In this document: positions 1 through 64,000 of the stretch, one piece after another
Layout of the letters: each line of letters starts with the position of its first letter
Numbering within the stretch: the stretch's first letter is position 1
NCBI GenBank assembly: GCA_963775425.1
Contig: CAVZJB010000001.1
Span: 1-64,000, forward strand
DNA length: 64,000 nucleotides
Direction of reading: 5' to 3'
From: an uncultured delta proteobacterium
Lineage (GTDB): Bacteria; Myxococcota; UBA727; VGSZ01
Made by a program: the position numbers and the translations under genes
Notes under the pieces: model-generated
What the model saw: only the letters and a program-made list of their open reading frames with translations
Told to the model about the DNA's origin: nothing
Databases searched by the model: none

Positions 1-21
1 CGCGCCCGGAGAGATTCGAAC
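1..21 (-). other. 3' fragment of a tRNA-like sequence (T-loop plus 3' acceptor strand, tRNA-Arg-like); not an intact tRNA
   Basis: Minus strand reads GTTCGAATCTCTCCGGGCGCG up to the window edge. The upstream bases (TCGGG) cannot pair with CTCTC and no D or anticodon arm is visible. Confidence 0.4.
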
Positions 22-414
22 CCGAAGGTGTCGTCGAACGGGGTCGGCCCAACGATGCGACGCCGGGGAGCGGGCGCCGCAGGACGGCGGCGGAGGCTCC
101 CGCAGCGCCTCGCGCTGTGGACCGGTCGAGGAATTCCGCGGAGTGCCCCTTGTACGCGTGGCGCGAGGAGAGCCGGAGTCGCCGGCCAAGGCGTGCGCGG
201 TCCGTGGAGAAGAGGGGGACGCCGAGACCGAGGGTCTTTCGCGGAAGGAGCGCCGCCGGCGGGGACGGCGGCGAGGTCCTTCCCCGTAGGGCGCCCGCCA
301 CCGGCACCTTGGCGGCATTGCTCGCGCCCAATTTCGGCGCGAAGAGAACCTGGGCGCCCGGAGGGGAAGGGCCTCGCCGCCGGACCAGGCGGCGCGGCCC
401 GCCCCTCCCGGGAA

Positions 415-1266
415 CTACGACGAGGCCGCCGCGCCCGCGACGGCGGCGGCCATGGCGAGGGCATGGCCGCCGAAGGACACGATCCACGGCATCGTCGAGC
501 GCGTCCCCGCGACGGCGTTGGCGCCCACGGCGATGAGCACGCACGACCACAGCTCGAAAAAGTCGAGGCCGTGCAGCGCCGCGCCGGTGACGGAGTGCGC
601 CGTCTGTATGCCGAGCCAGGCGGCAGGGTTCGACAGCACCGGGTTCTGCGCGTCGATCGTCGACACGTCCTTCACGAGGTAGGTCAGCGCCGCGAGCACG
701 TCGTGCACCGCCGACGGCGCCATGGCCAACGCCACCGCACCGACGACGGGCGCGAGCTTCAATTCCGGTCGCGTCCCACGCAGAAGCCCGAAGCACAGCG
801 CCGCCGCCAGGATGATCCACGCGCCGCGCTTCACCACCGCGCCCACCGGGAGCGCCACCTTCATCGCCTTCGCGCCCATCGAGATGATCTCCGCGCGCTT
901 GTCGGCGGGCACCTGGTCCATCTTGCCGGACCGCTTCATCTCGCGCTCGACGACGGCGGCGACGTCGCCGCGCGCGAGGTACGTGAGCGGCGGCAGCAGC
1001 GAAAACGCGAGCATCACCCCGAGCATCAACGCCGCCATGGGCTTTCGCGCAACGCTCTGAAACGCGGCCCGCGGCTTCAAGAACACGAGGAGGCGCGGCG
1101 CCGGCGCCGGCTGCCCCGTGCGGCGCAGCGTCCCCGACGCGAGCGCGCTCTGCGGCGGGCTCGCGGGCGGCGCGGCCGACGACGGGCTCGCAGGGCTCGC
1201 CGGCGCGGCCGGTTGCGTCGTGGGGGTCTGTGCAGGGGCCGGGGGTTCCGCGGGGTCGGTCGGCAT
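415..1266 (-). CDS. YIP1-family integral membrane protein
   Basis: ATG at 1266 (MPTDPAEPP...). Pro/Ala-rich N-terminus, FLKPRAAFQSVARKP motif, several hydrophobic helices, LDFFELW near the C-terminus. Confidence 0.7.
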   Translation of the reverse strand: MPTDPAEPPAPAQTPTTQPAAPASPASPSSAAPPASPPQSALASGTLRRTGQPAPAPRLLVFLKPRAAFQSVARKPMAALMLGVMLAFSLLPPLTYLARGDVAAVVEREMKRSGKMDQVPADKRAEIISMGAKAMKVALPVGAVVKRGAWIILAAALCFGLLRGTRPELKLAPVVGAVALAMAPSAVHDVLAALTYLVKDVSTIDAQNPVLSNPAAWLGIQTAHSVTGAALHGLDFFELWSCVLIAVGANAVAGTRSTMPWIVSFGGHALAMAAAVAGAAASS

Positions 1267-1276
1267 GCCCGCGGTG

Positions 1277-1879
1277 CTACAACCGCCCGAGCAGCGCGTC
1301 GAGGCGCTCCTTGGCCCGCTGCACCTGCAGATCTGCGGCGCCGGCCACGCGCGGCTCCACGACGTGGCGGGCGTCGTCCTCGGGCGCGGTGGCCTCCACC
1401 GGCGCGCGCGCCGTCGCCTTGGGCGCCGGGGGCGCGGGCCGGGCGGCAGGCTTGGACGGCGGATCCACGCGCGGCACGTCGCGGTCGAGGACGCGGTCGA
1501 CCATCTTGTGCCAGACGTCGACGACGGTGACCTCGCCGAGCTTGACGTTGCCCACCAGCGACGCGGCGACGTCGACGACGAGCACGGCGAAGAAGCCGAT
1601 GCACACCATGGCGCCCGCCAGCAGCACGAGCTTGGCGGCGCGCTTGAGCGCCCCCGCCGCCGGAGCGCCGCGCCCCTTGCCGGCCGAAGCGCGGCCTCCC
1701 GAGGCGCGGCCTCCCGAACAAGCGCGGCCGCTCGAAGCACGCCCGCCCTTGCCGCCGCCTCGCGACGAGCGCGCGGCCTTGTCGCGCGCGTCGTCGCGCG
1801 ACAGCGACCTGGGCTTTGGCCTCCGCCGCGCAGCGACGAGCGCCGCGCCCCCGGAGTCTGCGTGTCCCGCACGGGCCAT
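1277..1879 (-). CDS. Hypothetical single-pass membrane protein with a basic Gly/Arg-rich N-terminus
   Basis: Ends 10 nt before the YIP1 gene start. One TM segment (LVLLAGAMVCIGFFAVLVV) and a helical C-terminus. Start uncertain. Confidence 0.55.
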   Translation of the reverse strand: MARAGHADSGGAALVAARRRPKPRSLSRDDARDKAARSSRGGGKGGRASSGRACSGGRASGGRASAGKGRGAPAAGALKRAAKLVLLAGAMVCIGFFAVLVVDVAASLVGNVKLGEVTVVDVWHKMVDRVLDRDVPRVDPPSKPAARPAPPAPKATARAPVEATAPEDDARHVVEPRVAGAADLQVQRAKERLDALLGRL

Positions 1880-1936
1880 ACCCGAGACGCTAGGGGACGC
1901 GTGGCGACCTCTCCAGTTTTCGGCCATGCTCGGGGC

Positions 1937-2290
1937 GTGAGCGTGCTCGATCGCTTCTCGCAGGTGGTGAAGTCGGAGTGGAGCCACCGCTTCGGCAAGA
2001 AGAACGGCGAGGCCCCCGCCCCCGCGCGCGACGGCGGCGGCGGCCCCGGCCGCGCCACCGCCCCCCACCGTCCCGCTGTCGTCGACGTCGACGGCGCCCT
2101 GCGGGTCCTCGAGCTGTCGGGCACGCCCACGCTCGCCGAAGTGCGCGCGCGCTACCAGGAGCTCTCCCGCCGCTACTACCCCAAGACGCGGAGCGCCCGC
2201 GACGACGAGGCGCACGCCGCCCGGGTCGTCGTCGGCGCGCTCACCGACGCGCTCGAGCTGCTCGAAGAGCACCTCCTGCCGCTCGCATGA
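1937..2290 (+). CDS. Small J-domain-like protein lacking the HPD motif
   Basis: ALRVLELSGTPTLAEVRARYQELSRRYYPK matches the J-domain helix I-II pattern. Stop overlaps the next ATG (ATGA). Confidence 0.6.
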   Translation: MSVLDRFSQVVKSEWSHRFGKKNGEAPAPARDGGGGPGRATAPHRPAVVDVDGALRVLELSGTPTLAEVRARYQELSRRYYPKTRSARDDEAHAARVVVGALTDALELLEEHLLPLA

Positions 2291-3447
2291 TCTTCCTCGT
2301 CGCCGCCCTCGCCCTCTGCGGCGAGCCCCCGCCGCTCGGTCCCGCGCCGCTCGCGACCGCCGGCGCCGCGAGCACCAGCGACCCCGACGACGCGAGCGCC
2401 GGTGCGACGACGAGCGACGAGGGCGAGACCCACGTCGACGGCACCGCCGCCGCCTGGCTCGAGCTCGACACCAACGCCAAGCGCCTGCCCTCCGGCGCCA
2501 TCGGCGGCGACGACGGCCACCTCGAGCCCCCGCTCGGGCCGCCCGCCGAAGAGCCGTCGCCCGACGGCCTCGTGCGCGCCGAGGGCGCGGTGTCGGCGTC
2601 GGTCAAGCGCGGCTCGGTGCTCGTGCGCTCCGACGACGCCCTCGGCTTCAAGGGCTTCTTCACGCAGTCGAGCGAGGACATGCTCGTGGTGCAGTCGCGG
2701 GACACGGTGTCGGCGCCCGTCTGGTCCGACGCCGTGCTCTCGCTCTCGCTCTTCGGCAAGGGGCGCGCGCAGCTCTCGGGCGTGCGCACCTACGGCGTCG
2801 TCGACGGCGCCGCGCTCGTGCAAAAGCCCCTGCTCCGCTGGCTCTCCGTGCGCGCCGGCGTCGACGGCCAGGCGTTTCACTCGTTCGACGTGCCGCTGTT
2901 TTCGTCGGCGGGCGGCGGCGTGCTCGCCGGCGCGGAGGCGCGCGCGGGGCCGGAGAGCCTCGATCTCCTCGTCGACGCGGGCGGCCGCGGCTTTCCGTTC
3001 GCCTCCAAGAACCTCGAAGACCCCGGGGATCCCGAGCGGCGCACCGACGGTGTCGTCGTCGCCACGCTCCAGGCCACGAGCGCCCGCCGGCTCTTTTTGT
3101 CCGCGGGCTACACGCTGTGGCGCAACGCGAGCAACGCGCGCGGCGAGAGCTTCTTGCGCCACCGGCTCTCGGCGGTGGTGGGCTTTCGCCTGCCCGCGCA
3201 GCTCACGTGCACCGCGCAGGGCACGCTGCAGATCACGCAGTACGACGACGGCGTCTCCGTCGGCCAGATCTACTTCCTCGGCGACGACGAGGAGAGCCAG
3301 AACATCCTCGAGGTCACGCTCTCGCGCCCGCTCATCGGCCCGCTCTCCGCCGTCGCCCGCGTGGCGTTCACCGGCAACGAGCTGGCGGTCGAGGGCGCGC
3401 GCTTCTCGCGCGAGACCGCCGCCCTCGGCCTCCAGGCGACGTACTGA
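2287..3447 (+). CDS. Putative outer-membrane beta-barrel protein
   Basis: Signal peptide MIFLVAALALC, alternating amphipathic beta-strands, C-terminal aromatic beta-signal (LGLQATY). Confidence 0.65.
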   Translation: MIFLVAALALCGEPPPLGPAPLATAGAASTSDPDDASAGATTSDEGETHVDGTAAAWLELDTNAKRLPSGAIGGDDGHLEPPLGPPAEEPSPDGLVRAEGAVSASVKRGSVLVRSDDALGFKGFFTQSSEDMLVVQSRDTVSAPVWSDAVLSLSLFGKGRAQLSGVRTYGVVDGAALVQKPLLRWLSVRAGVDGQAFHSFDVPLFSSAGGGVLAGAEARAGPESLDLLVDAGGRGFPFASKNLEDPGDPERRTDGVVVATLQATSARRLFLSAGYTLWRNASNARGESFLRHRLSAVVGFRLPAQLTCTAQGTLQITQYDDGVSVGQIYFLGDDEESQNILEVTLSRPLIGPLSAVARVAFTGNELAVEGARFSRETAALGLQATY

Positions 3448-5316
3448 ATGGACGCCCGCGACGCGCCCTGGGGCCCCCGACCGGTCGAGGTCGCGCGCGA
3501 GCTCGCCGTCGCCGACGAGGCCCTCGCCGGCGGCGACAAGAAGCACGCGGCACGGCACGCCGCGGCCGCCCTCGCGCTCGACCCCGACGACGAGCGCGCG
3601 CTCGCGTTCGTGGACAAGCTCCTCGACGAAAAGCCCGGCTTCGTCTCGCGCCTGTTGAACAAGGCGCCGCCGCTGGCGCCGCTGTTTCCCGACGACGGCT
3701 GGTACGGCCACGTCGCCGTACGCGCGCGTGCGCTCTACAAGCGCGGCGACCTCGGCGGCGCGCTGTCGCACGTCGCGCAGCTCGCGGTGGCGGTGCCGCA
3801 CGTGCGCTACCACGGCTGGCTCGCGGACATCGTCGACGACGCCGCCCGCGCCGGCGACGCGCTCGACCCGAGCTTCGTCTTCACCGCGTTCAGCACGCTC
3901 GGCGGTCCGTTCATCGGGCTGCTGCACCTGCGCGCCGGCGAGCGCGCGTTCTTCGCCCCGTGGGCGGACGCGTGCCTGCGCTTGTTGTCGACCCACGTCG
4001 ACGCCGAGACCGCGTACGCGCCGGTGCTCGCTTTGGTGACGTCGGGCTTTTGCCGCCGCGCCGGGCGGTACGAGGACGCGGCGAAGACGGCCCGGCTTGG
4101 GCTCGAGCTCGGCGCCGGCGAGAACGCGGGCATCCAGCTCGGCCTGGCGCTGCGCGCGCAGGGGGCGTTCGACGACTCCGCGGCGCTGTTTTTGGAGCTG
4201 GCGATGGCGCACGACGACGTGCGCCACCGAATGGAGGCGGCGCGGGCGCGCTACGACCAGGGGCGCTTCGACGAGGCGCTGGCGCTGTTCGAGGAGGGAG
4301 ACGCGCGCGATCCCGAGATCGCGCTGGCGCGGGCGGCGTGCCGAAGGGCCGCGGGCGCGCGCGACGTCGACGCCGACGAGGGCCGGGTCGGGGTGGCCAC
4401 GCTCGACGTCCTCTTTCCCGACGGCGCGCCCTCTTTCGACGACATCCGCCGCGTGCTCTGCGGCGACGGCAGCGAGATCGAGATGCGCGACGCGTCCTCC
4501 AACGTCGTCCGCAGCGCCCTCGAGAAGCTCGGCGCGTCGTCGAGCGGGCTCGCGGGGACAACGCTGTCGTTGCGGGTGACTTGCCTCGAGAGCCCGTCGG
4601 TGCCGGTGATGCTCGCGTGCGCGCTGGCGCGACCCATCGCCGCGCTCGAGTACGCGTTCGACGCGCGACCCGCGCGGGATCCGTCGCTGCCGCTCGCCGA
4701 CGACGGCGCGGCGCTGTGGAAGACCGGCGCCACCCTCGCCGAGCCGGCGCTGCCGCCGCCGCCCGCCGCGGTGCAGGCGCTCGTCGACGAGGTCGCCGCG
4801 CTCGCCGGGCACGCGGGCGGTCCGGCGCCCGGCCTGCACAGCGCGTCGCCGGCCATGTCCGTCTTGTGGGCGCGCGCCCGGAGCGCCGCCGTCGACGACG
4901 TCGACCCCGAGCACCTGCTGGCCGCCATGCTGCACCCGCCGCCGGTGCCGCCGGGGCTGCCGCCCGACGCGCACGTGTTCGGGCGCCAGCGCGCGGCGGC
5001 GCTGCTGCTCGCGGCGCACCAGCGGCAGCAGCCGTGGCCGGCGTCGACGCGCCGCGAGAGCCTGCGCCGCCTGGTGCTGGGGCCGCCGGACTGGACCACG
5101 GCCGCGGCGCTTGTGGCGCTCACCGAGGTGTTGCTCGACGAGCCCGACGCCGCCGTCGACGCCCGCGCCTGGCTCGACGTCCTCGCGGCAGGCGCGCCCG
5201 AGACCGGTCACTGCCCGTGGGCCGCGCCGCTCGCGCACCTCGTCGACCGCGTGCCCTTCGTCCGCCGCGAGCTCAAAGAGTCCGTCGCCGAATGGCTGAA
5301 GCCCGCGCCCCCGTGA
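3448..5316 (+). CDS. Tetratricopeptide-repeat protein
   Basis: TPR-like units (ALALDPDDERA; LGLALRAQGAFDDSAALF; ARYDQGRFDEALALFEE). Abuts the previous stop codon. Confidence 0.65.
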   Translation: MDARDAPWGPRPVEVARELAVADEALAGGDKKHAARHAAAALALDPDDERALAFVDKLLDEKPGFVSRLLNKAPPLAPLFPDDGWYGHVAVRARALYKRGDLGGALSHVAQLAVAVPHVRYHGWLADIVDDAARAGDALDPSFVFTAFSTLGGPFIGLLHLRAGERAFFAPWADACLRLLSTHVDAETAYAPVLALVTSGFCRRAGRYEDAAKTARLGLELGAGENAGIQLGLALRAQGAFDDSAALFLELAMAHDDVRHRMEAARARYDQGRFDEALALFEEGDARDPEIALARAACRRAAGARDVDADEGRVGVATLDVLFPDGAPSFDDIRRVLCGDGSEIEMRDASSNVVRSALEKLGASSSGLAGTTLSLRVTCLESPSVPVMLACALARPIAALEYAFDARPARDPSLPLADDGAALWKTGATLAEPALPPPPAAVQALVDEVAALAGHAGGPAPGLHSASPAMSVLWARARSAAVDDVDPEHLLAAMLHPPPVPPGLPPDAHVFGRQRAAALLLAAHQRQQPWPASTRRESLRRLVLGPPDWTTAAALVALTEVLLDEPDAAVDARAWLDVLAAGAPETGHCPWAAPLAHLVDRVPFVRRELKESVAEWLKPAPP

Positions 5317-5444
5317 AGCTCACCGGCGCGGACGCGAGGTTGTCGTCACGCCGCGGGGCTCATCAGAGGCTGACGCGCAACGTGATCCATCGGGATCCGC
5401 GACGAGGGCTGGCCCGATGGACCGTTGATCCGAGCCACCCGGAA

Positions 5445-5545
5445 GGGGACGGTGCTACGGCCACACGGCGGAGCGGAAAGGAGCTCCGAGCTCGGCGACA
5501 AAGACGCGCGCCGAGTTGAGCCGGGGCGCCGAGCTCTCCGCTCCT
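5445..5545 (-). repeat. Palindromic intergenic repeat, module B, copy 1
   Basis: Reverse complement of 28753-28855 with one substitution and a 2-nt indel. Internal inverted arms GCGGAAAGGAGC...GCTCCTTTCCGC. Confidence 0.9.
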
Positions 5546-5630
5546 TTCCGCCCCGGCGGTGGCGACGTTGTCTAGCATTCGCTGATTCCGAGCGCCCAAG
5601 CTGAAGACCCAGGCCGCGCCGACGTCGCAT

Positions 5631-5757
5631 CGAGGCACGTCGGCGCGCACACGACCCGCACGAACCCGCCACGTGCGCTGATAGCGGGATCACAACACCG
5701 CTCGGACCCGCCGTTTCCTCACAACCTGCAGCGGTTCTTGCGCGCCGACGTGCCTCG
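5631..5757. repeat. Perfect 19-bp inverted repeat pair (5631-5649 and 5739-5757)
   Basis: CGAGGCACGTCGGCGCGCA and its reverse complement TGCGCGCCGACGTGCCTCG, separated by 89 nt. Confidence 0.85.
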
Positions 5758-5834
5758 CCACGTACTCCGCGCGGCGAGCCACCTTGTGGGCGGCTTCGCC
5801 GAGTGCTGCTACGAGCCTCGTTTTTCGTCAGCTT

Positions 5835-5837
<3 letters not shown>
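5757..5837 (-). repeat. Stop-codon-anchored structured repeat, module A, copy 1 (after dnaK)
   Basis: TGA-AAGCTGACGAAAAACGAG followed by a 56-nt core identical to 28683-28738 and 63002-63057. Confidence 0.92.
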
Positions 5838-7676
<1,839 letters not shown>

Positions 7677-7690
7677 CGCGTCTTTCTACC

Positions 7691-8368
7691 TCAGTTCCCT
7701 GATTCCGCGGGCGGTCCCGACGACACGATCACGAGCGCCGGCCGCAGCAGCCGGTCGTGGAGCATGTAGCCGCGCTGGTACTCCTCGGCGACGATCTGCG
7801 CCGGCACGGTGTCGTCCGGGCGCGAGCCGACGGCCTCGTGCCTGCTCGGGTCGAAGGGCTCCCCGAGAGAGGCGAAGCCGACGGCCCCCAGCTTGGCGAG
7901 GACGTCCTCGAATTGCTTGGCGACCAGGCGCACCCCCTCGTCGGCGCCGGCGGCGATCGCCCGCTGCATGTTGTCGAGGACGGGGAGCATCTCCTTGAAG
8001 ACGCCCTCGTTGGCGAACTTGATGGCGTCCGCCTTCTCCCGGTTGACGCGCTTTTTGAAGTTGTCGAAGTCGGCGGAGACGCGCGCGAGGCGGTCGTAGA
8101 GGTCCTTCGCCTCCTTTTGCGTCTGCGCGAGGACCTCCTGCATCTCCTGCTTCGCTTTCAGCGTGGCCTCCAGCAGCACGTCGGAGGGCGACTTCTTCGC
8201 GGGCGCCGGCTTGGCGGTCTCGCTCGAGTCGTCGAGGATGGGCACGTCTTCCTCGGCCCGTGCACCCGCGTTGCCCGCATTGCCCGCGTGCTCGCGCTCG
8301 AGCCGCTCGACGCTCTCGAGCGCCTCGCGGATGGCGCGGTCGGCGGCGCTCTCGTTCTGCTCCGTCAT
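7691..8368 (-). CDS. grpE: Nucleotide exchange factor GrpE
   Basis: ADFDNFKKR, LPVLDNMQRA, FDPSRHEAV, QRGYMLHDRLLRPALVIV. Directly upstream of dnaK. Confidence 0.95.
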   Translation of the reverse strand: MTEQNESAADRAIREALESVERLEREHAGNAGNAGARAEEDVPILDDSSETAKPAPAKKSPSDVLLEATLKAKQEMQEVLAQTQKEAKDLYDRLARVSADFDNFKKRVNREKADAIKFANEGVFKEMLPVLDNMQRAIAAGADEGVRLVAKQFEDVLAKLGAVGFASLGEPFDPSRHEAVGSRPDDTVPAQIVAEEYQRGYMLHDRLLRPALVIVSSGPPAESGN

Positions 8369-8393
8369 CGCCCTCTCCGATCCGGGTTCCAAA

Positions 8394-9401
8394 CTACCCC
8401 TGAAGAGTCTTTGTAACCACCTGCGCCGTCAAGTCGACGAGGGGGACGATGCGGGCGTAGTCGAGGTGCCGCGGGCCGATGACCCCCAGGACGCCGAGGG
8501 CGCCCCCCTGGCCGAGGGACGCCGTGACGAGGCCCCGTTCGTACAGGGCCGCGGCGGGGTTCTCCTCCCCGATGAAGATGCGGATGCCCGGCGCACGCGC
8601 GGCCTGCTCGAGGATGGCCTTGACGCGGGCGCCCTCCTCCAGGAGCGCCAGCAGCTCCCGCGTGCGCTCGACGTTGGCGTCCTCGAGCAGGTGCGCCGCG
8701 CCCTCCACGTGGACCTCGGGCTCCTGCTGCGCGGCCATGGCCCGCACCACCCGCTTTTCGAGCGCGTCGAGGTCCCGCACCAGGACGTCGCCGGCCTCCT
8801 CGAGGGTGCGCCCCTGAACGAGCTCGGTGAGGCGCCGGGCGGACCGCTCGAGCGACGGCGCGTCGGGGGCGCGCTCGATGAGGTCGCCGCGCCACTCGAG
8901 GAGCCGGTTTTGCACCTTGCCCTCGGCGGTGACGAGGATCAGGAGCACCGCGTCGTCACGCAGCCGGACGAGCTCGACGTGGCGCAGCCGGCTGTGCTCC
9001 GGACGGGAAGAGACGATGAGCGTGGTGTGGCGCGACAGGCGCATCAGCACCTTGCTGGCCTCGCGCAACGCGACGTCGGCGGCGCCGGCCTCGGCGATGC
9101 GCCCGGCGATCTCCCCGCGCACGTCGTCGCCGGGCTGCTGCAGGCGCAGGAGGCTGTCGACGTAGTAGCGCAGCCCGCGGTCCGTGGGGACGCGGCCGGC
9201 GGAGGTGTGCGGCTGCTCGATGAGCCCCTTTTCGTGGAGCGCGGCGAGCACGTTGCGGATGGTCGCCGACGACACGCCGATCTCGGTCATCTGCGACAGC
9301 GCCTTGCTGCCCACGGGCTCCGCCGTCTGGATATGGGCGTCCACCAACGCCTGCAGCACCTGGCGCTCGCGCTCGCTGAGCGGCTCCTCGACCGGGTCCA
9401 T
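8394..9401 (-). CDS. hrcA: Heat-inducible transcriptional repressor HrcA
   Basis: TAEPVGSKAL, VSSATIRN, QPHTSAGRVPTDRGLRYYVD, GVLGVIGP..LDY. Synteny hrcA-grpE-dnaK. Confidence 0.95.
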   Translation of the reverse strand: MDPVEEPLSERERQVLQALVDAHIQTAEPVGSKALSQMTEIGVSSATIRNVLAALHEKGLIEQPHTSAGRVPTDRGLRYYVDSLLRLQQPGDDVRGEIAGRIAEAGAADVALREASKVLMRLSRHTTLIVSSRPEHSRLRHVELVRLRDDAVLLILVTAEGKVQNRLLEWRGDLIERAPDAPSLERSARRLTELVQGRTLEEAGDVLVRDLDALEKRVVRAMAAQQEPEVHVEGAAHLLEDANVERTRELLALLEEGARVKAILEQAARAPGIRIFIGEENPAAALYERGLVTASLGQGGALGVLGVIGPRHLDYARIVPLVDLTAQVVTKTLQG

Positions 9402-9411
9402 GCCGATGGAT

Positions 9412-9771
9412 CTACTCCAGCCGGGCCTTGAGGGCCACGAGGGCCGCCGCCACCTCGGATTCCAGGCGATCCGCGTCCGCGTCCGCCGCCACGTTGCCCT
9501 CGATGCGGGCCGCCAGGGCGGCCACCCGGCGCGCGCCGACGTTCCCGGCGCTCCCCTTGAGCGCATGTGCGGCGTTTCGCCGCTCCTCGACGTCGCCGGC
9601 GGCGAGCGCCGCGCGTATGGCGGCGATGCGCACGACGCTGTCCCGCTCGAACAGCGTCAACAGCTCGCCCAGCACGTCCTCGCCGGGCCTGGCGACCTGA
9701 TCGCGCAGCGTCAGCAGGCGGGCGACGACGACGTCATCGACCACGGGAAATTCCGAACCGTCTCCGCTCAC
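9412..9771 (-). CDS. Stand-alone Hpt (histidine phosphotransfer) protein
   Basis: AAHALKGSAGNVGA Hpt signature, ~119 aa. Confidence 0.85.
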   Translation of the reverse strand: MSGDGSEFPVVDDVVVARLLTLRDQVARPGEDVLGELLTLFERDSVVRIAAIRAALAAGDVEERRNAAHALKGSAGNVGARRVAALAARIEGNVAADADADRLESEVAAALVALKARLE

Positions 9772-9946
9772 GCGCCGCGCCTCCCGCCCTGTCCCCGCTC
9801 CGATCAAATGCATCGGCGATCCGACGGGGCTTCGAAAAGGGGCTGTCCCAAACTTTTCTGGATTTTTTGTCGGGCTGTGACATACGGTTCGCCCACCCGG
9901 CCGGAGTGGCCTGGGTTCGACCGTTATTCAATGGCCACTTGGCCCG

Positions 9947-9953
9947 TAAGGAG
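9947..9953 (+). promoter_or_regulatory. Strong Shine-Dalgarno site for the 39-aa microprotein
   Basis: TAAGGAG, 8 nt upstream of ATG 9962. Preceded by an AT-richer divergent intergenic tract (~9830-9935). Confidence 0.75.
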
Positions 9954-9961
9954 ACCCTGCA

Positions 9962-10081
9962 ATGAAGAAGATTGTGGTGCAGATCGTCGCCGTCCTTTCG
10001 CTCGCCGCCGTGCTCGGTGGCGTCGCGCTGACCCAGGCTGCCTGCGAAGGCGAGGGTGAGGGCGAAGGCGAGGGCGAGTGA
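9962..10081 (+). CDS. 39-aa secreted or lipoprotein microprotein: signal peptide plus C-(EG)5-E
   Basis: Translated by hand as MKKIVVQIVAVLSLAAVLGGVALTQAACEGEGEGEGEGE*. Strong RBS and downstream hairpins. Below the ORF-track length cut-off. Confidence 0.8.
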   Translation: MKKIVVQIVAVLSLAAVLGGVALTQAACEGEGEGEGEGE

Positions 10082-10088
10082 TCGCGCT

Positions 10089-10140
10089 CTTCACGTTGTC
10101 GTGAAGCGAAGAGGCGGGCCGACGGTCCGCCTCTTTCGTT
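10089..10140 (+). terminator. Tandem hairpins after the microprotein (terminator or 3' stabiliser)
   Basis: CTTCACG-TTGT-CGTGAAG (10089-10106) and AAGAGGCGGGCC-GAC-GGTCCGCCTCTT (10109-10135), followed by TCGTT. Confidence 0.65.
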
Positions 10141-10151
10141 GCGCCGTGCGC

Positions 10152-10433
10152 ATGACCCGCCTCGTCGTCCTCGCCCTCGCAGCCGTTGCCGTGGGCGGCG
10201 CCTGTGCGCCGCCGCAAAGCGACGGCTGCAAGCAGTACATCGCCTGCCAACAAGAGTACGACGCGGCCTCCGGGACGGGCCCCGTCGACGTCAGCCAATA
10301 TGAGGCCGACGGCGCCTGTTGGGACAGCGCCGACAACGCCGCCACCTGCGATCAGCAGTGCACGGAGGGCATCGCCGCCGTCCGCGACGCCGCCGCCAAT
10401 GCCAACCTCGACGTGCCGTCGTGCCAGGGGTAG
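10152..10433 (+). CDS. Small Cys-rich lipoprotein (CW family, short type)
   Basis: Signal ...AVGGAC; CKQYIAC...YEADGACW-x8-C-x3-C. Confidence 0.8.
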   Translation: MTRLVVLALAAVAVGGACAPPQSDGCKQYIACQQEYDAASGTGPVDVSQYEADGACWDSADNAATCDQQCTEGIAAVRDAAANANLDVPSCQG

Positions 10434-10446
10434 TCTCCTCGCCGCC

Positions 10447-10821
10447 ATGAAATTCCTCCGCGCGCCCCTCCTCGTCATCGGGCTCCTGTCCGCCCTCGCC
10501 GGCTGCTCGGCCATCGAGCGCGACCCCGCGTGCGTGCTCGCCGAAAAGTGCGACAACGCGCTCGAGGAGCCCTCCGGGGACTTCGTCGCGAACGACCCCG
10601 TCTTCGGCGACGACCTCAACGCCGACGGCACCGCCGGCCAGTTCGGCGACGTCGGCACCTGCTGGCAGAACGCGGACACGGCCAAGCCGTGCATCCAGGC
10701 CTGCAAGGACTTCGTGAAGGAGCAGGCCGCCATCGCCCAGGGCGACGGCGACCAGGCCGTCGTCGACGCCTGCGGCGGGGCCGCCGCCGGCGAGGGTGAG
10801 GGCGAAGGCGAGGGCGAGTAG
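10447..10821 (+). CDS. Cys-rich lipoprotein (CW family, long type) with C-terminal (GE)5 tail
   Basis: Lipobox LAGC; CVLAEKC...FGDVGTCW-x8-C-x3-C; ends AAAGEGEGEGEGE. Confidence 0.85.
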   Translation: MKFLRAPLLVIGLLSALAGCSAIERDPACVLAEKCDNALEEPSGDFVANDPVFGDDLNADGTAGQFGDVGTCWQNADTAKPCIQACKDFVKEQAAIAQGDGDQAVVDACGGAAAGEGEGEGEGE

Positions 10822-10840
10822 GGCGCTGTAGACTGCGCCC

Positions 10841-12490
10841 ATGCGCTACCGCGAGGTCGGGCTGATCGCCGAAGGCGGGATGGCCCTCATCGCCCAGGCC
10901 GAGCGCGACGACGGCAGCGTCGTCGTCGTGAAGCGCGTGCGCCCGCCGTTCTGCTTCGACCCGGTGTTCCTGCGCCTGTTCGCCGACGAGGGCGCCGTCC
11001 ACGCCGCCCTCGACCACGAAAACATCGTGCACCTGCTCGACAAGGGCGAGGACGAGGCCGGCCCGTACCTTGTGTTCGAGCACGTCGACGGCACCGATCT
11101 CGCCGCCGTCCTCGAGGACGCGTGGGCCTCGGGGACGCCGCTCGACGTCGAGTGCGTGCTGGCCGTCGCGGTGCCCCTGTTCCGCGCACTGGCCTTCGTG
11201 CACGAGTGCCCGCTGTCGGTGGTGCACCGGGACGTGTCGCCGGGGAACATCCTCATCGGCAACGACGGCGCGGTGAAGCTCGTGGACTTCGGCGTGGCGT
11301 CGTTCTCGCTCAAGACGGAGGCCACCGTCGCGGGCGAGATGAAGGGCAAGTTCGCCTACATGGCCCCGGAGCAGACGCGGGGCGAGAAGGCGGGGCCGCG
11401 CGCCGACCTCTTCGCCGCCGGCGTCGTCCTGTGGGAGTGCCTCGCCGGCAAGCGGCTGTTCGACGGGCCCACCGACGCCGACGTCGTCGCCGCGGTGCGC
11501 GAGACGCCGGCGCCGCCGCTGTCGGGCGCGCCCCCGGCGCTGGCGGCGTTGGTGGCGTCGCTCCTGGAAAAGGACGCCCGCGACCGGCCCGAGAGCGCGC
11601 GCGCCGTGGGCAAGGCGCTCGCGGACATCGCGCTCGAGCTCGGCTTCGACGAGGGCCTCTCGCGCCACGCCGCGCGCCTGGCGCGAATGGCGCCGCGGCG
11701 CGAGCTGCAGGTGCGCGACGAGGGACGCCGCCGCACCCAGAGGGTGCTCGGCGCCGACGGCGCGGCGATGGTGGTGCGCCGGCGCCGCTCGCCGCTGCCG
11801 CTTTGGGGGGCCGGCCTCGGCGTCGTCGTGCTCGCCGGCGTCGTGGGGGCCTGGGCGCTGCGACCGCCGCCGCTCGAGGAGAAGGTCGAGGCGCTGCCGT
11901 CGACGTCACCCGCGCCTCCCGCGCCCCCCGGCGCCGTCCAGGCCGGGGTCGGTCTGCCGGCGGCGGCGGAGAAGGAGGCGGAGAAACACGCGGCGGACAA
12001 GGGCGCGGCGGACGCGGCGGAGAAGCACGCGGCGGAGAAGCACGCGGCGGAGACGCAAGCGGCGATGAACAACGCGGCGGAGCGGGACGCGGCGGCGCAC
12101 GACGCGGCGGCGCACGACGCGGCGGCGCACGACGTGGCGGCGCACGACGTGGCCGCGGCGAGAGAGGCGCGCGCGGCGACGGCGAGGCGCGCGACCGCGG
12201 GGCACGAGGCGAGCGGCGCGCGCAAGGGCGCTGCGGAGGTCCACGCGCGCGACCCCGTGGTCGCGGCGGTGGCGGGCTTCGGCAAGCTCACGATCACGTC
12301 GGAGCCCTGGGCGCGCGTCACCGTCGACGGCAAGCTCGCCTCGCCGGAGACGCCGCTGCGGGCGTACACGGTGGCCGCGGGGAAGCACATTGTCGTGCTC
12401 GAGAACCCGGTGTTCCACCTGTCCAAGACGGTCGTCGTCGACGTCGCCCCGGACGGGGACGTGAAGAAGTACGTGAACCTGAACCCCTGA
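10841..12490 (+). CDS. Membrane Ser/Thr protein kinase with C-terminal PEGA-like domain
   Basis: EGGMA, VVKR, VHRDVSPGN, DFG, GKFAYMAPEQ; one TM; ITSEPWARVTVDG. Confidence 0.92.
   Translation: MRYREVGLIAEGGMALIAQAERDDGSVVVVKRVRPPFCFDPVFLRLFADEGAVHAALDHENIVHLLDKGEDEAGPYLVFEHVDGTDLAAVLEDAWASGTPLDVECVLAVAVPLFRALAFVHECPLSVVHRDVSPGNILIGNDGAVKLVDFGVASFSLKTEATVAGEMKGKFAYMAPEQTRGEKAGPRADLFAAGVVLWECLAGKRLFDGPTDADVVAAVRETPAPPLSGAPPALAALVASLLEKDARDRPESARAVGKALADIALELGFDEGLSRHAARLARMAPRRELQVRDEGRRRTQRVLGADGAAMVVRRRRSPLPLWGAGLGVVVLAGVVGAWALRPPPLEEKVEALPSTSPAPPAPPGAVQAGVGLPAAAEKEAEKHAADKGAADAAEKHAAEKHAAETQAAMNNAAERDAAAHDAAAHDAAAHDVAAHDVAAAREARAATARRATAGHEASGARKGAAEVHARDPVVAAVAGFGKLTITSEPWARVTVDGKLASPETPLRAYTVAAGKHIVVLENPVFHLSKTVVVDVAPDGDVKKYVNLNP
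11963..12155 (+). repeat. Coding 15-bp tandem repeats (AAEKH / AAHDA / AAHDV) in the kinase linker
   Basis: GCGGCGGAGAAGCAC and GCGGCGCACGACG(C/T)G units are visible. Confidence 0.75.
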
Positions 12491-12511
12491 CGGCCGGCGC
12501 CCCCGCGCGAG

Positions 12512-13087
12512 CTACGGACCGCCTTCGATCGACTCGTAGATCGTCAACGTCTCGCACGACGTGCGGCGCGGCGTGAGCCATGTGGCCCGGCGCAGATCGA
12601 TCGCGACGGTGCACACCGCGATCCGTCGAAGCCTCGCCGCGTCCCTCAGCCGGTTGATCACGCGCGTGAGCAGCTCACCGCGTGCCGGGGCGTACAGAAA
12701 GAACACGTTGCCCTCGAGCTCGATGTCCGCCGCGTTGGCGTGGATGAAGGACACGTCGGTCAGTCGCAGCGCCGCCGCGCGCTCACGGGCGAACGCAACC
12801 AACGGTGCCTGCACTTCGATGCCCCGTGAGCGCGCGCCCGAGAGGAGGTGAGCCAGGATCACCGCGCGCCCCGCGCCGCTCCCGATGTCGACGAGCTCGT
12901 CGTGCGCGCGCAGCGGGAGCTCCTGCACCATCGTGAAGATCTCTTCGACCGAGCTCGGAAAGCTCATCATCGCGTCCGGCGGAAGATCAGCGCCGTCGTC
13001 GGGCACCTCGCAGAAGCCGAGGCGCGTGTTCACCCAGGCGTCTCGCAAGGGCCCGGGCACCGGATCCAGCTCGTCGCGAAAGGTCAC
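12512..13087 (-). CDS. Class I SAM-dependent methyltransferase (DOT1-like motif pattern)
   Basis: LVDIGSGAGRAV, GIEV, FIHANA, VFFLYAP. GGAG precedes the GTG. Confidence 0.8.
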   Translation of the reverse strand: MTFRDELDPVPGPLRDAWVNTRLGFCEVPDDGADLPPDAMMSFPSSVEEIFTMVQELPLRAHDELVDIGSGAGRAVILAHLLSGARSRGIEVQAPLVAFARERAAALRLTDVSFIHANAADIELEGNVFFLYAPARGELLTRVINRLRDAARLRRIAVCTVAIDLRRATWLTPRRTSCETLTIYESIEGGP

Positions 13088-13112
13088 GTCTCCACCGTAC
13101 ACGGCCGCGCTC

Positions 13113-14324
13113 CTACAGGCGCATGAGCTGAAAGGCGAACCAACCGAGGGCGCGGTCGATGAGGCTGCGCGCGTCGTAATCCTCCTGGCGGACCTCACGG
13201 CACAGCGTGGCGTCCGTCTCGAACTGCGACGCGAGGAGGTCGGCGAGGCCGGGGTCGACGACGGTGAGGCTGACCTCGAGGTTGCGCGTGAAGCTCCAGC
13301 GGTCGAGGTTGAACGAGCCGACCGACGCGTAGATGCCGTCGATGCTCGCGGTCTTGGCGTGAAGGGTGCGCCCCATCATCTCGAAGATGCGCACGCCGCC
13401 CCGGAGCAAGGAGCCGTAGAGGTGGCGCGCGGCGACGGCGGCGATGGGGACGTCCGACAGCCCCGCCGTCAGCACGCGCACGTCGACACCGCGCCGGGCG
13501 GCGCGCACCAAAGCGCGCAGCAGCCGCGGCGGCGGGACGAAGTACGGCGTGGTGAGCAGGCACGTCCGCACGCTTCGCCCGACCGTGTAGTACAGCGCGC
13601 GCTGGATGTGGCGCTTGCGGCGGCGCACGTCGCTGCCGAGGATCTGCGCGAAGACGCCGTCGGCGAGGGGCATGAGCGGCGCCGCCGGTTGGAGCTTCTT
13701 GCCGGTGGCGGTGAGGTACGACGAGATGAAGATGGCGGCGAGGTCGCGCACGCCCGGCCCCTCGATGCACGCGTGCGTGTCGCGGAAGCGGCCGTTGCCG
13801 AGGCGGGTGCCGGCGTAGTCCTCGCTGACGTTCATGCCGCCGCAGAAGCCGACGTCGTCGATGATGAGGATCTTGCGGTGGTCACGCAAGAACATCGGCA
13901 GGCGCGCGAAGAACAAGCGCGGCGGGTTGAACGGCACCACGCGCGCGCCGGACTCGCGAAGGGGGAGGAGGTCCTCGGTCTTGAGGCCGGAGGACCCGAT
14001 GACGTCGAAGAGGAGGACGACGTCGACGCCCCGCCGGCGCGCCGCGAGCAGCGCGTCGAGGAACGCGCGGCCGACGCGGTCGGGCTCGAAGATGTACGTC
14101 TCGATCCACACGCGCCGGGTGGCGCTGTGGATGGCGGCGAGCATCGCCTCGTAGCTGTCGTCGCCGTCGAAGAAGAACGTGACCTGGTTGCCCTCGCTGC
14201 TGCCGCCGAGGGGGAGGAGCCGGTCGAGCGTCAACCGCCACGTGCGCGCGACGCGCGCAGGCAATCGCATCGTGCCCGACGGCCGCGCGCGCGGATCCAG
14301 GAGCGCACGCAGCGTCTCGGACAT
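13113..14324 (-). CDS. clsB: Cardiolipin synthase (ClsB-like phospholipase D family)
   Basis: Two HxKxxxxD motifs (DHRKILIID, LHAKTASID), GGMN, TTPYFVP, GSFNLD. Confidence 0.85.
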   Translation of the reverse strand: MSETLRALLDPRARPSGTMRLPARVARTWRLTLDRLLPLGGSSEGNQVTFFFDGDDSYEAMLAAIHSATRRVWIETYIFEPDRVGRAFLDALLAARRRGVDVVLLFDVIGSSGLKTEDLLPLRESGARVVPFNPPRLFFARLPMFLRDHRKILIIDDVGFCGGMNVSEDYAGTRLGNGRFRDTHACIEGPGVRDLAAIFISSYLTATGKKLQPAAPLMPLADGVFAQILGSDVRRRKRHIQRALYYTVGRSVRTCLLTTPYFVPPPRLLRALVRAARRGVDVRVLTAGLSDVPIAAVAARHLYGSLLRGGVRIFEMMGRTLHAKTASIDGIYASVGSFNLDRWSFTRNLEVSLTVVDPGLADLLASQFETDATLCREVRQEDYDARSLIDRALGWFAFQLMRL

Positions 14325-14496
14325 GGATCCGATGTACCACTTGCGCACCGGAGGATGCGCAACTTGCGCACCGTTCGCCCAGCGCCGGGCGCCGCCGCCT
14401 CGCCCGGACGCGACGCAGTTGCTGGCACCGCTGCTGCAATACCTCCTGCGTCGGAGAGAGCGCCCACCCCGTCCTCCCCCCACCCTGCTCTCTTCG

Positions 14497-14528
14497 AATG
14501 CGCGAAGCCCGGCTTCGCGCATTTTTTT
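14497..14528 (+). terminator. Perfect hairpin with U-tract on the + strand
   Basis: AATGCGCGAAGCC-C-GGCTTCGCGCATT followed by a T-run. Confidence 0.6.
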
Positions 14529-14550
14529 GCGCGAGCCGCCGGCGCCGCCC

Positions 14551-15426
14551 CTAAAGCTGCAGCAGGCGCGCGGCGTTTCCGTAGAGGACGTCGGCCTGCT
14601 CGTCCTCCTCGAGCCCGAGGTTCTGCACGGCGTCGACGGCCTGGGCGGAGGTGTCGAGCGGGTAGTCGGAGCCGAAGAGCACGTTCTTTTCGAACCGGCG
14701 GATGACCCACACGAGGTGCTCGGCGTACGGCGAGCGCGCATAGAGGGTGGCCGTCGACGAGACGTCGAAGAAGACGTTGTCGGGGTAGGCGGGGTTCTTC
14801 TTCGCCATCGCGAACATCGTCGCCTGCGAGAACGAGGTCAGCCCCATGTGCGCGGCGATGAGGCGCGCCTGCGGGTGGTCCATCGCGAGCGCGAGGATCT
14901 TGCCGAGCACGCCCGGCGACAGCGCGCCGTCGGCCTCGATGAGCACCGGCAGCGCCCGCTGGCCGCAGCGCTCGACGATGGCGCCGACGCGGGGGTCCGC
15001 GAGGTCGATGTGCTGCCGCACGGGGTCGAGGGCGATCATGCGCGCGCCGGCGTCGGCGACCCGATCGATCTCGGCCACGGCGTCGGGCTGCGCCGGGTGC
15101 ACCGACGCCACCGCGAACAGCTTGGGGAGCTCGCGGGCGAGCGCGAGCACCCGATCGTTCAAGGGGCGCGCGTCGGCCGGGGCGGCCGCGACGACGACCG
15201 CGCCGATGCGCGTGATGTGCGGATCGGCGGCGTTCTTTCGGAAGCGCTCCTCCTCGTCGGCGGCGCCGGTGACGGCGAGGTGCGCGTGGACGTCGATGAC
15301 GGGCCCGTCGTAGCGCTGCACCCGGCGCTTGCGCTCGTGGGGCTCCTGGCTGGCGCACCCCGCGAACGGGACGGCGGCGAAGGAGACTGCGGCGGTGGCG
15401 GCGATGACAACGATGACGGCACGCAT
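14551..15426 (-). CDS. Amidohydrolase_2-family metal-dependent hydrolase, predicted lipoprotein
   Basis: IDVHAHL, IAAHMG, VFFDVS, LFGSDYP; lipobox FAGC. Confidence 0.85.
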   Translation of the reverse strand: MRAVIVVIAATAAVSFAAVPFAGCASQEPHERKRRVQRYDGPVIDVHAHLAVTGAADEEERFRKNAADPHITRIGAVVVAAAPADARPLNDRVLALARELPKLFAVASVHPAQPDAVAEIDRVADAGARMIALDPVRQHIDLADPRVGAIVERCGQRALPVLIEADGALSPGVLGKILALAMDHPQARLIAAHMGLTSFSQATMFAMAKKNPAYPDNVFFDVSSTATLYARSPYAEHLVWVIRRFEKNVLFGSDYPLDTSAQAVDAVQNLGLEEDEQADVLYGNAARLLQL

Positions 15427-15504
15427 GCCGCCGCGCCTAGCCGCATCTGCGGCGTCTGCCAACGCCGCCGGTGACACCCGGGCGGCTCGCGCTATGCTCG
15501 AGGC

Positions 15505-15945
15505 ATGGCGAGCACCGCGGAGCCCGTTGAGGCGGACATCTTCTCCGGGCGGCACGCGATGCGGGGCACCTGGTTCACCGCGCGCGGGGCGACATCGAGC
15601 GGGTTGTTTTCGACCCCCGACGGCTGCAGCGAGTGGACCTACTTCCACTACGAAAACGGCCGCTACGCCATCCCCGTGTGGGAGCGGCTCGAGATCGCCG
15701 GCGACGGCGCGCTCGCCGAGGCCGACGACGCGGCCATGTGGGGCAGGCTGAACGCGTGGACCCGCGACCACGCCGTCGCGCGCGACCTCGACGTCGACGG
15801 CTTCGGCGCCGTCGCCCGCGGCGCGTCGGGGACGTTCTTCGTCGCGTACACGTTCCCCTCGCTCCAGACGGCGCGCGACTTCGCCGCCGAGCTCGGCGGC
15901 CGCTGGGTGCTGGCCGCGCTCGCGGACCGGGTCAGCATGTTTTGA
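15505..15945 (+). CDS. Hypothetical protein
   Basis: GAGG before the ATG, normal amino-acid composition, fills the gap between neighbours. Confidence 0.6.
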   Translation: MASTAEPVEADIFSGRHAMRGTWFTARGATSSGLFSTPDGCSEWTYFHYENGRYAIPVWERLEIAGDGALAEADDAAMWGRLNAWTRDHAVARDLDVDGFGAVARGASGTFFVAYTFPSLQTARDFAAELGGRWVLAALADRVSMF

Positions 15946-16139
15946 ACGCTGCGGCGTGACGCCGTCGCCGCGGAGCGGCCGGTGCTTGCGTGTCTGTTGG
16001 CGCCGCCGCGGGTGCGTTTGCGCCCGATCGCAGGCCCGGGCGCGACGCCCGTGGCGACGGCACGCACGTCGTCATCGCGCACAGTCCTTGCTCGTTCAAG
16101 CCTCCGCAGCTTCATTCGGCGCGGGCCGAGGGGGTCTTC

Positions 16140-19040
16140 ATGAAGAGCGCTCTCGGCTTGCTGGCGTGGGTGGTCTGGTGCGCGCCGGCGCTCGCGTCGC
16201 CCGCGGCGGGCGTCGACTGCGCGTGCGCGGCGACGGGCGCGTACCTCTTGCCGCAGGCGCCGGTGGAGATGGCCGCCGCGGACGGCACCACGGGGCTGTC
16301 TCCGGGCGGCAAGTACGTCGTCTCCGCCGGCGGCGACGGCGGGAGCGGCTTTTTGGTCTCGGTGGCCCGCGTGTCGCCGCCGGCGTCGCTGCTCGTCGAC
16401 CTGCCCGGTGTGCAGTGGGGCTTCAGCCCCGACGACGACCGCTTCGTCATCCTCCGCTTCTCCGGCGGGATCCCCACCGCCACGCTGTACGACCTCGCCG
16501 GTGCGAGCCCGAGCACCGCGATCTACGAGACCCCGAGCCTCGCTGGCGGCGGGCTCCTCGCCTTCAGCCCCGGCGGGGGCTACGCGCTCGCCATGTCGCT
16601 CGGCACGCAGCCCGACGAATTCGTCCTCGACGTGCGCGACGCGGCGAGCGGTGCGCGCGTCCACGACGCGCGCTTCGCGTTCGCCCCGCCCCCGGCCGAC
16701 GCGCTGCCGGCCGGCGCGGAGGAGCTCGGCTCCGTCGTGGTGGGCTTTGGTCCGGACGCGCGGGATCGATCGTTGGTCTACGCGTACGTCTCGGGGAACG
16801 GGCTGCTGCAGAGCAACTGGAGCCTCGTCGACCTCGAGGGCCCGACCGCGTGGCACACGGTGTCCAACTACGGCTTCACCTGGGGCTTCAGCCCCTGCGG
16901 CGACGTCCTCGACGTCGTCGACGCCAACACCGACACGCACCTGAAGGAGGCGCGCCTGTTCGCCACGCTCGACTTCGCGGGCCTCGCTTTCACGAGCTAT
17001 CCGATCACCGACGACGACTTCTTCCGCGACACCGCCGCGAGCCACATCGTGCAGCACGCCTTCACGCAGGTGGAGCTCGCGGCGAACGTCGCCGGCGACA
17101 CGTGCGGCGGCGCCTCCGCCGTGCCCCCCACCGCCGCCTTCAGCGCGCCGAGCGCGTCTGTCACGGGCGTCTCGGTGCCGTTCACGGACGAGAGCGCGCC
17201 GGGGTCGGGGCAGATCACGGCGTATCGTTGGACCTTCGGTGACGGCGCCGCCAGCGCCGCGGCGGACCCGACGCACGTCTTCACCGGCGCGGGGACGTAC
17301 ACCGTACAGCTCACGGTCACCAACAGCGACGGCCGCGCCGACACGGTGGGCCACGACATCACCATCGGGCTGAACCAGCCTCCGACGGCCTCGTTCAGCG
17401 TCTCCCCCGCCGCGCCGGGGACGCGCGAGCTCGCCACGTTCACGGACACCTCCTTGGATGACGACGGCGTCGCCTACGCGTATTGGCAGTTCGACGACGG
17501 AAATACCGTCGAAGCCCACGCGGTGACCTTGAAGGTCTGCGCGCCCGCCGTGAACGTGCACCTCGTCGTGGAGGACAACGCCGGCCAGCTCGGCGAGCTC
17601 ACGCAGGAGGTCGCGGTCGCCCCGCGGCCCGACGTCACCGTCCCCGCGGGCGGCGACCTCGCCGCCGCCGTCGCGGCCGCGTGCCCGGGCGACACCCTCG
17701 TCCTCGAGGCGGGGCACTACGCGGGCGGCTTCGCCGTGCGAGACGTCAGCCTGCGCGGCGCGGGCAGCGGCAGCACGTTCATCGACGGACCCGGGGAGCC
17801 GGCGACGGCCGACGGCTACGTCGTGAAGGTCGACCCGCCCGGGCGCTTCACCTTCGCGGGGACGGTGTCGCTCGAGGCCTTGACCGTCGACGGCGGCGGT
17901 GTCGGCTCCGACCAGGGCGGCGGCGTCGACCTCGCGGGCCGCGGCCACGTCTCTTTGTCGGACGTCGAGGTCACGGGCAACGCCGGCCGCGCGGGCGTCT
18001 TCATCGACAACTACGGCGACCTCGTCGAGGTCTTCGACTCGCACATCCACGACAACGCCGGCTGGGGGCTGTGGCTCGACTGCTGCGTGGCGGCGAACGT
18101 GCAACGCACCGAGATCGCCTTCAACGGCGCGGGCGGCGCGGCGTTCCTCGAGACCGACGACGTCACGGTGGCGTTCAACGACGTGCACGACAACGTCGGT
18201 GCGACCGACGGCGCGGGGCTGACCTTGTACGACGTCGGCAACGGGAGCGTCTTCGGCAACCGCGTGTTCGACAATTCCTCGGCCAATCCGTCGGGCGCGG
18301 CCGTGGCCGTCGACGGCTGGCCCGTCACGCTCGCGGGGAACCTCGTGGTGGCCAACCGGGCCGGGGGCCTGCACGCGACGAGCTTCGTCGACGTCGTGAA
18401 CACGACGATCGCGGACAACTGCGGCACCGGGCTGCTCGCCGACGGGACCACCGTCGAAAACAGCGTCGTCTTCGGCAACCGCGACGACGTCGACGGGGCC
18501 CTCGCCGGGGACGCCTCGAACCTGGTCGGCGTCGACCCGTTGTTCGCGGCCGCCGGCGACTATCACCTCGCCGAGGGCTCCCCCGCGATCGACCACGGCG
18601 ACAACGCCTTCGTCCCCGGGTTCCTCACCGATGACGGCGACGGCGACGCGCGCGTGCTCGCCGGCGTCGTCGACGTCGGCTGGGACGAGTGGCGCGCCGA
18701 TCAGACCCCGGACCCCGTGGGCGACGCGCGCTGCGGCGACGTCGACGCCGGCCCCGAGGACGACGCGGGGGCCAACGACGCCGGCGCGAGCGAGGGCGAC
18801 GCGGGGACGGCGGGCGACGACGCCGGGGCGGCGGGCGACGACGCGGGGACGGCGGGCGACGACGCGGGGACGGCGGGCGGTGGGGCCGGCGGCTCCCCGA
18901 GGGCGCGCGCCGAGGACGCAGGCTGCGGGGGCAGCCCCGCGGCGCCGGCGCCCGCGCTCGGGCTCGTCGCGTTGCTGTCGCTGCTGCGGAGGCGGGCGGG
19001 TTGCGCCGCAGGGGAGGTTCGTCGGAACGTTCGACGATGA
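16140..19040 (+). CDS. Secreted surface protein: propeller-like N-terminus, PKD domains, right-handed beta-helix, MYXO-CTERM-like tail
   Basis: Signal peptide; YRWTFGDG...HVFTGAGTYTVQLTVT (PKD); PbH1-like repeats; DYHLAEGSPAIDHG; AGCGG...LGLVALLSLLRRR. Confidence 0.8.
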   Translation: MKSALGLLAWVVWCAPALASPAAGVDCACAATGAYLLPQAPVEMAAADGTTGLSPGGKYVVSAGGDGGSGFLVSVARVSPPASLLVDLPGVQWGFSPDDDRFVILRFSGGIPTATLYDLAGASPSTAIYETPSLAGGGLLAFSPGGGYALAMSLGTQPDEFVLDVRDAASGARVHDARFAFAPPPADALPAGAEELGSVVVGFGPDARDRSLVYAYVSGNGLLQSNWSLVDLEGPTAWHTVSNYGFTWGFSPCGDVLDVVDANTDTHLKEARLFATLDFAGLAFTSYPITDDDFFRDTAASHIVQHAFTQVELAANVAGDTCGGASAVPPTAAFSAPSASVTGVSVPFTDESAPGSGQITAYRWTFGDGAASAAADPTHVFTGAGTYTVQLTVTNSDGRADTVGHDITIGLNQPPTASFSVSPAAPGTRELATFTDTSLDDDGVAYAYWQFDDGNTVEAHAVTLKVCAPAVNVHLVVEDNAGQLGELTQEVAVAPRPDVTVPAGGDLAAAVAAACPGDTLVLEAGHYAGGFAVRDVSLRGAGSGSTFIDGPGEPATADGYVVKVDPPGRFTFAGTVSLEALTVDGGGVGSDQGGGVDLAGRGHVSLSDVEVTGNAGRAGVFIDNYGDLVEVFDSHIHDNAGWGLWLDCCVAANVQRTEIAFNGAGGAAFLETDDVTVAFNDVHDNVGATDGAGLTLYDVGNGSVFGNRVFDNSSANPSGAAVAVDGWPVTLAGNLVVANRAGGLHATSFVDVVNTTIADNCGTGLLADGTTVENSVVFGNRDDVDGALAGDASNLVGVDPLFAAAGDYHLAEGSPAIDHGDNAFVPGFLTDDGDGDARVLAGVVDVGWDEWRADQTPDPVGDARCGDVDAGPEDDAGANDAGASEGDAGTAGDDAGAAGDDAGTAGDDAGTAGGGAGGSPRARAEDAGCGGSPAAPAPALGLVALLSLLRRRAGCAAGEVRRNVRR
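18798..18878 (+). repeat. Coding 21-bp tandem repeat (DAGTAGD) in the stalk region
   Basis: GACGCGGGGACGGCGGGCGAC, about four copies. Confidence 0.75.
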
Positions 19041-21517
19041 TCGCCTTCGCCCTGCTGCTCCTCGCCCAGAGCCCCGCGCCTGACGCTCCCCCGCCTGCGC
19101 CGCCCGCGACCGCCCCGGCGACGGCGGACGGCGACGCGGCGACGGACAGCGGCCCGGCGACGGCGACGACGACGACGGAGGGCGCGACGGCGGCGACGGG
19201 GCTCGCCGACGCCGACGGCTGGCACGTCGTGAGCGTCTCCGGGGAGCCGCACCTGCCCGACGGGAGGCCGACGCAGGGCGCGTGCGGCTGGGAGCAGGAC
19301 GTCATCGTCGAGCGCGCGGGCTCGGTGCACGCCGCCGGCGCCGACCTCAAGCGCGCGGTGTACGCCGTGCCCTGCGTGAAGGACGACGGCGGCGCGCTCG
19401 TCGCCGGCCCGCCCCGCGTTCGCTTGATGGCCGACACGAGCCCGAGGCCTTTGCGCGACTCCGACGTGCAACAGGCCATCGAGTCCCACGACAAGGCCGT
19501 GGCCGAGTGCCAGCGGCGCGACCCCGCCGGCCGCGGGCTGTTGAACCTGCATTGGTCGATCGACCCGACCGGGAGGCCCGTCGACATCGCGGTGCGCGCG
19601 GGCACGCTCAAGAGCGACGCCATCGCCAGGTGCGTCGTCGCCGAGATCCAGACGTGGGACTTCCCCAAGCACGCGGTCGCCGCCGGCGTCCCCGTCGACT
19701 ACGCCTTCGGCTTCGACGGCTCGTCGAGCCCGGTGAACGAAGAGCTCGGGCGTCCCCGCTGCAAGCCCGGGGAGAAGCCGAAGGACGCCGCGCAGCTCAA
19801 GGAGGGCGAGGTCGCGTGCGTCGAGCTCGTGCCGCGGCCGTGCGCGCAGGGGGAAGAGCCGCTCCCCGCGGACCAGATGCCGGCGGGCGAGCTGCCGTGC
19901 AAGGAGATGGCGAGCGACCGCGGGGTGCCGTTTTTGAAAGGCGAGCTCACTCACTTCGGCGACGTGCAGCTCACCAACCCCAAGAGCTCGGTGGGCGTGC
20001 GCCTCGGCGTCGCCGTCATCGACAACGTCTACTTCGCGCAGGCGGAGCCCAACCTGAACCTGCACTACGGCGACTTCTCGCTCGGCCTGGGGGCGCCGCT
20101 GCGCTTCGAGATCGCGGACCTCACGCAGCTCAACCTTGCCGACCCGTCGACGACGGGCACGGTGTTCGCGAACGCCGGCCGCTTCCGGACGGAGGACTGG
20201 GATCAGATCGAGGACTTCCTGCGGCCGCTGCGCTTCATCACCTACGGCAAGAAGGAGGACCGGCTCTTCGTCGACGTCAACCGTGTCCACGCCGTCACCA
20301 TCGGCCACGGGCAGTTGGTGCGCCGGTATCAACCGAACATCGACATCGACGAGGACAAGCTCATCGCGGAGGTGGACGGCTACACCGACGTCGGCGGCGT
20401 GGAGCTCATGGCGGGGCCGTTCCCGGTGCCGCGCGTCGTCGGCGGCCTGGTGTTCGTGAAGCCGCTCGGGGCGTTCGTCGGCGACGACGACACGCTGCAG
20501 AAGAGCTGGTCCATCGGCGCCACCTACGTCACCGACCTGAACGCGCCCACCGCGCTGGAGAAGCGGTTGAGCCCCGCCGACGGCCGCGTGCAGCTCGCGG
20601 TGGACCCGTCGAACCAGCTCGTGTGGCGCGGGCGCGAAAACCCCGTCGGCGACATGGTGCAGGGCGCGGGCCTCGACACCGAGCTCAAGGTGTTCAAGAA
20701 CGAATTCCTCGACGTCAAGACGTACGTCGACTACTCGCAGCTCTTCTTCCCTGCCGACAGCTCGGCGGCCCAGGCGTTCCCGGCGTTCTCGGGCGGCGGC
20801 GCCACGGTGGGGACGCTGTTGCGCATGAGCTTCGGCAGGACCCCCGTGCGGCCCATCGAGGACGAGAGCGACGAAGTGCGCGCCGGGCGCAAGCCTCGGG
20901 AGATGAAGGCGGCGCACGCGCTGCGCGTGCGCGTCGAGGGGCGCGCGTTCGATGCGCAGTATCTCCCGAGCTACTTCAACACGATGTACGAGATCGACCG
21001 GCTTCAATACGGCTTCGCCGAGGGCAACGCGCGCGGCGAGCTGCCGACCAAGATCGCGTTCCTCGCCGCGCAGAAGGGGCAACCGCTGCGCCTCGGCTAC
21101 TACGTCGAGGCCAGCTACGACTGGGTCGACGTCGTCGGCATCACCGCGGTGTACGAAGACGCATACGCCGCGGGGCAGGCGACGCTGCCGGTGACCGCGC
21201 GGAACTTCGCGCTGCACGCGGAGACCACGGGGCTCGGCTTCCTGCAGTTGTTCGCCACGTACCACTACCGGAACTTCGACGACTTCAAGGGGCTGTTTTC
21301 GTTCTCCACGGACAACGAGATCCTCTACATGGGCGGGCGCATCGAGCTGCTCCCGTTCCTGTTCATCAACGCCGCGGCGGAGCGCTCCTTCCGCGTCGGC
21401 TTCGACAACGACGACCTCGCAAAACAAGTCGACGCCCACGGCAACCGCTTCTCGTCGATCGGCTTCGAAAACGTCTGGGCCTCGAGCGTCGACGTCGAGC
21501 TCGGCTGGCAGTTTTGA
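19037..21517 (+). CDS. AgmX/PglI-C (TonB-C-like) domain fused to a putative outer-membrane beta-barrel
   Basis: VAECQRR...LHWSIDPTGRP...IARCVVAEIQTWDFP...VDYAFGF; beta-rich C-terminal half ending VELGWQF. Confidence 0.7.
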   Translation: MIAFALLLLAQSPAPDAPPPAPPATAPATADGDAATDSGPATATTTTEGATAATGLADADGWHVVSVSGEPHLPDGRPTQGACGWEQDVIVERAGSVHAAGADLKRAVYAVPCVKDDGGALVAGPPRVRLMADTSPRPLRDSDVQQAIESHDKAVAECQRRDPAGRGLLNLHWSIDPTGRPVDIAVRAGTLKSDAIARCVVAEIQTWDFPKHAVAAGVPVDYAFGFDGSSSPVNEELGRPRCKPGEKPKDAAQLKEGEVACVELVPRPCAQGEEPLPADQMPAGELPCKEMASDRGVPFLKGELTHFGDVQLTNPKSSVGVRLGVAVIDNVYFAQAEPNLNLHYGDFSLGLGAPLRFEIADLTQLNLADPSTTGTVFANAGRFRTEDWDQIEDFLRPLRFITYGKKEDRLFVDVNRVHAVTIGHGQLVRRYQPNIDIDEDKLIAEVDGYTDVGGVELMAGPFPVPRVVGGLVFVKPLGAFVGDDDTLQKSWSIGATYVTDLNAPTALEKRLSPADGRVQLAVDPSNQLVWRGRENPVGDMVQGAGLDTELKVFKNEFLDVKTYVDYSQLFFPADSSAAQAFPAFSGGGATVGTLLRMSFGRTPVRPIEDESDEVRAGRKPREMKAAHALRVRVEGRAFDAQYLPSYFNTMYEIDRLQYGFAEGNARGELPTKIAFLAAQKGQPLRLGYYVEASYDWVDVVGITAVYEDAYAAGQATLPVTARNFALHAETTGLGFLQLFATYHYRNFDDFKGLFSFSTDNEILYMGGRIELLPFLFINAAAERSFRVGFDNDDLAKQVDAHGNRFSSIGFENVWASSVDVELGWQF

Positions 21518-21582
21518 GCCTCATCCCTGACACGTCCGCGCGGCGCGTTGCTCCCGCGCCGGCCTTGGGATAGCGACGGCGC

Positions 21583-22212
21583 ATGGCCAAGCCCCTCCTC
21601 GTCGTCGGCACCAAGTACAAGTCGTCGTGGTCGCTGCGGCCCTGGCTCGCGATGAAGGTCGCCGGCGTGGACTTCGAGGAGAAGGTGTTGCTGCTCGACA
21701 CCCCCGGCTTCCGGGCGGCGGCCAAGCTCTACTCGCCCACCGGCAGGGTGCCCGTGCTCGTCCACGACGACGTCACCGTCTGGGAGTCGCTCGCCATCTG
21801 CGAATACGCGGCCGAGACGTGGGCGCCGTCGCTGTGGCCCAAGGACAAGAAGGCGCGGGCGATGGCGCGCTCGGTGTCGGCGGAGATGCACAGCGGGTTC
21901 GCGGCGCTGCGGAAGATCTGCGCCATGGACCTCAAGCACGATCACAAGGGCGAGACCGTCACCCCCGAGGCCGGCGCCGACGTCCACCGCGTCGGAAAGC
22001 TCTGGCGCTCCTGCCGCGAGCAGTTCGGCAAGGGCGGCCCCTTCCTCTTCGGCGCGTTCACCATCGCCGACGCCATGTTCGCCCCCGTCGTCACCCGCTT
22101 CGTCACCTACGGCATCCCCGCCGACGACGTCGGCAGCGCGTACATGGACGCCATCCAGGCGTTGCCCGCGTTCCAGGAGTGGCAGGCGGCCGCGCGGGCC
22201 GAGCCCGGCTGA
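21583..22212 (+). CDS. Glutathione S-transferase family protein
   Basis: SSWSLRPWL, SPTGRVPVL, WESLAICEY, FTIADAMFAPV. Confidence 0.92.
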   Translation: MAKPLLVVGTKYKSSWSLRPWLAMKVAGVDFEEKVLLLDTPGFRAAAKLYSPTGRVPVLVHDDVTVWESLAICEYAAETWAPSLWPKDKKARAMARSVSAEMHSGFAALRKICAMDLKHDHKGETVTPEAGADVHRVGKLWRSCREQFGKGGPFLFGAFTIADAMFAPVVTRFVTYGIPADDVGSAYMDAIQALPAFQEWQAAARAEPG

Positions 22213-22234
22213 CGGCGGCGCCCGACCGGCGGCG

Positions 22235-23439
<1,205 letters not shown>

Positions 23440-23443
<4 letters not shown>

Positions 23444-24150
23444 GACGCCACCGCGGCGTGGCGGGTGTCGGAGACCACGCGCCCGTCCCGCAGTTGCACC
23501 GTGCGGTCGCAGCGCGCGGCGACCTCGGGCTCGTGGGTGACGACGATGACGGTGCGGCCCTGCTCACGGTTGAGCTTCACGAGCAGCCCGAGGATCTCCT
23601 CGCTGGTCTTGCTGTCGAGGTTGCCGGTGGGCTCGTCGGCGAGGACGATGTCGGCGTCGTTGATGAGGGCGCGCGCGATGGCCACGCGTTGGCGTTGGCC
23701 GCCCGACAGCTCGCTCGGCTTGTGGTGCACGCGCTCGCCGAGGCCGACCTGCTCGAGCGCCGCGCGCGCGCGCTCCTTGCGCGCGGCGGCGTCGACGCCG
23801 TCGCCGCGGCGATACACGAGCGGCAGCAGCACGTTGTCGAGCGCGCTCTGCCGCGGCAGCAGGTGGAAGCTCTGGAAGACGAAGCCGATGTGGCGGTTCC
23901 TCACCTCGGCGAGCTCGTCGTCGTCGAGCTCGTCGACGGGGATGCCCGCGAGCTTGTAGGTGCCTTCGCTCGGCGTATCGAGGCACCCGAGCAGGTTCAT
24001 GAGCGTGCTCTTCCCCGAGCCCGACTGGCCGACCACGGCGCACAGCTCGCCGCGCTCGATCTCGAGATCGATGCCGTCGAGCGCGCGCACGACCTCGGTG
24101 CCCATCACGTACTGCTTGGCGAGCTTGTGCACCTCGACGAGGGCGGTCAC
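23440..24150 (-). CDS. ABC transporter ATP-binding protein (MacB/LolD type)
   Basis: GQSGSGKST, LSGGQRQRV, LADEPTGNLD, VTHE. Confidence 0.95.
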
Positions 24151-25430
24151 GATTTCTTCCCGGCGCCGTCTTTGTCGCCGGCGTGCTTGTCCTTGTCGTC
24201 GTCCTTCTTCTTCTCCACGCTCACGCGGTCGCCGTCGGACAGCGACTTGAGCGCGCGGAAGGGGCCCTCGACCACCTTGTCGCCCTCTTTGACGCCGTCG
24301 ACGACGGCGATGGCGTCACCCTCGGCGGGGCCGAGCTTGACCGTCTGCTCTTTGACGTGGCCGCCGGCGGCGTCGCCGTCGAACACGAAGATCCGGTCGG
24401 GCTTTTCGGCGCCGTCGCCCTCGAGGACCGCGGCCACGGGGACGGCGAGCGCGTCCTTGAGCGTCTGCACCTCGATGTCCGCCTGCGCGCTCATGCCGGG
24501 CTTGAGCTCGCTGGCCTTGTCGTCGTGGATGCCGACCTCCACGGTGAACAGCACGGCGCCGCCCTGGTCGCGCCCCATGAGGCCCACGCGCTCGACCTCG
24601 CCGTTGAAGGTCTCGTCCTTGATGCCCTGCGCACGCACCACCGCGTGCTGGCCCGCCTTGACCTCGCCGACGTCGAGCTCGTCGACGTCGAGCTTGACGA
24701 TGAGCTCGCTGAGGTCGGCGATGACGACGGGCGCGGTGGGCCCGTTCGACACGGAGCCGAGCCCGAGCGACGACGTGTCGCCCATGGAGAGGCCCTGCAC
24801 GGCGCTCACCACCTGTCCGACGTCGACGCCGACGGCGACGACGGTGCCCGCGATGGGCGCGGCCACGCGCGCGCGGCGGAGCGCGTCACGCGCGCGCTGC
24901 AAGTCGAGCCGGGTGCGCTCGATGGCGGCGTTGGATTGGTCGACGTCGGCGCGCGAGAGCGCGAGCCGCGACTCGTCGACCTTCAGCTGTTCGTCGGCGA
25001 CGACGCCCTTTTGCTTGAGCAGCTTGTCGCGCTCGAGCCCGCGCTGCGCCTCCTCGACCGCGAGCGTCGCGCGCTTCTGGGCGGCCTCGGCGCCGGCGAG
25101 CCCGACGCGCAATTGTTCGACGGCGTTTTTCAGTTGCTCGTCGTCGAGGGCGAACAACAGGTCGCCCTGTTTGACGACGTCACCGACCTTGGCCTCGACC
25201 TCACGGACGCGCCCGCCGATCTCGCTCGCCACCTCCACCTGCGTGCGCGCGCGCACCTTGCCCTGCGCGAGCACCTTCTGCGTGATGCTGCGGCGCTCGA
25301 CGGACGCGACGCGCACGGCCTCGCCGGCGTCGCCCCCGCTCTTCAACAGCGTTGCGGCGGCGATGCCTGCGGCGACGAGGAGGAGGGCGCCCCCGAGCCA
25401 CACGTTGCCGCGAGACGACGTGTCGCTCAC
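24147..25430 (-). CDS. Periplasmic adaptor subunit (MacA-like)
   Basis: N-terminal TM, GDVVKQGD, coiled-coil hairpin, APIAGTV, LKPGMSA. GTG start overlaps the upstream stop. Confidence 0.9.
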   Translation of the reverse strand: MSDTSSRGNVWLGGALLLVAAGIAAATLLKSGGDAGEAVRVASVERRSITQKVLAQGKVRARTQVEVASEIGGRVREVEAKVGDVVKQGDLLFALDDEQLKNAVEQLRVGLAGAEAAQKRATLAVEEAQRGLERDKLLKQKGVVADEQLKVDESRLALSRADVDQSNAAIERTRLDLQRARDALRRARVAAPIAGTVVAVGVDVGQVVSAVQGLSMGDTSSLGLGSVSNGPTAPVVIADLSELIVKLDVDELDVGEVKAGQHAVVRAQGIKDETFNGEVERVGLMGRDQGGAVLFTVEVGIHDDKASELKPGMSAQADIEVQTLKDALAVPVAAVLEGDGAEKPDRIFVFDGDAAGGHVKEQTVKLGPAEGDAIAVVDGVKEGDKVVEGPFRALKSLSDGDRVSVEKKKDDDKDKHAGDKDGAGKKS

Positions 25431-25999
25431 CGGACGTCGCTCTCTGTGAAGGTGCCGTCGGGGCTCTCCTGGTAGCGGTACCTGCAATTGTCGGCGGGCG
25501 GGTTGCCGCGCTCGTCGGCGCAACAGCCGATGGAGACGGCGTCGTCGGGGCCGGCGTCGAACAACAGGCACTTGCCCTTGGGGAAGGTCTCGCTCGCGGG
25601 GCAAGAGGAGAAGCTGTTGCCTTGCTGGATGCACGCGACGCTGAAGTCGCAGGCGCGGTCGGCGCAGAAGGGCGTGTCCGTCCCCGTGTAGGGCGCGGCG
25701 CAGTCCTGGGCGAGGAGAGCGCGGCAGCGCTCCTCGCAGGCGTGGGCGAGGTCGAGGTCGGCGTTCCAGCAACTGCCGTTTTCGCCGTACGCGGCCTTGA
25801 AGAGCTGGTGGTCCTTGAGGCCCTCGAAGGAGTCACCGGGCCCGGCGTCGATCTGCGACAGGTCGGTGGTCCTGGACGTGCCGAAGTAACACTCCAGCGC
25901 GACCTTGCAGGCCTCGGGCTGCTTGTGGTTTTCGACCTGGGCGCAGGTGACCGCGCCGACCGCGGCGGGGATCAAGAGGAGGACGGCCAGGCGGCGCAC
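25427..25999 (-). CDS. Cys-rich exported protein or lipoprotein (CW family, long type)
   Basis: Signal ...VGAVTC; CKVALEC...YGENGSCW-x9-C-x3-C plus an additional Cys-rich tail. Confidence 0.8.
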   Translation of the reverse strand: MRRLAVLLLIPAAVGAVTCAQVENHKQPEACKVALECYFGTSRTTDLSQIDAGPGDSFEGLKDHQLFKAAYGENGSCWNADLDLAHACEERCRALLAQDCAAPYTGTDTPFCADRACDFSVACIQQGNSFSSCPASETFPKGKCLLFDAGPDDAVSIGCCADERGNPPADNCRYRYQESPDGTFTESDVR

Positions 26000-26009
26000 G
26001 GGCGCGAGC

Positions 26010-26291
26010 CTACCCCGGCCCGGCGTCGGTTTCAGCTCCTTCGGAGGCGCACGCCGCGGGCGCGTCGTCCAGCGCCGCGAGGGCGTCGAGGGCGACGCGG
26101 CATTGCTCGCTGCACGCGTTGGCGTTTTGCAGCGTGGTCCAGCAGGCGCTGCCGTCCTCCCAGGGCGCGGTGTCCACCGACGGATCCACCGCCTTCTGGC
26201 AGGCGACGTAGCGCTTGCAGACCTCCGACGGCCCGCACGCCGCGACGGCGACGACGATGACGACGGCGGCGGCGCGCGGCGAAGGCCTCAC
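26010..26291 (-). CDS. Small Cys-rich lipoprotein (CW family, short type)
   Basis: Lipobox VAAC; CKRYVAC...WEDGSACW-x8-C-x3-C. Paralog of 10152-10433. Confidence 0.8.
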   Translation of the reverse strand: MRPSPRAAAVVIVVAVAACGPSEVCKRYVACQKAVDPSVDTAPWEDGSACWTTLQNANACSEQCRVALDALAALDDAPAACASEGAETDAGPG

Positions 26292-26565
26292 GGGCGCCCC
26301 TTCAGGGCCCCCGAATGAACAACTCGATCGCCCTCGCGGCCGATCCGTCGGTCACGTGGCGACGGCCACGCTCCCTCCTCGCGCCTCGCCATCGGCGCGC
26401 CTCGACCGCGATCATCGACCGACCTGTTCATGCGAGGGCCCTTAGCACCCCGCGCCGTGCGCGGCATCGCGGGGCGGGGCCCCTCGCGTCGACGGATGCG
26501 CGCCGAGGCCCGTGCACGCCTGCTCCGCGCGGCGCCGGTGTAGTGTGCCGCGTGGGTTCGTCCCC

Positions 26566-27759
26566 GTGATCGCGCTCGCGGCTTTGCTCCTCGCCCTCGA
26601 CGCGCCGCCCCCGGCTGCGGCACCGCCCGTCGCGCGCCCGGCGGCCGAGGCGCCGCCGGCGCTCGATCCGTCACGCATCCTCGTCGTGCCGCGCAAGGGG
26701 ACGGACGTCGAGCGCGCCTACGCAGGCCTGCGGGCGGCGGGCCTGCTCCCCGTCGAGCTCGAAGAGCGCGCGGGCGTCGACCGGCCCGCGCCGGCGCCCC
26801 CGCGGCCGGGGACGCGCGACGCCGCGCGCGCCCACGTCGAGGAGGCCAAGGCGCGCTTTCGCGAGCTCGACCTCGACGCGACGCGCGCCGCCGCCGACGA
26901 AGCCGTCGACGAGGTCCTGCGCCTCGAGCACCCGGAGGACGCCCGCGACGTCCTCATCGACGCGCTCCTGCTCAAAGCCGACGTCGCCCTGCAGGCGGGC
27001 GTCGACGAGGACGCGCGCGCGTCGCTCGCGCTCGTCTCCCGCCTCGACCCCGGCCGCGCCGCGCTCCACCCGGGCCTGTACCCGCCGAGCCTGTGCGACG
27101 CCTACGCCGCCGCGCGCGCCGCCGAGGAGGCCGAGCCCGCCGCCAGCCTCGTGGTGCGCCCGCGCGCCGCGGGCTTTTCGCGCGTGGACGTCCTCGTCGA
27201 CGGCCGCCCCTTCGGCTCGTCCCCCGTGCGCGCCGGCCCCCACGTCGTCACCGCGCGCGCGCGGGACGCGGTGCCGTTTTCCCGCGTCGTCGTCCTCGAC
27301 CCCGCCGAGCCCACGGTGCTCGCGCCGTTCCTCGCCCCGGCCGGCGCCGCCTCCCGCCGCGCGGCGCTGGTCGCGCGCGCACGCAAGGCCGCCACGAGCG
27401 TCGACGAGGCCCATGCCCTCGCCCGCCTCGCCGACCTGTGCGCCGCCCGCGCGGTGCTCTTCCTCGACGGGCCGCGGGCGATGCTGTGGTCGGCCCGCGG
27501 CCTCCAGGAGCTGTCCGTGTCGTCGAAGGCGGGCGGCGCCGCCCTCGGGCGCGCCACGCTGCTCGCGCTGCAGGCGCCGGCCCGCAAGGACGACGCCCCC
27601 AAAGACGAAGGCCCCGACCTCGCCACCCTCGCCGTCGCCGGATCCGTCGGCGCCGTCGTCGTCGCGGGCATCGTCGGCGTGGGCCTGTGGGCGTTGCTGC
27701 CGGCGTCGTCGCAGCCGGACCCGCCGCGGATCGTGCACGTGAAGTGTTGCGGGGACTGA
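26566..27759 (+). CDS. Exported protein with PEGA-like domain and C-terminal TM
   Basis: Signal-like start; helical region with LYPPSL; VLVDGRP...AGPHVVTAR; C-terminal hydrophobic helix. Confidence 0.6.
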   Translation: MIALAALLLALDAPPPAAAPPVARPAAEAPPALDPSRILVVPRKGTDVERAYAGLRAAGLLPVELEERAGVDRPAPAPPRPGTRDAARAHVEEAKARFRELDLDATRAAADEAVDEVLRLEHPEDARDVLIDALLLKADVALQAGVDEDARASLALVSRLDPGRAALHPGLYPPSLCDAYAAARAAEEAEPAASLVVRPRAAGFSRVDVLVDGRPFGSSPVRAGPHVVTARARDAVPFSRVVVLDPAEPTVLAPFLAPAGAASRRAALVARARKAATSVDEAHALARLADLCAARAVLFLDGPRAMLWSARGLQELSVSSKAGGAALGRATLLALQAPARKDDAPKDEGPDLATLAVAGSVGAVVVAGIVGVGLWALLPASSQPDPPRIVHVKCCGD

Positions 27760-27781
27760 CGGCGTGCGCGAACGTTGGAGG

Positions 27782-28663
27782 ATGGCGCCGGGCTCGTCGA
27801 CAGCGTGGATGGGGGCCCTCCTGCCCCTGCTCGCGTCGTGCACGCCGCCGGGCACGGGGGATCGCGGGCCGGTGACGCTGTCGGTGCAGATCGCCACGCG
27901 CCAGAGCTGCGGCGCGCTGTCCGGCCTCGACTACGACACCTCCTGCGCCGCCGCCCTCGATGTCGTCGTGCGCGACGCCGCCACGCTGTTGCCCGTCCCC
28001 GGCAAGGAGGTGTGCCGGCCCGTGAGCAACAAGAACACGCTCGGGGACATCCTCGGCGAGCCCATCATCGACATCACCGGGCTGTCCACCAACACGAGCG
28101 TCATCTTCGAGGTGCGCGGCCTGCACAACAGCCTCGCAGAGCCCGAGCAGGACCCCTGCCACGACGCGTTCAAGAAGGAGCGCTGGCTGTTCTGGGGGGA
28201 GTCCGGCGTCGTCGACCTGCGCACGTTCGATGCTCCCGACGGCGGCGCGGGGCCGAGCCCCATCGTCCGCGTCGTCGTCGATTGCCGCGACTGCTCCTTC
28301 GCCTGCGGCGAGGACAACGCCGACACCTGCTTCGGCTGCGGCGGCTTCGGCGCGCAATGCCCGGCGGAATTCCCCGTGTCGTTCTGCGTCCCCGCCGTCA
28401 CCTGCGGCAAGTCGTGCAGCGACAAGAGCCAGTGCTTCGGTGGCGCGCGCGAGTGCGTGAACGGCTTTTGCGATACGAGCACCATCACCGGCCAGCTCTG
28501 CTCACCGTGCGGCGGCGCCGCGCAGATCGGCTGCGGCGAGGGCCTCACCTGCGTGAAGAAGAGCGGGGGCGAGGGCTTCTGCGCGTTCCCCTGCCCGGCC
28601 GACAACTGCGTCTCGGGCACCAAGTGCAACCGGCTCCACAACAACCTCGAGCGCGCGGACTGA
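27782..28663 (+). CDS. Cys-rich lipoprotein
   Basis: Lipobox LASC; many Cys in the C-terminal half. Start uncertain. Confidence 0.7.
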   Translation: MAPGSSTAWMGALLPLLASCTPPGTGDRGPVTLSVQIATRQSCGALSGLDYDTSCAAALDVVVRDAATLLPVPGKEVCRPVSNKNTLGDILGEPIIDITGLSTNTSVIFEVRGLHNSLAEPEQDPCHDAFKKERWLFWGESGVVDLRTFDAPDGGAGPSPIVRVVVDCRDCSFACGEDNADTCFGCGGFGAQCPAEFPVSFCVPAVTCGKSCSDKSQCFGGARECVNGFCDTSTITGQLCSPCGGAAQIGCGEGLTCVKKSGGEGFCAFPCPADNCVSGTKCNRLHNNLERAD

Positions 28664-28742
28664 AAGGCTGACGAAAGACGACGCTCGTAGCAGCACTCGG
28701 CGAAGCCGCCCACAAGGTGGCTCGCCGCGCGGAGTACGTGGC
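28661..28742 (+). repeat. Stop-codon-anchored structured repeat, module A, copy 2
   Basis: TGA-AAGGCTGACGAAAGACGAC plus the identical 56-nt core. Confidence 0.92.
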
Positions 28743-28752
28743 CGGAGCGAAG

Positions 28753-28855
28753 AGGAGCGGAGAGCTCGGCGCCCCGGCGCTCAACTCGGCGCGCGTCTTC
28801 GTCGCCGAGCTCGGAGCTCCTTTCCGCTCCGCCGTGTGGCCGTAGCACCGTCCCC
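28753..28855 (+). repeat. Palindromic intergenic repeat, module B, copy 2
   Basis: Near-identical to the reverse complement of 5445-5545. Confidence 0.9.
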
Positions 28856-28922
28856 AACGGTGCGGCTCCTCTCGGCGCCGGCCCTCGCGTCCGAGCCGGC
28901 AGTCCCGCGCGTGCGGCTGTTC

Positions 28923-30056
28923 CTAGGGCGCGAGCTTCTCCACTTCCACGCGCCAGCTCACGGCGGAGCCGAAGCGGAGGACGCGGAAGGCGGCGTAGCC
29001 GTCCTTGGCCACCCGGGCGGGGGCCTGCACCGCGGCCTCGTCGACGCGGCCGACGGAGAGGCCGTTCACCTCGACGACGATGTCGCCGTCGTGAAAGCCG
29101 CAGGAGCGCGCGATGGGGCCGGCGCTGACGATGATGACGCCGGCGCCGTCGAGCGACGGGCCCACGACCGAGTCCGCGGCGAGGGCGTCGGCGCCGCGGT
29201 GCTCGAGGGTGTGAGCCACCGCGCGGGTGACGGTGAAGCGCGCGTCGTCGCCGGTGGCGTCGCACTTGACGCGGACGGCGCGCGCGACGCGGGGGATGTG
29301 CTCGAAGTCGGCGGCGGCCTCGCGCAGCGCCGTCTGGTCCCGCGCGGCGGCGTCGAGCTCCTTGCCCGTGTCCTCGACGGCCTTGCCGGCGGCGGGGCGC
29401 CCGGTGCGCACGCGCTCGCCGTCGAGGGCGCGCACCATCAGCGCCGGCTGCGCAGAGCGCTCGAGCGCCGCGGCCATCCGTTGCAGGCGGCCCGCGTCGA
29501 CGAGGCGCTGCTCGGCGAGGAACCATGCGACGGCTCGCGCGCGCGCGCCGATGTGCACCGCCAGCGCCGCCGACGACAGCGAGGGCTTGCCGCAGGCGGC
29601 GACGAGCCCGGCGAGGTCGGCGGCGCGGCCGACGCCGGCGGCGGCGCGCGCGGGCTTCTTGTCGGCGGCGTCGGCGAGGGCGACGACGAGGGCGCCGTCG
29701 GCGAGCGCCTCGACGCCGGCGCCGTCGAGCGCCTTGGGCAGCGTACAGGCCGGCGCGACGCCGGCAGCGTCGAGGGCGTCGAGGGCGGGCCCGTAGGCGC
29801 GCGCGGCGTCGAGCGACTCGGCGACGTCCTCGTCGTCGAGTCCGAGCGCACCCCGGTGCATCGAGCGCACGCGCGCGAGCAGCGGCGAAGGGGCGACGGC
29901 GGCGGCGATGCGCGCGCCCTTGTCGACGAGGGGCCACGCGTCGACGCCCGGCGTCCGCGCGCTCGCCGCCGCCGCCGCGAGCGCCGCCGCCGCGAGCGCC
30001 GCCGCCGCGGGGGAGCCCACGAGCGCGGGGCGCACGGGCCTGCCGCGGGCCGTCAC
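28923..30056 (-). CDS. Exported protein with C-terminal PDZ-like (GspC-like) domain
   Basis: Ala-rich signal; GFHDGDIVVEVNGLSV. GTG overlaps the upstream stop. Confidence 0.55.
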   Translation of the reverse strand: MTARGRPVRPALVGSPAAAALAAAALAAAAASARTPGVDAWPLVDKGARIAAAVAPSPLLARVRSMHRGALGLDDEDVAESLDAARAYGPALDALDAAGVAPACTLPKALDGAGVEALADGALVVALADAADKKPARAAAGVGRAADLAGLVAACGKPSLSSAALAVHIGARARAVAWFLAEQRLVDAGRLQRMAAALERSAQPALMVRALDGERVRTGRPAAGKAVEDTGKELDAAARDQTALREAAADFEHIPRVARAVRVKCDATGDDARFTVTRAVAHTLEHRGADALAADSVVGPSLDGAGVIIVSAGPIARSCGFHDGDIVVEVNGLSVGRVDEAAVQAPARVAKDGYAAFRVLRFGSAVSWRVEVEKLAP

Positions 30057-30745
30057 GGGAGCCTCGCGGCGACGAGCGCCGCCAGCGCGTCGAGGACACC
30101 GTGGTCGATGCCGTGGCCGCCGGCGAAGGACACGAAGGTGACGTCGAGGCCGGCGTCCCTCAAGAGGCGCTCGAGCTCCTTGGCCGCCGCAAACGGCAGC
30201 AGGGGATCGGCGGTGCCGTGGCTCTGGAGGACCGGGAGCCCCTTGCGCCTGGGCGCGAGGGCCTTCCAGTCGCCGCGGCACAGGAGCGTGCCCGAGAGGA
30301 CGGCGAGCGCGGCGGGGGCGTCGTCGAGGCGGAGGGCGAGGTCGGTGGCGAGCATGGCGCCCTGGGAGAAGCCGCCGAGGACCACCTTGGACATCGGCAG
30401 CCCGACGACGTCCCGGGCGAGCGCGGTCACCGACTCGCGCAAGAGCCCGCGGGCCTCCGCCATCCCCTCGGGCACCTCTTCGAACAGCTCCTCGAGCTTC
30501 CCGCTGACGAGCGCGCGCTCGAAGTGCGTGACGTCGATGGGCCACCAGGCGCGGCCGAACGGCACCCCGGGGATCTCGAGCGGCGCCTCGGGGAACGCGA
30601 ACGCCACGCGCCCCGACAGCGCCGGCTGCGCCCTCAGCACCTCGGGGACGAGGCCGACGAGGTCGTCGCCGGGGGCGCCGTAGCCGTGGCAGAGCACGCA
30701 GAGCAGCTCGGGCTCTTCGACCTCGAGCACGCGGACCTTGAGCAT
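30053..30745 (-). CDS. Phospholipase/carboxylesterase (alpha/beta hydrolase)
   Basis: CHGYGAPG, GGFSQGAM, HGTADP, GGHGI. Confidence 0.9.
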   Translation of the reverse strand: MLKVRVLEVEEPELLCVLCHGYGAPGDDLVGLVPEVLRAQPALSGRVAFAFPEAPLEIPGVPFGRAWWPIDVTHFERALVSGKLEELFEEVPEGMAEARGLLRESVTALARDVVGLPMSKVVLGGFSQGAMLATDLALRLDDAPAALAVLSGTLLCRGDWKALAPRRKGLPVLQSHGTADPLLPFAAAKELERLLRDAGLDVTFVSFAGGHGIDHGVLDALAALVAARLP

Positions 30746-30865
30746 CCCTCGCGTCTACCACGCCTCAGGTGGAACGTGCGCTCGCGGCGGGCGCGCCGCC
30801 GGCGCGTGCGCGATCGGCGCGGCCGCTCCCTCCGGTCGCTGATCGGCGTGCCCCACCGCGGGCGA

Positions 30866-32050
30866 TCAGCGCGTGGATTGCGCCTGCGAGCGGAGCGCCT
30901 TGCTCTTGCCCTTGAGCGCGGCGGCCTGGGCCTCGAGCTTCTTCTCGAGCGCCTTCAGCGAGTCCACGCTCACCGTCGACGACGACAACAGGCCGGCGAT
31001 GGCCGGGTCCGTCTGCGGCGCCGTCACCTGCTCCGCGCGCACCGGCGCGGGCGGCGGCGTCACCGAGGCGAACGCCGACGGCGGCGGCGACGCCGTGCTC
31101 CCGCCGCTCTCGGGCGGCGCGGGGGACTGCGCGTCCTGCGGGACGTCGCCGAAGTCGCCGTTGCCGGCGCCGACGGTGGCGCTCGGGTCGCGCGCGTCGT
31201 TGCCGGTGGTGCTGCGCGTGGTGCCCGACGACGTCGACTGCGTCTGCGTCTGCTCCGGGTGCACCACGAAGAGCCGGCGGTCCTCCTCGTCGAACAGGCG
31301 GCTGCGGCCGACCATGCCGCTGACGTCCTTGGCGACGGCCTCCTCCTCTTCGAGCTCGCGGATGCGCTGCCGCACCGCGTGCGCCTGGCGCAGGAAGCGC
31401 GCCTCGAGGTCGCGCGCGAGGTCGGCCTTGTCGAGGAGCGTCTCGACGTCGTCGTCGGGGTGGGCCTCGAGGTCCACGCCGTCGGGCAGGGCGACGTCGA
31501 TGTCGTTGCCGAGCACGGGCAACAGCGCCTGGCGGACGGCGTCTCGTTGGGCCGCGAGCGCGCGGTAGGCGGTCACCGCCTGCGCGCGCGCGCTCGACTC
31601 CGCGGGCAGCGCCTCCACGCCGCGGCGGCGCTCGACGAGCAGCGCGTCGTACAGGCGCAAAAGCGCGGCGCCCTGCGTGGACACCGCGGACTCCGACGCG
31701 AGGAGCTGCGAGCGCGCGTGGGCGGCGGCCTCGTCGAGGGAGAGCGCGCCCTTGAGGGCGTCCTCGAGGGCGGCGCCGCGCACGCCCGCCTTCTTCTTCT
31801 TCTCGACGTCGGCGGCCGCGGCGTCGCGCTTGTTCTGCGCGCGCTGCCAGCTCTCGAGGCGCTGCTTGCGGGTCTTGAGCGCGTGGTCGACGGCGGCCTG
31901 CGCGCCCTTCAGCTCCGCGGCGGTGACGCGGCCGGCGCCGGCGATGGACGCGGCGAGCTCGGGCGCCGGCAGGGCGCGCGCGGGGGGGGCCGTGAGGCCG
32001 GCCCCGAGGAGGGCGGCGGCGGCGACCGGCAGGAGCGCGAGGCGGGGCAC
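30866..32050 (-). CDS. Exported coiled-coil hypothetical protein
   Basis: Signal peptide (VPRLALLPVAAAALLGAGL) and long helical stretches. Confidence 0.65.
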   Translation of the reverse strand: MPRLALLPVAAAALLGAGLTAPPARALPAPELAASIAGAGRVTAAELKGAQAAVDHALKTRKQRLESWQRAQNKRDAAAADVEKKKKAGVRGAALEDALKGALSLDEAAAHARSQLLASESAVSTQGAALLRLYDALLVERRRGVEALPAESSARAQAVTAYRALAAQRDAVRQALLPVLGNDIDVALPDGVDLEAHPDDDVETLLDKADLARDLEARFLRQAHAVRQRIRELEEEEAVAKDVSGMVGRSRLFDEEDRRLFVVHPEQTQTQSTSSGTTRSTTGNDARDPSATVGAGNGDFGDVPQDAQSPAPPESGGSTASPPPSAFASVTPPPAPVRAEQVTAPQTDPAIAGLLSSSTVSVDSLKALEKKLEAQAAALKGKSKALRSQAQSTR

Positions 32051-32177
32051 GGCGGTGGATCTCGCAAGCGGCGGGCCACGAGCAGGCCCGGGAAAAGCGT
32101 ACCATTCCATGCCCTTGCGAAGTGGGACCGCGCCTCACCCCCGCGGAAATCCGAGGGATCGCGGCTTTGCGGGAGCG

Positions 32178-32504
32178 TCACGGCACCCAGTACAGCGTCG
32201 TGCCGCCCTCGAGGGGGACGGCGACGGCGCGGGCGCCATCGACGACGACGGGGGCGGCGGCCTCCACCAGCGACGGGTGGTCCGGCAGCGGCGGCGCCGG
32301 CGCGCGCGCCACGAGGGCGAGCACCACCGCGGCCGCGGCCAGCGACGGCACGAAGGCGAGCGCCGCCAGCCGCGCGGCGCGCGACGGGCGCCGCAGCCGC
32401 GCGCGCAGCCGGAAGAGCCCGCCCGGCGGCGGCTCGAGCGCGGGGAACGCGCGGCTGTGCCGGGTCACGGGCGCGCCGCCGTGGTCTTCGTGCCTGGCCC
32501 TCAT
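32178..32504 (-). CDS. Putative small single-pass anti-sigma factor
   Basis: ATGA overlap with the ECF stop; LEPPPGGLFRLRARL followed by a TM helix. Confidence 0.55.
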   Translation of the reverse strand: MRARHEDHGGAPVTRHSRAFPALEPPPGGLFRLRARLRRPSRAARLAALAFVPSLAAAAVVLALVARAPAPPLPDHPSLVEAAAPVVVDGARAVAVPLEGGTTLYWVP

Positions 32505-33205
32505 CGCGCACCTCCTTCGTCGCTCGTCGGCCCGCCTGGGCGGAGCGGCTCATCGTACGTGCTCGCGGGCGCGCGCGAGCTCGCGGTCCCCGCGCGGGCG
32601 TCGGGCCCCGCGCCGTCGGCGTCCATCAGGCCACCGAGGGCGGCGCGCAACACGCCGAGCGCCTGGTGGCGGCGCGACGCCACGGTGCCCTCGGGGACGC
32701 CGAGCACCGCGCCGATCTCCTTCGCGGTCATCCCGGAGAATTCCCCGAGCACCACCACGCGCCGCAGGCGCTCGGGCAGCGCGTCCACCGCGGCGCGCAC
32801 CCGGCGGGCCTCGTCGGCGGCGTCGTCGTCGAGCGCCCGCCCCGCCGCGCGCAGGCCGTCCAGCGTCACCCAGCCCCACACGCGGCGCTGTCGACGTCGA
32901 TTGGCCGCGAGGTTCACGGCGATGCGGTACACGAGCGCCTCCACCGTCTGCGCGCGCACGCGATCGCGCATCGACCACAGCTTCGCGAACGCGTCCTGCA
33001 CGACGTCGGCGGCGTCCTCGCGGTTCCACAACCAGCGGTACACCACGTTGAAGACGCGCGGCTCGAGCCTCACGTACAGCGCCTCGAGCTGCGCCTGGTC
33101 GAACGGCGCGCTCGACGCCGCCGCGCTCGTGTCGGGCGCAGGCGGCGCGAGGGCCGCGCTCGGGGGCGCGGCGTCGTCGTCCGGTCGCGATTCGCTCGTC
33201 GTCAT
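32501..33205 (-). CDS. ECF RNA polymerase sigma factor
   Basis: DAADVVQDAF (region 2), LYRIAVN-like, LPERLRRVVVL...EIGAVLGVPEGTVASR (region 4). Confidence 0.9.
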   Translation of the reverse strand: MTTSESRPDDDAAPPSAALAPPAPDTSAAASSAPFDQAQLEALYVRLEPRVFNVVYRWLWNREDAADVVQDAFAKLWSMRDRVRAQTVEALVYRIAVNLAANRRRQRRVWGWVTLDGLRAAGRALDDDAADEARRVRAAVDALPERLRRVVVLGEFSGMTAKEIGAVLGVPEGTVASRRHQALGVLRAALGGLMDADGAGPDARAGTASSRAPASTYDEPLRPGGPTSDEGGAR

Positions 33206-33241
33206 CGCGGCCCCCTCGCCGTGGCATGGTGGTCCGCGTCG

Positions 33242-34027
33242 TCACTCGCCGTCCACCGTGGCGCGCACGATGTAGAACGCCGTGAGCGTGCCCTTGTCCC
33301 CCGCCTGCGCGAGCGCCTCGTCGCTGAGCGCCACCGACGACGCGCCGCCGAGCATCACGCCCGCCTGGCCGAGGACGAGGCTCTTGCCGACGGGGATCTC
33401 GACGCGCGCGTTGAGCGCGCCCTTCATGCGCGTGCCGCGCACGTCGATCTGGGCCACGACCTTGTCGCCGTGGAGCGACGCCGTCTGGCTCGCGTACGCC
33501 AACGAGCCCTCGACGCTGCCGCTGGAGCCGCTCTGCGACGACAGCGTCAGCCGCTCGAGGAGCGCGAGCTTCATCGGCCCCTGGCTCTTCTCGATGGCGT
33601 CGATGACGCCGGCGACCTCCGGCGCCACGTCCTTGCCCGGCGTCCCCTCCGCCGCGCGGGCGCCGGCGACGATCCAATAGTCGAGCGTCACCGTCGGCGC
33701 GCGCACCGCGGGGCTGCTGCTCAGCTTGGCGATGGCCTCGGCGATGCCCGGTTGAAAGCCCGCGGGCGCCGAGACCAGGAGCTGCCCCGACGGCGTCAAC
33801 GCCGCCGTCCCCCTCCGCGGCTGGTCCTTCCCGACCGACAGCAGGCCCTGGATGATGCCCTGGAATTCCGCGGCTTGCTCCGCGGGCACGTCGTAGGCCT
33901 TGAGCACCAACGGCTCGGCGCCGGCGACGGCCGCGGCCGCGGGCGCGGCGGGGCAGGCCGACAGGAGGGCGGCGGCGGCGAGGACGAGGGCGACGGGGGC
34001 GAGGGCAAAGTGGGGCGAGCGGGTCAT
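33242..34027 (-). CDS. Lipoprotein with secretin N-domain (NolW)-like region
   Basis: Lipobox LSAC; LKAYDV...GQLLVSAP...IAEAIAKL; GKSLVLGQ. Confidence 0.6.
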   Translation of the reverse strand: MTRSPHFALAPVALVLAAAALLSACPAAPAAAAVAGAEPLVLKAYDVPAEQAAEFQGIIQGLLSVGKDQPRRGTAALTPSGQLLVSAPAGFQPGIAEAIAKLSSSPAVRAPTVTLDYWIVAGARAAEGTPGKDVAPEVAGVIDAIEKSQGPMKLALLERLTLSSQSGSSGSVEGSLAYASQTASLHGDKVVAQIDVRGTRMKGALNARVEIPVGKSLVLGQAGVMLGGASSVALSDEALAQAGDKGTLTAFYIVRATVDGE

Positions 34028-34184
34028 GGGGTCTCCGTGGGTTCGGGCTTCGACCCCTTCCTACACGCGACCCGCGCGGATCCTTCACGCGGCCGGATCA
34101 GCGGCGCCGGAGGCAGCGGCCGCGCTTGATCGGCGCCGGACAAGCCTCGTTGTCGAGGCAGGATCCGTCGGCTAACCCGTCGCC

Positions 34185-35666
34185 ATGGCCTCATCGGAGA
34201 CTGGCTTCTTCGCGCGCGTGGTGCCGCCGGCGGACACGCCCGCGCCGCGCTGGCACGTGTCGCCCCTCGTCGACCTCGCCGCGTACCACTACAGTTGGCT
34301 GTTCATCCTGGTGCCGCTCGCCTTGAGCGGCGACCGCCACCCCAAGGACTACCTCGGCATCTTCGCGTTCGGCATGACGCTGTCGCTCTGCCACCGCTAC
34401 TACACCCTGCCGTACGTCTTCCTCGACAAGCAGGTCTTTCAGCAGCACGTCACCCGCTTCACGCTGTTCTTCTACCTGTTGAACCTCGGCGGCGTCGCCT
34501 CGGCCTTCTTCTTCAAGTTCCGGGCGCCCAAGGGCTTCTACCTGCCCGTCGACGTCGCCATGGCCCTCGCCGGCCTCACCCTCGTCATCCAGTGCGTCGT
34601 CGCCGATCGCCGCGGCCACCGCTTCTCGGTGCGCGCGCTCGTCGCGGTGGCCGCGCCGTTCACGCTGGCGGTGGCGCTCGGGCTCGGCGGGGTGTTCACC
34701 GCGCACCACGAGGCCGTCGCCGTCGTCGTCAGCGTGCTGTTCGCCGCCGCGGGCGTCGTCGTCGCCCTCGAAGACCGCCCGCGCTTCCTCCTCGCCGCCG
34801 CGCCCGCCGTCGCCGCCGGCGCGGCCGTCGTCACGGTGCTTTTGCACGCACCCACGCTCGCCGAGGGGCGCGTGAAGGGCAGCGCCATCGTCGGCATCGT
34901 CGGCGTCGTCGCCGCCACGTGGAACGTCTGGCACACGCTCATGCAGAAGTTCGGCATCATGCGCGTGTACGCGGCCAAGTCGCCGGTCCCCGTCGAGAAG
35001 CGCACGCCGCCGTGGGTGGATCGCCTCTTGATCTTCGGCTCCTTCCCGCTGCTCGCGGTGTGGATCGGGCCATCGCAAAGGGAGACGCTCCTGCACCAGT
35101 CCCGGTCGGTGACGCAGTACCTGATGCCGCTCGTCGACGGTTTCGCGGTCGCGCAGCCCTACCTGCTCGTGCCCTTCGGCCTGTTGTCCGCGGCGTCCCT
35201 CGGCTTGTTCGTCTGGTACGAGCGCCGCGCCGACGGCTTCACAGGTTGGCCGCGCGTGTCCATGGCGCTCGCGCTCACCTTGTTGAACGCGAGCTTCCTC
35301 GTGTTGAGCCCGCTCAAGGTCTACATCGCGTACGGCTTCTCGCACGCCGTCGAGTACATGGTGTTCGTCTGGGCGTTCCTGCGTCGCCGCTACGCCAGAC
35401 CGCTGGCGCACGAGCCGCTTTTGCAGAAGGCGCTTCGGCGGCCGTGGCTCGCGTACGGCGTGTTCACGCTCACCATCGGCCTCACGTTCTTCGTCACGCA
35501 GTACGGGCCCAAGCTCGGCTTCGTCGAGCACGGGGGCTTCTCGGTGTTCGGCGTGAAGGTGTCGGCGTGGCTGTTCTCGTTCGCCATCTGGCAGTCGCTG
35601 GCGCACTTCTACTTCGACGGGTTCCTGTGGAAGATGCGCCTGCCCGCCGTGCGAGCGAGCCTGTGA
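34185..35666 (+). CDS. Polytopic membrane protein with conserved His motifs
   Basis: Many TM helices; WNVWHTLMQKFG, SHAVEY, AHFYFDGFLWK. Confidence 0.75.
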   Translation: MASSETGFFARVVPPADTPAPRWHVSPLVDLAAYHYSWLFILVPLALSGDRHPKDYLGIFAFGMTLSLCHRYYTLPYVFLDKQVFQQHVTRFTLFFYLLNLGGVASAFFFKFRAPKGFYLPVDVAMALAGLTLVIQCVVADRRGHRFSVRALVAVAAPFTLAVALGLGGVFTAHHEAVAVVVSVLFAAAGVVVALEDRPRFLLAAAPAVAAGAAVVTVLLHAPTLAEGRVKGSAIVGIVGVVAATWNVWHTLMQKFGIMRVYAAKSPVPVEKRTPPWVDRLLIFGSFPLLAVWIGPSQRETLLHQSRSVTQYLMPLVDGFAVAQPYLLVPFGLLSAASLGLFVWYERRADGFTGWPRVSMALALTLLNASFLVLSPLKVYIAYGFSHAVEYMVFVWAFLRRRYARPLAHEPLLQKALRRPWLAYGVFTLTIGLTFFVTQYGPKLGFVEHGGFSVFGVKVSAWLFSFAIWQSLAHFYFDGFLWKMRLPAVRASL

Positions 35667-35667
35667 G

Positions 35668-36336
35668 CTAGCGCAGCGCGCAAGCGGCGACGGCGACGCC
35701 GAGGAGGGCGCCGCCGCTCGCGGCGGCCATGACGTCGCGGGTCGTTCCGCCGAGCCCGTACGCGCGCAGCGCGGCGCACGCGCCGGCACCGACGACGGCG
35801 CCGACGACGACGGCGACGAGCGCGCGCACGTGAAAGGGCGGCGCAGGAGCGGCCCGGCGTGACACGGGTGGGGCGAGGGCGACGCCGGCGACGACGACGG
35901 CGACCCCCACCGGCGTGCCGAAGCGGTTGATTGCGCGCCACGGGACGAGGGCGTGCAGCGCGCCGTCGTGCTCGGCGAGCGCGTCCCACAAGACGTGCAG
36001 CGCGGCGCCGACGACGAGGGCGGCGACGACGTCGACGAGCCCCCGCGCCCGCAGCCTGCGGGTCAAGGCGGGGGCGAAGCGCGCGCCGAACCACGGCGGG
36101 AGCGCGCGCGCGAGGCCGGGGCCGGCGACGTCGAGGAGGGCGACGAGCGCGAAGCCCGCGACGACGCCGGCCAGGAACACGGCGCCGGGGTGCGGGTGGA
36201 GGCGCTCGGTCGCGGACAGCGTCGCGAAGTATTCGAAGTCCGCGCCGACGGTGCCGCACACGAGCGCAGCCCCGTCGAGGCGGCGCACGCGCGCGAGCGG
36301 CACGACGGCGGCAGGGTGGACGAAGGCCATGGCCAT
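35668..36336 (-). CDS. DUF4184-like membrane protein
   Basis: [39 protein letters not shown]. Confidence 0.6.
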
Positions 36337-36372
36337 GGTACGGTCCGCCCCAGATCATCCGAGGAGAGCGAC

Positions 36373-37347
36373 ATGGCAACCGTGCTCGAGCAGCTCAAGG
36401 CATTCACCGTCGTCGTGGCCGACACCGGCGACTTCGAGTCCATCAAGAAGTTCCGTCCCCGCGACGCCACCACCAACCCGTCGCTCATCAAGGCCGCCGC
36501 GGACCTGCCCCAGTACCAGAGCGTCGTCGACAACGCGCTCAAGTGGGCCAAGGCCGAGTCCAAGGACAAGTCGGCCAAGGCCGTCACCGGCCTCGCGCTC
36601 GATCGCCTCGCCGTCGAGTTCGGCACCGAGATCTTGAAGGTGGTCCCCGGCCGCGTCTCCACCGAGGTGGACGCGCGCATCAGCTACGACACCGACAAGT
36701 CCATCGAGAAGGCGCGCTTCCTCATCGGCATGTACGAGAAGGGCGGCATCAAGCGCGACCGCATCCTCATCAAGCTCGCCTCCACCTGGGAGGGCATCCG
36801 CGCCGCGGAGGTCCTCGAGAAGGAAGGCATCCACTGCAACCTCACGCTGCTGTTCGGCTTCCACCAGGCCGTCGCCTGCGCCGAGGCCGGCGTCACGCTC
36901 ATCTCGCCGTTCGTGGGCCGCATCCTCGACTGGTACAAGAAGTCGACGGGCAAGGACTCGTTCCCGGCGCCCGAAGATCCCGGCGTGCTGTCGGTGACCA
37001 AGATCTACAACTACTACAAGAAGCACGGCTACAAGACCGAGGTCATGGGCGCGAGCTTCCGGAACGTCGGCGAGATCACCGAGCTCGCGGGCTGCGACCT
37101 CCTCACCATCGCGCCCAAGCTCCTCGCCGAGCTCGACGGCATGACCGAGGACCTGACGCGCAAGCTCGATCCCAAGATGTCGGCCGAGCGGGCCGGGGAC
37201 AAGATCCACGTCGACAAGGCCACCTTCGACAAGATGCACGCCGAGGACAAGATGGCCAACGACAAGCTGAAGGAAGGCATCGAGGGCTTCAGCAAGGCCA
37301 TCGTCGAGCTCGAGGCGTCCTTGGAAAAGCGCGTCGCGCAGCTTTGA
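36373..37347 (+). CDS. tal: Transaldolase
   Basis: [38 protein letters not shown]; RBS GAGGAG. Confidence 0.97.
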
Positions 37348-37400
37348 TCGGCGCGGCCGCTCCTCCGCTCGCATGATGGGCTGATCGGCGCGGGCGCGCG

Positions 37401-37883
37401 TCACTTGCGGGTGAGGACCTCGGTGTCGTCGTCGATGCCATCGAGGCCCTCCATCTCGTCGAGGACGTCGACCTCGTCGAGCATCGCCTGGATCTCGGCC
37501 ATCACGTGCGGCGGGATGAGGTCGGCGGCGGTGCCCGAGATGGTCGGCTCCCCGGGCGCGGGCGGCTCCCACATCGACGGCGGCACCGGCTCCCGCGTCA
37601 CCTCGACGATGCCGGCGAGCCGGACGAGCCCGCGGTCCCACAGAGACCCCACGGCGATGACGAGGTCGGCGGCGCTCAAGCCGCACTTCTTGCGCACCCG
37701 CGCCACGGGTCGCACCCCGTCGATGAGGCCGGCGACGTGCCGCTCGAACGGTGGCAGGTCGGCCGGCAGCTCCGCCGACACCGCGAGCACCGCGTCGGGG
37801 CGGAACAGCTCCTCGCGCCGCGCGGCCTCCTCGAGCGTCGCCGGCCGGATGCGCCCCGTGACCCGTGCCCCTTGCTTCATCAT
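37401..37883 (-). CDS. Hypothetical protein, possible winged-helix fold; paralog of 38723-39250
   Basis: HVAGLIDGVRPVARVRKKCGLS...RGLVRLAGIVE; DLIPPHVMAEIQAMLDE. Confidence 0.7.
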   Translation of the reverse strand: MMKQGARVTGRIRPATLEEAARREELFRPDAVLAVSAELPADLPPFERHVAGLIDGVRPVARVRKKCGLSAADLVIAVGSLWDRGLVRLAGIVEVTREPVPPSMWEPPAPGEPTISGTAADLIPPHVMAEIQAMLDEVDVLDEMEGLDGIDDDTEVLTRK

Positions 37884-37946
37884 GACGATCTACGCTCGAG
37901 GCGCCGCCGCGCGATCCCGCGCGCCAACCGCCGGCACGAGGTCACC

Positions 37947-38699
37947 GTGGTCGCGCTCGCCCTCGCATGCATCGTCGTCCTTCAGATCCCCCCCGGCGCG
38001 CACAAGGAGCCCGCCGGCTTCGTCGCCGGCACCCCCGAGGGGAGCTTCGCCGCGGCGTGGCGCGCCCTCGGACGCACCCACAACGCGTGCGACGACAGAG
38101 ACCTCGGCTACGACTACTGGCCCGACGGCGGCATCCGCAACTTCTACTGCCACGCGCTCAGCGTCATGTCGTGGCGCGCGCTCCTGAAGCTCGCCCCGAT
38201 GAAGCCGTGGCTGCGGGGCCCCCACGGGCGGTGGAAGGAGGGCAAGCTCGCGCTCCACGATCGCCACGACTTCGGCCGCTACAACCCCGCCTTCGTGCGC
38301 TGGCTCGTCGACAACGCCGTGCCCGCCGCCGGCGACGCCGAGCTCCGCGAGGAGACGCAGCCGCTGTACGACGCCGACGTCAAGAAGCTCGCGCGCGTCT
38401 ACTTCGTCGTCTACCGGCACATCGAGGCGCGGCCCGCGTGGAAGAAGCGCGAGCGCGCGCTCTACCTGAAGACCATGGACGAGAAGAACCCGGACTGGGG
38501 CTCGTTCTACGACAAGTACTCGGAGCTGCTCGGCGACGCCGGCCACGACTGGGGCGGCTACGACCCGAACCTCCAAAGCGCCGCCGCGGCCTTCTGGCTG
38601 CGCCGCGACGTCGACGGCACGGCGCCGTTGTTCTTCGAGGGCCTCGACAAGCTCCTGCGCACCTACGACGCCGCCTGGCGCAGCGCGCACGAGCGCTGA
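37947..38699 (+). CDS. Secreted hypothetical protein
   Basis: Hydrophobic N-terminus; aromatic-rich globular sequence (GPH...FGRYNPAFVRW; FWLRR). Confidence 0.7.
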   Translation: MVALALACIVVLQIPPGAHKEPAGFVAGTPEGSFAAAWRALGRTHNACDDRDLGYDYWPDGGIRNFYCHALSVMSWRALLKLAPMKPWLRGPHGRWKEGKLALHDRHDFGRYNPAFVRWLVDNAVPAAGDAELREETQPLYDADVKKLARVYFVVYRHIEARPAWKKRERALYLKTMDEKNPDWGSFYDKYSELLGDAGHDWGGYDPNLQSAAAAFWLRRDVDGTAPLFFEGLDKLLRTYDAAWRSAHER

Positions 38700-38722
38700 C
38701 GCGGAGCCGGGCCGGCCGCGCC

Positions 38723-39250
38723 CTACGGGTCGGCGTCGTCCGGGAGGGCCGTCTCGGTGGTGATCTCGTCGTCGAAGGCGTCGGCGGCGCCCTCCTCGTC
38801 GGCGCGCTTGCGCTCCTCCTCGTCGATCATCGACTGGATCTCGTCCATGACGTGCGGCGGGATGACGTCGCCGGCGCCCTTGGGCACCGTCGCGTCCGTG
38901 GGGTACTCGGCGCGATCGGTGCCCCAGGGGATGAACGCCTGCTCCACCACGCCGACCAGCTCCAGCAGGCCGCGGGTGTGCAGCATGCCGAGCGCGACGC
39001 GCAGGTCCTCCGAGGACAGGCCGCTCTTCTTGCGCAGCCGCGCCACGGGGCGAAAGCCGTCGATGGTGCCGGCGACGTGGCTCTCGACGGCGCTCACGTC
39101 CGCCGGCAGCGCCTCGGTCAGCGCCAGGACGGAGTCCGCGCGAAAGAGCGTCTCGGACGAGGCGCGCTCCGCCGCGGTGGGTCTGCGCGTGCGCCCGACC
39201 CGCGTCTCCTTGCTCTCGCCGTCGAAGAGGTCGTCGTCTCCGGTTCCCAT
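38723..39250 (-). CDS. Hypothetical protein, possible winged-helix fold; paralog of 37401-37883
   Basis: HVAGTIDGFRPVARLRKKSGLS...RGLLELVGVVE; DVIPPHVMDEIQSMIDE. Confidence 0.72.
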   Translation of the reverse strand: MGTGDDDLFDGESKETRVGRTRRPTAAERASSETLFRADSVLALTEALPADVSAVESHVAGTIDGFRPVARLRKKSGLSSEDLRVALGMLHTRGLLELVGVVEQAFIPWGTDRAEYPTDATVPKGAGDVIPPHVMDEIQSMIDEEERKRADEEGAADAFDDEITTETALPDDADP

Positions 39251-39272
39251 CGCCGTTCTCCGCCGCGAGAGT

Positions 39273-40055
39273 CTATGCCATCCAGACATCGCCGGCGCGA
39301 ACGGTGTGCGACGCGCCGGCGTCGTCGACGAGGACGAGCGCTCCTTCTTCGTCGATGGCGTGGGCCAGGCCGGTGACGCCGTCGACGGTCACGCGGCGCC
39401 CGAGCGTGGCGCTGCGTGCGCGCAGCTTCGCGAGCGTGGCGCCGAAGTCGTCGCGCGCGCCCGCGAGGGCGTCCGGCATGCGCGCGCGCACCGCGGCGAG
39501 CACGTCGCCAGCGCCCCCGGAGAAGCCTGCGTCGGCGAGGGCCCCCGCGGTGTTGGCGATGTCCTCCGGCCAACCCTCCGCCGGCGCCTTCACGTTGACG
39601 CCGACGCCGAGCACGCACGTGTCGAGCAACGCGCCCATGCGCACCACCTCGATCAAGACGCCGCCGACCTTGCGAAACGGGCCGAGCCGCCCGGCGGCGG
39701 CGCCGGCAGGCGCGCGGATGACGAGGTCGTTCGGCCACTTGACGAGCGCCTCGACGCCGAGCGCCGACAGCGCGTCGAGCGCGCCGGCGGCGGCGCCGAG
39801 CGTCAGGCGCGGCGCGTGGCGCGCGGCGCAGCGTGGGTGAAGCACCACCGAGAGCGCGAGCCCTTCGGCGGGCGCCAACCACGCGCGTCCGAGGCGGCCG
39901 TGCCCCGCCGTCTGGCGCGCGGCGACGACGCAGGTGCCGTCGGGCACGCGCTCGGCCATCTCGCGCGCGGCGATCTGCGTGGAGTCCACCTCGTCGAGCC
40001 GAACGACGGGCGCTCCCTCCCACGAGTCGGTGCGGGGCGGCGGCGAGGAGCGCAC
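39273..40055 (-). CDS. birA: Biotin-[acetyl-CoA-carboxylase] ligase
   Basis: EVDSTQ, QTAGHGRLGRAW, KWPND, KVGGVLIE, GVGVNV. Confidence 0.9.
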   Translation of the reverse strand: MRSSPPPRTDSWEGAPVVRLDEVDSTQIAAREMAERVPDGTCVVAARQTAGHGRLGRAWLAPAEGLALSVVLHPRCAARHAPRLTLGAAAGALDALSALGVEALVKWPNDLVIRAPAGAAAGRLGPFRKVGGVLIEVVRMGALLDTCVLGVGVNVKAPAEGWPEDIANTAGALADAGFSGGAGDVLAAVRARMPDALAGARDDFGATLAKLRARSATLGRRVTVDGVTGLAHAIDEEGALVLVDDAGASHTVRAGDVWMA

Positions 40056-40059
40056 GACG

Positions 40060-40920
40060 TCACCCGAGGAGCTTGAGCTTCATCGAGAGGTCCACGCTCT
40101 TGGCCTGGTGCGTCAGCGCGCCCATGGACACGAGGTCGACGCCCGCCGCCGCCACGCGCGGCAGGCGCTCCACCGTCATGTTGCCCGAGGCCTCGACGAT
40201 GACGCGGCGCCCCGTGCTCTTTTCGTGCGCGCGGATGCGGGCGACGCTCTGCGCGAGCAGCGCGTCGTCCATGTTGTCGAGGAGGACGGCGTCGGCGCCG
40301 GCGGCGAGGCACTCGTCCACCTGCGCGAGCGAGCCGGCCTCGATCTCGATCTTCAACAGGTGGTGCACGTGCGCTCGCGCGCGCGACGCGGCGGCGGCGA
40401 TGCCGCCCGCGGCCTCGATGTGGTTGTCCTTGATGAGGACTCCGTCGAAGAGCCCCATGCGGTGGCTGCCGGCGCCGCCCGCCTGCACCGCGGCCTTCTC
40501 GAGCGCCCGCCAGCCCGGCGTGGTCTTGCGGGTGTCCACCACGCGCGTGGCGGTGCCTTGGAGAACCTTGCTCACGGCCCGCGCCTGGGTGGCGATGCCC
40601 GACAGCCGCATGAGGAAGTTCAACGCGGGGCGCTCGCCGACGAGCAGGCTCCGGGCGCGGCCGCGCGCGGTGATGACGACGGTGCCACTGTCGACCTCGT
40701 CGCCGTCGCGCTGATGGGCCTCGATGACGACCTCCGGATCGAGGCGGGCGAACACGCGGCGAAAGACGTCGACCCCGAACAGAACCAGCGTTTCCTTCGC
40801 GCGCACGAACGCCTCGGCCTGCGCGTCCGGGCGCACGCACGCGAGGGTGGTGACGTCGCCGGAGGGGCCGAGGTCTTCGTCGAAGGCGAGGTCGATGAGG
40901 CGGTCGAGGTGCGCGGACAT
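40060..40920 (-). CDS. nadC: Nicotinate-nucleotide pyrophosphorylase (carboxylating)
   Basis: DTRKTTPG, HRMGLFDGVLIKDNHI, LLDNM, EASGN. Confidence 0.96.
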   Translation of the reverse strand: MSAHLDRLIDLAFDEDLGPSGDVTTLACVRPDAQAEAFVRAKETLVLFGVDVFRRVFARLDPEVVIEAHQRDGDEVDSGTVVITARGRARSLLVGERPALNFLMRLSGIATQARAVSKVLQGTATRVVDTRKTTPGWRALEKAAVQAGGAGSHRMGLFDGVLIKDNHIEAAGGIAAAASRARAHVHHLLKIEIEAGSLAQVDECLAAGADAVLLDNMDDALLAQSVARIRAHEKSTGRRVIVEASGNMTVERLPRVAAAGVDLVSMGALTHQAKSVDLSMKLKLLG

Positions 40921-40988
40921 GAGTCGCTTTTGCCTACCACATCCACCGCTGTGGGACGTCGGGGCTCAAAGTTTAGGCGGATCTGCCG

Positions 40989-41639
40989 ATGGGTGGAAAG
41001 CTGATCGTGAGGTCATCGGTGAGATCCAGGGGTTTCTCCCTCATAGAGATGATGCTGGTCATCGCGATCCTCGCGGTGCTCGCGGCGCTCGCGGTCCCGG
41101 CGATGAGCCCGCGCATCGACGAGGCCGAGCTGTCCGGCACCGCCGACGGCGTCGCCGCGCTCCTGTGGCGCGCGCAGGCGGAGGCGATGGCCACCAAGCG
41201 CTGCGTGCGCGTGCGCATCGAAGGCACCGAGATCGTCGCGGAGCGGCTCAACGCCTACGACTGCGACGTCTCGCCGGCGACGGCGCCGCTCATCGACACC
41301 ACGGCGGCGCGTTGGATCGAGGTCGCGCGCTTCCGCCTCGACGGATCGCTGATGACCGCCACGTTCGATCCGGTGCCCGCCGGGACCAGCGCGTCGAGCA
41401 CCGGCGCCAACAACGACGAGGGCGTCGACCAGATCCGCTTTCGTCCCTCGGGGCGCCTGTTCAGTCGCGACGACGATCCCGAAAACGACGACGGCGTCAT
41501 CAAGATCACCCACACGCGCATGGCCGAGAACTTCGTGCACAACAGCAAGAAGATCCTCGTCGAGGCCCAGGGCCTCGTCTGCGTGCTCCCGCGCGGCGTC
41601 GACCCCACCGGCTCCGGCAACAACCTCTCGTGTCCCTGA
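40989..41639 (+). CDS. Prepilin-type minor pilin (FimU/FimT-like)
   Basis: RG|FSLIEMMLVIAILAVLAALAVP; IRFRPSG. Confidence 0.85.
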   Translation: MGGKLIVRSSVRSRGFSLIEMMLVIAILAVLAALAVPAMSPRIDEAELSGTADGVAALLWRAQAEAMATKRCVRVRIEGTEIVAERLNAYDCDVSPATAPLIDTTAARWIEVARFRLDGSLMTATFDPVPAGTSASSTGANNDEGVDQIRFRPSGRLFSRDDDPENDDGVIKITHTRMAENFVHNSKKILVEAQGLVCVLPRGVDPTGSGNNLSCP

Positions 41640-41647
41640 AGGTGCCC

Positions 41648-42109
41648 ATGCCCGTCGAAACCGAAGCACCAGCGAGCAGCCGCGGCAGGCGCCGCAAGCG
41701 CGCGCCGGGCGGCTGGCTGATGGTCGAGGTCGGCGTCGGCGGCGTCATGGCCTCGGTGGTCCTCGCCTCGCTCCTGGCCAACGTCGGCGACTCCATGCGC
41801 CGCACCGTCGTCGTCGGCCGCGAGCTCACCGCAGGCATGCTCTGCCAGCAGGGCATCGAGCAGGCGCGCGCGGTGCAAAACCCCGTCACCAGCCTCGCCG
41901 ACGGCAACAACGTCGACATCGGCGTGCCTGGCGGGCTCACGGGCACCTACGCCCGGACGCGCACCATCACCTCGGGCACCGACACCGTCGGCGCGCTCCC
42001 CGTCGTCTTCAAGGACGTGCAGGTCACCGTCACCTTCCCGACCAGCGAAGGCATCACCAAGACCGTGAAGATGGAGACCCGCATCTACCAGGCGGGCAAC
42101 AGCCCGTGA
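41648..42109 (+). CDS. Minor pilin (PilV-like)
   Basis: GG|WLMVEVGVGGVMASVVL with E5 retained; KDVQVTVTF. Confidence 0.7.
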   Translation: MPVETEAPASSRGRRRKRAPGGWLMVEVGVGGVMASVVLASLLANVGDSMRRTVVVGRELTAGMLCQQGIEQARAVQNPVTSLADGNNVDIGVPGGLTGTYARTRTITSGTDTVGALPVVFKDVQVTVTFPTSEGITKTVKMETRIYQAGNSP

Positions 42110-43230
42110 CGCGCGCTCAGCTCCACCCGCGCGGCGCCACGCTCATCGAGCTGATGGTCTCGCTGTCGCTGATGGCCGTGGTGCTCGCCGTCACCATCGG
42201 CGTCATCGTCGGCGCCGCACAGAGCGGCGCCCGCGCCCGCGCCCGCGCCGGGCTCGCGCGCCAGGGCCAGTACCTCAACACGCTCCTGTCCAACGAGCTG
42301 CGCATGGCCGGCCTCGGCGTCCCGGCGGCGTCCGGCACGCACATCGACGACGCCTACGCCGGCGCCGGCGACACCACCTTCGACACCGACGTCATCCTCG
42401 CCACCTCGACCTCCGTCGGCATCGTCGGCGACTTCCCGCGGCCCACGCGGCAGTACAACACGCTCGGCACCCTCGACGGCCACGCCGCCGGCGGGCCCAG
42501 CGACGTCATGTGGCACACGGAGAACAACGGCTCGTGCGCGCCGCAGACCGGCAGCGGGAGCTGCAGCACGGCGAGCACCAGCTTGTTCTTCCCCGGCGAG
42601 TCCGGCTGCAACACCGGCGGCGCCGTCGACGACCGCACCTGTCCGTGGGGCATGCGGCGCGTGAGCGACGGCGAGTCCATCCAGGTGGTGAGCGGCGCCA
42701 TGCGCTGGACGCACGCGCACGCGAGCAACCCGCTGACCATGAGCACCTTCGGCACCAACGGCTTGTTGTCGTTGCACCTGTCGACGGCCTGGAGCTCCGC
42801 CGTCTGGCCCAACGACAGCAACAGCGCCGCGCCCACGGCGGTCACCGGCGAGGGCTTCGTCACCAGCATCGACCGCGTCTTCTATTTCTTCGACTCGAGC
42901 GCCCACACCATCTCGCGCATCCAGTGCTTCGGCGATCCCGCGCCGCAGGACACAAACTGGCCCAACCTCGCCAACAACACGCTGCCGTCCATCAGCTCGC
43001 TCGAGGTGACGCCCAACGGCGGCTCGCAGAACACGTGCGTCGGGCCCGAGGTCGTCGCGCAGCACGTGGAGACCGTGCAGCTCGACTACTTCGACAACAC
43101 GGGCGCCACGGCCGCCGGCAAGGCCGCGGTCACGCGCATCGACTGGACCATCAAGCTGCGCACCGTCGTCGACGGGCGCCAGGTGGATCAAGACGTCGTC
43201 GGCACCGCGAAGATCAGGAACCTCTCATGA
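42106..43230 (+). CDS. Minor pilin (PilW-like)
   Basis: RG|ATLIELMVSL; ELRMAG; C-terminal IRNL. Confidence 0.82.
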   Translation: MTRAQLHPRGATLIELMVSLSLMAVVLAVTIGVIVGAAQSGARARARAGLARQGQYLNTLLSNELRMAGLGVPAASGTHIDDAYAGAGDTTFDTDVILATSTSVGIVGDFPRPTRQYNTLGTLDGHAAGGPSDVMWHTENNGSCAPQTGSGSCSTASTSLFFPGESGCNTGGAVDDRTCPWGMRRVSDGESIQVVSGAMRWTHAHASNPLTMSTFGTNGLLSLHLSTAWSSAVWPNDSNSAAPTAVTGEGFVTSIDRVFYFFDSSAHTISRIQCFGDPAPQDTNWPNLANNTLPSISSLEVTPNGGSQNTCVGPEVVAQHVETVQLDYFDNTGATAAGKAAVTRIDWTIKLRTVVDGRQVDQDVVGTAKIRNLS

Positions 43231-45491
43231 GCGCAGTCAAGAAGAACCCGCGCGGGTTCATCATCCTCATCATCCTGGCCGTCATCGCGACGTCGAGCGT
43301 CATCCTCGCCACGCAGCTCAGCAGCGTGTCGGGGCAAAACGGCGCCAAGATCCGCACCAACGAAGAGGTGAAGGCGCGCGACGTCGCCGAGTATTGCCTC
43401 GAGGTCGCCGACGCCTACGCCGTCGCCGTCGGCAACTCCCAGGTCGACTTCGACACGCTGCTCGACCCCAACGGCGTCATCGAGGCCGACGGCGCCGGCG
43501 ACGACTTCCTCCCACCCGCTACGCTTCTGTCCGGCGCCACCAGCATCGTCGCCATCCCGCCGGCGCAGACCACGTCGCACTTCCGCTTCCGCGCGTTCGC
43601 CGTCTCACCGAGCAGCGGCGGCGACCCCATCGGCACCTGCTTCATCCGCTACGACGACAACAGCGACGACGACAACAGCTTCCCGGACTCGTCGGTCACC
43701 GGCAACACCAACGGCGTCGCGGAGGGCCCGAGCGCCCCCAACAACGGCGCCGACGTCGCCGAGCGCGATCGCGACCGCACCATCATCACCACGGTCGTCG
43801 GCGTGGTGCCCGCGCGCAGCGACCAATCCACCGCCTACGTGCAGGCCCACGCGCGTGCCACGGTGCGCCGCGTCCGCGCCATGCCCTCCGCGGTCGCGGG
43901 AGGCGCCGCCATCCAGGCCGGGGGCACCGTGGACTTCGACGGCGCCATCTGCGGCAGGACCGCCGGCCTGCTGGCCGACGAGGTCAAGGGCGGCGTCTGC
44001 GTGTGCGGCAAGCTCGACGCGCAGTTGGTGAGCGGCAGCCAGGGCACCACCGACGGCGATTGCGGCTGTCCGAAGTGCGCGCCGTCGACCGGCTCCACCA
44101 CCACGTCGGGCCCCCGCGCCGATCCGACCATCGACGTGCCGGCCTTCGGGACGCTCTTGTCCAACAAAGGGTTCGGCACCGTCACCTCGGACGGCTCCTT
44201 CACCGCCAGCAACAACATCGCGTCCGCCACGTTCGGCGCGGCGGTGGTCTACCTCAGGAACAAGGTCAACGCCCCCGCCGGCAGCGACGGAGCGGCCGGC
44301 ACCACCGACGTCTTCGCCTGGGATCGCTTCGACGCCGACACGAATGCGACGCTCACCGCGGGCGGCGCGGCCGTGAACGGCACCGGCAACGCCACCAAGG
44401 ACTGCACGGACACGAGCGGCCTCGATCCCATCCCCGATCCCTGCGGCTGGGACCTCGCGGGCAAGGCCCTCACCTGCTCCACGGCGCAGAGCCAGTGCTG
44501 GAAGCTCGTCGCGCGGCTCGGCGACGGCGCCGCCGCCGACATCGACATCACGGGCACCGCCGTCACCGAGCAAGCCGACGCGGCCGGCACCGGCTTTCTG
44601 GCGCGCAGCGGCAACCTGCCGAACTTCAAGAACACCGGCGCCAACACCGCGCGCTGGCGCGACGTCGCGCCGGGGACCGGGAGCGGCGGCAACGACGGCC
44701 CGTCCTGCACGTCCTGCACGGCCAGCGCGGCGTTCATCACGACGTCGGGCACGGACTACGCGGTGTCGTCGTCCAACACGCTCGCCGACGTCCCCCACAT
44801 GATCATCGTCATCGACAGCGCGTCCGCGAGCACCACGACGGTGGGCTCGCTGTCGCGCACGGGCTCCAAGATCTCGGTGTTCAGCAACAACAACATCGAG
44901 ATCGCGGGCAGCCACCAGTGCTGCGCCACCTGCTCCTGCACGCAGAACTGCAGCTCCGGCACCACCATGACGGCGACGACCAACGGTCCCGCGCTCGCCA
45001 TCCGCACCGACCGCGACTGCGCCGACACGTCGACGTTCGGCATCATCGGCCAGATCATGTGCCGCGAGCTCGACCTCGGGAACAGCAACAACAACTGCAG
45101 CGTCGGCGGGCTCATCGGCCTCGGAGACCCGGTCACCGACCCGGTCACCGCCGGCGGCGGCACGCTCGACTGCAAGCTCCCCGGCGCGAGCAAGACCAAC
45201 TCCATCTGCGAGGACAAGGCCAACTTCTGCGTGAAGAACAACTTCGACCTGGTCGGAGACCTCTCCTGCGCCGGCAACATCTGCATGAAGAACAACCTCG
45301 ACATGCACGGCGGCGTCATCCAGACGCTCGGCAGCATCGGCTGGAAGAACAACCCCGTCGCGGCCGGCCAGATCCGCGCCGGCGGCGACATCGTCGGGAA
45401 GAACAACGCCACCATCACGTTCGACGGCAACGCCGGCGCCACCGAGAACCAGGGCGTGGCGCAGGCGATGTGGATGGACGCCACGTGGTAG
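43227..45491 (+). CDS. Large PilX/GspK-like minor pilin with Cys-rich extracellular extension
   Basis: RG|FIILIILAVIA (no E5, as in PilX); ARDVAEY; 754 aa; ATGA coupling. Confidence 0.75.
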   Translation: MSAVKKNPRGFIILIILAVIATSSVILATQLSSVSGQNGAKIRTNEEVKARDVAEYCLEVADAYAVAVGNSQVDFDTLLDPNGVIEADGAGDDFLPPATLLSGATSIVAIPPAQTTSHFRFRAFAVSPSSGGDPIGTCFIRYDDNSDDDNSFPDSSVTGNTNGVAEGPSAPNNGADVAERDRDRTIITTVVGVVPARSDQSTAYVQAHARATVRRVRAMPSAVAGGAAIQAGGTVDFDGAICGRTAGLLADEVKGGVCVCGKLDAQLVSGSQGTTDGDCGCPKCAPSTGSTTTSGPRADPTIDVPAFGTLLSNKGFGTVTSDGSFTASNNIASATFGAAVVYLRNKVNAPAGSDGAAGTTDVFAWDRFDADTNATLTAGGAAVNGTGNATKDCTDTSGLDPIPDPCGWDLAGKALTCSTAQSQCWKLVARLGDGAAADIDITGTAVTEQADAAGTGFLARSGNLPNFKNTGANTARWRDVAPGTGSGGNDGPSCTSCTASAAFITTSGTDYAVSSSNTLADVPHMIIVIDSASASTTTVGSLSRTGSKISVFSNNNIEIAGSHQCCATCSCTQNCSSGTTMTATTNGPALAIRTDRDCADTSTFGIIGQIMCRELDLGNSNNNCSVGGLIGLGDPVTDPVTAGGGTLDCKLPGASKTNSICEDKANFCVKNNFDLVGDLSCAGNICMKNNLDMHGGVIQTLGSIGWKNNPVAAGQIRAGGDIVGKNNATITFDGNAGATENQGVAQAMWMDATW

Positions 45492-45501
45492 ACCGGAGCC
45501 G

Positions 45502-46554
<1,053 letters not shown>

Positions 46555-46596
46555 GCCGCTGCGCGGGCGGCGGCGTCGCCGTGGCGCGGGGCAGGC

Positions 46597-47637
46597 TCAC
46601 TCGCAGGTGGCGGTCTTCGAGCGGCGCTCGAGGTGGATGGCCTCGCCGTCGAAGTCGAGGTCGAGGGTGTCGTCGGTGAGGCCGCGGACGGGGGCGTCGA
46701 CGTGCTCGCCGAACGCGGAGAAGGCGACGCGCGGCGGGTCTTCCTCGGCTTTCCAGGTGCCGTGGACGGTGGGCATGTCGTCGGGGTCGAAGTCGCCGTC
46801 GCCCGCGCCCGCGGCCTCGTAGCGCACGGCGTAGGCGCCGTCGTCGCAGAGGGCGTTGACGTTTCGCAGCGGGCCCTCGTCGTACGTCCAGGTGCCGACG
46901 AGCCGGTCGTGGAGCGAGGGCGCCCCCGGTCCCTGTTCCTCCTCCTCGCCGTCGCCGTCGCCCTCGTCCTCGTCACCCGCGGGGGCCGCGGTGTCGGCGT
47001 GGGGGGCGCCGGCGCCGTCCGCGGGAGGGCCCGCGTCCACCGGGGCCTTCGCCGGCGCGGGCTTGTGCCGCGCGTGGTGCTCGTGACGGGCGACCTTCAC
47101 CGGCGCCGTCGAGCGCAGCGCGTCGAAGTCGGCCTCGACGGCGCGGGCGAGCGCGGCGAGCTTTGCGTCGTCGTGCGCGGAGTACGCCTCGACGAGGGCG
47201 GCGGCGCGCGCGGCGGGCGCCCCCGGCAGGTGCGCCTTCACCAGCGCGCGCGCGTACGTGACGAGCGCGGCGCGCGCGACCCCGTCCCGGTCGCACCCGG
47301 CCGCCGCCGGCGGAAGGACGACGCAGGCGACGTCGTCGTCCCACCGCGGCGCGCACGACGGCGGCGCCGTGACCTCGTCGACGCCGGGGGTACAGGCGCG
47401 CGGCGCCACGGCCACGCTCATGCCCGCGCGCGCGAGGGCGTCGCCGAAGCCGGCGAGCGCGGCCTGGACGTCCACGCGCGCAGGCGGCGGCGCGGACTTC
47501 TCCGTCGCGCAGCCGGCGACGACGACGACGGCGGCGGCGACGAGAGGCGGCGGCGGCGGCGATCGCGCGGCGTGTGTGGCTCGCGCGGCTCGTGCGGGGG
47601 ACCGTCCCCCGCGCCACGACCACCACGAGCGGGAGCG

Positions 47638-47641
<4 letters not shown>
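46597..47641 (-). pseudogene. Lipoprotein gene with an apparent single-base frameshift in the signal peptide (or a sequencing error)
   Basis: The frame with LVAAAVVVVAGC-ATEKS has no in-frame start. The GTG-initiated frame ...RRAIAAAAA joins it if one base near 47545 is removed. Confidence 0.55.
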
Positions 47642-49221
<1,580 letters not shown>

Positions 49222-49282
49222 GGCGCGGCACCCTAACCAGGGCGCGTCGACAAAGGAAAGGGCCGGGGTTAAACCGACGGGG

Positions 49283-50599
49283 ATGCCCCCGCTGCTCGCC
49301 CTCCTGTTGCTGGCCCCGGCGGCCGAGCGCACCACCCTCGTCCTGGACGCCCCCGTGCCCCCGGAGCCGCGGTACTCCCAGTCCATCTCGGTGGTGGCCC
49401 ACCTCGCCAGGGAGAGCGACGGGTCCGCCGTGGCCGGCGCCGACTGCCAGGCCTTCGGTGGCGCCCCCTGCAGCGTCATCATCAGCGTCGCCCCCGCCGA
49501 CGACCCGGGCGCCGCCGTCGTCGTCAACGCGCAGGGGTTCGTCACGGACACCGAAGGAGCCACCAGCGGCGCCCACGTCCTGTTCGTCGACGGCGTCCCC
49601 GACCAGGCCACGCACTACGCCGCCGCCACCGACGGCGCGCCCTACGTCATCCGGGCGCGCTTCCTCGGGGCCGGCGCCGGCGCCGCCGCCGGCAACCCCG
49701 ACTGCGCGCCCGACGCCGCGGAGACCGGCGGGGCCGGCCTGTGCCCGAGCGAGGCCACCGTCGACGTCTCGCTGTTTTCGGAGACCTCGAGCGTCGTCCT
49801 CGGCGAGGGCCTCGAGGCCAACCTCGGCGACACCCTCACCCTGTCCGCCAACGTCTTCGACCCCAACGGCGACAGCGACGGCAGCGACGTCGACGGCCCG
49901 GGGCCGAAGAACCTCGTGGGCGTCGACGTCACCTTCTTTTACGACGTCGACAACAACGGCCACGCCAGCGCCGACGAGGCCATCGGCACCGCCCCCACCA
50001 ACGCGGCCGGGGTGGCGTCCACGGACTTCACGCTCGACCCGCAGTTCATCCGGGCGGGCACCTACGACAGCGGCATCCAGGCCGAGTACTCCGGCGACGA
50101 TCACTTCGGCGTCGCGCGCGCGTCGGTCCGCATCGTCGTGCACCCCGCCGGCATCGACGTGTCGCGCACCGTCATCGAGGCGGACCCCGACACCATCCCC
50201 GCCGACGGCTTCTCCTCGAGCGAGTTGCGCGTCCGCCTCGTCGACACCTTCAACAACCCGCTCGACGAAAACAGCGATCCGCACGACGTCTCGCTCAGCA
50301 CCACGCTCGGGGTCTTGAACGGCACGGTCGAGCGCGACCTCCTGAACGGCACGTACACGCAGGTGCTCCAGGCGCAGCGCAAGGGCGGCACGGCCACCGT
50401 GACCGTCACCGTCGACGGCGAGGAGGGCCCGTCGCGCACGGTGGAGATCGTGGGCGGCACCGGCTGCCACTGCGGCTCGGTCGACGACGTCCCCGGCATT
50501 TCCCTCGCGCTTGCGTGCTTGGCGGCGATCCGGCTGCGGCTGCGGCGTCGGCGTCGTGCCCGCCGGGGATGGCGGGGAGCGCGACAGCGCGCGCACTGA
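49283..50599 (+). CDS. Ig-like (Big-1/invasin-type) surface protein with MYXO-CTERM-like tail
   Basis: IPADGFSSSELRVRLVDTFNNP, NGTYT; tail GGTGCHCG...LALACLAAIRLRLRRRR. Confidence 0.75.
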   Translation: MPPLLALLLLAPAAERTTLVLDAPVPPEPRYSQSISVVAHLARESDGSAVAGADCQAFGGAPCSVIISVAPADDPGAAVVVNAQGFVTDTEGATSGAHVLFVDGVPDQATHYAAATDGAPYVIRARFLGAGAGAAAGNPDCAPDAAETGGAGLCPSEATVDVSLFSETSSVVLGEGLEANLGDTLTLSANVFDPNGDSDGSDVDGPGPKNLVGVDVTFFYDVDNNGHASADEAIGTAPTNAAGVASTDFTLDPQFIRAGTYDSGIQAEYSGDDHFGVARASVRIVVHPAGIDVSRTVIEADPDTIPADGFSSSELRVRLVDTFNNPLDENSDPHDVSLSTTLGVLNGTVERDLLNGTYTQVLQAQRKGGTATVTVTVDGEEGPSRTVEIVGGTGCHCGSVDDVPGISLALACLAAIRLRLRRRRRARRGWRGARQRAH

Positions 50600-50640
50600 C
50601 GGAGCGCCCCTCGTTTGCGGGTCGATGCTACAACTCTGCG

Positions 50641-52347
50641 ATGACGGAGACCTTCCTCGCGCTGCGGCGGGACCTGCGCGCGCTCCCCGCGAAGAAGCGG
50701 CTGGACCGCATCCTCGAGCGCAAGGACGCGCTCAAGGTGGTGCGGGCGCTGCCCACCGAGGACGTGTACGCCACGCTCCGCGAGGTCGGCCTCGAGGACT
50801 CCCTCGAGCTCCTCGAGCTGTGCGCGCCACGACAGGTGCAGGGCTTCCTCGATCTCGACGGCTGGCGCGGCGACCGCATCGACAGCGGCTCCATGGCCTT
50901 GTGGCTTCGCGCGCTCTTCGCCGCCAACGCCGACCGCGCCGTCGGCCAGTTGCGCGGGCTCGACATCGAGCTGCTCACGCTCCTCGTGAAGCTCCACTGC
51001 CGCATCTACGACCTGTCGCAGGAGGAGGAGCCCGAGGAGGAGGTGGGGCTGCACTCGATGACGCCCGACCGGCGCTACCTCATCGTCTACGGCGGCATCG
51101 GCGACGACGAGGACATGCAGCGCGTGATGAAGGCCGCCATCGATCGCCTGATGACCCGCGACCTGCTCTTCGTGCTCCGCCTGTGCGAGGCCGCGCGCTG
51201 GGATCTGCCGTCGTCGCTCGAGGAGGACGCCTTCCGCTGGCGCAACGCGCGCCTGGCCGACCTCGGCTTCTCCCCGCGCCACGAGGCGCTCGAGGTGTTC
51301 GCCTGGCGCGACCCCGACGCGCCGCTGGAGCCGCCGCCCCCGCCGGGGCCGCCCGCGGCCGCCGACGACCCCGAGGCGCCGTCCACCGACCTGTCGACGT
51401 CGGTGCTGTTTCCGTGGGACGCGCTCAAGGAGGGCGCCGCCGCGTTCGCCCAGGCCACGCGCGATCTGCCCGAGGCCGTGAAGGAGCGCGTCGCGCACCA
51501 GACGATGCTCGTCGCCAACGAGGTCCACTGCGCCGACGGCGGCGACACCGGCGACCCGGAGGCCTTGCGGGCGACGGCGCAGCAGGTGGTGGACACGGTC
51601 GGCGTCGCCCTCAGCTACCGCTGCGCGGGCGACCCGCAGCAGCTCCCGGCCGTCCTGTTGTCGACGTCGGTGAAGACGCTGTTTCGCGTCGGACACTCGC
51701 TGTCGCTCAAGCTGCAGACCGAGCTCAAGGCGCGCATCGACGCGCGCGACTCCGGCCTTCAGGGAAACGGCGTGCTCCGCCTGGACTCCCCGCTGCGCGA
51801 GGCCGCCGCGGGCCTGTTGCGCGCGCGGCCGCTCCTGTTCTGCGGCCTGCTCGATCCGCGGCGCGTGGACTACCGGCCGCCGTCGTCGTTGGTGGAGCTG
51901 GCGGCGCTGTCGCGGGCGGTGCTCGAGATCGGCTTTCGCGGGGCGCTGCTCGGCCCCCGCGGCTTCGGCGCCACCGACGCCGTGCTCGCGTCCCACGGCG
52001 CCGCCGACGCCGCGGAGCAGCCGAGCCACGGCGCGCTCCTCGGCGCCTTGCTCGCGCGCGTGATGCTCGGCGCGGACCCGGCCGTGGCCCCCCTCGACGA
52101 CGATCAGCTCGTCGCGCTCCGCAAGGCCGTGGACGACGGGGAGCGCCGCACGCGCGCCGTCGACGCCGTGGCCGCGAGCGCGCGGGCGTTCGCGCCGCTG
52201 CCGGGGGCGCCCGGCGCCGGCGACGTCGAGGCGCGCACGCGCACCTACGCCTCACAGGTGATGGACGCGGTCACGAGCGAGCTGAGGTTGCTGGACACGG
52301 ACCCCGATCGCCGCTTCCTGGCGAGCGTGTGGGCCGTCCGCGCGTAG
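50641..52347 (+). CDS. DUF6178-like protein
   Basis: VVRALPTEDVYATLREVGLEDSLELL...FLDLDGW; EEDAFRWRNARLADLGF. Confidence 0.75.
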   Translation: MTETFLALRRDLRALPAKKRLDRILERKDALKVVRALPTEDVYATLREVGLEDSLELLELCAPRQVQGFLDLDGWRGDRIDSGSMALWLRALFAANADRAVGQLRGLDIELLTLLVKLHCRIYDLSQEEEPEEEVGLHSMTPDRRYLIVYGGIGDDEDMQRVMKAAIDRLMTRDLLFVLRLCEAARWDLPSSLEEDAFRWRNARLADLGFSPRHEALEVFAWRDPDAPLEPPPPPGPPAAADDPEAPSTDLSTSVLFPWDALKEGAAAFAQATRDLPEAVKERVAHQTMLVANEVHCADGGDTGDPEALRATAQQVVDTVGVALSYRCAGDPQQLPAVLLSTSVKTLFRVGHSLSLKLQTELKARIDARDSGLQGNGVLRLDSPLREAAAGLLRARPLLFCGLLDPRRVDYRPPSSLVELAALSRAVLEIGFRGALLGPRGFGATDAVLASHGAADAAEQPSHGALLGALLARVMLGADPAVAPLDDDQLVALRKAVDDGERRTRAVDAVAASARAFAPLPGAPGAGDVEARTRTYASQVMDAVTSELRLLDTDPDRRFLASVWAVRA

Positions 52348-52354
52348 CCCGCCG

Positions 52355-53065
52355 TCACTCGCCGAGGACGAAGTAGAGCACGGCGCCGGCGGCGAGGCCG
52401 ACGACGCCGGCGGCGGTGGAGCCGACGCCTACCCAGCCGAGCGTGACTGCCTGCTCCTTGTCGGGGCCGGTGCTGGTCTTGTCCTCGAGGACGGGCTCGG
52501 AGGTGCCGACGAGGATGCCGCCGGCGGCGAGCGCGAGGAGGCCGATGCCGCCGGCGAAGAGCGCGCCGCTTTGCATGGGCGTGAGCTCGACGCCGCCGGC
52601 CGCGGGCACTTTGTCACCCTCGTGCGCGGCGCCGTGGTCGACCTCGACGTGGACGGGGGCCACGGCCTTCACCCAGGTGCGCACGTCGTCGGGGAGGAGC
52701 GGCCCCTCCTTCATCTCCTTGTCGCCGAAGCCGATGTTGGCGGAGACCTCCTTGTCACCGCCCGCGCCCGTGGCGGTGAGCTGCATGACGGTGCCGACGC
52801 GCACGAGGTCGACGACGAGGAGCGCCGCGGGCGGGTCCGTGAGCACGACGCGGGCGCGCTCCACGCAGCCCGCGTCCGGCCCGCAGGGCGGGTCCACGGC
52901 GGGCGCGGCGACGACGACGGCGCCGAGCGCGGCGAGCTCCTTTTCGAGCTCGACGCTCACCTCGCCCACCTCCTTGTCGCTGAAGCCGACGCTCGGCTGC
53001 AGCGCGAGCCCGACGGTGGGGCCGGCGGCGGGAGCGAGGAGGGAGAGCGCGAAGATCGCGAGCAT
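52355..53065 (-). CDS. Exported hypothetical protein with C-terminal Gly-rich TM pair
   Basis: Signal peptide and two C-terminal hydrophobic segments. Confidence 0.7.
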   Translation of the reverse strand: MLAIFALSLLAPAAGPTVGLALQPSVGFSDKEVGEVSVELEKELAALGAVVVAAPAVDPPCGPDAGCVERARVVLTDPPAALLVVDLVRVGTVMQLTATGAGGDKEVSANIGFGDKEMKEGPLLPDDVRTWVKAVAPVHVEVDHGAAHEGDKVPAAGGVELTPMQSGALFAGGIGLLALAAGGILVGTSEPVLEDKTSTGPDKEQAVTLGWVGVGSTAAGVVGLAAGAVLYFVLGE

Positions 53066-53075
53066 GGCGGCGAGG

Positions 53076-55202
53076 CTACTTCCGTTTCGCCATCAACCCA
53101 AAAGCCCGGTTCAGCTTCTGGTTGGCGGTCTCGTATTGGCCGGCGGCGAAGCCCGCGGCGGCGTCGCGTGCGAGGGGCTCGACCTTGTCGGCGATGTCGG
53201 GGCGCCGCGCGCGGTCGTAGACCTTGTTGAAGCGGTTGATCTTGGTGAGGACGAAGGCGCGATCGACCTTTTGCGCATCGACGGCCGCGCGCGCGCTCTG
53301 CACGAGGCGCTCGGCTTCGCCGCGCTTGCCGCGCGCGTTCAGGATGTGCGCGCGCTCGAGCTGCCGCGCGGCCTGTGGCATATCGAACGTGAGGATGCCC
53401 TTGCTCCTCATGGCGGCGCGCACCCGGCCGACGCCCTGCTCCACCCGCGGGTCCGCGTGCGGCCGGTGCGTCCCGTTTGGCGGCGGCGTCTCCACGGGCT
53501 GCGGCGTGTTGTCGAAGTTGAAGCCGCTGGCGTCGCCCTCGCCCTCGCCCTCGCCCTCGCCCTCGCCCTCGGCCGCGGCGCCGGCGTCGACGACGGCGGC
53601 CGGGTGATCGTCCTCGTGGTGATCGCCGGGCGCGACCTCGCCCTCGCCGCCGGTGTGCGCGGGGTCCGCGGCGGCGTGGTCGACGTCGGGGACGTCCGTC
53701 GCGACGCCGGACACGCCCGCGTCCGCGCCGCCGCCGCCGCCGCCGATGGCGACGCCGGCGACGATGACGATGACGGCGACCACGGCGGCGCCCGCGGCGA
53801 TGAGCCGCTTGTCGAAGCCCTTGCTGATGGCGGCGCGCTCGTCGCGCTCGAGGTCGAACTTGGCGATGCGCACCGTGGGCTCGAGCGGCCGCAGCGGCTC
53901 GTCGGGCACCGCCGGCGCCTCGACGGTGTCGCCCGGCTCCGCGTCCGCCTCCGCCGAGCGGTCGGTGGGGATGGAGGCGGGCCTCGTCGACGCGTCCGTC
54001 TTCTGCTCGGCCAACGGATCGGGCGCGGCCGCTCCCTCGGGGTGCTGATCGACGACGGCGCCGGTGACGAGCGGCAGCTCCCCGGAGGGCCCGTCGCCCA
54101 CGTGGGTGCCGAGCGACAGATCCGGCATGCGCGCGTCGACGACGGTCTGGCCTGCCTGGCCCTGGTTCGTCACCGTGATGGGCGGGTCGGGCAGCGCGCT
54201 GTTGTCACCCGGCGGCAGGGGCGTCTCGTGGGTGTGGTCGGCGGGCGACGACGACGACGGTGACGACGGCGACGGCGCGGCCTTTCCGTCCGAGGCGGCA
54301 TCGCGGATGACGCCCGACGGCGCCCAGCGGGCGAAGTCGCCGGTGGCGCCCCGGGTCGGCGGCTGGGCGCTGCTCTCGAACAGGCGCTCCACCTCGCCGA
54401 GCGCCTCCTCGAAGGCCTGGGCGGAGGCGAAGCGCGCCTCGGGGTCCTTCTCCATCGAGCGAGCGACGACGTCGGCGAGGCGCGCGGGCACGTCGGGCTG
54501 GATGATGTCGATCCGCTGCGGGGGCTGGCTGCGGATCATCTCGAGCATCTCGATGGCGCCCGCGGCGGCGTTGTAGGGCAGCTTGCCTGCGAGCGTGACG
54601 TAGGCCACGACGCCGAGCGAGTAGATGTCCGTGCGCACCGACGGCGACACGCCCGTGAAGATCTCCGGCGCGATGAAGCGCATGGAGCCGACGGCGGTGC
54701 CCGGCCGCGTCACCCGCGAGACGTCCTGCGCGGTGGCGGTGCCGAAGTCGAGGATCATCGGGTCGTCGCCGGCGCGCACGATGATGTTCGCCGGCTTGAG
54801 GTCGCGGTGGATGACGCCGGCGGCGTGCGCCGCGGCGAGCGCCGGACACACGCCGCGCAGGATGCGCGTGGCGCGCAAGGGGTCGAGGCGCCCCTCGTTC
54901 TTCAAGATCTTGAGGAGGGTCTGGCCCTCGACGTAGTCCATCGTGATGAAGAAGGCGTCGCCCTCCTCATGCAGATCGAAGAGGCGACACACGCCCGGGT
55001 GCGCGATGCGCCGCGCGAGCAAGAGCTCGCGCTTGAAGCGGTCGCGCACGGCGGTGTCCTGCGTCAGCCACGGGTGGAGGATCTTCACCGCCACCTGCGC
55101 GTCGAGCGCGGTGTCGGTCGCGATCCACACGACCCCGTGGCTGCCCTGCCCGATCTCTCGATCGAGCTGGAACCTGCCGAGCTTGTCTCCCACCTGCCAC
55201 AT
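53076..55202 (-). CDS. Membrane Ser/Thr protein kinase with an (EG)6 tract in the extracytoplasmic part
   Basis: IGQGSHG, VAVK, IHRDLKPAN, DFG, APE; one TM; AAEGEGEGEGEGEGD. Confidence 0.92.
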   Translation of the reverse strand: MWQVGDKLGRFQLDREIGQGSHGVVWIATDTALDAQVAVKILHPWLTQDTAVRDRFKRELLLARRIAHPGVCRLFDLHEEGDAFFITMDYVEGQTLLKILKNEGRLDPLRATRILRGVCPALAAAHAAGVIHRDLKPANIIVRAGDDPMILDFGTATAQDVSRVTRPGTAVGSMRFIAPEIFTGVSPSVRTDIYSLGVVAYVTLAGKLPYNAAAGAIEMLEMIRSQPPQRIDIIQPDVPARLADVVARSMEKDPEARFASAQAFEEALGEVERLFESSAQPPTRGATGDFARWAPSGVIRDAASDGKAAPSPSSPSSSSPADHTHETPLPPGDNSALPDPPITVTNQGQAGQTVVDARMPDLSLGTHVGDGPSGELPLVTGAVVDQHPEGAAAPDPLAEQKTDASTRPASIPTDRSAEADAEPGDTVEAPAVPDEPLRPLEPTVRIAKFDLERDERAAISKGFDKRLIAAGAAVVAVIVIVAGVAIGGGGGGADAGVSGVATDVPDVDHAAADPAHTGGEGEVAPGDHHEDDHPAAVVDAGAAAEGEGEGEGEGEGDASGFNFDNTPQPVETPPPNGTHRPHADPRVEQGVGRVRAAMRSKGILTFDMPQAARQLERAHILNARGKRGEAERLVQSARAAVDAQKVDRAFVLTKINRFNKVYDRARRPDIADKVEPLARDAAAGFAAGQYETANQKLNRAFGLMAKRK

Positions 55203-55324
55203 GCGCGACTCCATCTTAGAGCGGCTCCGTTCCACGCACGTCTTTTGGGGCAAGCCCAATTCGTTTGTGGCCCCGGAATCCCCCTTTTCGCTCGGCCGCC
55301 GGGGGGCCTGGTAGCATACGAGAC

Positions 55325-56175
55325 ATGCGCGCCTTCGTCGTCGCCCTGAGCCTGTGTGCCGTCTCCCTCGTCGCTGCCTGCGCCCTGATTTCCGGCGGAT
55401 ACGCATGCGACGGGTCGGAGAACTGCCCCGCCGCAGACACGTGCGTCGCCGGCGTCTGCCAGGCCGGCGAAGGAGAAGGCGAAGGAGAAGAAGGCGAAGG
55501 CGAGGGCGAAGGCGAAGGAGAAGGAGAGGGCGAAGGAGAAGGCGAGGGCGAAGGAGAGGGCGAGGGCGAGGGCGAAGGCGAAGGAGAAGGAGAAGGAGAG
55601 GGCGAGGGCGAGGGCGAAGGAGAAGGAGAGGGTGAAGGCGAGGGTGAGGGTGAGGGAGAAGGAGAGGGCGAAGGAGAAGGCGACGGCTGCATCCTCGTCG
55701 CCGGCGACGTCAACGCGACCAACAACGGCGGCCGGCCCAACTTCCCCGGCAGCACCGAGTGCATCGACCTCATCGGCAGCGTCACGCTGTCGGGCAACCT
55801 GAACGACCTCGGCGACCAGCTCCCGCGGCTGCACAACGTCAACGGCTCGTTCACCGTCAACAGCCCCAACCTCGGCAGCGCCGCCTTCGACGCGCTCACG
55901 CAGCTCGACACCATCGACGGCGACGTCACCATCGAGAACTTCGGGGCCGGCTACGGCGCGGTCTCGCTCGGCACCGTCCGACTCATCACCGGCGACCTCA
56001 GCGTCGTGGACAACACGCAGGCCACGGCGATCGCCCTGCCCGCGCTCACCAACGTCGCCGGCAGCACCACGGTCACGGGCAACACCGCGCTGTGCACGAG
56101 CGTGATCGACGCGTTCTTCTCCCGGGTGAGCTCCACCGGCGGGGAGACGCAGAGCGGCAACAAGGAAGGCTGCTG

Positions 56176-56176
<1 letters not shown>
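55325..56176 (+). CDS. Lipoprotein: small Cys module, 72-residue G/E tract, receptor-L-like beta-solenoid
   Basis: Lipobox VAAC; CDGSENCPAADTCVAGVC; LHNVNGSF, LDTIDGDV, LTNVAGST repeats. Confidence 0.85.
55466..55681 (+). repeat. Coding hexamer microsatellite (GE)n
   Basis: 216 nt of GGN-GAR codons with mixed synonymous usage. Confidence 0.95.
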
Positions 56177-56925
<749 letters not shown>

Positions 56926-56973
56926 GCAGGGCTTGCCCCCCTCCGGATATGCGCCTGCGGGGGCGCGTGCGGG

Positions 56974-57414
56974 TCACCGCAGGACGCGGCGCAGCTTGGC
57001 GACGAGCTCGAAGTAGGTCTTCTTGTCGTACGGCTCGTTCAGGATGTGGAAGTCCTTCTTGGACAACCCCACGCACCCGAAGCAGTAGGTGCAGTCCGCG
57101 CAGGCCTCGCACTTCTCGAGGTACTTGCTGCCCACGCAGCGCTGGCTCGACGAGCAATAGGCGCTCTGGTGGCAGGACTCGCAGTCCTTGCAGTGCGTGC
57201 AGTTGGAGCACTGGGTGGAGCGCTCGCAGTGCGTGCAGCGATAGCAGTCGATGCACGACGAGCAGAACATGCACGCGGAGCAGGAGCGGCAGTCCTTGAG
57301 CTGGAACCCGAGCGGGTTGTCGGCGCCGCGCGTGTAGGCGCCCTTGAGCTCGGCCAGGGCCCTCTCGAACTCGCGCGCGTCGAGGGGGGCGGTCGCGCGT
57401 TCGGTGGCCGTCAC
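56974..57414 (-). CDS. Cytoplasmic Cys-x-x repeat protein (20 Cys)
   Basis: DCRSCSACMFCSSCIDCYRCTHC...CTYCFGCVGLSKKDFHILNEPY. GTG overlaps the porin stop. Confidence 0.82.
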   Translation of the reverse strand: MTATERATAPLDAREFERALAELKGAYTRGADNPLGFQLKDCRSCSACMFCSSCIDCYRCTHCERSTQCSNCTHCKDCESCHQSAYCSSSQRCVGSKYLEKCEACADCTYCFGCVGLSKKDFHILNEPYDKKTYFELVAKLRRVLR

Positions 57415-58868
57415 AGCTCGATCTGGAACAGCGCCGTGAGGCGGTTGTCGGCGATGTCGCGCGCCTGGACGTTGTGAGCGAGGTCCCCGAGCTCGGTGAG
57501 CACGGTGTAGTCGACGAGGAACGACAGCGGCAGCTTCCGCGCGTCGCCGTCGACGCGGACGCCGATGGTGTTTTCGAGGAGCTGATCGGTCTGGAACGAG
57601 CTCGAGGGATCGTAGAAGGACACGCGGTACGCGGGCGTGACGCTCACGCCGAAGTCGTCGACGAGGTCGAGCTTGTAGCCGAGCCACAAGGCGGCGCCCG
57701 ACGCCGTCTCCTGGCCCGCGGGGTTTTGCGGATCGGGCACCAGCGTGGTGAGCGCCGTCTGGCGCCCCTCGAGCTCCACCACCGCCTCGAAGCCCGCGAC
57801 GTCGACCTCGCTGTCGACGAAGAGCACGGCGTCGGTCTCCGTGTAGAGGTTCGGCAGCGTGCCCACGGTGCGCGGGTTGAAGCGGCCGCCGACGCCGACC
57901 TTGAGGATGTCGCCCCAGCCGCTGCCGAGGCGCAGGTAGGCCGCGGGCAGCTTGTTGTCGTTGCCGAGCAGGTTCTGGCCGTTGCCGTTGCTGATGCCGA
58001 GCCGGTACTCGAGCGGGATGTCCGCGTTGAGGCGCAGGCCCTCGGCGCTGCCGACGACGATGCCGATCTGCCGCCCGGGGGACAGGCCGGCGACGGCGTT
58101 GCCCTCGCCGTTGCGCACGCCGCCGGCCATGACGGACGGGTGCGTGAAGGGGATCTCGGCGGCGACGTCGCCGCCCTCGTACTCGGACGGCATGATCTGC
58201 TGCCCGGCCTGCACGATGATCCAGCGCGACGGCGTCCACGCCACCCACGCGTCGGTGGCCGCCGCCAGCAGCGGGGTGATCGGGTCGTTGGGGTGGCCGC
58301 CCGGCAGGAGGCTCGCGGTCTCGACGGTGAGCTTGAAGCGCACGCGGTTTTCCACGTTGCCCTCGGCGCCGATGCGCGCGGAGTCGAGGAAGAAGCCGTC
58401 GTTCTCGCCGATGTAGAGGATCTGGCTGTCGGGCTCCACGAACTTGAAGCCCGGGCGGATGCGCACCTTGGGCCAGATCGCGACGACGTCGTTCTTGAAG
58501 CACAGGAGCGTGCCGTCGGGGCAGCCGAGCTCGGGCTCCGCCCACGGCGGAAACGCGCTCCTCGTCGCCTCCGCGGCCGGCTGCGCGGCCGTCGCGGCCG
58601 GCTCGTCGGCCGCGGGCTTGTCGGCCGCGGGCGTGCCGGCCGCGGGTGTGCCGGCCGCGGGTGTGCCGGCCGCGGGCTTGTCGGCCGGCGCGTCGGCCGC
58701 GGGCTTGTCGGCGGGCGCGTCCGCCGCGGGCGCGGGCTTGTCGGCCGGCTTGTCCGCGGGGGCGGGGGCGGGGGCCGACGGGGCTTCGCCCTCGGCGAGC
58801 GCGGCCGTGGCGCTGGACAGGGCACCGGCCAGGGCGAACAGCGGGAGCGACAACAGGGGGGCGCGCAT
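57411..58868 (-). CDS. Putative porin (OprO/OprP-like outer-membrane beta-barrel)
   Basis: Signal peptide; ADKPA repeats; GFFLDSARIG, TDAWVAW, GRQIG, SNGNG; ends LFQIEL. Confidence 0.75.
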   Translation of the reverse strand: MRAPLLSLPLFALAGALSSATAALAEGEAPSAPAPAPADKPADKPAPAADAPADKPAADAPADKPAAGTPAAGTPAAGTPAADKPAADEPAATAAQPAAEATRSAFPPWAEPELGCPDGTLLCFKNDVVAIWPKVRIRPGFKFVEPDSQILYIGENDGFFLDSARIGAEGNVENRVRFKLTVETASLLPGGHPNDPITPLLAAATDAWVAWTPSRWIIVQAGQQIMPSEYEGGDVAAEIPFTHPSVMAGGVRNGEGNAVAGLSPGRQIGIVVGSAEGLRLNADIPLEYRLGISNGNGQNLLGNDNKLPAAYLRLGSGWGDILKVGVGGRFNPRTVGTLPNLYTETDAVLFVDSEVDVAGFEAVVELEGRQTALTTLVPDPQNPAGQETASGAALWLGYKLDLVDDFGVSVTPAYRVSFYDPSSSFQTDQLLENTIGVRVDGDARKLPLSFLVDYTVLTELGDLAHNVQARDIADNRLTALFQIEL

Positions 58869-58925
58869 GGGAGTCCTCCGACGCGCGTTCGTCTATCTCA
58901 ACCGTGCGGCCACGTCACTCTCCGG

Positions 58926-59363
58926 TCACTCTCCCTGGGCGGCGATGACGACGCGGCCGATGCCCTCCTCCTTCACCTTGTCCATGACCTCGACGACGCG
59001 GCCGTGGAGGACCTCGGCGTCGGCCTGGATGATCACCATCCCGGTCGGGTGGTCCTTGCGCCAATCGTCGAGGATCGGGGGCAGATCGTCGGTGCCCACG
59101 GACTTCCCGCGGACCACGAGCAGGCCCTCCTTGGTGAGGGCGATGACCAGGTCGTGCTCCTGGATCTTCTTGTCCGCCGCCGCCGCCGCCGGCAGCTCCA
59201 CCACCAGCCCGCTGCTGGTGGCCCCGGTGGTGAAGCTCGTCGACAGGATGAAGAAGACCAGCAGGTTGAAGATGATGTCGACGAAGCTCGTGACGTTGAG
59301 CTCGATCTGCATCCGCCTGGCCTTCTTGCCGCCGCGAAAGTCCACGTCGCCAATGTAGGTCAC
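58926..59363 (-). CDS. exbD: Biopolymer transport protein ExbD/TolR
   Basis: LNVTSFVDIIFNLLVFFIL; IQADAEVLHGRVVEVMD. Confidence 0.88.
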   Translation of the reverse strand: MTYIGDVDFRGGKKARRMQIELNVTSFVDIIFNLLVFFILSTSFTTGATSSGLVVELPAAAAADKKIQEHDLVIALTKEGLLVVRGKSVGTDDLPPILDDWRKDHPTGMVIIQADAEVLHGRVVEVMDKVKEEGIGRVVIAAQGE

Positions 59364-59388
59364 CGGGGGCTGCTAGTCTTGTGTCCGT

Positions 59389-61701
59389 ATGGTCCGATCC
59401 CGATCCGGCGTGTCCTCCCCGGGGGAACCCACGCGCGCCGAGCGCGGCCCTGCGCCCCGCGTGGCGTCGGCGTCGTCGTCCGCGTCGGGGACGGGGCGCG
59501 GGCGCGGGCGCGCGAGCGCGAGCGGCAGCGGGGGCGCGGGCGCCTCCCTGCTCGCCGACGACGAGATCGAGGAGGAGACCCTCAGCGCCGACGATCACCG
59601 CCGGCCGGCGACGGAGCCGCTGCCGGCGAGCGAGCGGCCCTTCGGCCGCTACCACCTGCTCCGCCGGCTCGCTTACGGCGGCATGGGCGAGATCTTCCTC
59701 GCGCGCCAGGGCGGCGTGGGCTCGCTCGCCACCGTCGAGAAGCTCGTCGTCATCAAGCGGATCCTCGGGCACATGAAGCGGGACGAGAAGCACCGCCGCA
59801 TGTTCCTCGACGAGGCGCGGCTCCAGGCGCTCCTGAACAACCCCCACATCGTGCAGATCCACGACATGGGGGAGGAGAACGGCCACGTCTACCTCGCCAT
59901 GGAGCACGTGCACGGCCCCTCGTGGCGTGCGCTCATCGATCGCTGCCGCAAGAACCGCGAGCACATCCCGCTCGCGCATGTCTGCGCGATGATGGCGCAG
60001 GCGGCGCGCGGGCTCTCCTACGCGCACAACCTCGTCGACGTCACGGGCTCGCCGCTGCGCATCGTCCACCGGGACATCAACCCGCACAACATCCTCGTCA
60101 CCTACGACGGCGAGGTGAAGCTCATCGACTTCGGCATCGCCAAGAGCGAGCTCGCGGACGGCAACACCGAGACGGGCACCATCAAGGGCAAGTTCTCGTA
60201 CATGTCCCCGGAGCAGAGCGCGGCGCTGCCCCTCGACGCGCGCAGCGACATCTTCACCCTCGGCATCTGTCTGTACGAGCTCATCACGCTCGAAAACCCG
60301 TTCCGCAAGGGCAACGTCGTGCTCTCGCTCGAGGCCATCCAGCGCGAGACGCCGGCGCCCCTCGCAAAGAAGCGCAAGGACGCGGCGGTGCTGCAGTCCG
60401 TCGTCGACCGTTGCCTCGCCAAGGACCGCGAGGATCGCTTCGACGACGCCGGCGAGGTCGCCGTCGCCCTCGAGGCCCTGCTGCACGACGGCGTGATCCC
60501 GCCGGCGGCGCAGTCGCTCGGCGCCTGGCTGCGCGAGCGCTTCACCGACGCCATCGCCGAGCACCTGCACATCCTCGAGCAGACCGGCTCCACCGGCGCC
60601 CTCGTCACCCGCGGCTCCGATGCGTCCTTGCCCCGGCGGCGCCCGTCGCTGCCGTCGGACGGCCGGGTCGGGCCCAACGACCCCACCGCGGCGCGCCTCG
60701 ACCTGCCGTCGCCCGCCGAGCTCACCGTCGCCGCGCCCGAGCCCCTTGAGGCCGCGCCCGTGGAGCTGACGTCGCAGACCCCCGCGGAGTCCTACGACGT
60801 CTCCTCGATGTCGGTGGTGGCGCAAAAGCCGCGCTCCCGCGTGCCCATCGTCGCCGCCGCCGCGTTCCTCATCGTCGTGCTCGGGCTCGGCGTCGGCGTC
60901 GCCGTCGCGTTCGCCGTGGAGCCCGAGGCCGCCGGCGCCCTGCTCGCCGCCGCCGTCGACTCCGTGGACCGGAGCGCGCCGCCGCCGATCCCCGCGCTGC
61001 CGACCGCGCTGCCGACCCCGGGCCAGCCCCCGGAGCTGACCACCGCGCCCGCGGACCCGGGCAAGGACCCGCCCGCCACGGGCGGCGCCGACCCCGCCGG
61101 CACCCCCGACACGGGCAGCCCAGACACGGGCAGCCCAGACACGGGCAGCCCAGACACGGGCAGCCCAGACACGGGCAGCCCCGACACGGGCGCCGCCGAC
61201 ACGGGCAGCCCCGACACGGGCGCCCCCGACACGGGCAGCCCCGACACGGGCGACACGGGCGCGACGGGCGATCCCGGCGGCGAGGCCCGCGACGACGTCG
61301 TCGCCAAGCCGCGGCACCACGTGCGCCACGCCGAGGCGTCATCGACGCGGCACAAGCACGTGGAGCCCGACAAGAAGCCGCCGGCGAAGCCCGTGGTGGC
61401 CTCGGTGTCGGTGACGTCCGAGGGCTACGCCGTGCGGGGCGGGCGGAAGATCTACGAGGGCGAGGCCACCACGCTGTCCATCAACCACGACGACGGGGCG
61501 CCCTTCACCGTGCGCTTCAAGGTGCGGGCGGACTCCTTCGACGTCGACAGCGAGCCCTGGGCCATCGTGCGCGTGAACGGCCTCGGCAAGGGGCGCACGC
61601 CCCAGCGCGGCCTCCCGCTCGGCACCCGGCGCGCCCAGATCGAGCTCGTGAATCCCGCCGGCGGCAAGATGACGGTATCGTTGAAGCTCACGCCCAAGTA
61701 G
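59389..61701 (+). CDS. Membrane Ser/Thr protein kinase with PEGA-like C-terminus
   Basis: LAYGGMGEIF, VIKR, VHRDINPHN, DFG, GKFSYMSPEQ; TM; DSEPWAIVRVNG. Start uncertain. Confidence 0.92.
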   Translation: MVRSRSGVSSPGEPTRAERGPAPRVASASSSASGTGRGRGRASASGSGGAGASLLADDEIEEETLSADDHRRPATEPLPASERPFGRYHLLRRLAYGGMGEIFLARQGGVGSLATVEKLVVIKRILGHMKRDEKHRRMFLDEARLQALLNNPHIVQIHDMGEENGHVYLAMEHVHGPSWRALIDRCRKNREHIPLAHVCAMMAQAARGLSYAHNLVDVTGSPLRIVHRDINPHNILVTYDGEVKLIDFGIAKSELADGNTETGTIKGKFSYMSPEQSAALPLDARSDIFTLGICLYELITLENPFRKGNVVLSLEAIQRETPAPLAKKRKDAAVLQSVVDRCLAKDREDRFDDAGEVAVALEALLHDGVIPPAAQSLGAWLRERFTDAIAEHLHILEQTGSTGALVTRGSDASLPRRRPSLPSDGRVGPNDPTAARLDLPSPAELTVAAPEPLEAAPVELTSQTPAESYDVSSMSVVAQKPRSRVPIVAAAAFLIVVLGLGVGVAVAFAVEPEAAGALLAAAVDSVDRSAPPPIPALPTALPTPGQPPELTTAPADPGKDPPATGGADPAGTPDTGSPDTGSPDTGSPDTGSPDTGSPDTGAADTGSPDTGAPDTGSPDTGDTGATGDPGGEARDDVVAKPRHHVRHAEASSTRHKHVEPDKKPPAKPVVASVSVTSEGYAVRGGRKIYEGEATTLSINHDDGAPFTVRFKVRADSFDVDSEPWAIVRVNGLGKGRTPQRGLPLGTRRAQIELVNPAGGKMTVSLKLTPK
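61108..61260 (+). repeat. Coding 15-bp tandem repeat (DTGSP)n
   Basis: GACACGGGCAGCCC(A/C), about nine units with variants. Confidence 0.85.
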
Positions 61702-61717
61702 GGCATGACCGGTCTCG

Positions 61718-62983
61718 ATGAGTCATCCGCTGAAGCCACGCTTTGATGCTGTCCGCCGTGAGCTGGAGCAGAAGTTCCTCGCCAAGGAGGAGATCATCCG
61801 CCTCATGCTCGTGGCGGCCGTGGCCGGCGAGCACATGGTGCTCATCGGGCCGCCCGGCACCGCCAAGTCCGCGCTGATCCGCGCCTTCGCGCGGCTGATG
61901 GACGCGCGCTACTTCGAGTACCTGCTCACGCGCTTCTCGGAGCCCAACGAGCTGTTCGGCCCCGTGGACATCCAGAGCTTCCGCTCGGGCGCCTACCGCC
62001 GCGTCGTCACCAACATGCTCCCCGAGGCGGAGATCGTCTTCCTCGACGAGGCCTTCAAGGCCAACTCCGCCATCCTCAACTCGCTGCTCACGCTCCTGAA
62101 CGAGCGCCGCTTCAACAACGGCAGCCAGCTCGTGAAGGTGCCGCTCATCTCCCTGTACGCGGCGTCCAACGAGGTGCCGTCGAGCGACAACCTCGACGCC
62201 ATCTTCGACCGCTTCCTGCTGCGCGTGCACAGCGACAACCTCGACAGCTACCACTTCCACGAATTGATGACGAAGGGCCTGGCCCTCGAGCGCGCCTCCA
62301 CCCGCGACGAGACCGGCGCGGTGCCTGCGCCGCCGCCGCTCCCGCCGTTCAAGGAGGCCTCGGGCGAGTACGGCAAGGCCAACCCCGCCGCGCCCGGCGC
62401 GCGCGGGTCGACGCTGCTGTCTGCCGCCGATCTGCACACCTGCCGGCGCACGCTGCTGGATCGCGTCGAGTTCCCCGAGGAATTCCTCGCCACCTACAAG
62501 GGCCTGTGCTTCCAGCTCCGCGGCGAGGGCATCACGCTCTCGGACCGCCGCGTCGTCCGGCTGTTGAAGCTCTTCGCGGCGTCGGCGTTCATCGAGGGGC
62601 GGACGCGGGTGCACGAGGGCGACCTCTTCATCCTGCGCCACGTGTGGAACAACCTCGACCAGCGCGAGATCCTCGACGACGTCGTCGAGCCCGTGATCGC
62701 CCAGTACTACGCCGAGCACCCCGACGACCGCCCCCACCAGGTCGCGGCGGACATCGACCGGCTGGTGAGCGAGCTGAACCTCGTGCACCGCATGCTCACC
62801 CAGGGCGGCGAGCTGTCGGACATCCAGCTCTTCACGCAGCTGCGCAACTTGAACGACCTGCGCTCGGCCTTCTCGGCCCACGGCGGCGACACCGCCCAGC
62901 GCATGATCAAGCAGATCGACGTGCTCCTCGAGCAGATCTTCGAGGGCGGCCGCTTCGCCGGCAACCAACCCGCCGTGCGCTGA
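61718..62983 (+). CDS. MoxR/RavA-family AAA+ ATPase
   Basis: GPPGTAKS, FEYLLTRFSEPNELFGP, FLDEAFKANSAILNSLLTLLNER, AASNE, DRFLLR, LSDRR. Confidence 0.9.
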   Translation: MSHPLKPRFDAVRRELEQKFLAKEEIIRLMLVAAVAGEHMVLIGPPGTAKSALIRAFARLMDARYFEYLLTRFSEPNELFGPVDIQSFRSGAYRRVVTNMLPEAEIVFLDEAFKANSAILNSLLTLLNERRFNNGSQLVKVPLISLYAASNEVPSSDNLDAIFDRFLLRVHSDNLDSYHFHELMTKGLALERASTRDETGAVPAPPPLPPFKEASGEYGKANPAAPGARGSTLLSAADLHTCRRTLLDRVEFPEEFLATYKGLCFQLRGEGITLSDRRVVRLLKLFAASAFIEGRTRVHEGDLFILRHVWNNLDQREILDDVVEPVIAQYYAEHPDDRPHQVAADIDRLVSELNLVHRMLTQGGELSDIQLFTQLRNLNDLRSAFSAHGGDTAQRMIKQIDVLLEQIFEGGRFAGNQPAVR

Positions 62984-63057
62984 AGGCTGACGAAAGACAA
63001 GGCTCGTAGCAGCACTCGGCGAAGCCGCCCACAAGGTGGCTCGCCGCGCGGAGTACG
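62981..63057 (+). repeat. Stop-codon-anchored structured repeat, module A, copy 3
   Basis: TGA-AGGCTGACGAAAGACAAG plus the identical 56-nt core. Confidence 0.92.
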
Positions 63058-63145
63058 GGCCAGCCCCGAAAAGACACGCGCGGCCTCGGAGGGCCGCGCG
63101 CGGATCGACGGGGGGAGGGGACGTCGATCGAGAGATCGATTCGAA

Positions 63146-63700
63146 TCAGCCGATGGGCTGGGTGGCGCCGTCGAGGCTGTCGCCGGCGTGGGAGCAGCCG
63201 TCGCCGGCGGCGTTGGCGTCGGCGATGTGCTGGGAGAGCGCGCTCTGGTCGACGTCGCCGGGGACGTTCTGGCAGACCTGCGAGCAGCCTTCGCAGCCGC
63301 ACTGCTGCGAGCACTGCTGCTGGTCGGGCGGGCTGAGGTCGTCGCTGATCTCCGAGCCCGCCTCGGCGGCGAGCGCCGAGACGCGCACGGCGTCGGCGAC
63401 GTCGGGGTCATTGGGGTCGAGCGACTGGGCGTCCTGCTGCACCTGGGTCGCGATGCCGGCGAGCTGGATGGCGAGCTCCTGGGCCTGCGCCCGGTCGCGC
63501 ACGGTGCCCGCCTGTGCGGCGAGGTACGCCTGCGACGCCGCCGCGCGGATGTTGCCCACGAGGGCCGCGTGCACGTCCTGGCTCGGCTGCGTCGCCGCGT
63601 CGTCCACCGGCTTGCCGCTCACCGACGACACCGGGTCGTAGGCGCCGCCGAAGCAGGCGGACAGGGAGAGGGCGGCGGTGGCGGCGAGGAGAATGCGCAT
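63146..63700 (-). CDS. Lipoprotein with Cys cluster (CSQQCGCEGCSQVC)
   Basis: Lipobox LSAC; GGAGG upstream of the ATG. Confidence 0.78.
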   Translation of the reverse strand: MRILLAATAALSLSACFGGAYDPVSSVSGKPVDDAATQPSQDVHAALVGNIRAAASQAYLAAQAGTVRDRAQAQELAIQLAGIATQVQQDAQSLDPNDPDVADAVRVSALAAEAGSEISDDLSPPDQQQCSQQCGCEGCSQVCQNVPGDVDQSALSQHIADANAAGDGCSHAGDSLDGATQPIG

Positions 63701-63842
63701 CGGGGGACCTCCGTGGGCTCCCTCCTTTTTCACGCGCCGTGCCCGGGAGGCCGCCGCGTCCGGCCGCGGTGTAACCCTGGGGCGGCAGCCCTCGATCGCG
63801 GGGCGCGGGGTGGGGCGACCCCGCGCCCGCCGGGGGCGACGC

Positions 63843-64000
63843 TCACGAGCCGCGCAGCACGTAGTAGGCGGTGGCGACGGCGACGAAGAGCGCCACGAGG
63901 GCGCCGAGGATGGGCAGCAGGCGGGAGCCGCGCGCGGCGTCGGCGTCCCACAAGGGCAGCTCCTCGGGCTCGAGCGTGGCCGACAGCGAAGGCAGGGGGA
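63843..64000 (-). CDS. C-terminal end of a membrane-anchored protein (partial)
   Basis: ...EELPLWDADAARGSRLLPILGALVALFVAVATAYYVLRGS* runs off the window. Confidence 0.55.
   Translation of the reverse strand, partial: PLPSLSATLEPEELPLWDADAARGSRLLPILGALVALFVAVATAYYVLRGS

Follow-up and report, generated by a model that had tools for sequence, protein, structure and literature searches.

Several small lipoproteins of the bacterial envelope have been described. Lpp forms a coiled coil and is linked to peptidoglycan via its C-terminal Lys. The entericidins, EcnA and EcnB, are made as precursors of about 40–50 residues that contain a lipobox and give rise to a short, amphipathic mature peptide. The precursors of the enterococcal sex pheromones are ordinary full-size lipoproteins of Gram-positive bacteria, with a conserved hydrophobic stretch of 7–8 residues where the signal peptide ends, and they belong with an Eep-type protease and a cognate receptor. 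There, the lipoprotein signal peptide becomes the product after processing by LspA and Eep (PMC4173765). In another source, mature Lpp has 58 residues, and HP0135 of Helicobacter pylori, which is made as a 44-residue precursor and has a mature form of 28 residues, is described as a protein whose loss affects outer-membrane stability (PMC11768039). El Rayes et al. [quoted passage not shown]

The locus compared here with these systems lies in a stretch of 64 kb, the window, which is the beginning of contig C1 in an assembly of 8.26 Mb (18 contigs, G+C 71.9%). A micro-ORF extends from 9962 to 10081 on the forward strand (39 codons, with an ATG at 9962 and a TGA at the end); its translation is MKKIVVQIVAVLSLAAVLGGVALTQAACEGEGEGEGEGE, that is, MKKIVVQIVAVLSLAAVLGGVALTQAAC followed by (EG)5E and the stop. 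The layout given by the first-pass annotation, with a taaggag ribosome-binding site, this ATG, the ORF, and two hairpins on its 3' side, agrees with both the sequence and RNAfold (Table 1). The same annotation called the gene unannotated; it is indeed missing from the ORF track that accompanied that first reading, although the gene callers of public assemblies do label its homologs "hypothetical protein". The micro-ORF is a genuine, family-specific gene and is neither a chance reading frame nor the remnant of a deletion. The reading favored here, with a probability of about 0.6, is that this gene is monocistronic and encodes a minimal bacterial lipoprotein.

Table 1. Features of the micro-ORF unit in the window.
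Feature	Position	Strand	Basis
Promoter-like block, CTGG-N16-TGnCATA(C/G)	9858..9885	+	11-genome upstream alignment
5'-UTR hairpin A (cccggcc-ggagt-ggcctggg)	9896..9915	+	RNAalifold
Hairpin B, small GGCC-N4-GGCC just 5' of the Shine-Dalgarno site	9933..9944	+	Sequence inspection
Shine-Dalgarno site taaggag, 8 nt 5' of the ATG	9947..9953	+	Sequence
Leader, 27 aa: MKK n-region, hydrophobic core, LTQAA c-region	9962..10042	+	Translation and alignment
Cys28, predicted lipidation and LspA cleavage site	10043..10045	+	Invariant in 11/11 genomes
Mature tail (EG)5E and TGA stop	10046..10081	+	Translation; TGA in 11/11 genomes
3' hairpin 1 (cttcacg-ttgt-cgtgaag)	10089..10106	+	RNAfold
3' hairpin 2 (10110-10134, then TTCGTT) with T-rich tail, probable intrinsic terminator	10110..10140	+	RNAfold

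The evidence for a gene comes in the first place from its relatives. In a DNA search of 41 related genomes, the match in three genomes of genus g3 stops exactly at the stop codon of the micro-ORF, and the homologs in these genomes are ORFs of 38 aa, such as MKKIAFKFLAALSVFAILGGVALTQTACPTAEGEGEGE. A profile built from four sequences (the window's ORF and the three from g3) had a single strong match in every one of the family's 11 genomes, with best E-values from 1.2e-6 to 6e-27, which makes the gene single-copy. These homologs, distributed over four genera, have 36–40 aa, a Shine-Dalgarno (SD) site upstream, and, in every case, a TGA stop. At the level of the class, 12 of 38 genomes match, namely the 11 family members and one genome with a weak match (E 3.7e-4) within a 625-aa frame. 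For the phylum, 301 genomes were sampled; the 11 that match all belong to the family, and the other 290 have no match.

Searches of public databases gave a similar picture. A word-index search of 5.8 billion proteins found 67 homologs of 35–58 aa, all unnamed or "hypothetical", among which the sole organism label given by a source (NCBI) is Myxococcota. A search for longer forms, in which 8000 candidates were scored, had three matches, each of them an upstream mis-start with the same short tail, and an exhaustive HMM search of 1.84 billion cluster representatives had nine (38–70 aa), with a domain in none. Five loci emerged when 185,579 species genomes were scanned for a pattern; the titles of their assemblies name Deltaproteobacteria, Myxococcota, or Myxococcales. 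The homolog statistics given below are based on the 69 unique public sequences obtained from the word-index and longer-form searches. These searches bear on two of the three observations that the first-pass annotation had named as grounds for abandoning the gene, a lack of homologs in relatives and homologs bearing a domain (which would point to a deletion remnant); homologs are present in 11/11 family genomes, no homolog carries a domain, and the idea that the product has no folded domain is borne out across the homologs from two database searches.

Comparison with curated families was made at several levels. A Pfam scan of all 11 members at E-values up to 10 listed three families, Fungus-induced, LPAM_1, and KxYKxGKxW_sig, none of which exceeded its cut-off and none of which is the entericidin family. 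No NCBIfam model exceeded its cut-off either; among the models for the Phr, PhrK, and NprX pheromone precursors, the best were NF038040 with 14.6 bits (cut-off 35) and TIGR04429 with 12.7 bits (cut-off 25), and both matches span only the signal-like N-terminus. The best scores in the ESM Atlas, 0.87 and 0.86, were to unnamed clusters. A literature search that covered articles apart from their supplementary files found nothing on the micro-ORF family or on bacterial GE-repeat lipoproteins.

The coding nature of the ORF can be judged from the way in which it varies. In the leader, the minimal numbers of changes among the 11 genomes at codon positions 1, 2, and 3 are 27, 11, and 32, respectively, and the median dN/dS, a measure proposed for the leader in the earlier annotation, is 0.39 (55 non-independent pairs). 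The GE codons vary synonymously between genomes (GAA/GAG and GGC/GGT), and the differences in length among the 11 ORFs are in frame throughout. This substitution pattern fits a coding sequence that is presumably under purifying selection.

Upstream of the ORF, the spacing from CTGG to CATA in the promoter-like block is identical (27 nt) in 8/11 genomes, and the three g3 genomes are without the CTGG. The strict form of this pattern occurs at four sites in the whole genome, of which only that of the micro-ORF has an SD-bearing ORF downstream. A consensus scanner with stricter criteria of its own found no promoter-like (sigma-70) and no terminator-like site between 9400 and 11000. A sigma-54 reading of the block, which in some genomes resembles TGGCAT-N5-YYGC, was dropped because the GG is changed to GA or GT in 5/11 genomes. 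The block is described here simply as promoter-like, and the gene may be highly expressed, as the first-pass annotation suggested. Hairpin A comprises seven pairs in the RNAalifold prediction for the 11 genomes, and for six of them at least one sequence has both bases changed in a compensatory manner. Hairpin B was not predicted by RNAalifold on these genomes; its GGCC..GGCC is found in 8/11 aligned upstream regions and is absent or altered in G010, G008, and G005. The GGAG of the SD site is invariant across the 11 aligned upstream regions. On the 3' side, a GC-rich hairpin with a T-rich tail is located 26–89 nt past the stop in 10/11 genomes, the other being G008, where no terminator hairpin was found under a perfect-stem criterion. 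No equivalent of hairpin 1 is evident at the same position in the g3 alignment. From its sequence, the unit looks monocistronic, with a transcript of about 250 nt that its 5' hairpin could stabilize.

Such a transcript raises the question of whether the peptide matters at all, since the unit might act mainly as RNA, either as a small regulator in its own right or as a leader ORF or an attenuator for the genes downstream, with the peptide incidental. The size of the unit, its covarying 5' hairpin, and the terminator hairpins at its end would suit an RNA function, as would the stability of its fold, which in RNAfold (9888–10145, 258 nt) exceeds that of shuffled sequences with a z of -3.2 (0/200 shuffles were equally stable), and the conservation of the upstream non-coding DNA, which is about as high as that of the ORF. 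However, the codon-position counts, the dN/dS, and the in-frame indels described above form a coding pattern; the SD site, the ATG, and the TGA are all kept in 11/11 genomes; and the replacements of one hydrophobic residue by another retain the profile of a signal peptide. Moreover, no Rfam family was matched, the only two matches being at chance level (20.6 and 15.5 bits versus gathering scores of 168 and 100). That the downstream gene differs between genera also speaks against the attenuation of one particular operon. An RNA as the main product is therefore very unlikely.

The neighborhood itself is conserved mainly on one side. In the window's genome, the neighbors encode GrpE, HrcA, Hpt, two small Cys-rich lipoproteins, and a Ser/Thr kinase. 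The hrcA gene is upstream on the opposite strand in G000, G002, G004, G006, G003, G010, and G008, and an Hpt gene lies between hrcA and the micro-ORF in the first four of these; G009 also has Hpt upstream. Downstream, there is a thiG-like gene in g4, and a small Cys-rich lipoprotein together with a PEGA-domain Ser/Thr kinase in g1 and g3. The earlier placing of the gene at the head of a Cys-lipoprotein/kinase cluster is right for two of the four genera but not for g4, with its thiG-like gene, and it is the hrcA neighborhood that is the conserved side. No CIRCE element (HrcA operator) was seen by eye in the intergenic region on the hrcA side. As for a RiPP or lipopeptide precursor, no conserved tailoring gene was found among the neighbors in the window's genome or in g4.

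The leader has the properties of an export signal. In the 11-genome alignment, M1, K2, G19, V21, and A22 are invariant, and an LGGVALT block that sits just before the lipobox is nearly so. The n-region is positive, with K3 and K7 common in addition to the invariant K2, and the core from position 8 to 24 is uncharged. The leader as a whole is nearly constant in length, with 26–27 aa in 67/69 unique homologs. Of the 69 homologs, 55 have an A and 14 a G at position -1; position -3 is occupied by T in 31, S in 18, Q in 15, L in 4, and A in 1, while at position +2 there is a Pro in 61/69 and a Glu only in the window's sequence. The lipobox was judged with a PROSITE PS51257-type pattern, and the choice between SPase II and SPase I likewise relies on motif rules; 52/69 homologs satisfy this pattern, and 15 of the 17 that fail have a Q at -3. 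That Q, which the earlier annotation had correctly reported for the window's genome, is the sole reason why the window's own sequence misses the pattern. The invariance of the Cys and the small residue at -1 in 69/69 are in keeping with the export signal and lipidation Cys proposed at the outset. The processing enzymes are encoded in the genome: Lgt (PF01790) has two strong matches and one weak one, LspA (PF01252) has two, and Lnt (TIGR00546) has one over the cut-off.

The leader may, however, be more than an export signal. An ungapped comparison over the last 18 residues, with a single control family and uncertain start codons, gave a mean pairwise identity of 0.42 for the leader and of 0.17 for the signal peptide of BamD, both in the same 10 genomes. 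In BamD, the mature N-terminus reaches a mean pairwise identity of 0.64 over 30 residues, whereas the signal peptides vary in sequence and in apparent length. BamD is the sole broad control because the 40-kb flanks of G006 and G002, when searched for control lipoproteins, gave only lipo1 orthologs and because a search for BamE (PF04355) was positive in 0/11 genomes. The leader is conserved to a similar degree between G000 and genus g3 in a second micro-lipoprotein family (57–62% over the whole ORF), which has a canonical -24/-12 sigma-54 promoter in front of it. These comparisons are suggestive only of a leader that appears unusually conserved relative to a plain export signal. They also bear on the first-pass annotation's proposal that the GE tract is itself the functional unit, which needs correction in that the tract is not the sole part under constraint. 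Conservation beyond the needs of export is a hint of a possible further product besides the mature peptide.

This hint leads to an alternative in which the leader is the functional product and the tail is minimal cargo. The protein could be an uncleaved, single-pass 39-residue membrane microprotein (N-terminus in and acidic C-terminus out), or else the signal peptide released by LspA could be trimmed to a hydrophobic peptide signal, for which the pheromones that Enterococcus derives from lipoprotein signal peptides offer an established mechanism (PMC4173765). The fixed length of the leader, its invariant residues, its identity relative to the BamD control, and the existence of the second family are all in keeping with this alternative. 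Yet an invariant Cys that follows A or G and precedes Pro is what a lipobox needs, and is not what a plain transmembrane helix needs; the tail is likewise conserved at the amino-acid level and kept short; and the gene is linked to no receptor, transporter, or Eep-type partner. The comparison, moreover, has the single ungapped control and the uncertain starts mentioned above, and selection on translation initiation and on the export of a very short precursor may explain the conservation. A functional leader with the tail as minimal cargo is considered unlikely.

In the favored reading, that of a minimal lipoprotein, it is the tail that remains in the envelope. Across the 69 homologs, the mature length including the Cys is 9–16 aa, with a mode of 12, and the tail residues are G (34%), E (33%), A (11%), P (10%), S (5%), and D (4%), K and R being absent among those listed. 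The last two residues are GE in 57/69, and the side-chain charge of the tail is between -2 and -6 in the homologs. The usual mature form is Cys-Pro-x-(Glu-Gly)n-Glu, which in the relatives becomes Cys-Pro-x(1-4)-(Glu-Gly)2-5-Glu. The tail is kept at the level of the amino acids, with synonymous changes in its codons, but it is not always (EG)n as in the original description, as shown by PAADGSSSDGE in G007, PAAEADAGDGE in G010, and AAATGVSGN in G001, the last of which is non-acidic. The lineage is known only through assemblies from uncultured bacteria. Because all of the genomes are of this kind, repeat lengths could be mis-assembled.

GE tracts are not confined to this gene. In the window, the four-unit GE coding pattern occurs 48 times versus 0 expected (100 shuffles); hence, the tract is non-random, yet it is not unique to the micro-ORF. 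A six-frame translation of the genome contains 300 stop-to-stop ORFs with at least four GE units and 349 with at least three. Under a permissive PROSITE-like rule, 207 of these 349 have a lipobox and a start codon 5' of the first tract; in 75 of the 207, no more than 15 residues separate the Cys from the start of the tract, and Pro is the commonest residue at +2 (63/207). (A permissive lipoprotein heuristic applied genome-wide returned 1917 ORFs and is too noisy for anything beyond a rough comparison at +2.) In 25 ORFs of the genome, the end lies no more than three residues from a GE tract; a common architecture consists of a signal peptide and Cys followed by (GE)n, a Cys-rich domain, (GE)n, and the stop. 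The C-(P-x-x)-(GE)n module is, as far as can be told from these ORFs, a generic lipoprotein tether in the window's genome. Consequently, the peptide would be a "tether-only" lipoprotein rather than a unique invention.

The same tracts characterize the family as a whole. Each of the 11 family genomes has between 422 and 3248 five-unit GE coding windows, and one genome from a neighboring family has 1368; in the other 26 genomes of the class, there are none in 24 and 4 or 5 in the remainder. Within the class, the massive GE expansion is therefore limited to the 11 family genomes and one other genus, and the micro-lipoprotein is limited to the family whose genomes all have GE tracts. No match to the micro-ORF was seen in the remaining GE-rich genome, which is 89% complete. 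No paper was found on this abundance of (Glu-Gly)n in the envelope proteins of the lineage.

The abundance of genes with two tracts prompted the idea that the micro-ORF is the remnant of a larger, decayed lipoprotein, in which an N-terminal (GE)n linker had recombined with a C-terminal (GE)n tail and the domain had thereby been lost. Many genes of the genome do have the signal peptide-Cys-(GE)n-domain-(GE)n-stop arrangement that permits such deletions. There is also a sign of exchange at the locus: the 30-nt GE tail is identical to the tail of a gene 740 nt downstream (10789–10818), and this 30-mer accounts for only 4 of the 2953 five-unit windows genome-wide. An identical 30-mer that is so rare among the GE windows of the genome makes a recent exchange between the two tails likely. 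A decaying remnant is, however, difficult to reconcile with an ORF that is intact, constant in size, single-copy in 11/11 genomes of four genera, and subject to purifying selection, or with two database searches that gave no domain-bearing homolog. The idea was rejected on the basis of the 11/11 conservation and the absence of domain-bearing homologs; it is largely refuted and must be considered extremely improbable.

In the favored reading, the 39-aa precursor would be exported by the Sec system. Cys28 would be diacylglycerylated by Lgt, LspA would then cut before this residue, and Lnt would N-acylate it. The outcome would be a 12-residue lipopeptide, acyl-Cys-(Glu-Gly)5-Glu, with equivalents of 9–16 residues in the relatives. 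Its peptide part would be the disordered acidic module by which many of the genome's larger lipoproteins are attached to the membrane, here without cargo. The lipopeptide might act as a short polyanionic head group on the surface of an envelope membrane, where it could affect charge, cation binding, hydration, or stability. This putative role is the weakest step of the explanation, and no neighboring gene informs it.

How such a product would compare with the systems described above can now be considered. Lpp, which served in the first reading as the model of an abundant envelope lipoprotein, resembles it in that its gene is likewise small and stands by itself, with a strong ribosome-binding site and a terminator of its own, but the tail of the micro-ORF is too short to fold and has no Lys, and no Pfam match was found. 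More generally, a mature part of the Lpp or HP0135 type, folded or in a coiled coil and with a C-terminal Lys, was not found in the homologs, in which 9–16 residues without any listed K or R are present. The best functional analogy is with HP0135, which, according to PMC11768039, is also lineage-restricted and very small and has a disordered C-terminal part that is polar or charged; it differs in its longer mature form and its conserved C-terminal Lys, whereas the micro-ORF product has no basic residue and ends in Glu, and the two sequences are unrelated. The C-P-x-x-(GE)n segment can be seen as the lineage's version of the disordered linkers, except that the known linkers carry a folded domain while the micro-ORF encodes the linker alone. 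The parallel with the enterococcal pheromones is a working analogy only: it concerns the unusually conserved leader, and their precursors, unlike the micro-ORF product, are of full size. Finally, the entericidins share the small lipobox precursor and the short mature peptide and differ in that their mature part is amphipathic and roughly twice as long.

A broader possibility is that the family runs a system of ribosomally encoded anionic micro-lipopeptides. This system would consist of several tiny, separately regulated genes, namely the micro-ORF by hrcA, the second family with its sigma-54 promoter, and the further Cys-Pro-x-(EG)n-stop loci that exist in the relatives. Each might give rise to an acyl-Cys-Pro-x-(Glu-Gly)n lipopeptide plus a conserved hydrophobic fragment of the signal peptide, and these would be envelope-borne or exchangeable signals between cells instead of structural filler. 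As things stand, this is a speculation with a decidedly low chance of being right.

The micro-ORF probably encodes a family-restricted bacterial lipoprotein at an extreme of size, for which no curated family was found. Should it be produced in the predicted form, with 9–16 residues versus the 28 given for HP0135 (PMC11768039), it would be shorter than any other natural bacterial lipoprotein of which a description was found. It would also be the first lipoprotein to consist solely of the disordered tether that normally hangs a domain on the membrane and, as such, would provide a minimal natural substrate for lipoprotein maturation, Lol sorting, and linker function, as well as a natural anionic counterpart to the synthetic triacyl-Cys lipopeptides. 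For the biology of the family, the gene is a marker of a lineage with (Glu-Gly)n tracts in hundreds of its envelope proteins.

The micro-ORF (9962-10081, + strand), which encodes a predicted micro-lipoprotein ending in (EG)5E, lies in a window that also contains genes for small Cys-rich lipoproteins. For the three listed in the table, no Pfam family was found. Orthologs of the 10152 ORF adjoin the kinase gene in genus g3, with 47-48% identity; these same g3 orthologs are matched by the minus-strand ORF near 59636, at 38-39% identity.

The Glu-Gly (GE) tail of the micro-ORF ends in 30 nt (10049-10078) that are identical to 10789-10818, the tail of the lipoprotein gene 10447-10821, situated 740 nt downstream. 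This 30-mer accounts for 4 of the 2953 five-unit GE windows in the genome (G000). Since the downstream gene is missing from all three g3 loci, the shared tail probably goes back to a local duplication or gene conversion of recent date.

Upstream of the micro-ORF, a promoter-like block has a spacing that is invariant in 8 of the 11 family genomes. The sigma-70 rule of the consensus scanner did not select this block in the window, and the GG of the sigma-54 -24 element is not matched by it in 5 of the 11 genomes.

A second micro-lipoprotein family has 37-aa homologs in all three g3 genomes (57-62% identity to the G000 member). The motif TGGCA(T/C)G-N4-CTGCT is found upstream of the gene in all four members (G000 and the three g3 genomes); it matches the sigma-54 -24/-12 consensus, and RpoN is encoded in G000.

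Features of the window and of related loci
Feature	Location	Strand	Remarks
Promoter-like block CTGG-N16-TGnCATA	9858-9885		also at orthologous positions
Small Cys-rich lipoprotein	10152-10433	+
Small Cys-rich lipoprotein	10447-10821	+
GE tract	53538-53567	-
GE tract	55466-55678	+
GE tract	56341-56436	+
Small Cys-rich lipoprotein	near 59636	-
Second-family member	G000:C3:645402-645521 (L056:1503-1622)	+	MQRLIRIVSLLAVISVAAAGLISVAGCPAAEGEGEGEGE, 39 aa
GE-only ORF	G000:C8:151341-151799	-	lipoprotein-type signal peptide
GE-only ORF	G000:C5:293611-294069	+	lipoprotein-type signal peptide
GE-only ORF	G000:C18:218640-218918	+	lipoprotein-type signal peptide
Cys-Pro-x(0-6)-(EG)n-stop	G002:C155:25541-25579	-
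Cys-Pro-x(0-6)-(EG)n-stop	G005:C101:998-1036	-
Cys-Pro-x(0-6)-(EG)n-stop	G005:C134:103795-103836	-

Beyond the signal peptide, the three GE-only ORFs encode nothing but a run of roughly 25-35 GE units up to the stop codon; a Shine-Dalgarno site of the GGAGG or GGAG type precedes two of these ORFs. Cys-Pro-x(0-6)-(EG)n-stop loci additional to both micro-lipoprotein families occur in relatives (G002 and G005), one of these loci lying in a 51-aa open frame; none was found in G017, a GE-rich genome apart from the family.

Across the whole G000 genome, at least three GE units are present in 349 ORFs, most of which are lipoprotein-like; the tract either follows the Cys of the lipobox or lies at the C-terminus, and some ORFs have tracts in both places. 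A literature search found no publication on such a proteome. Counts of five-unit GE windows are 422-3248 per genome throughout the family (all 11 genomes) and zero or low in 26 of the 27 non-family genomes of the class sample; the (Glu-Gly)n proteome is a lineage-wide feature.
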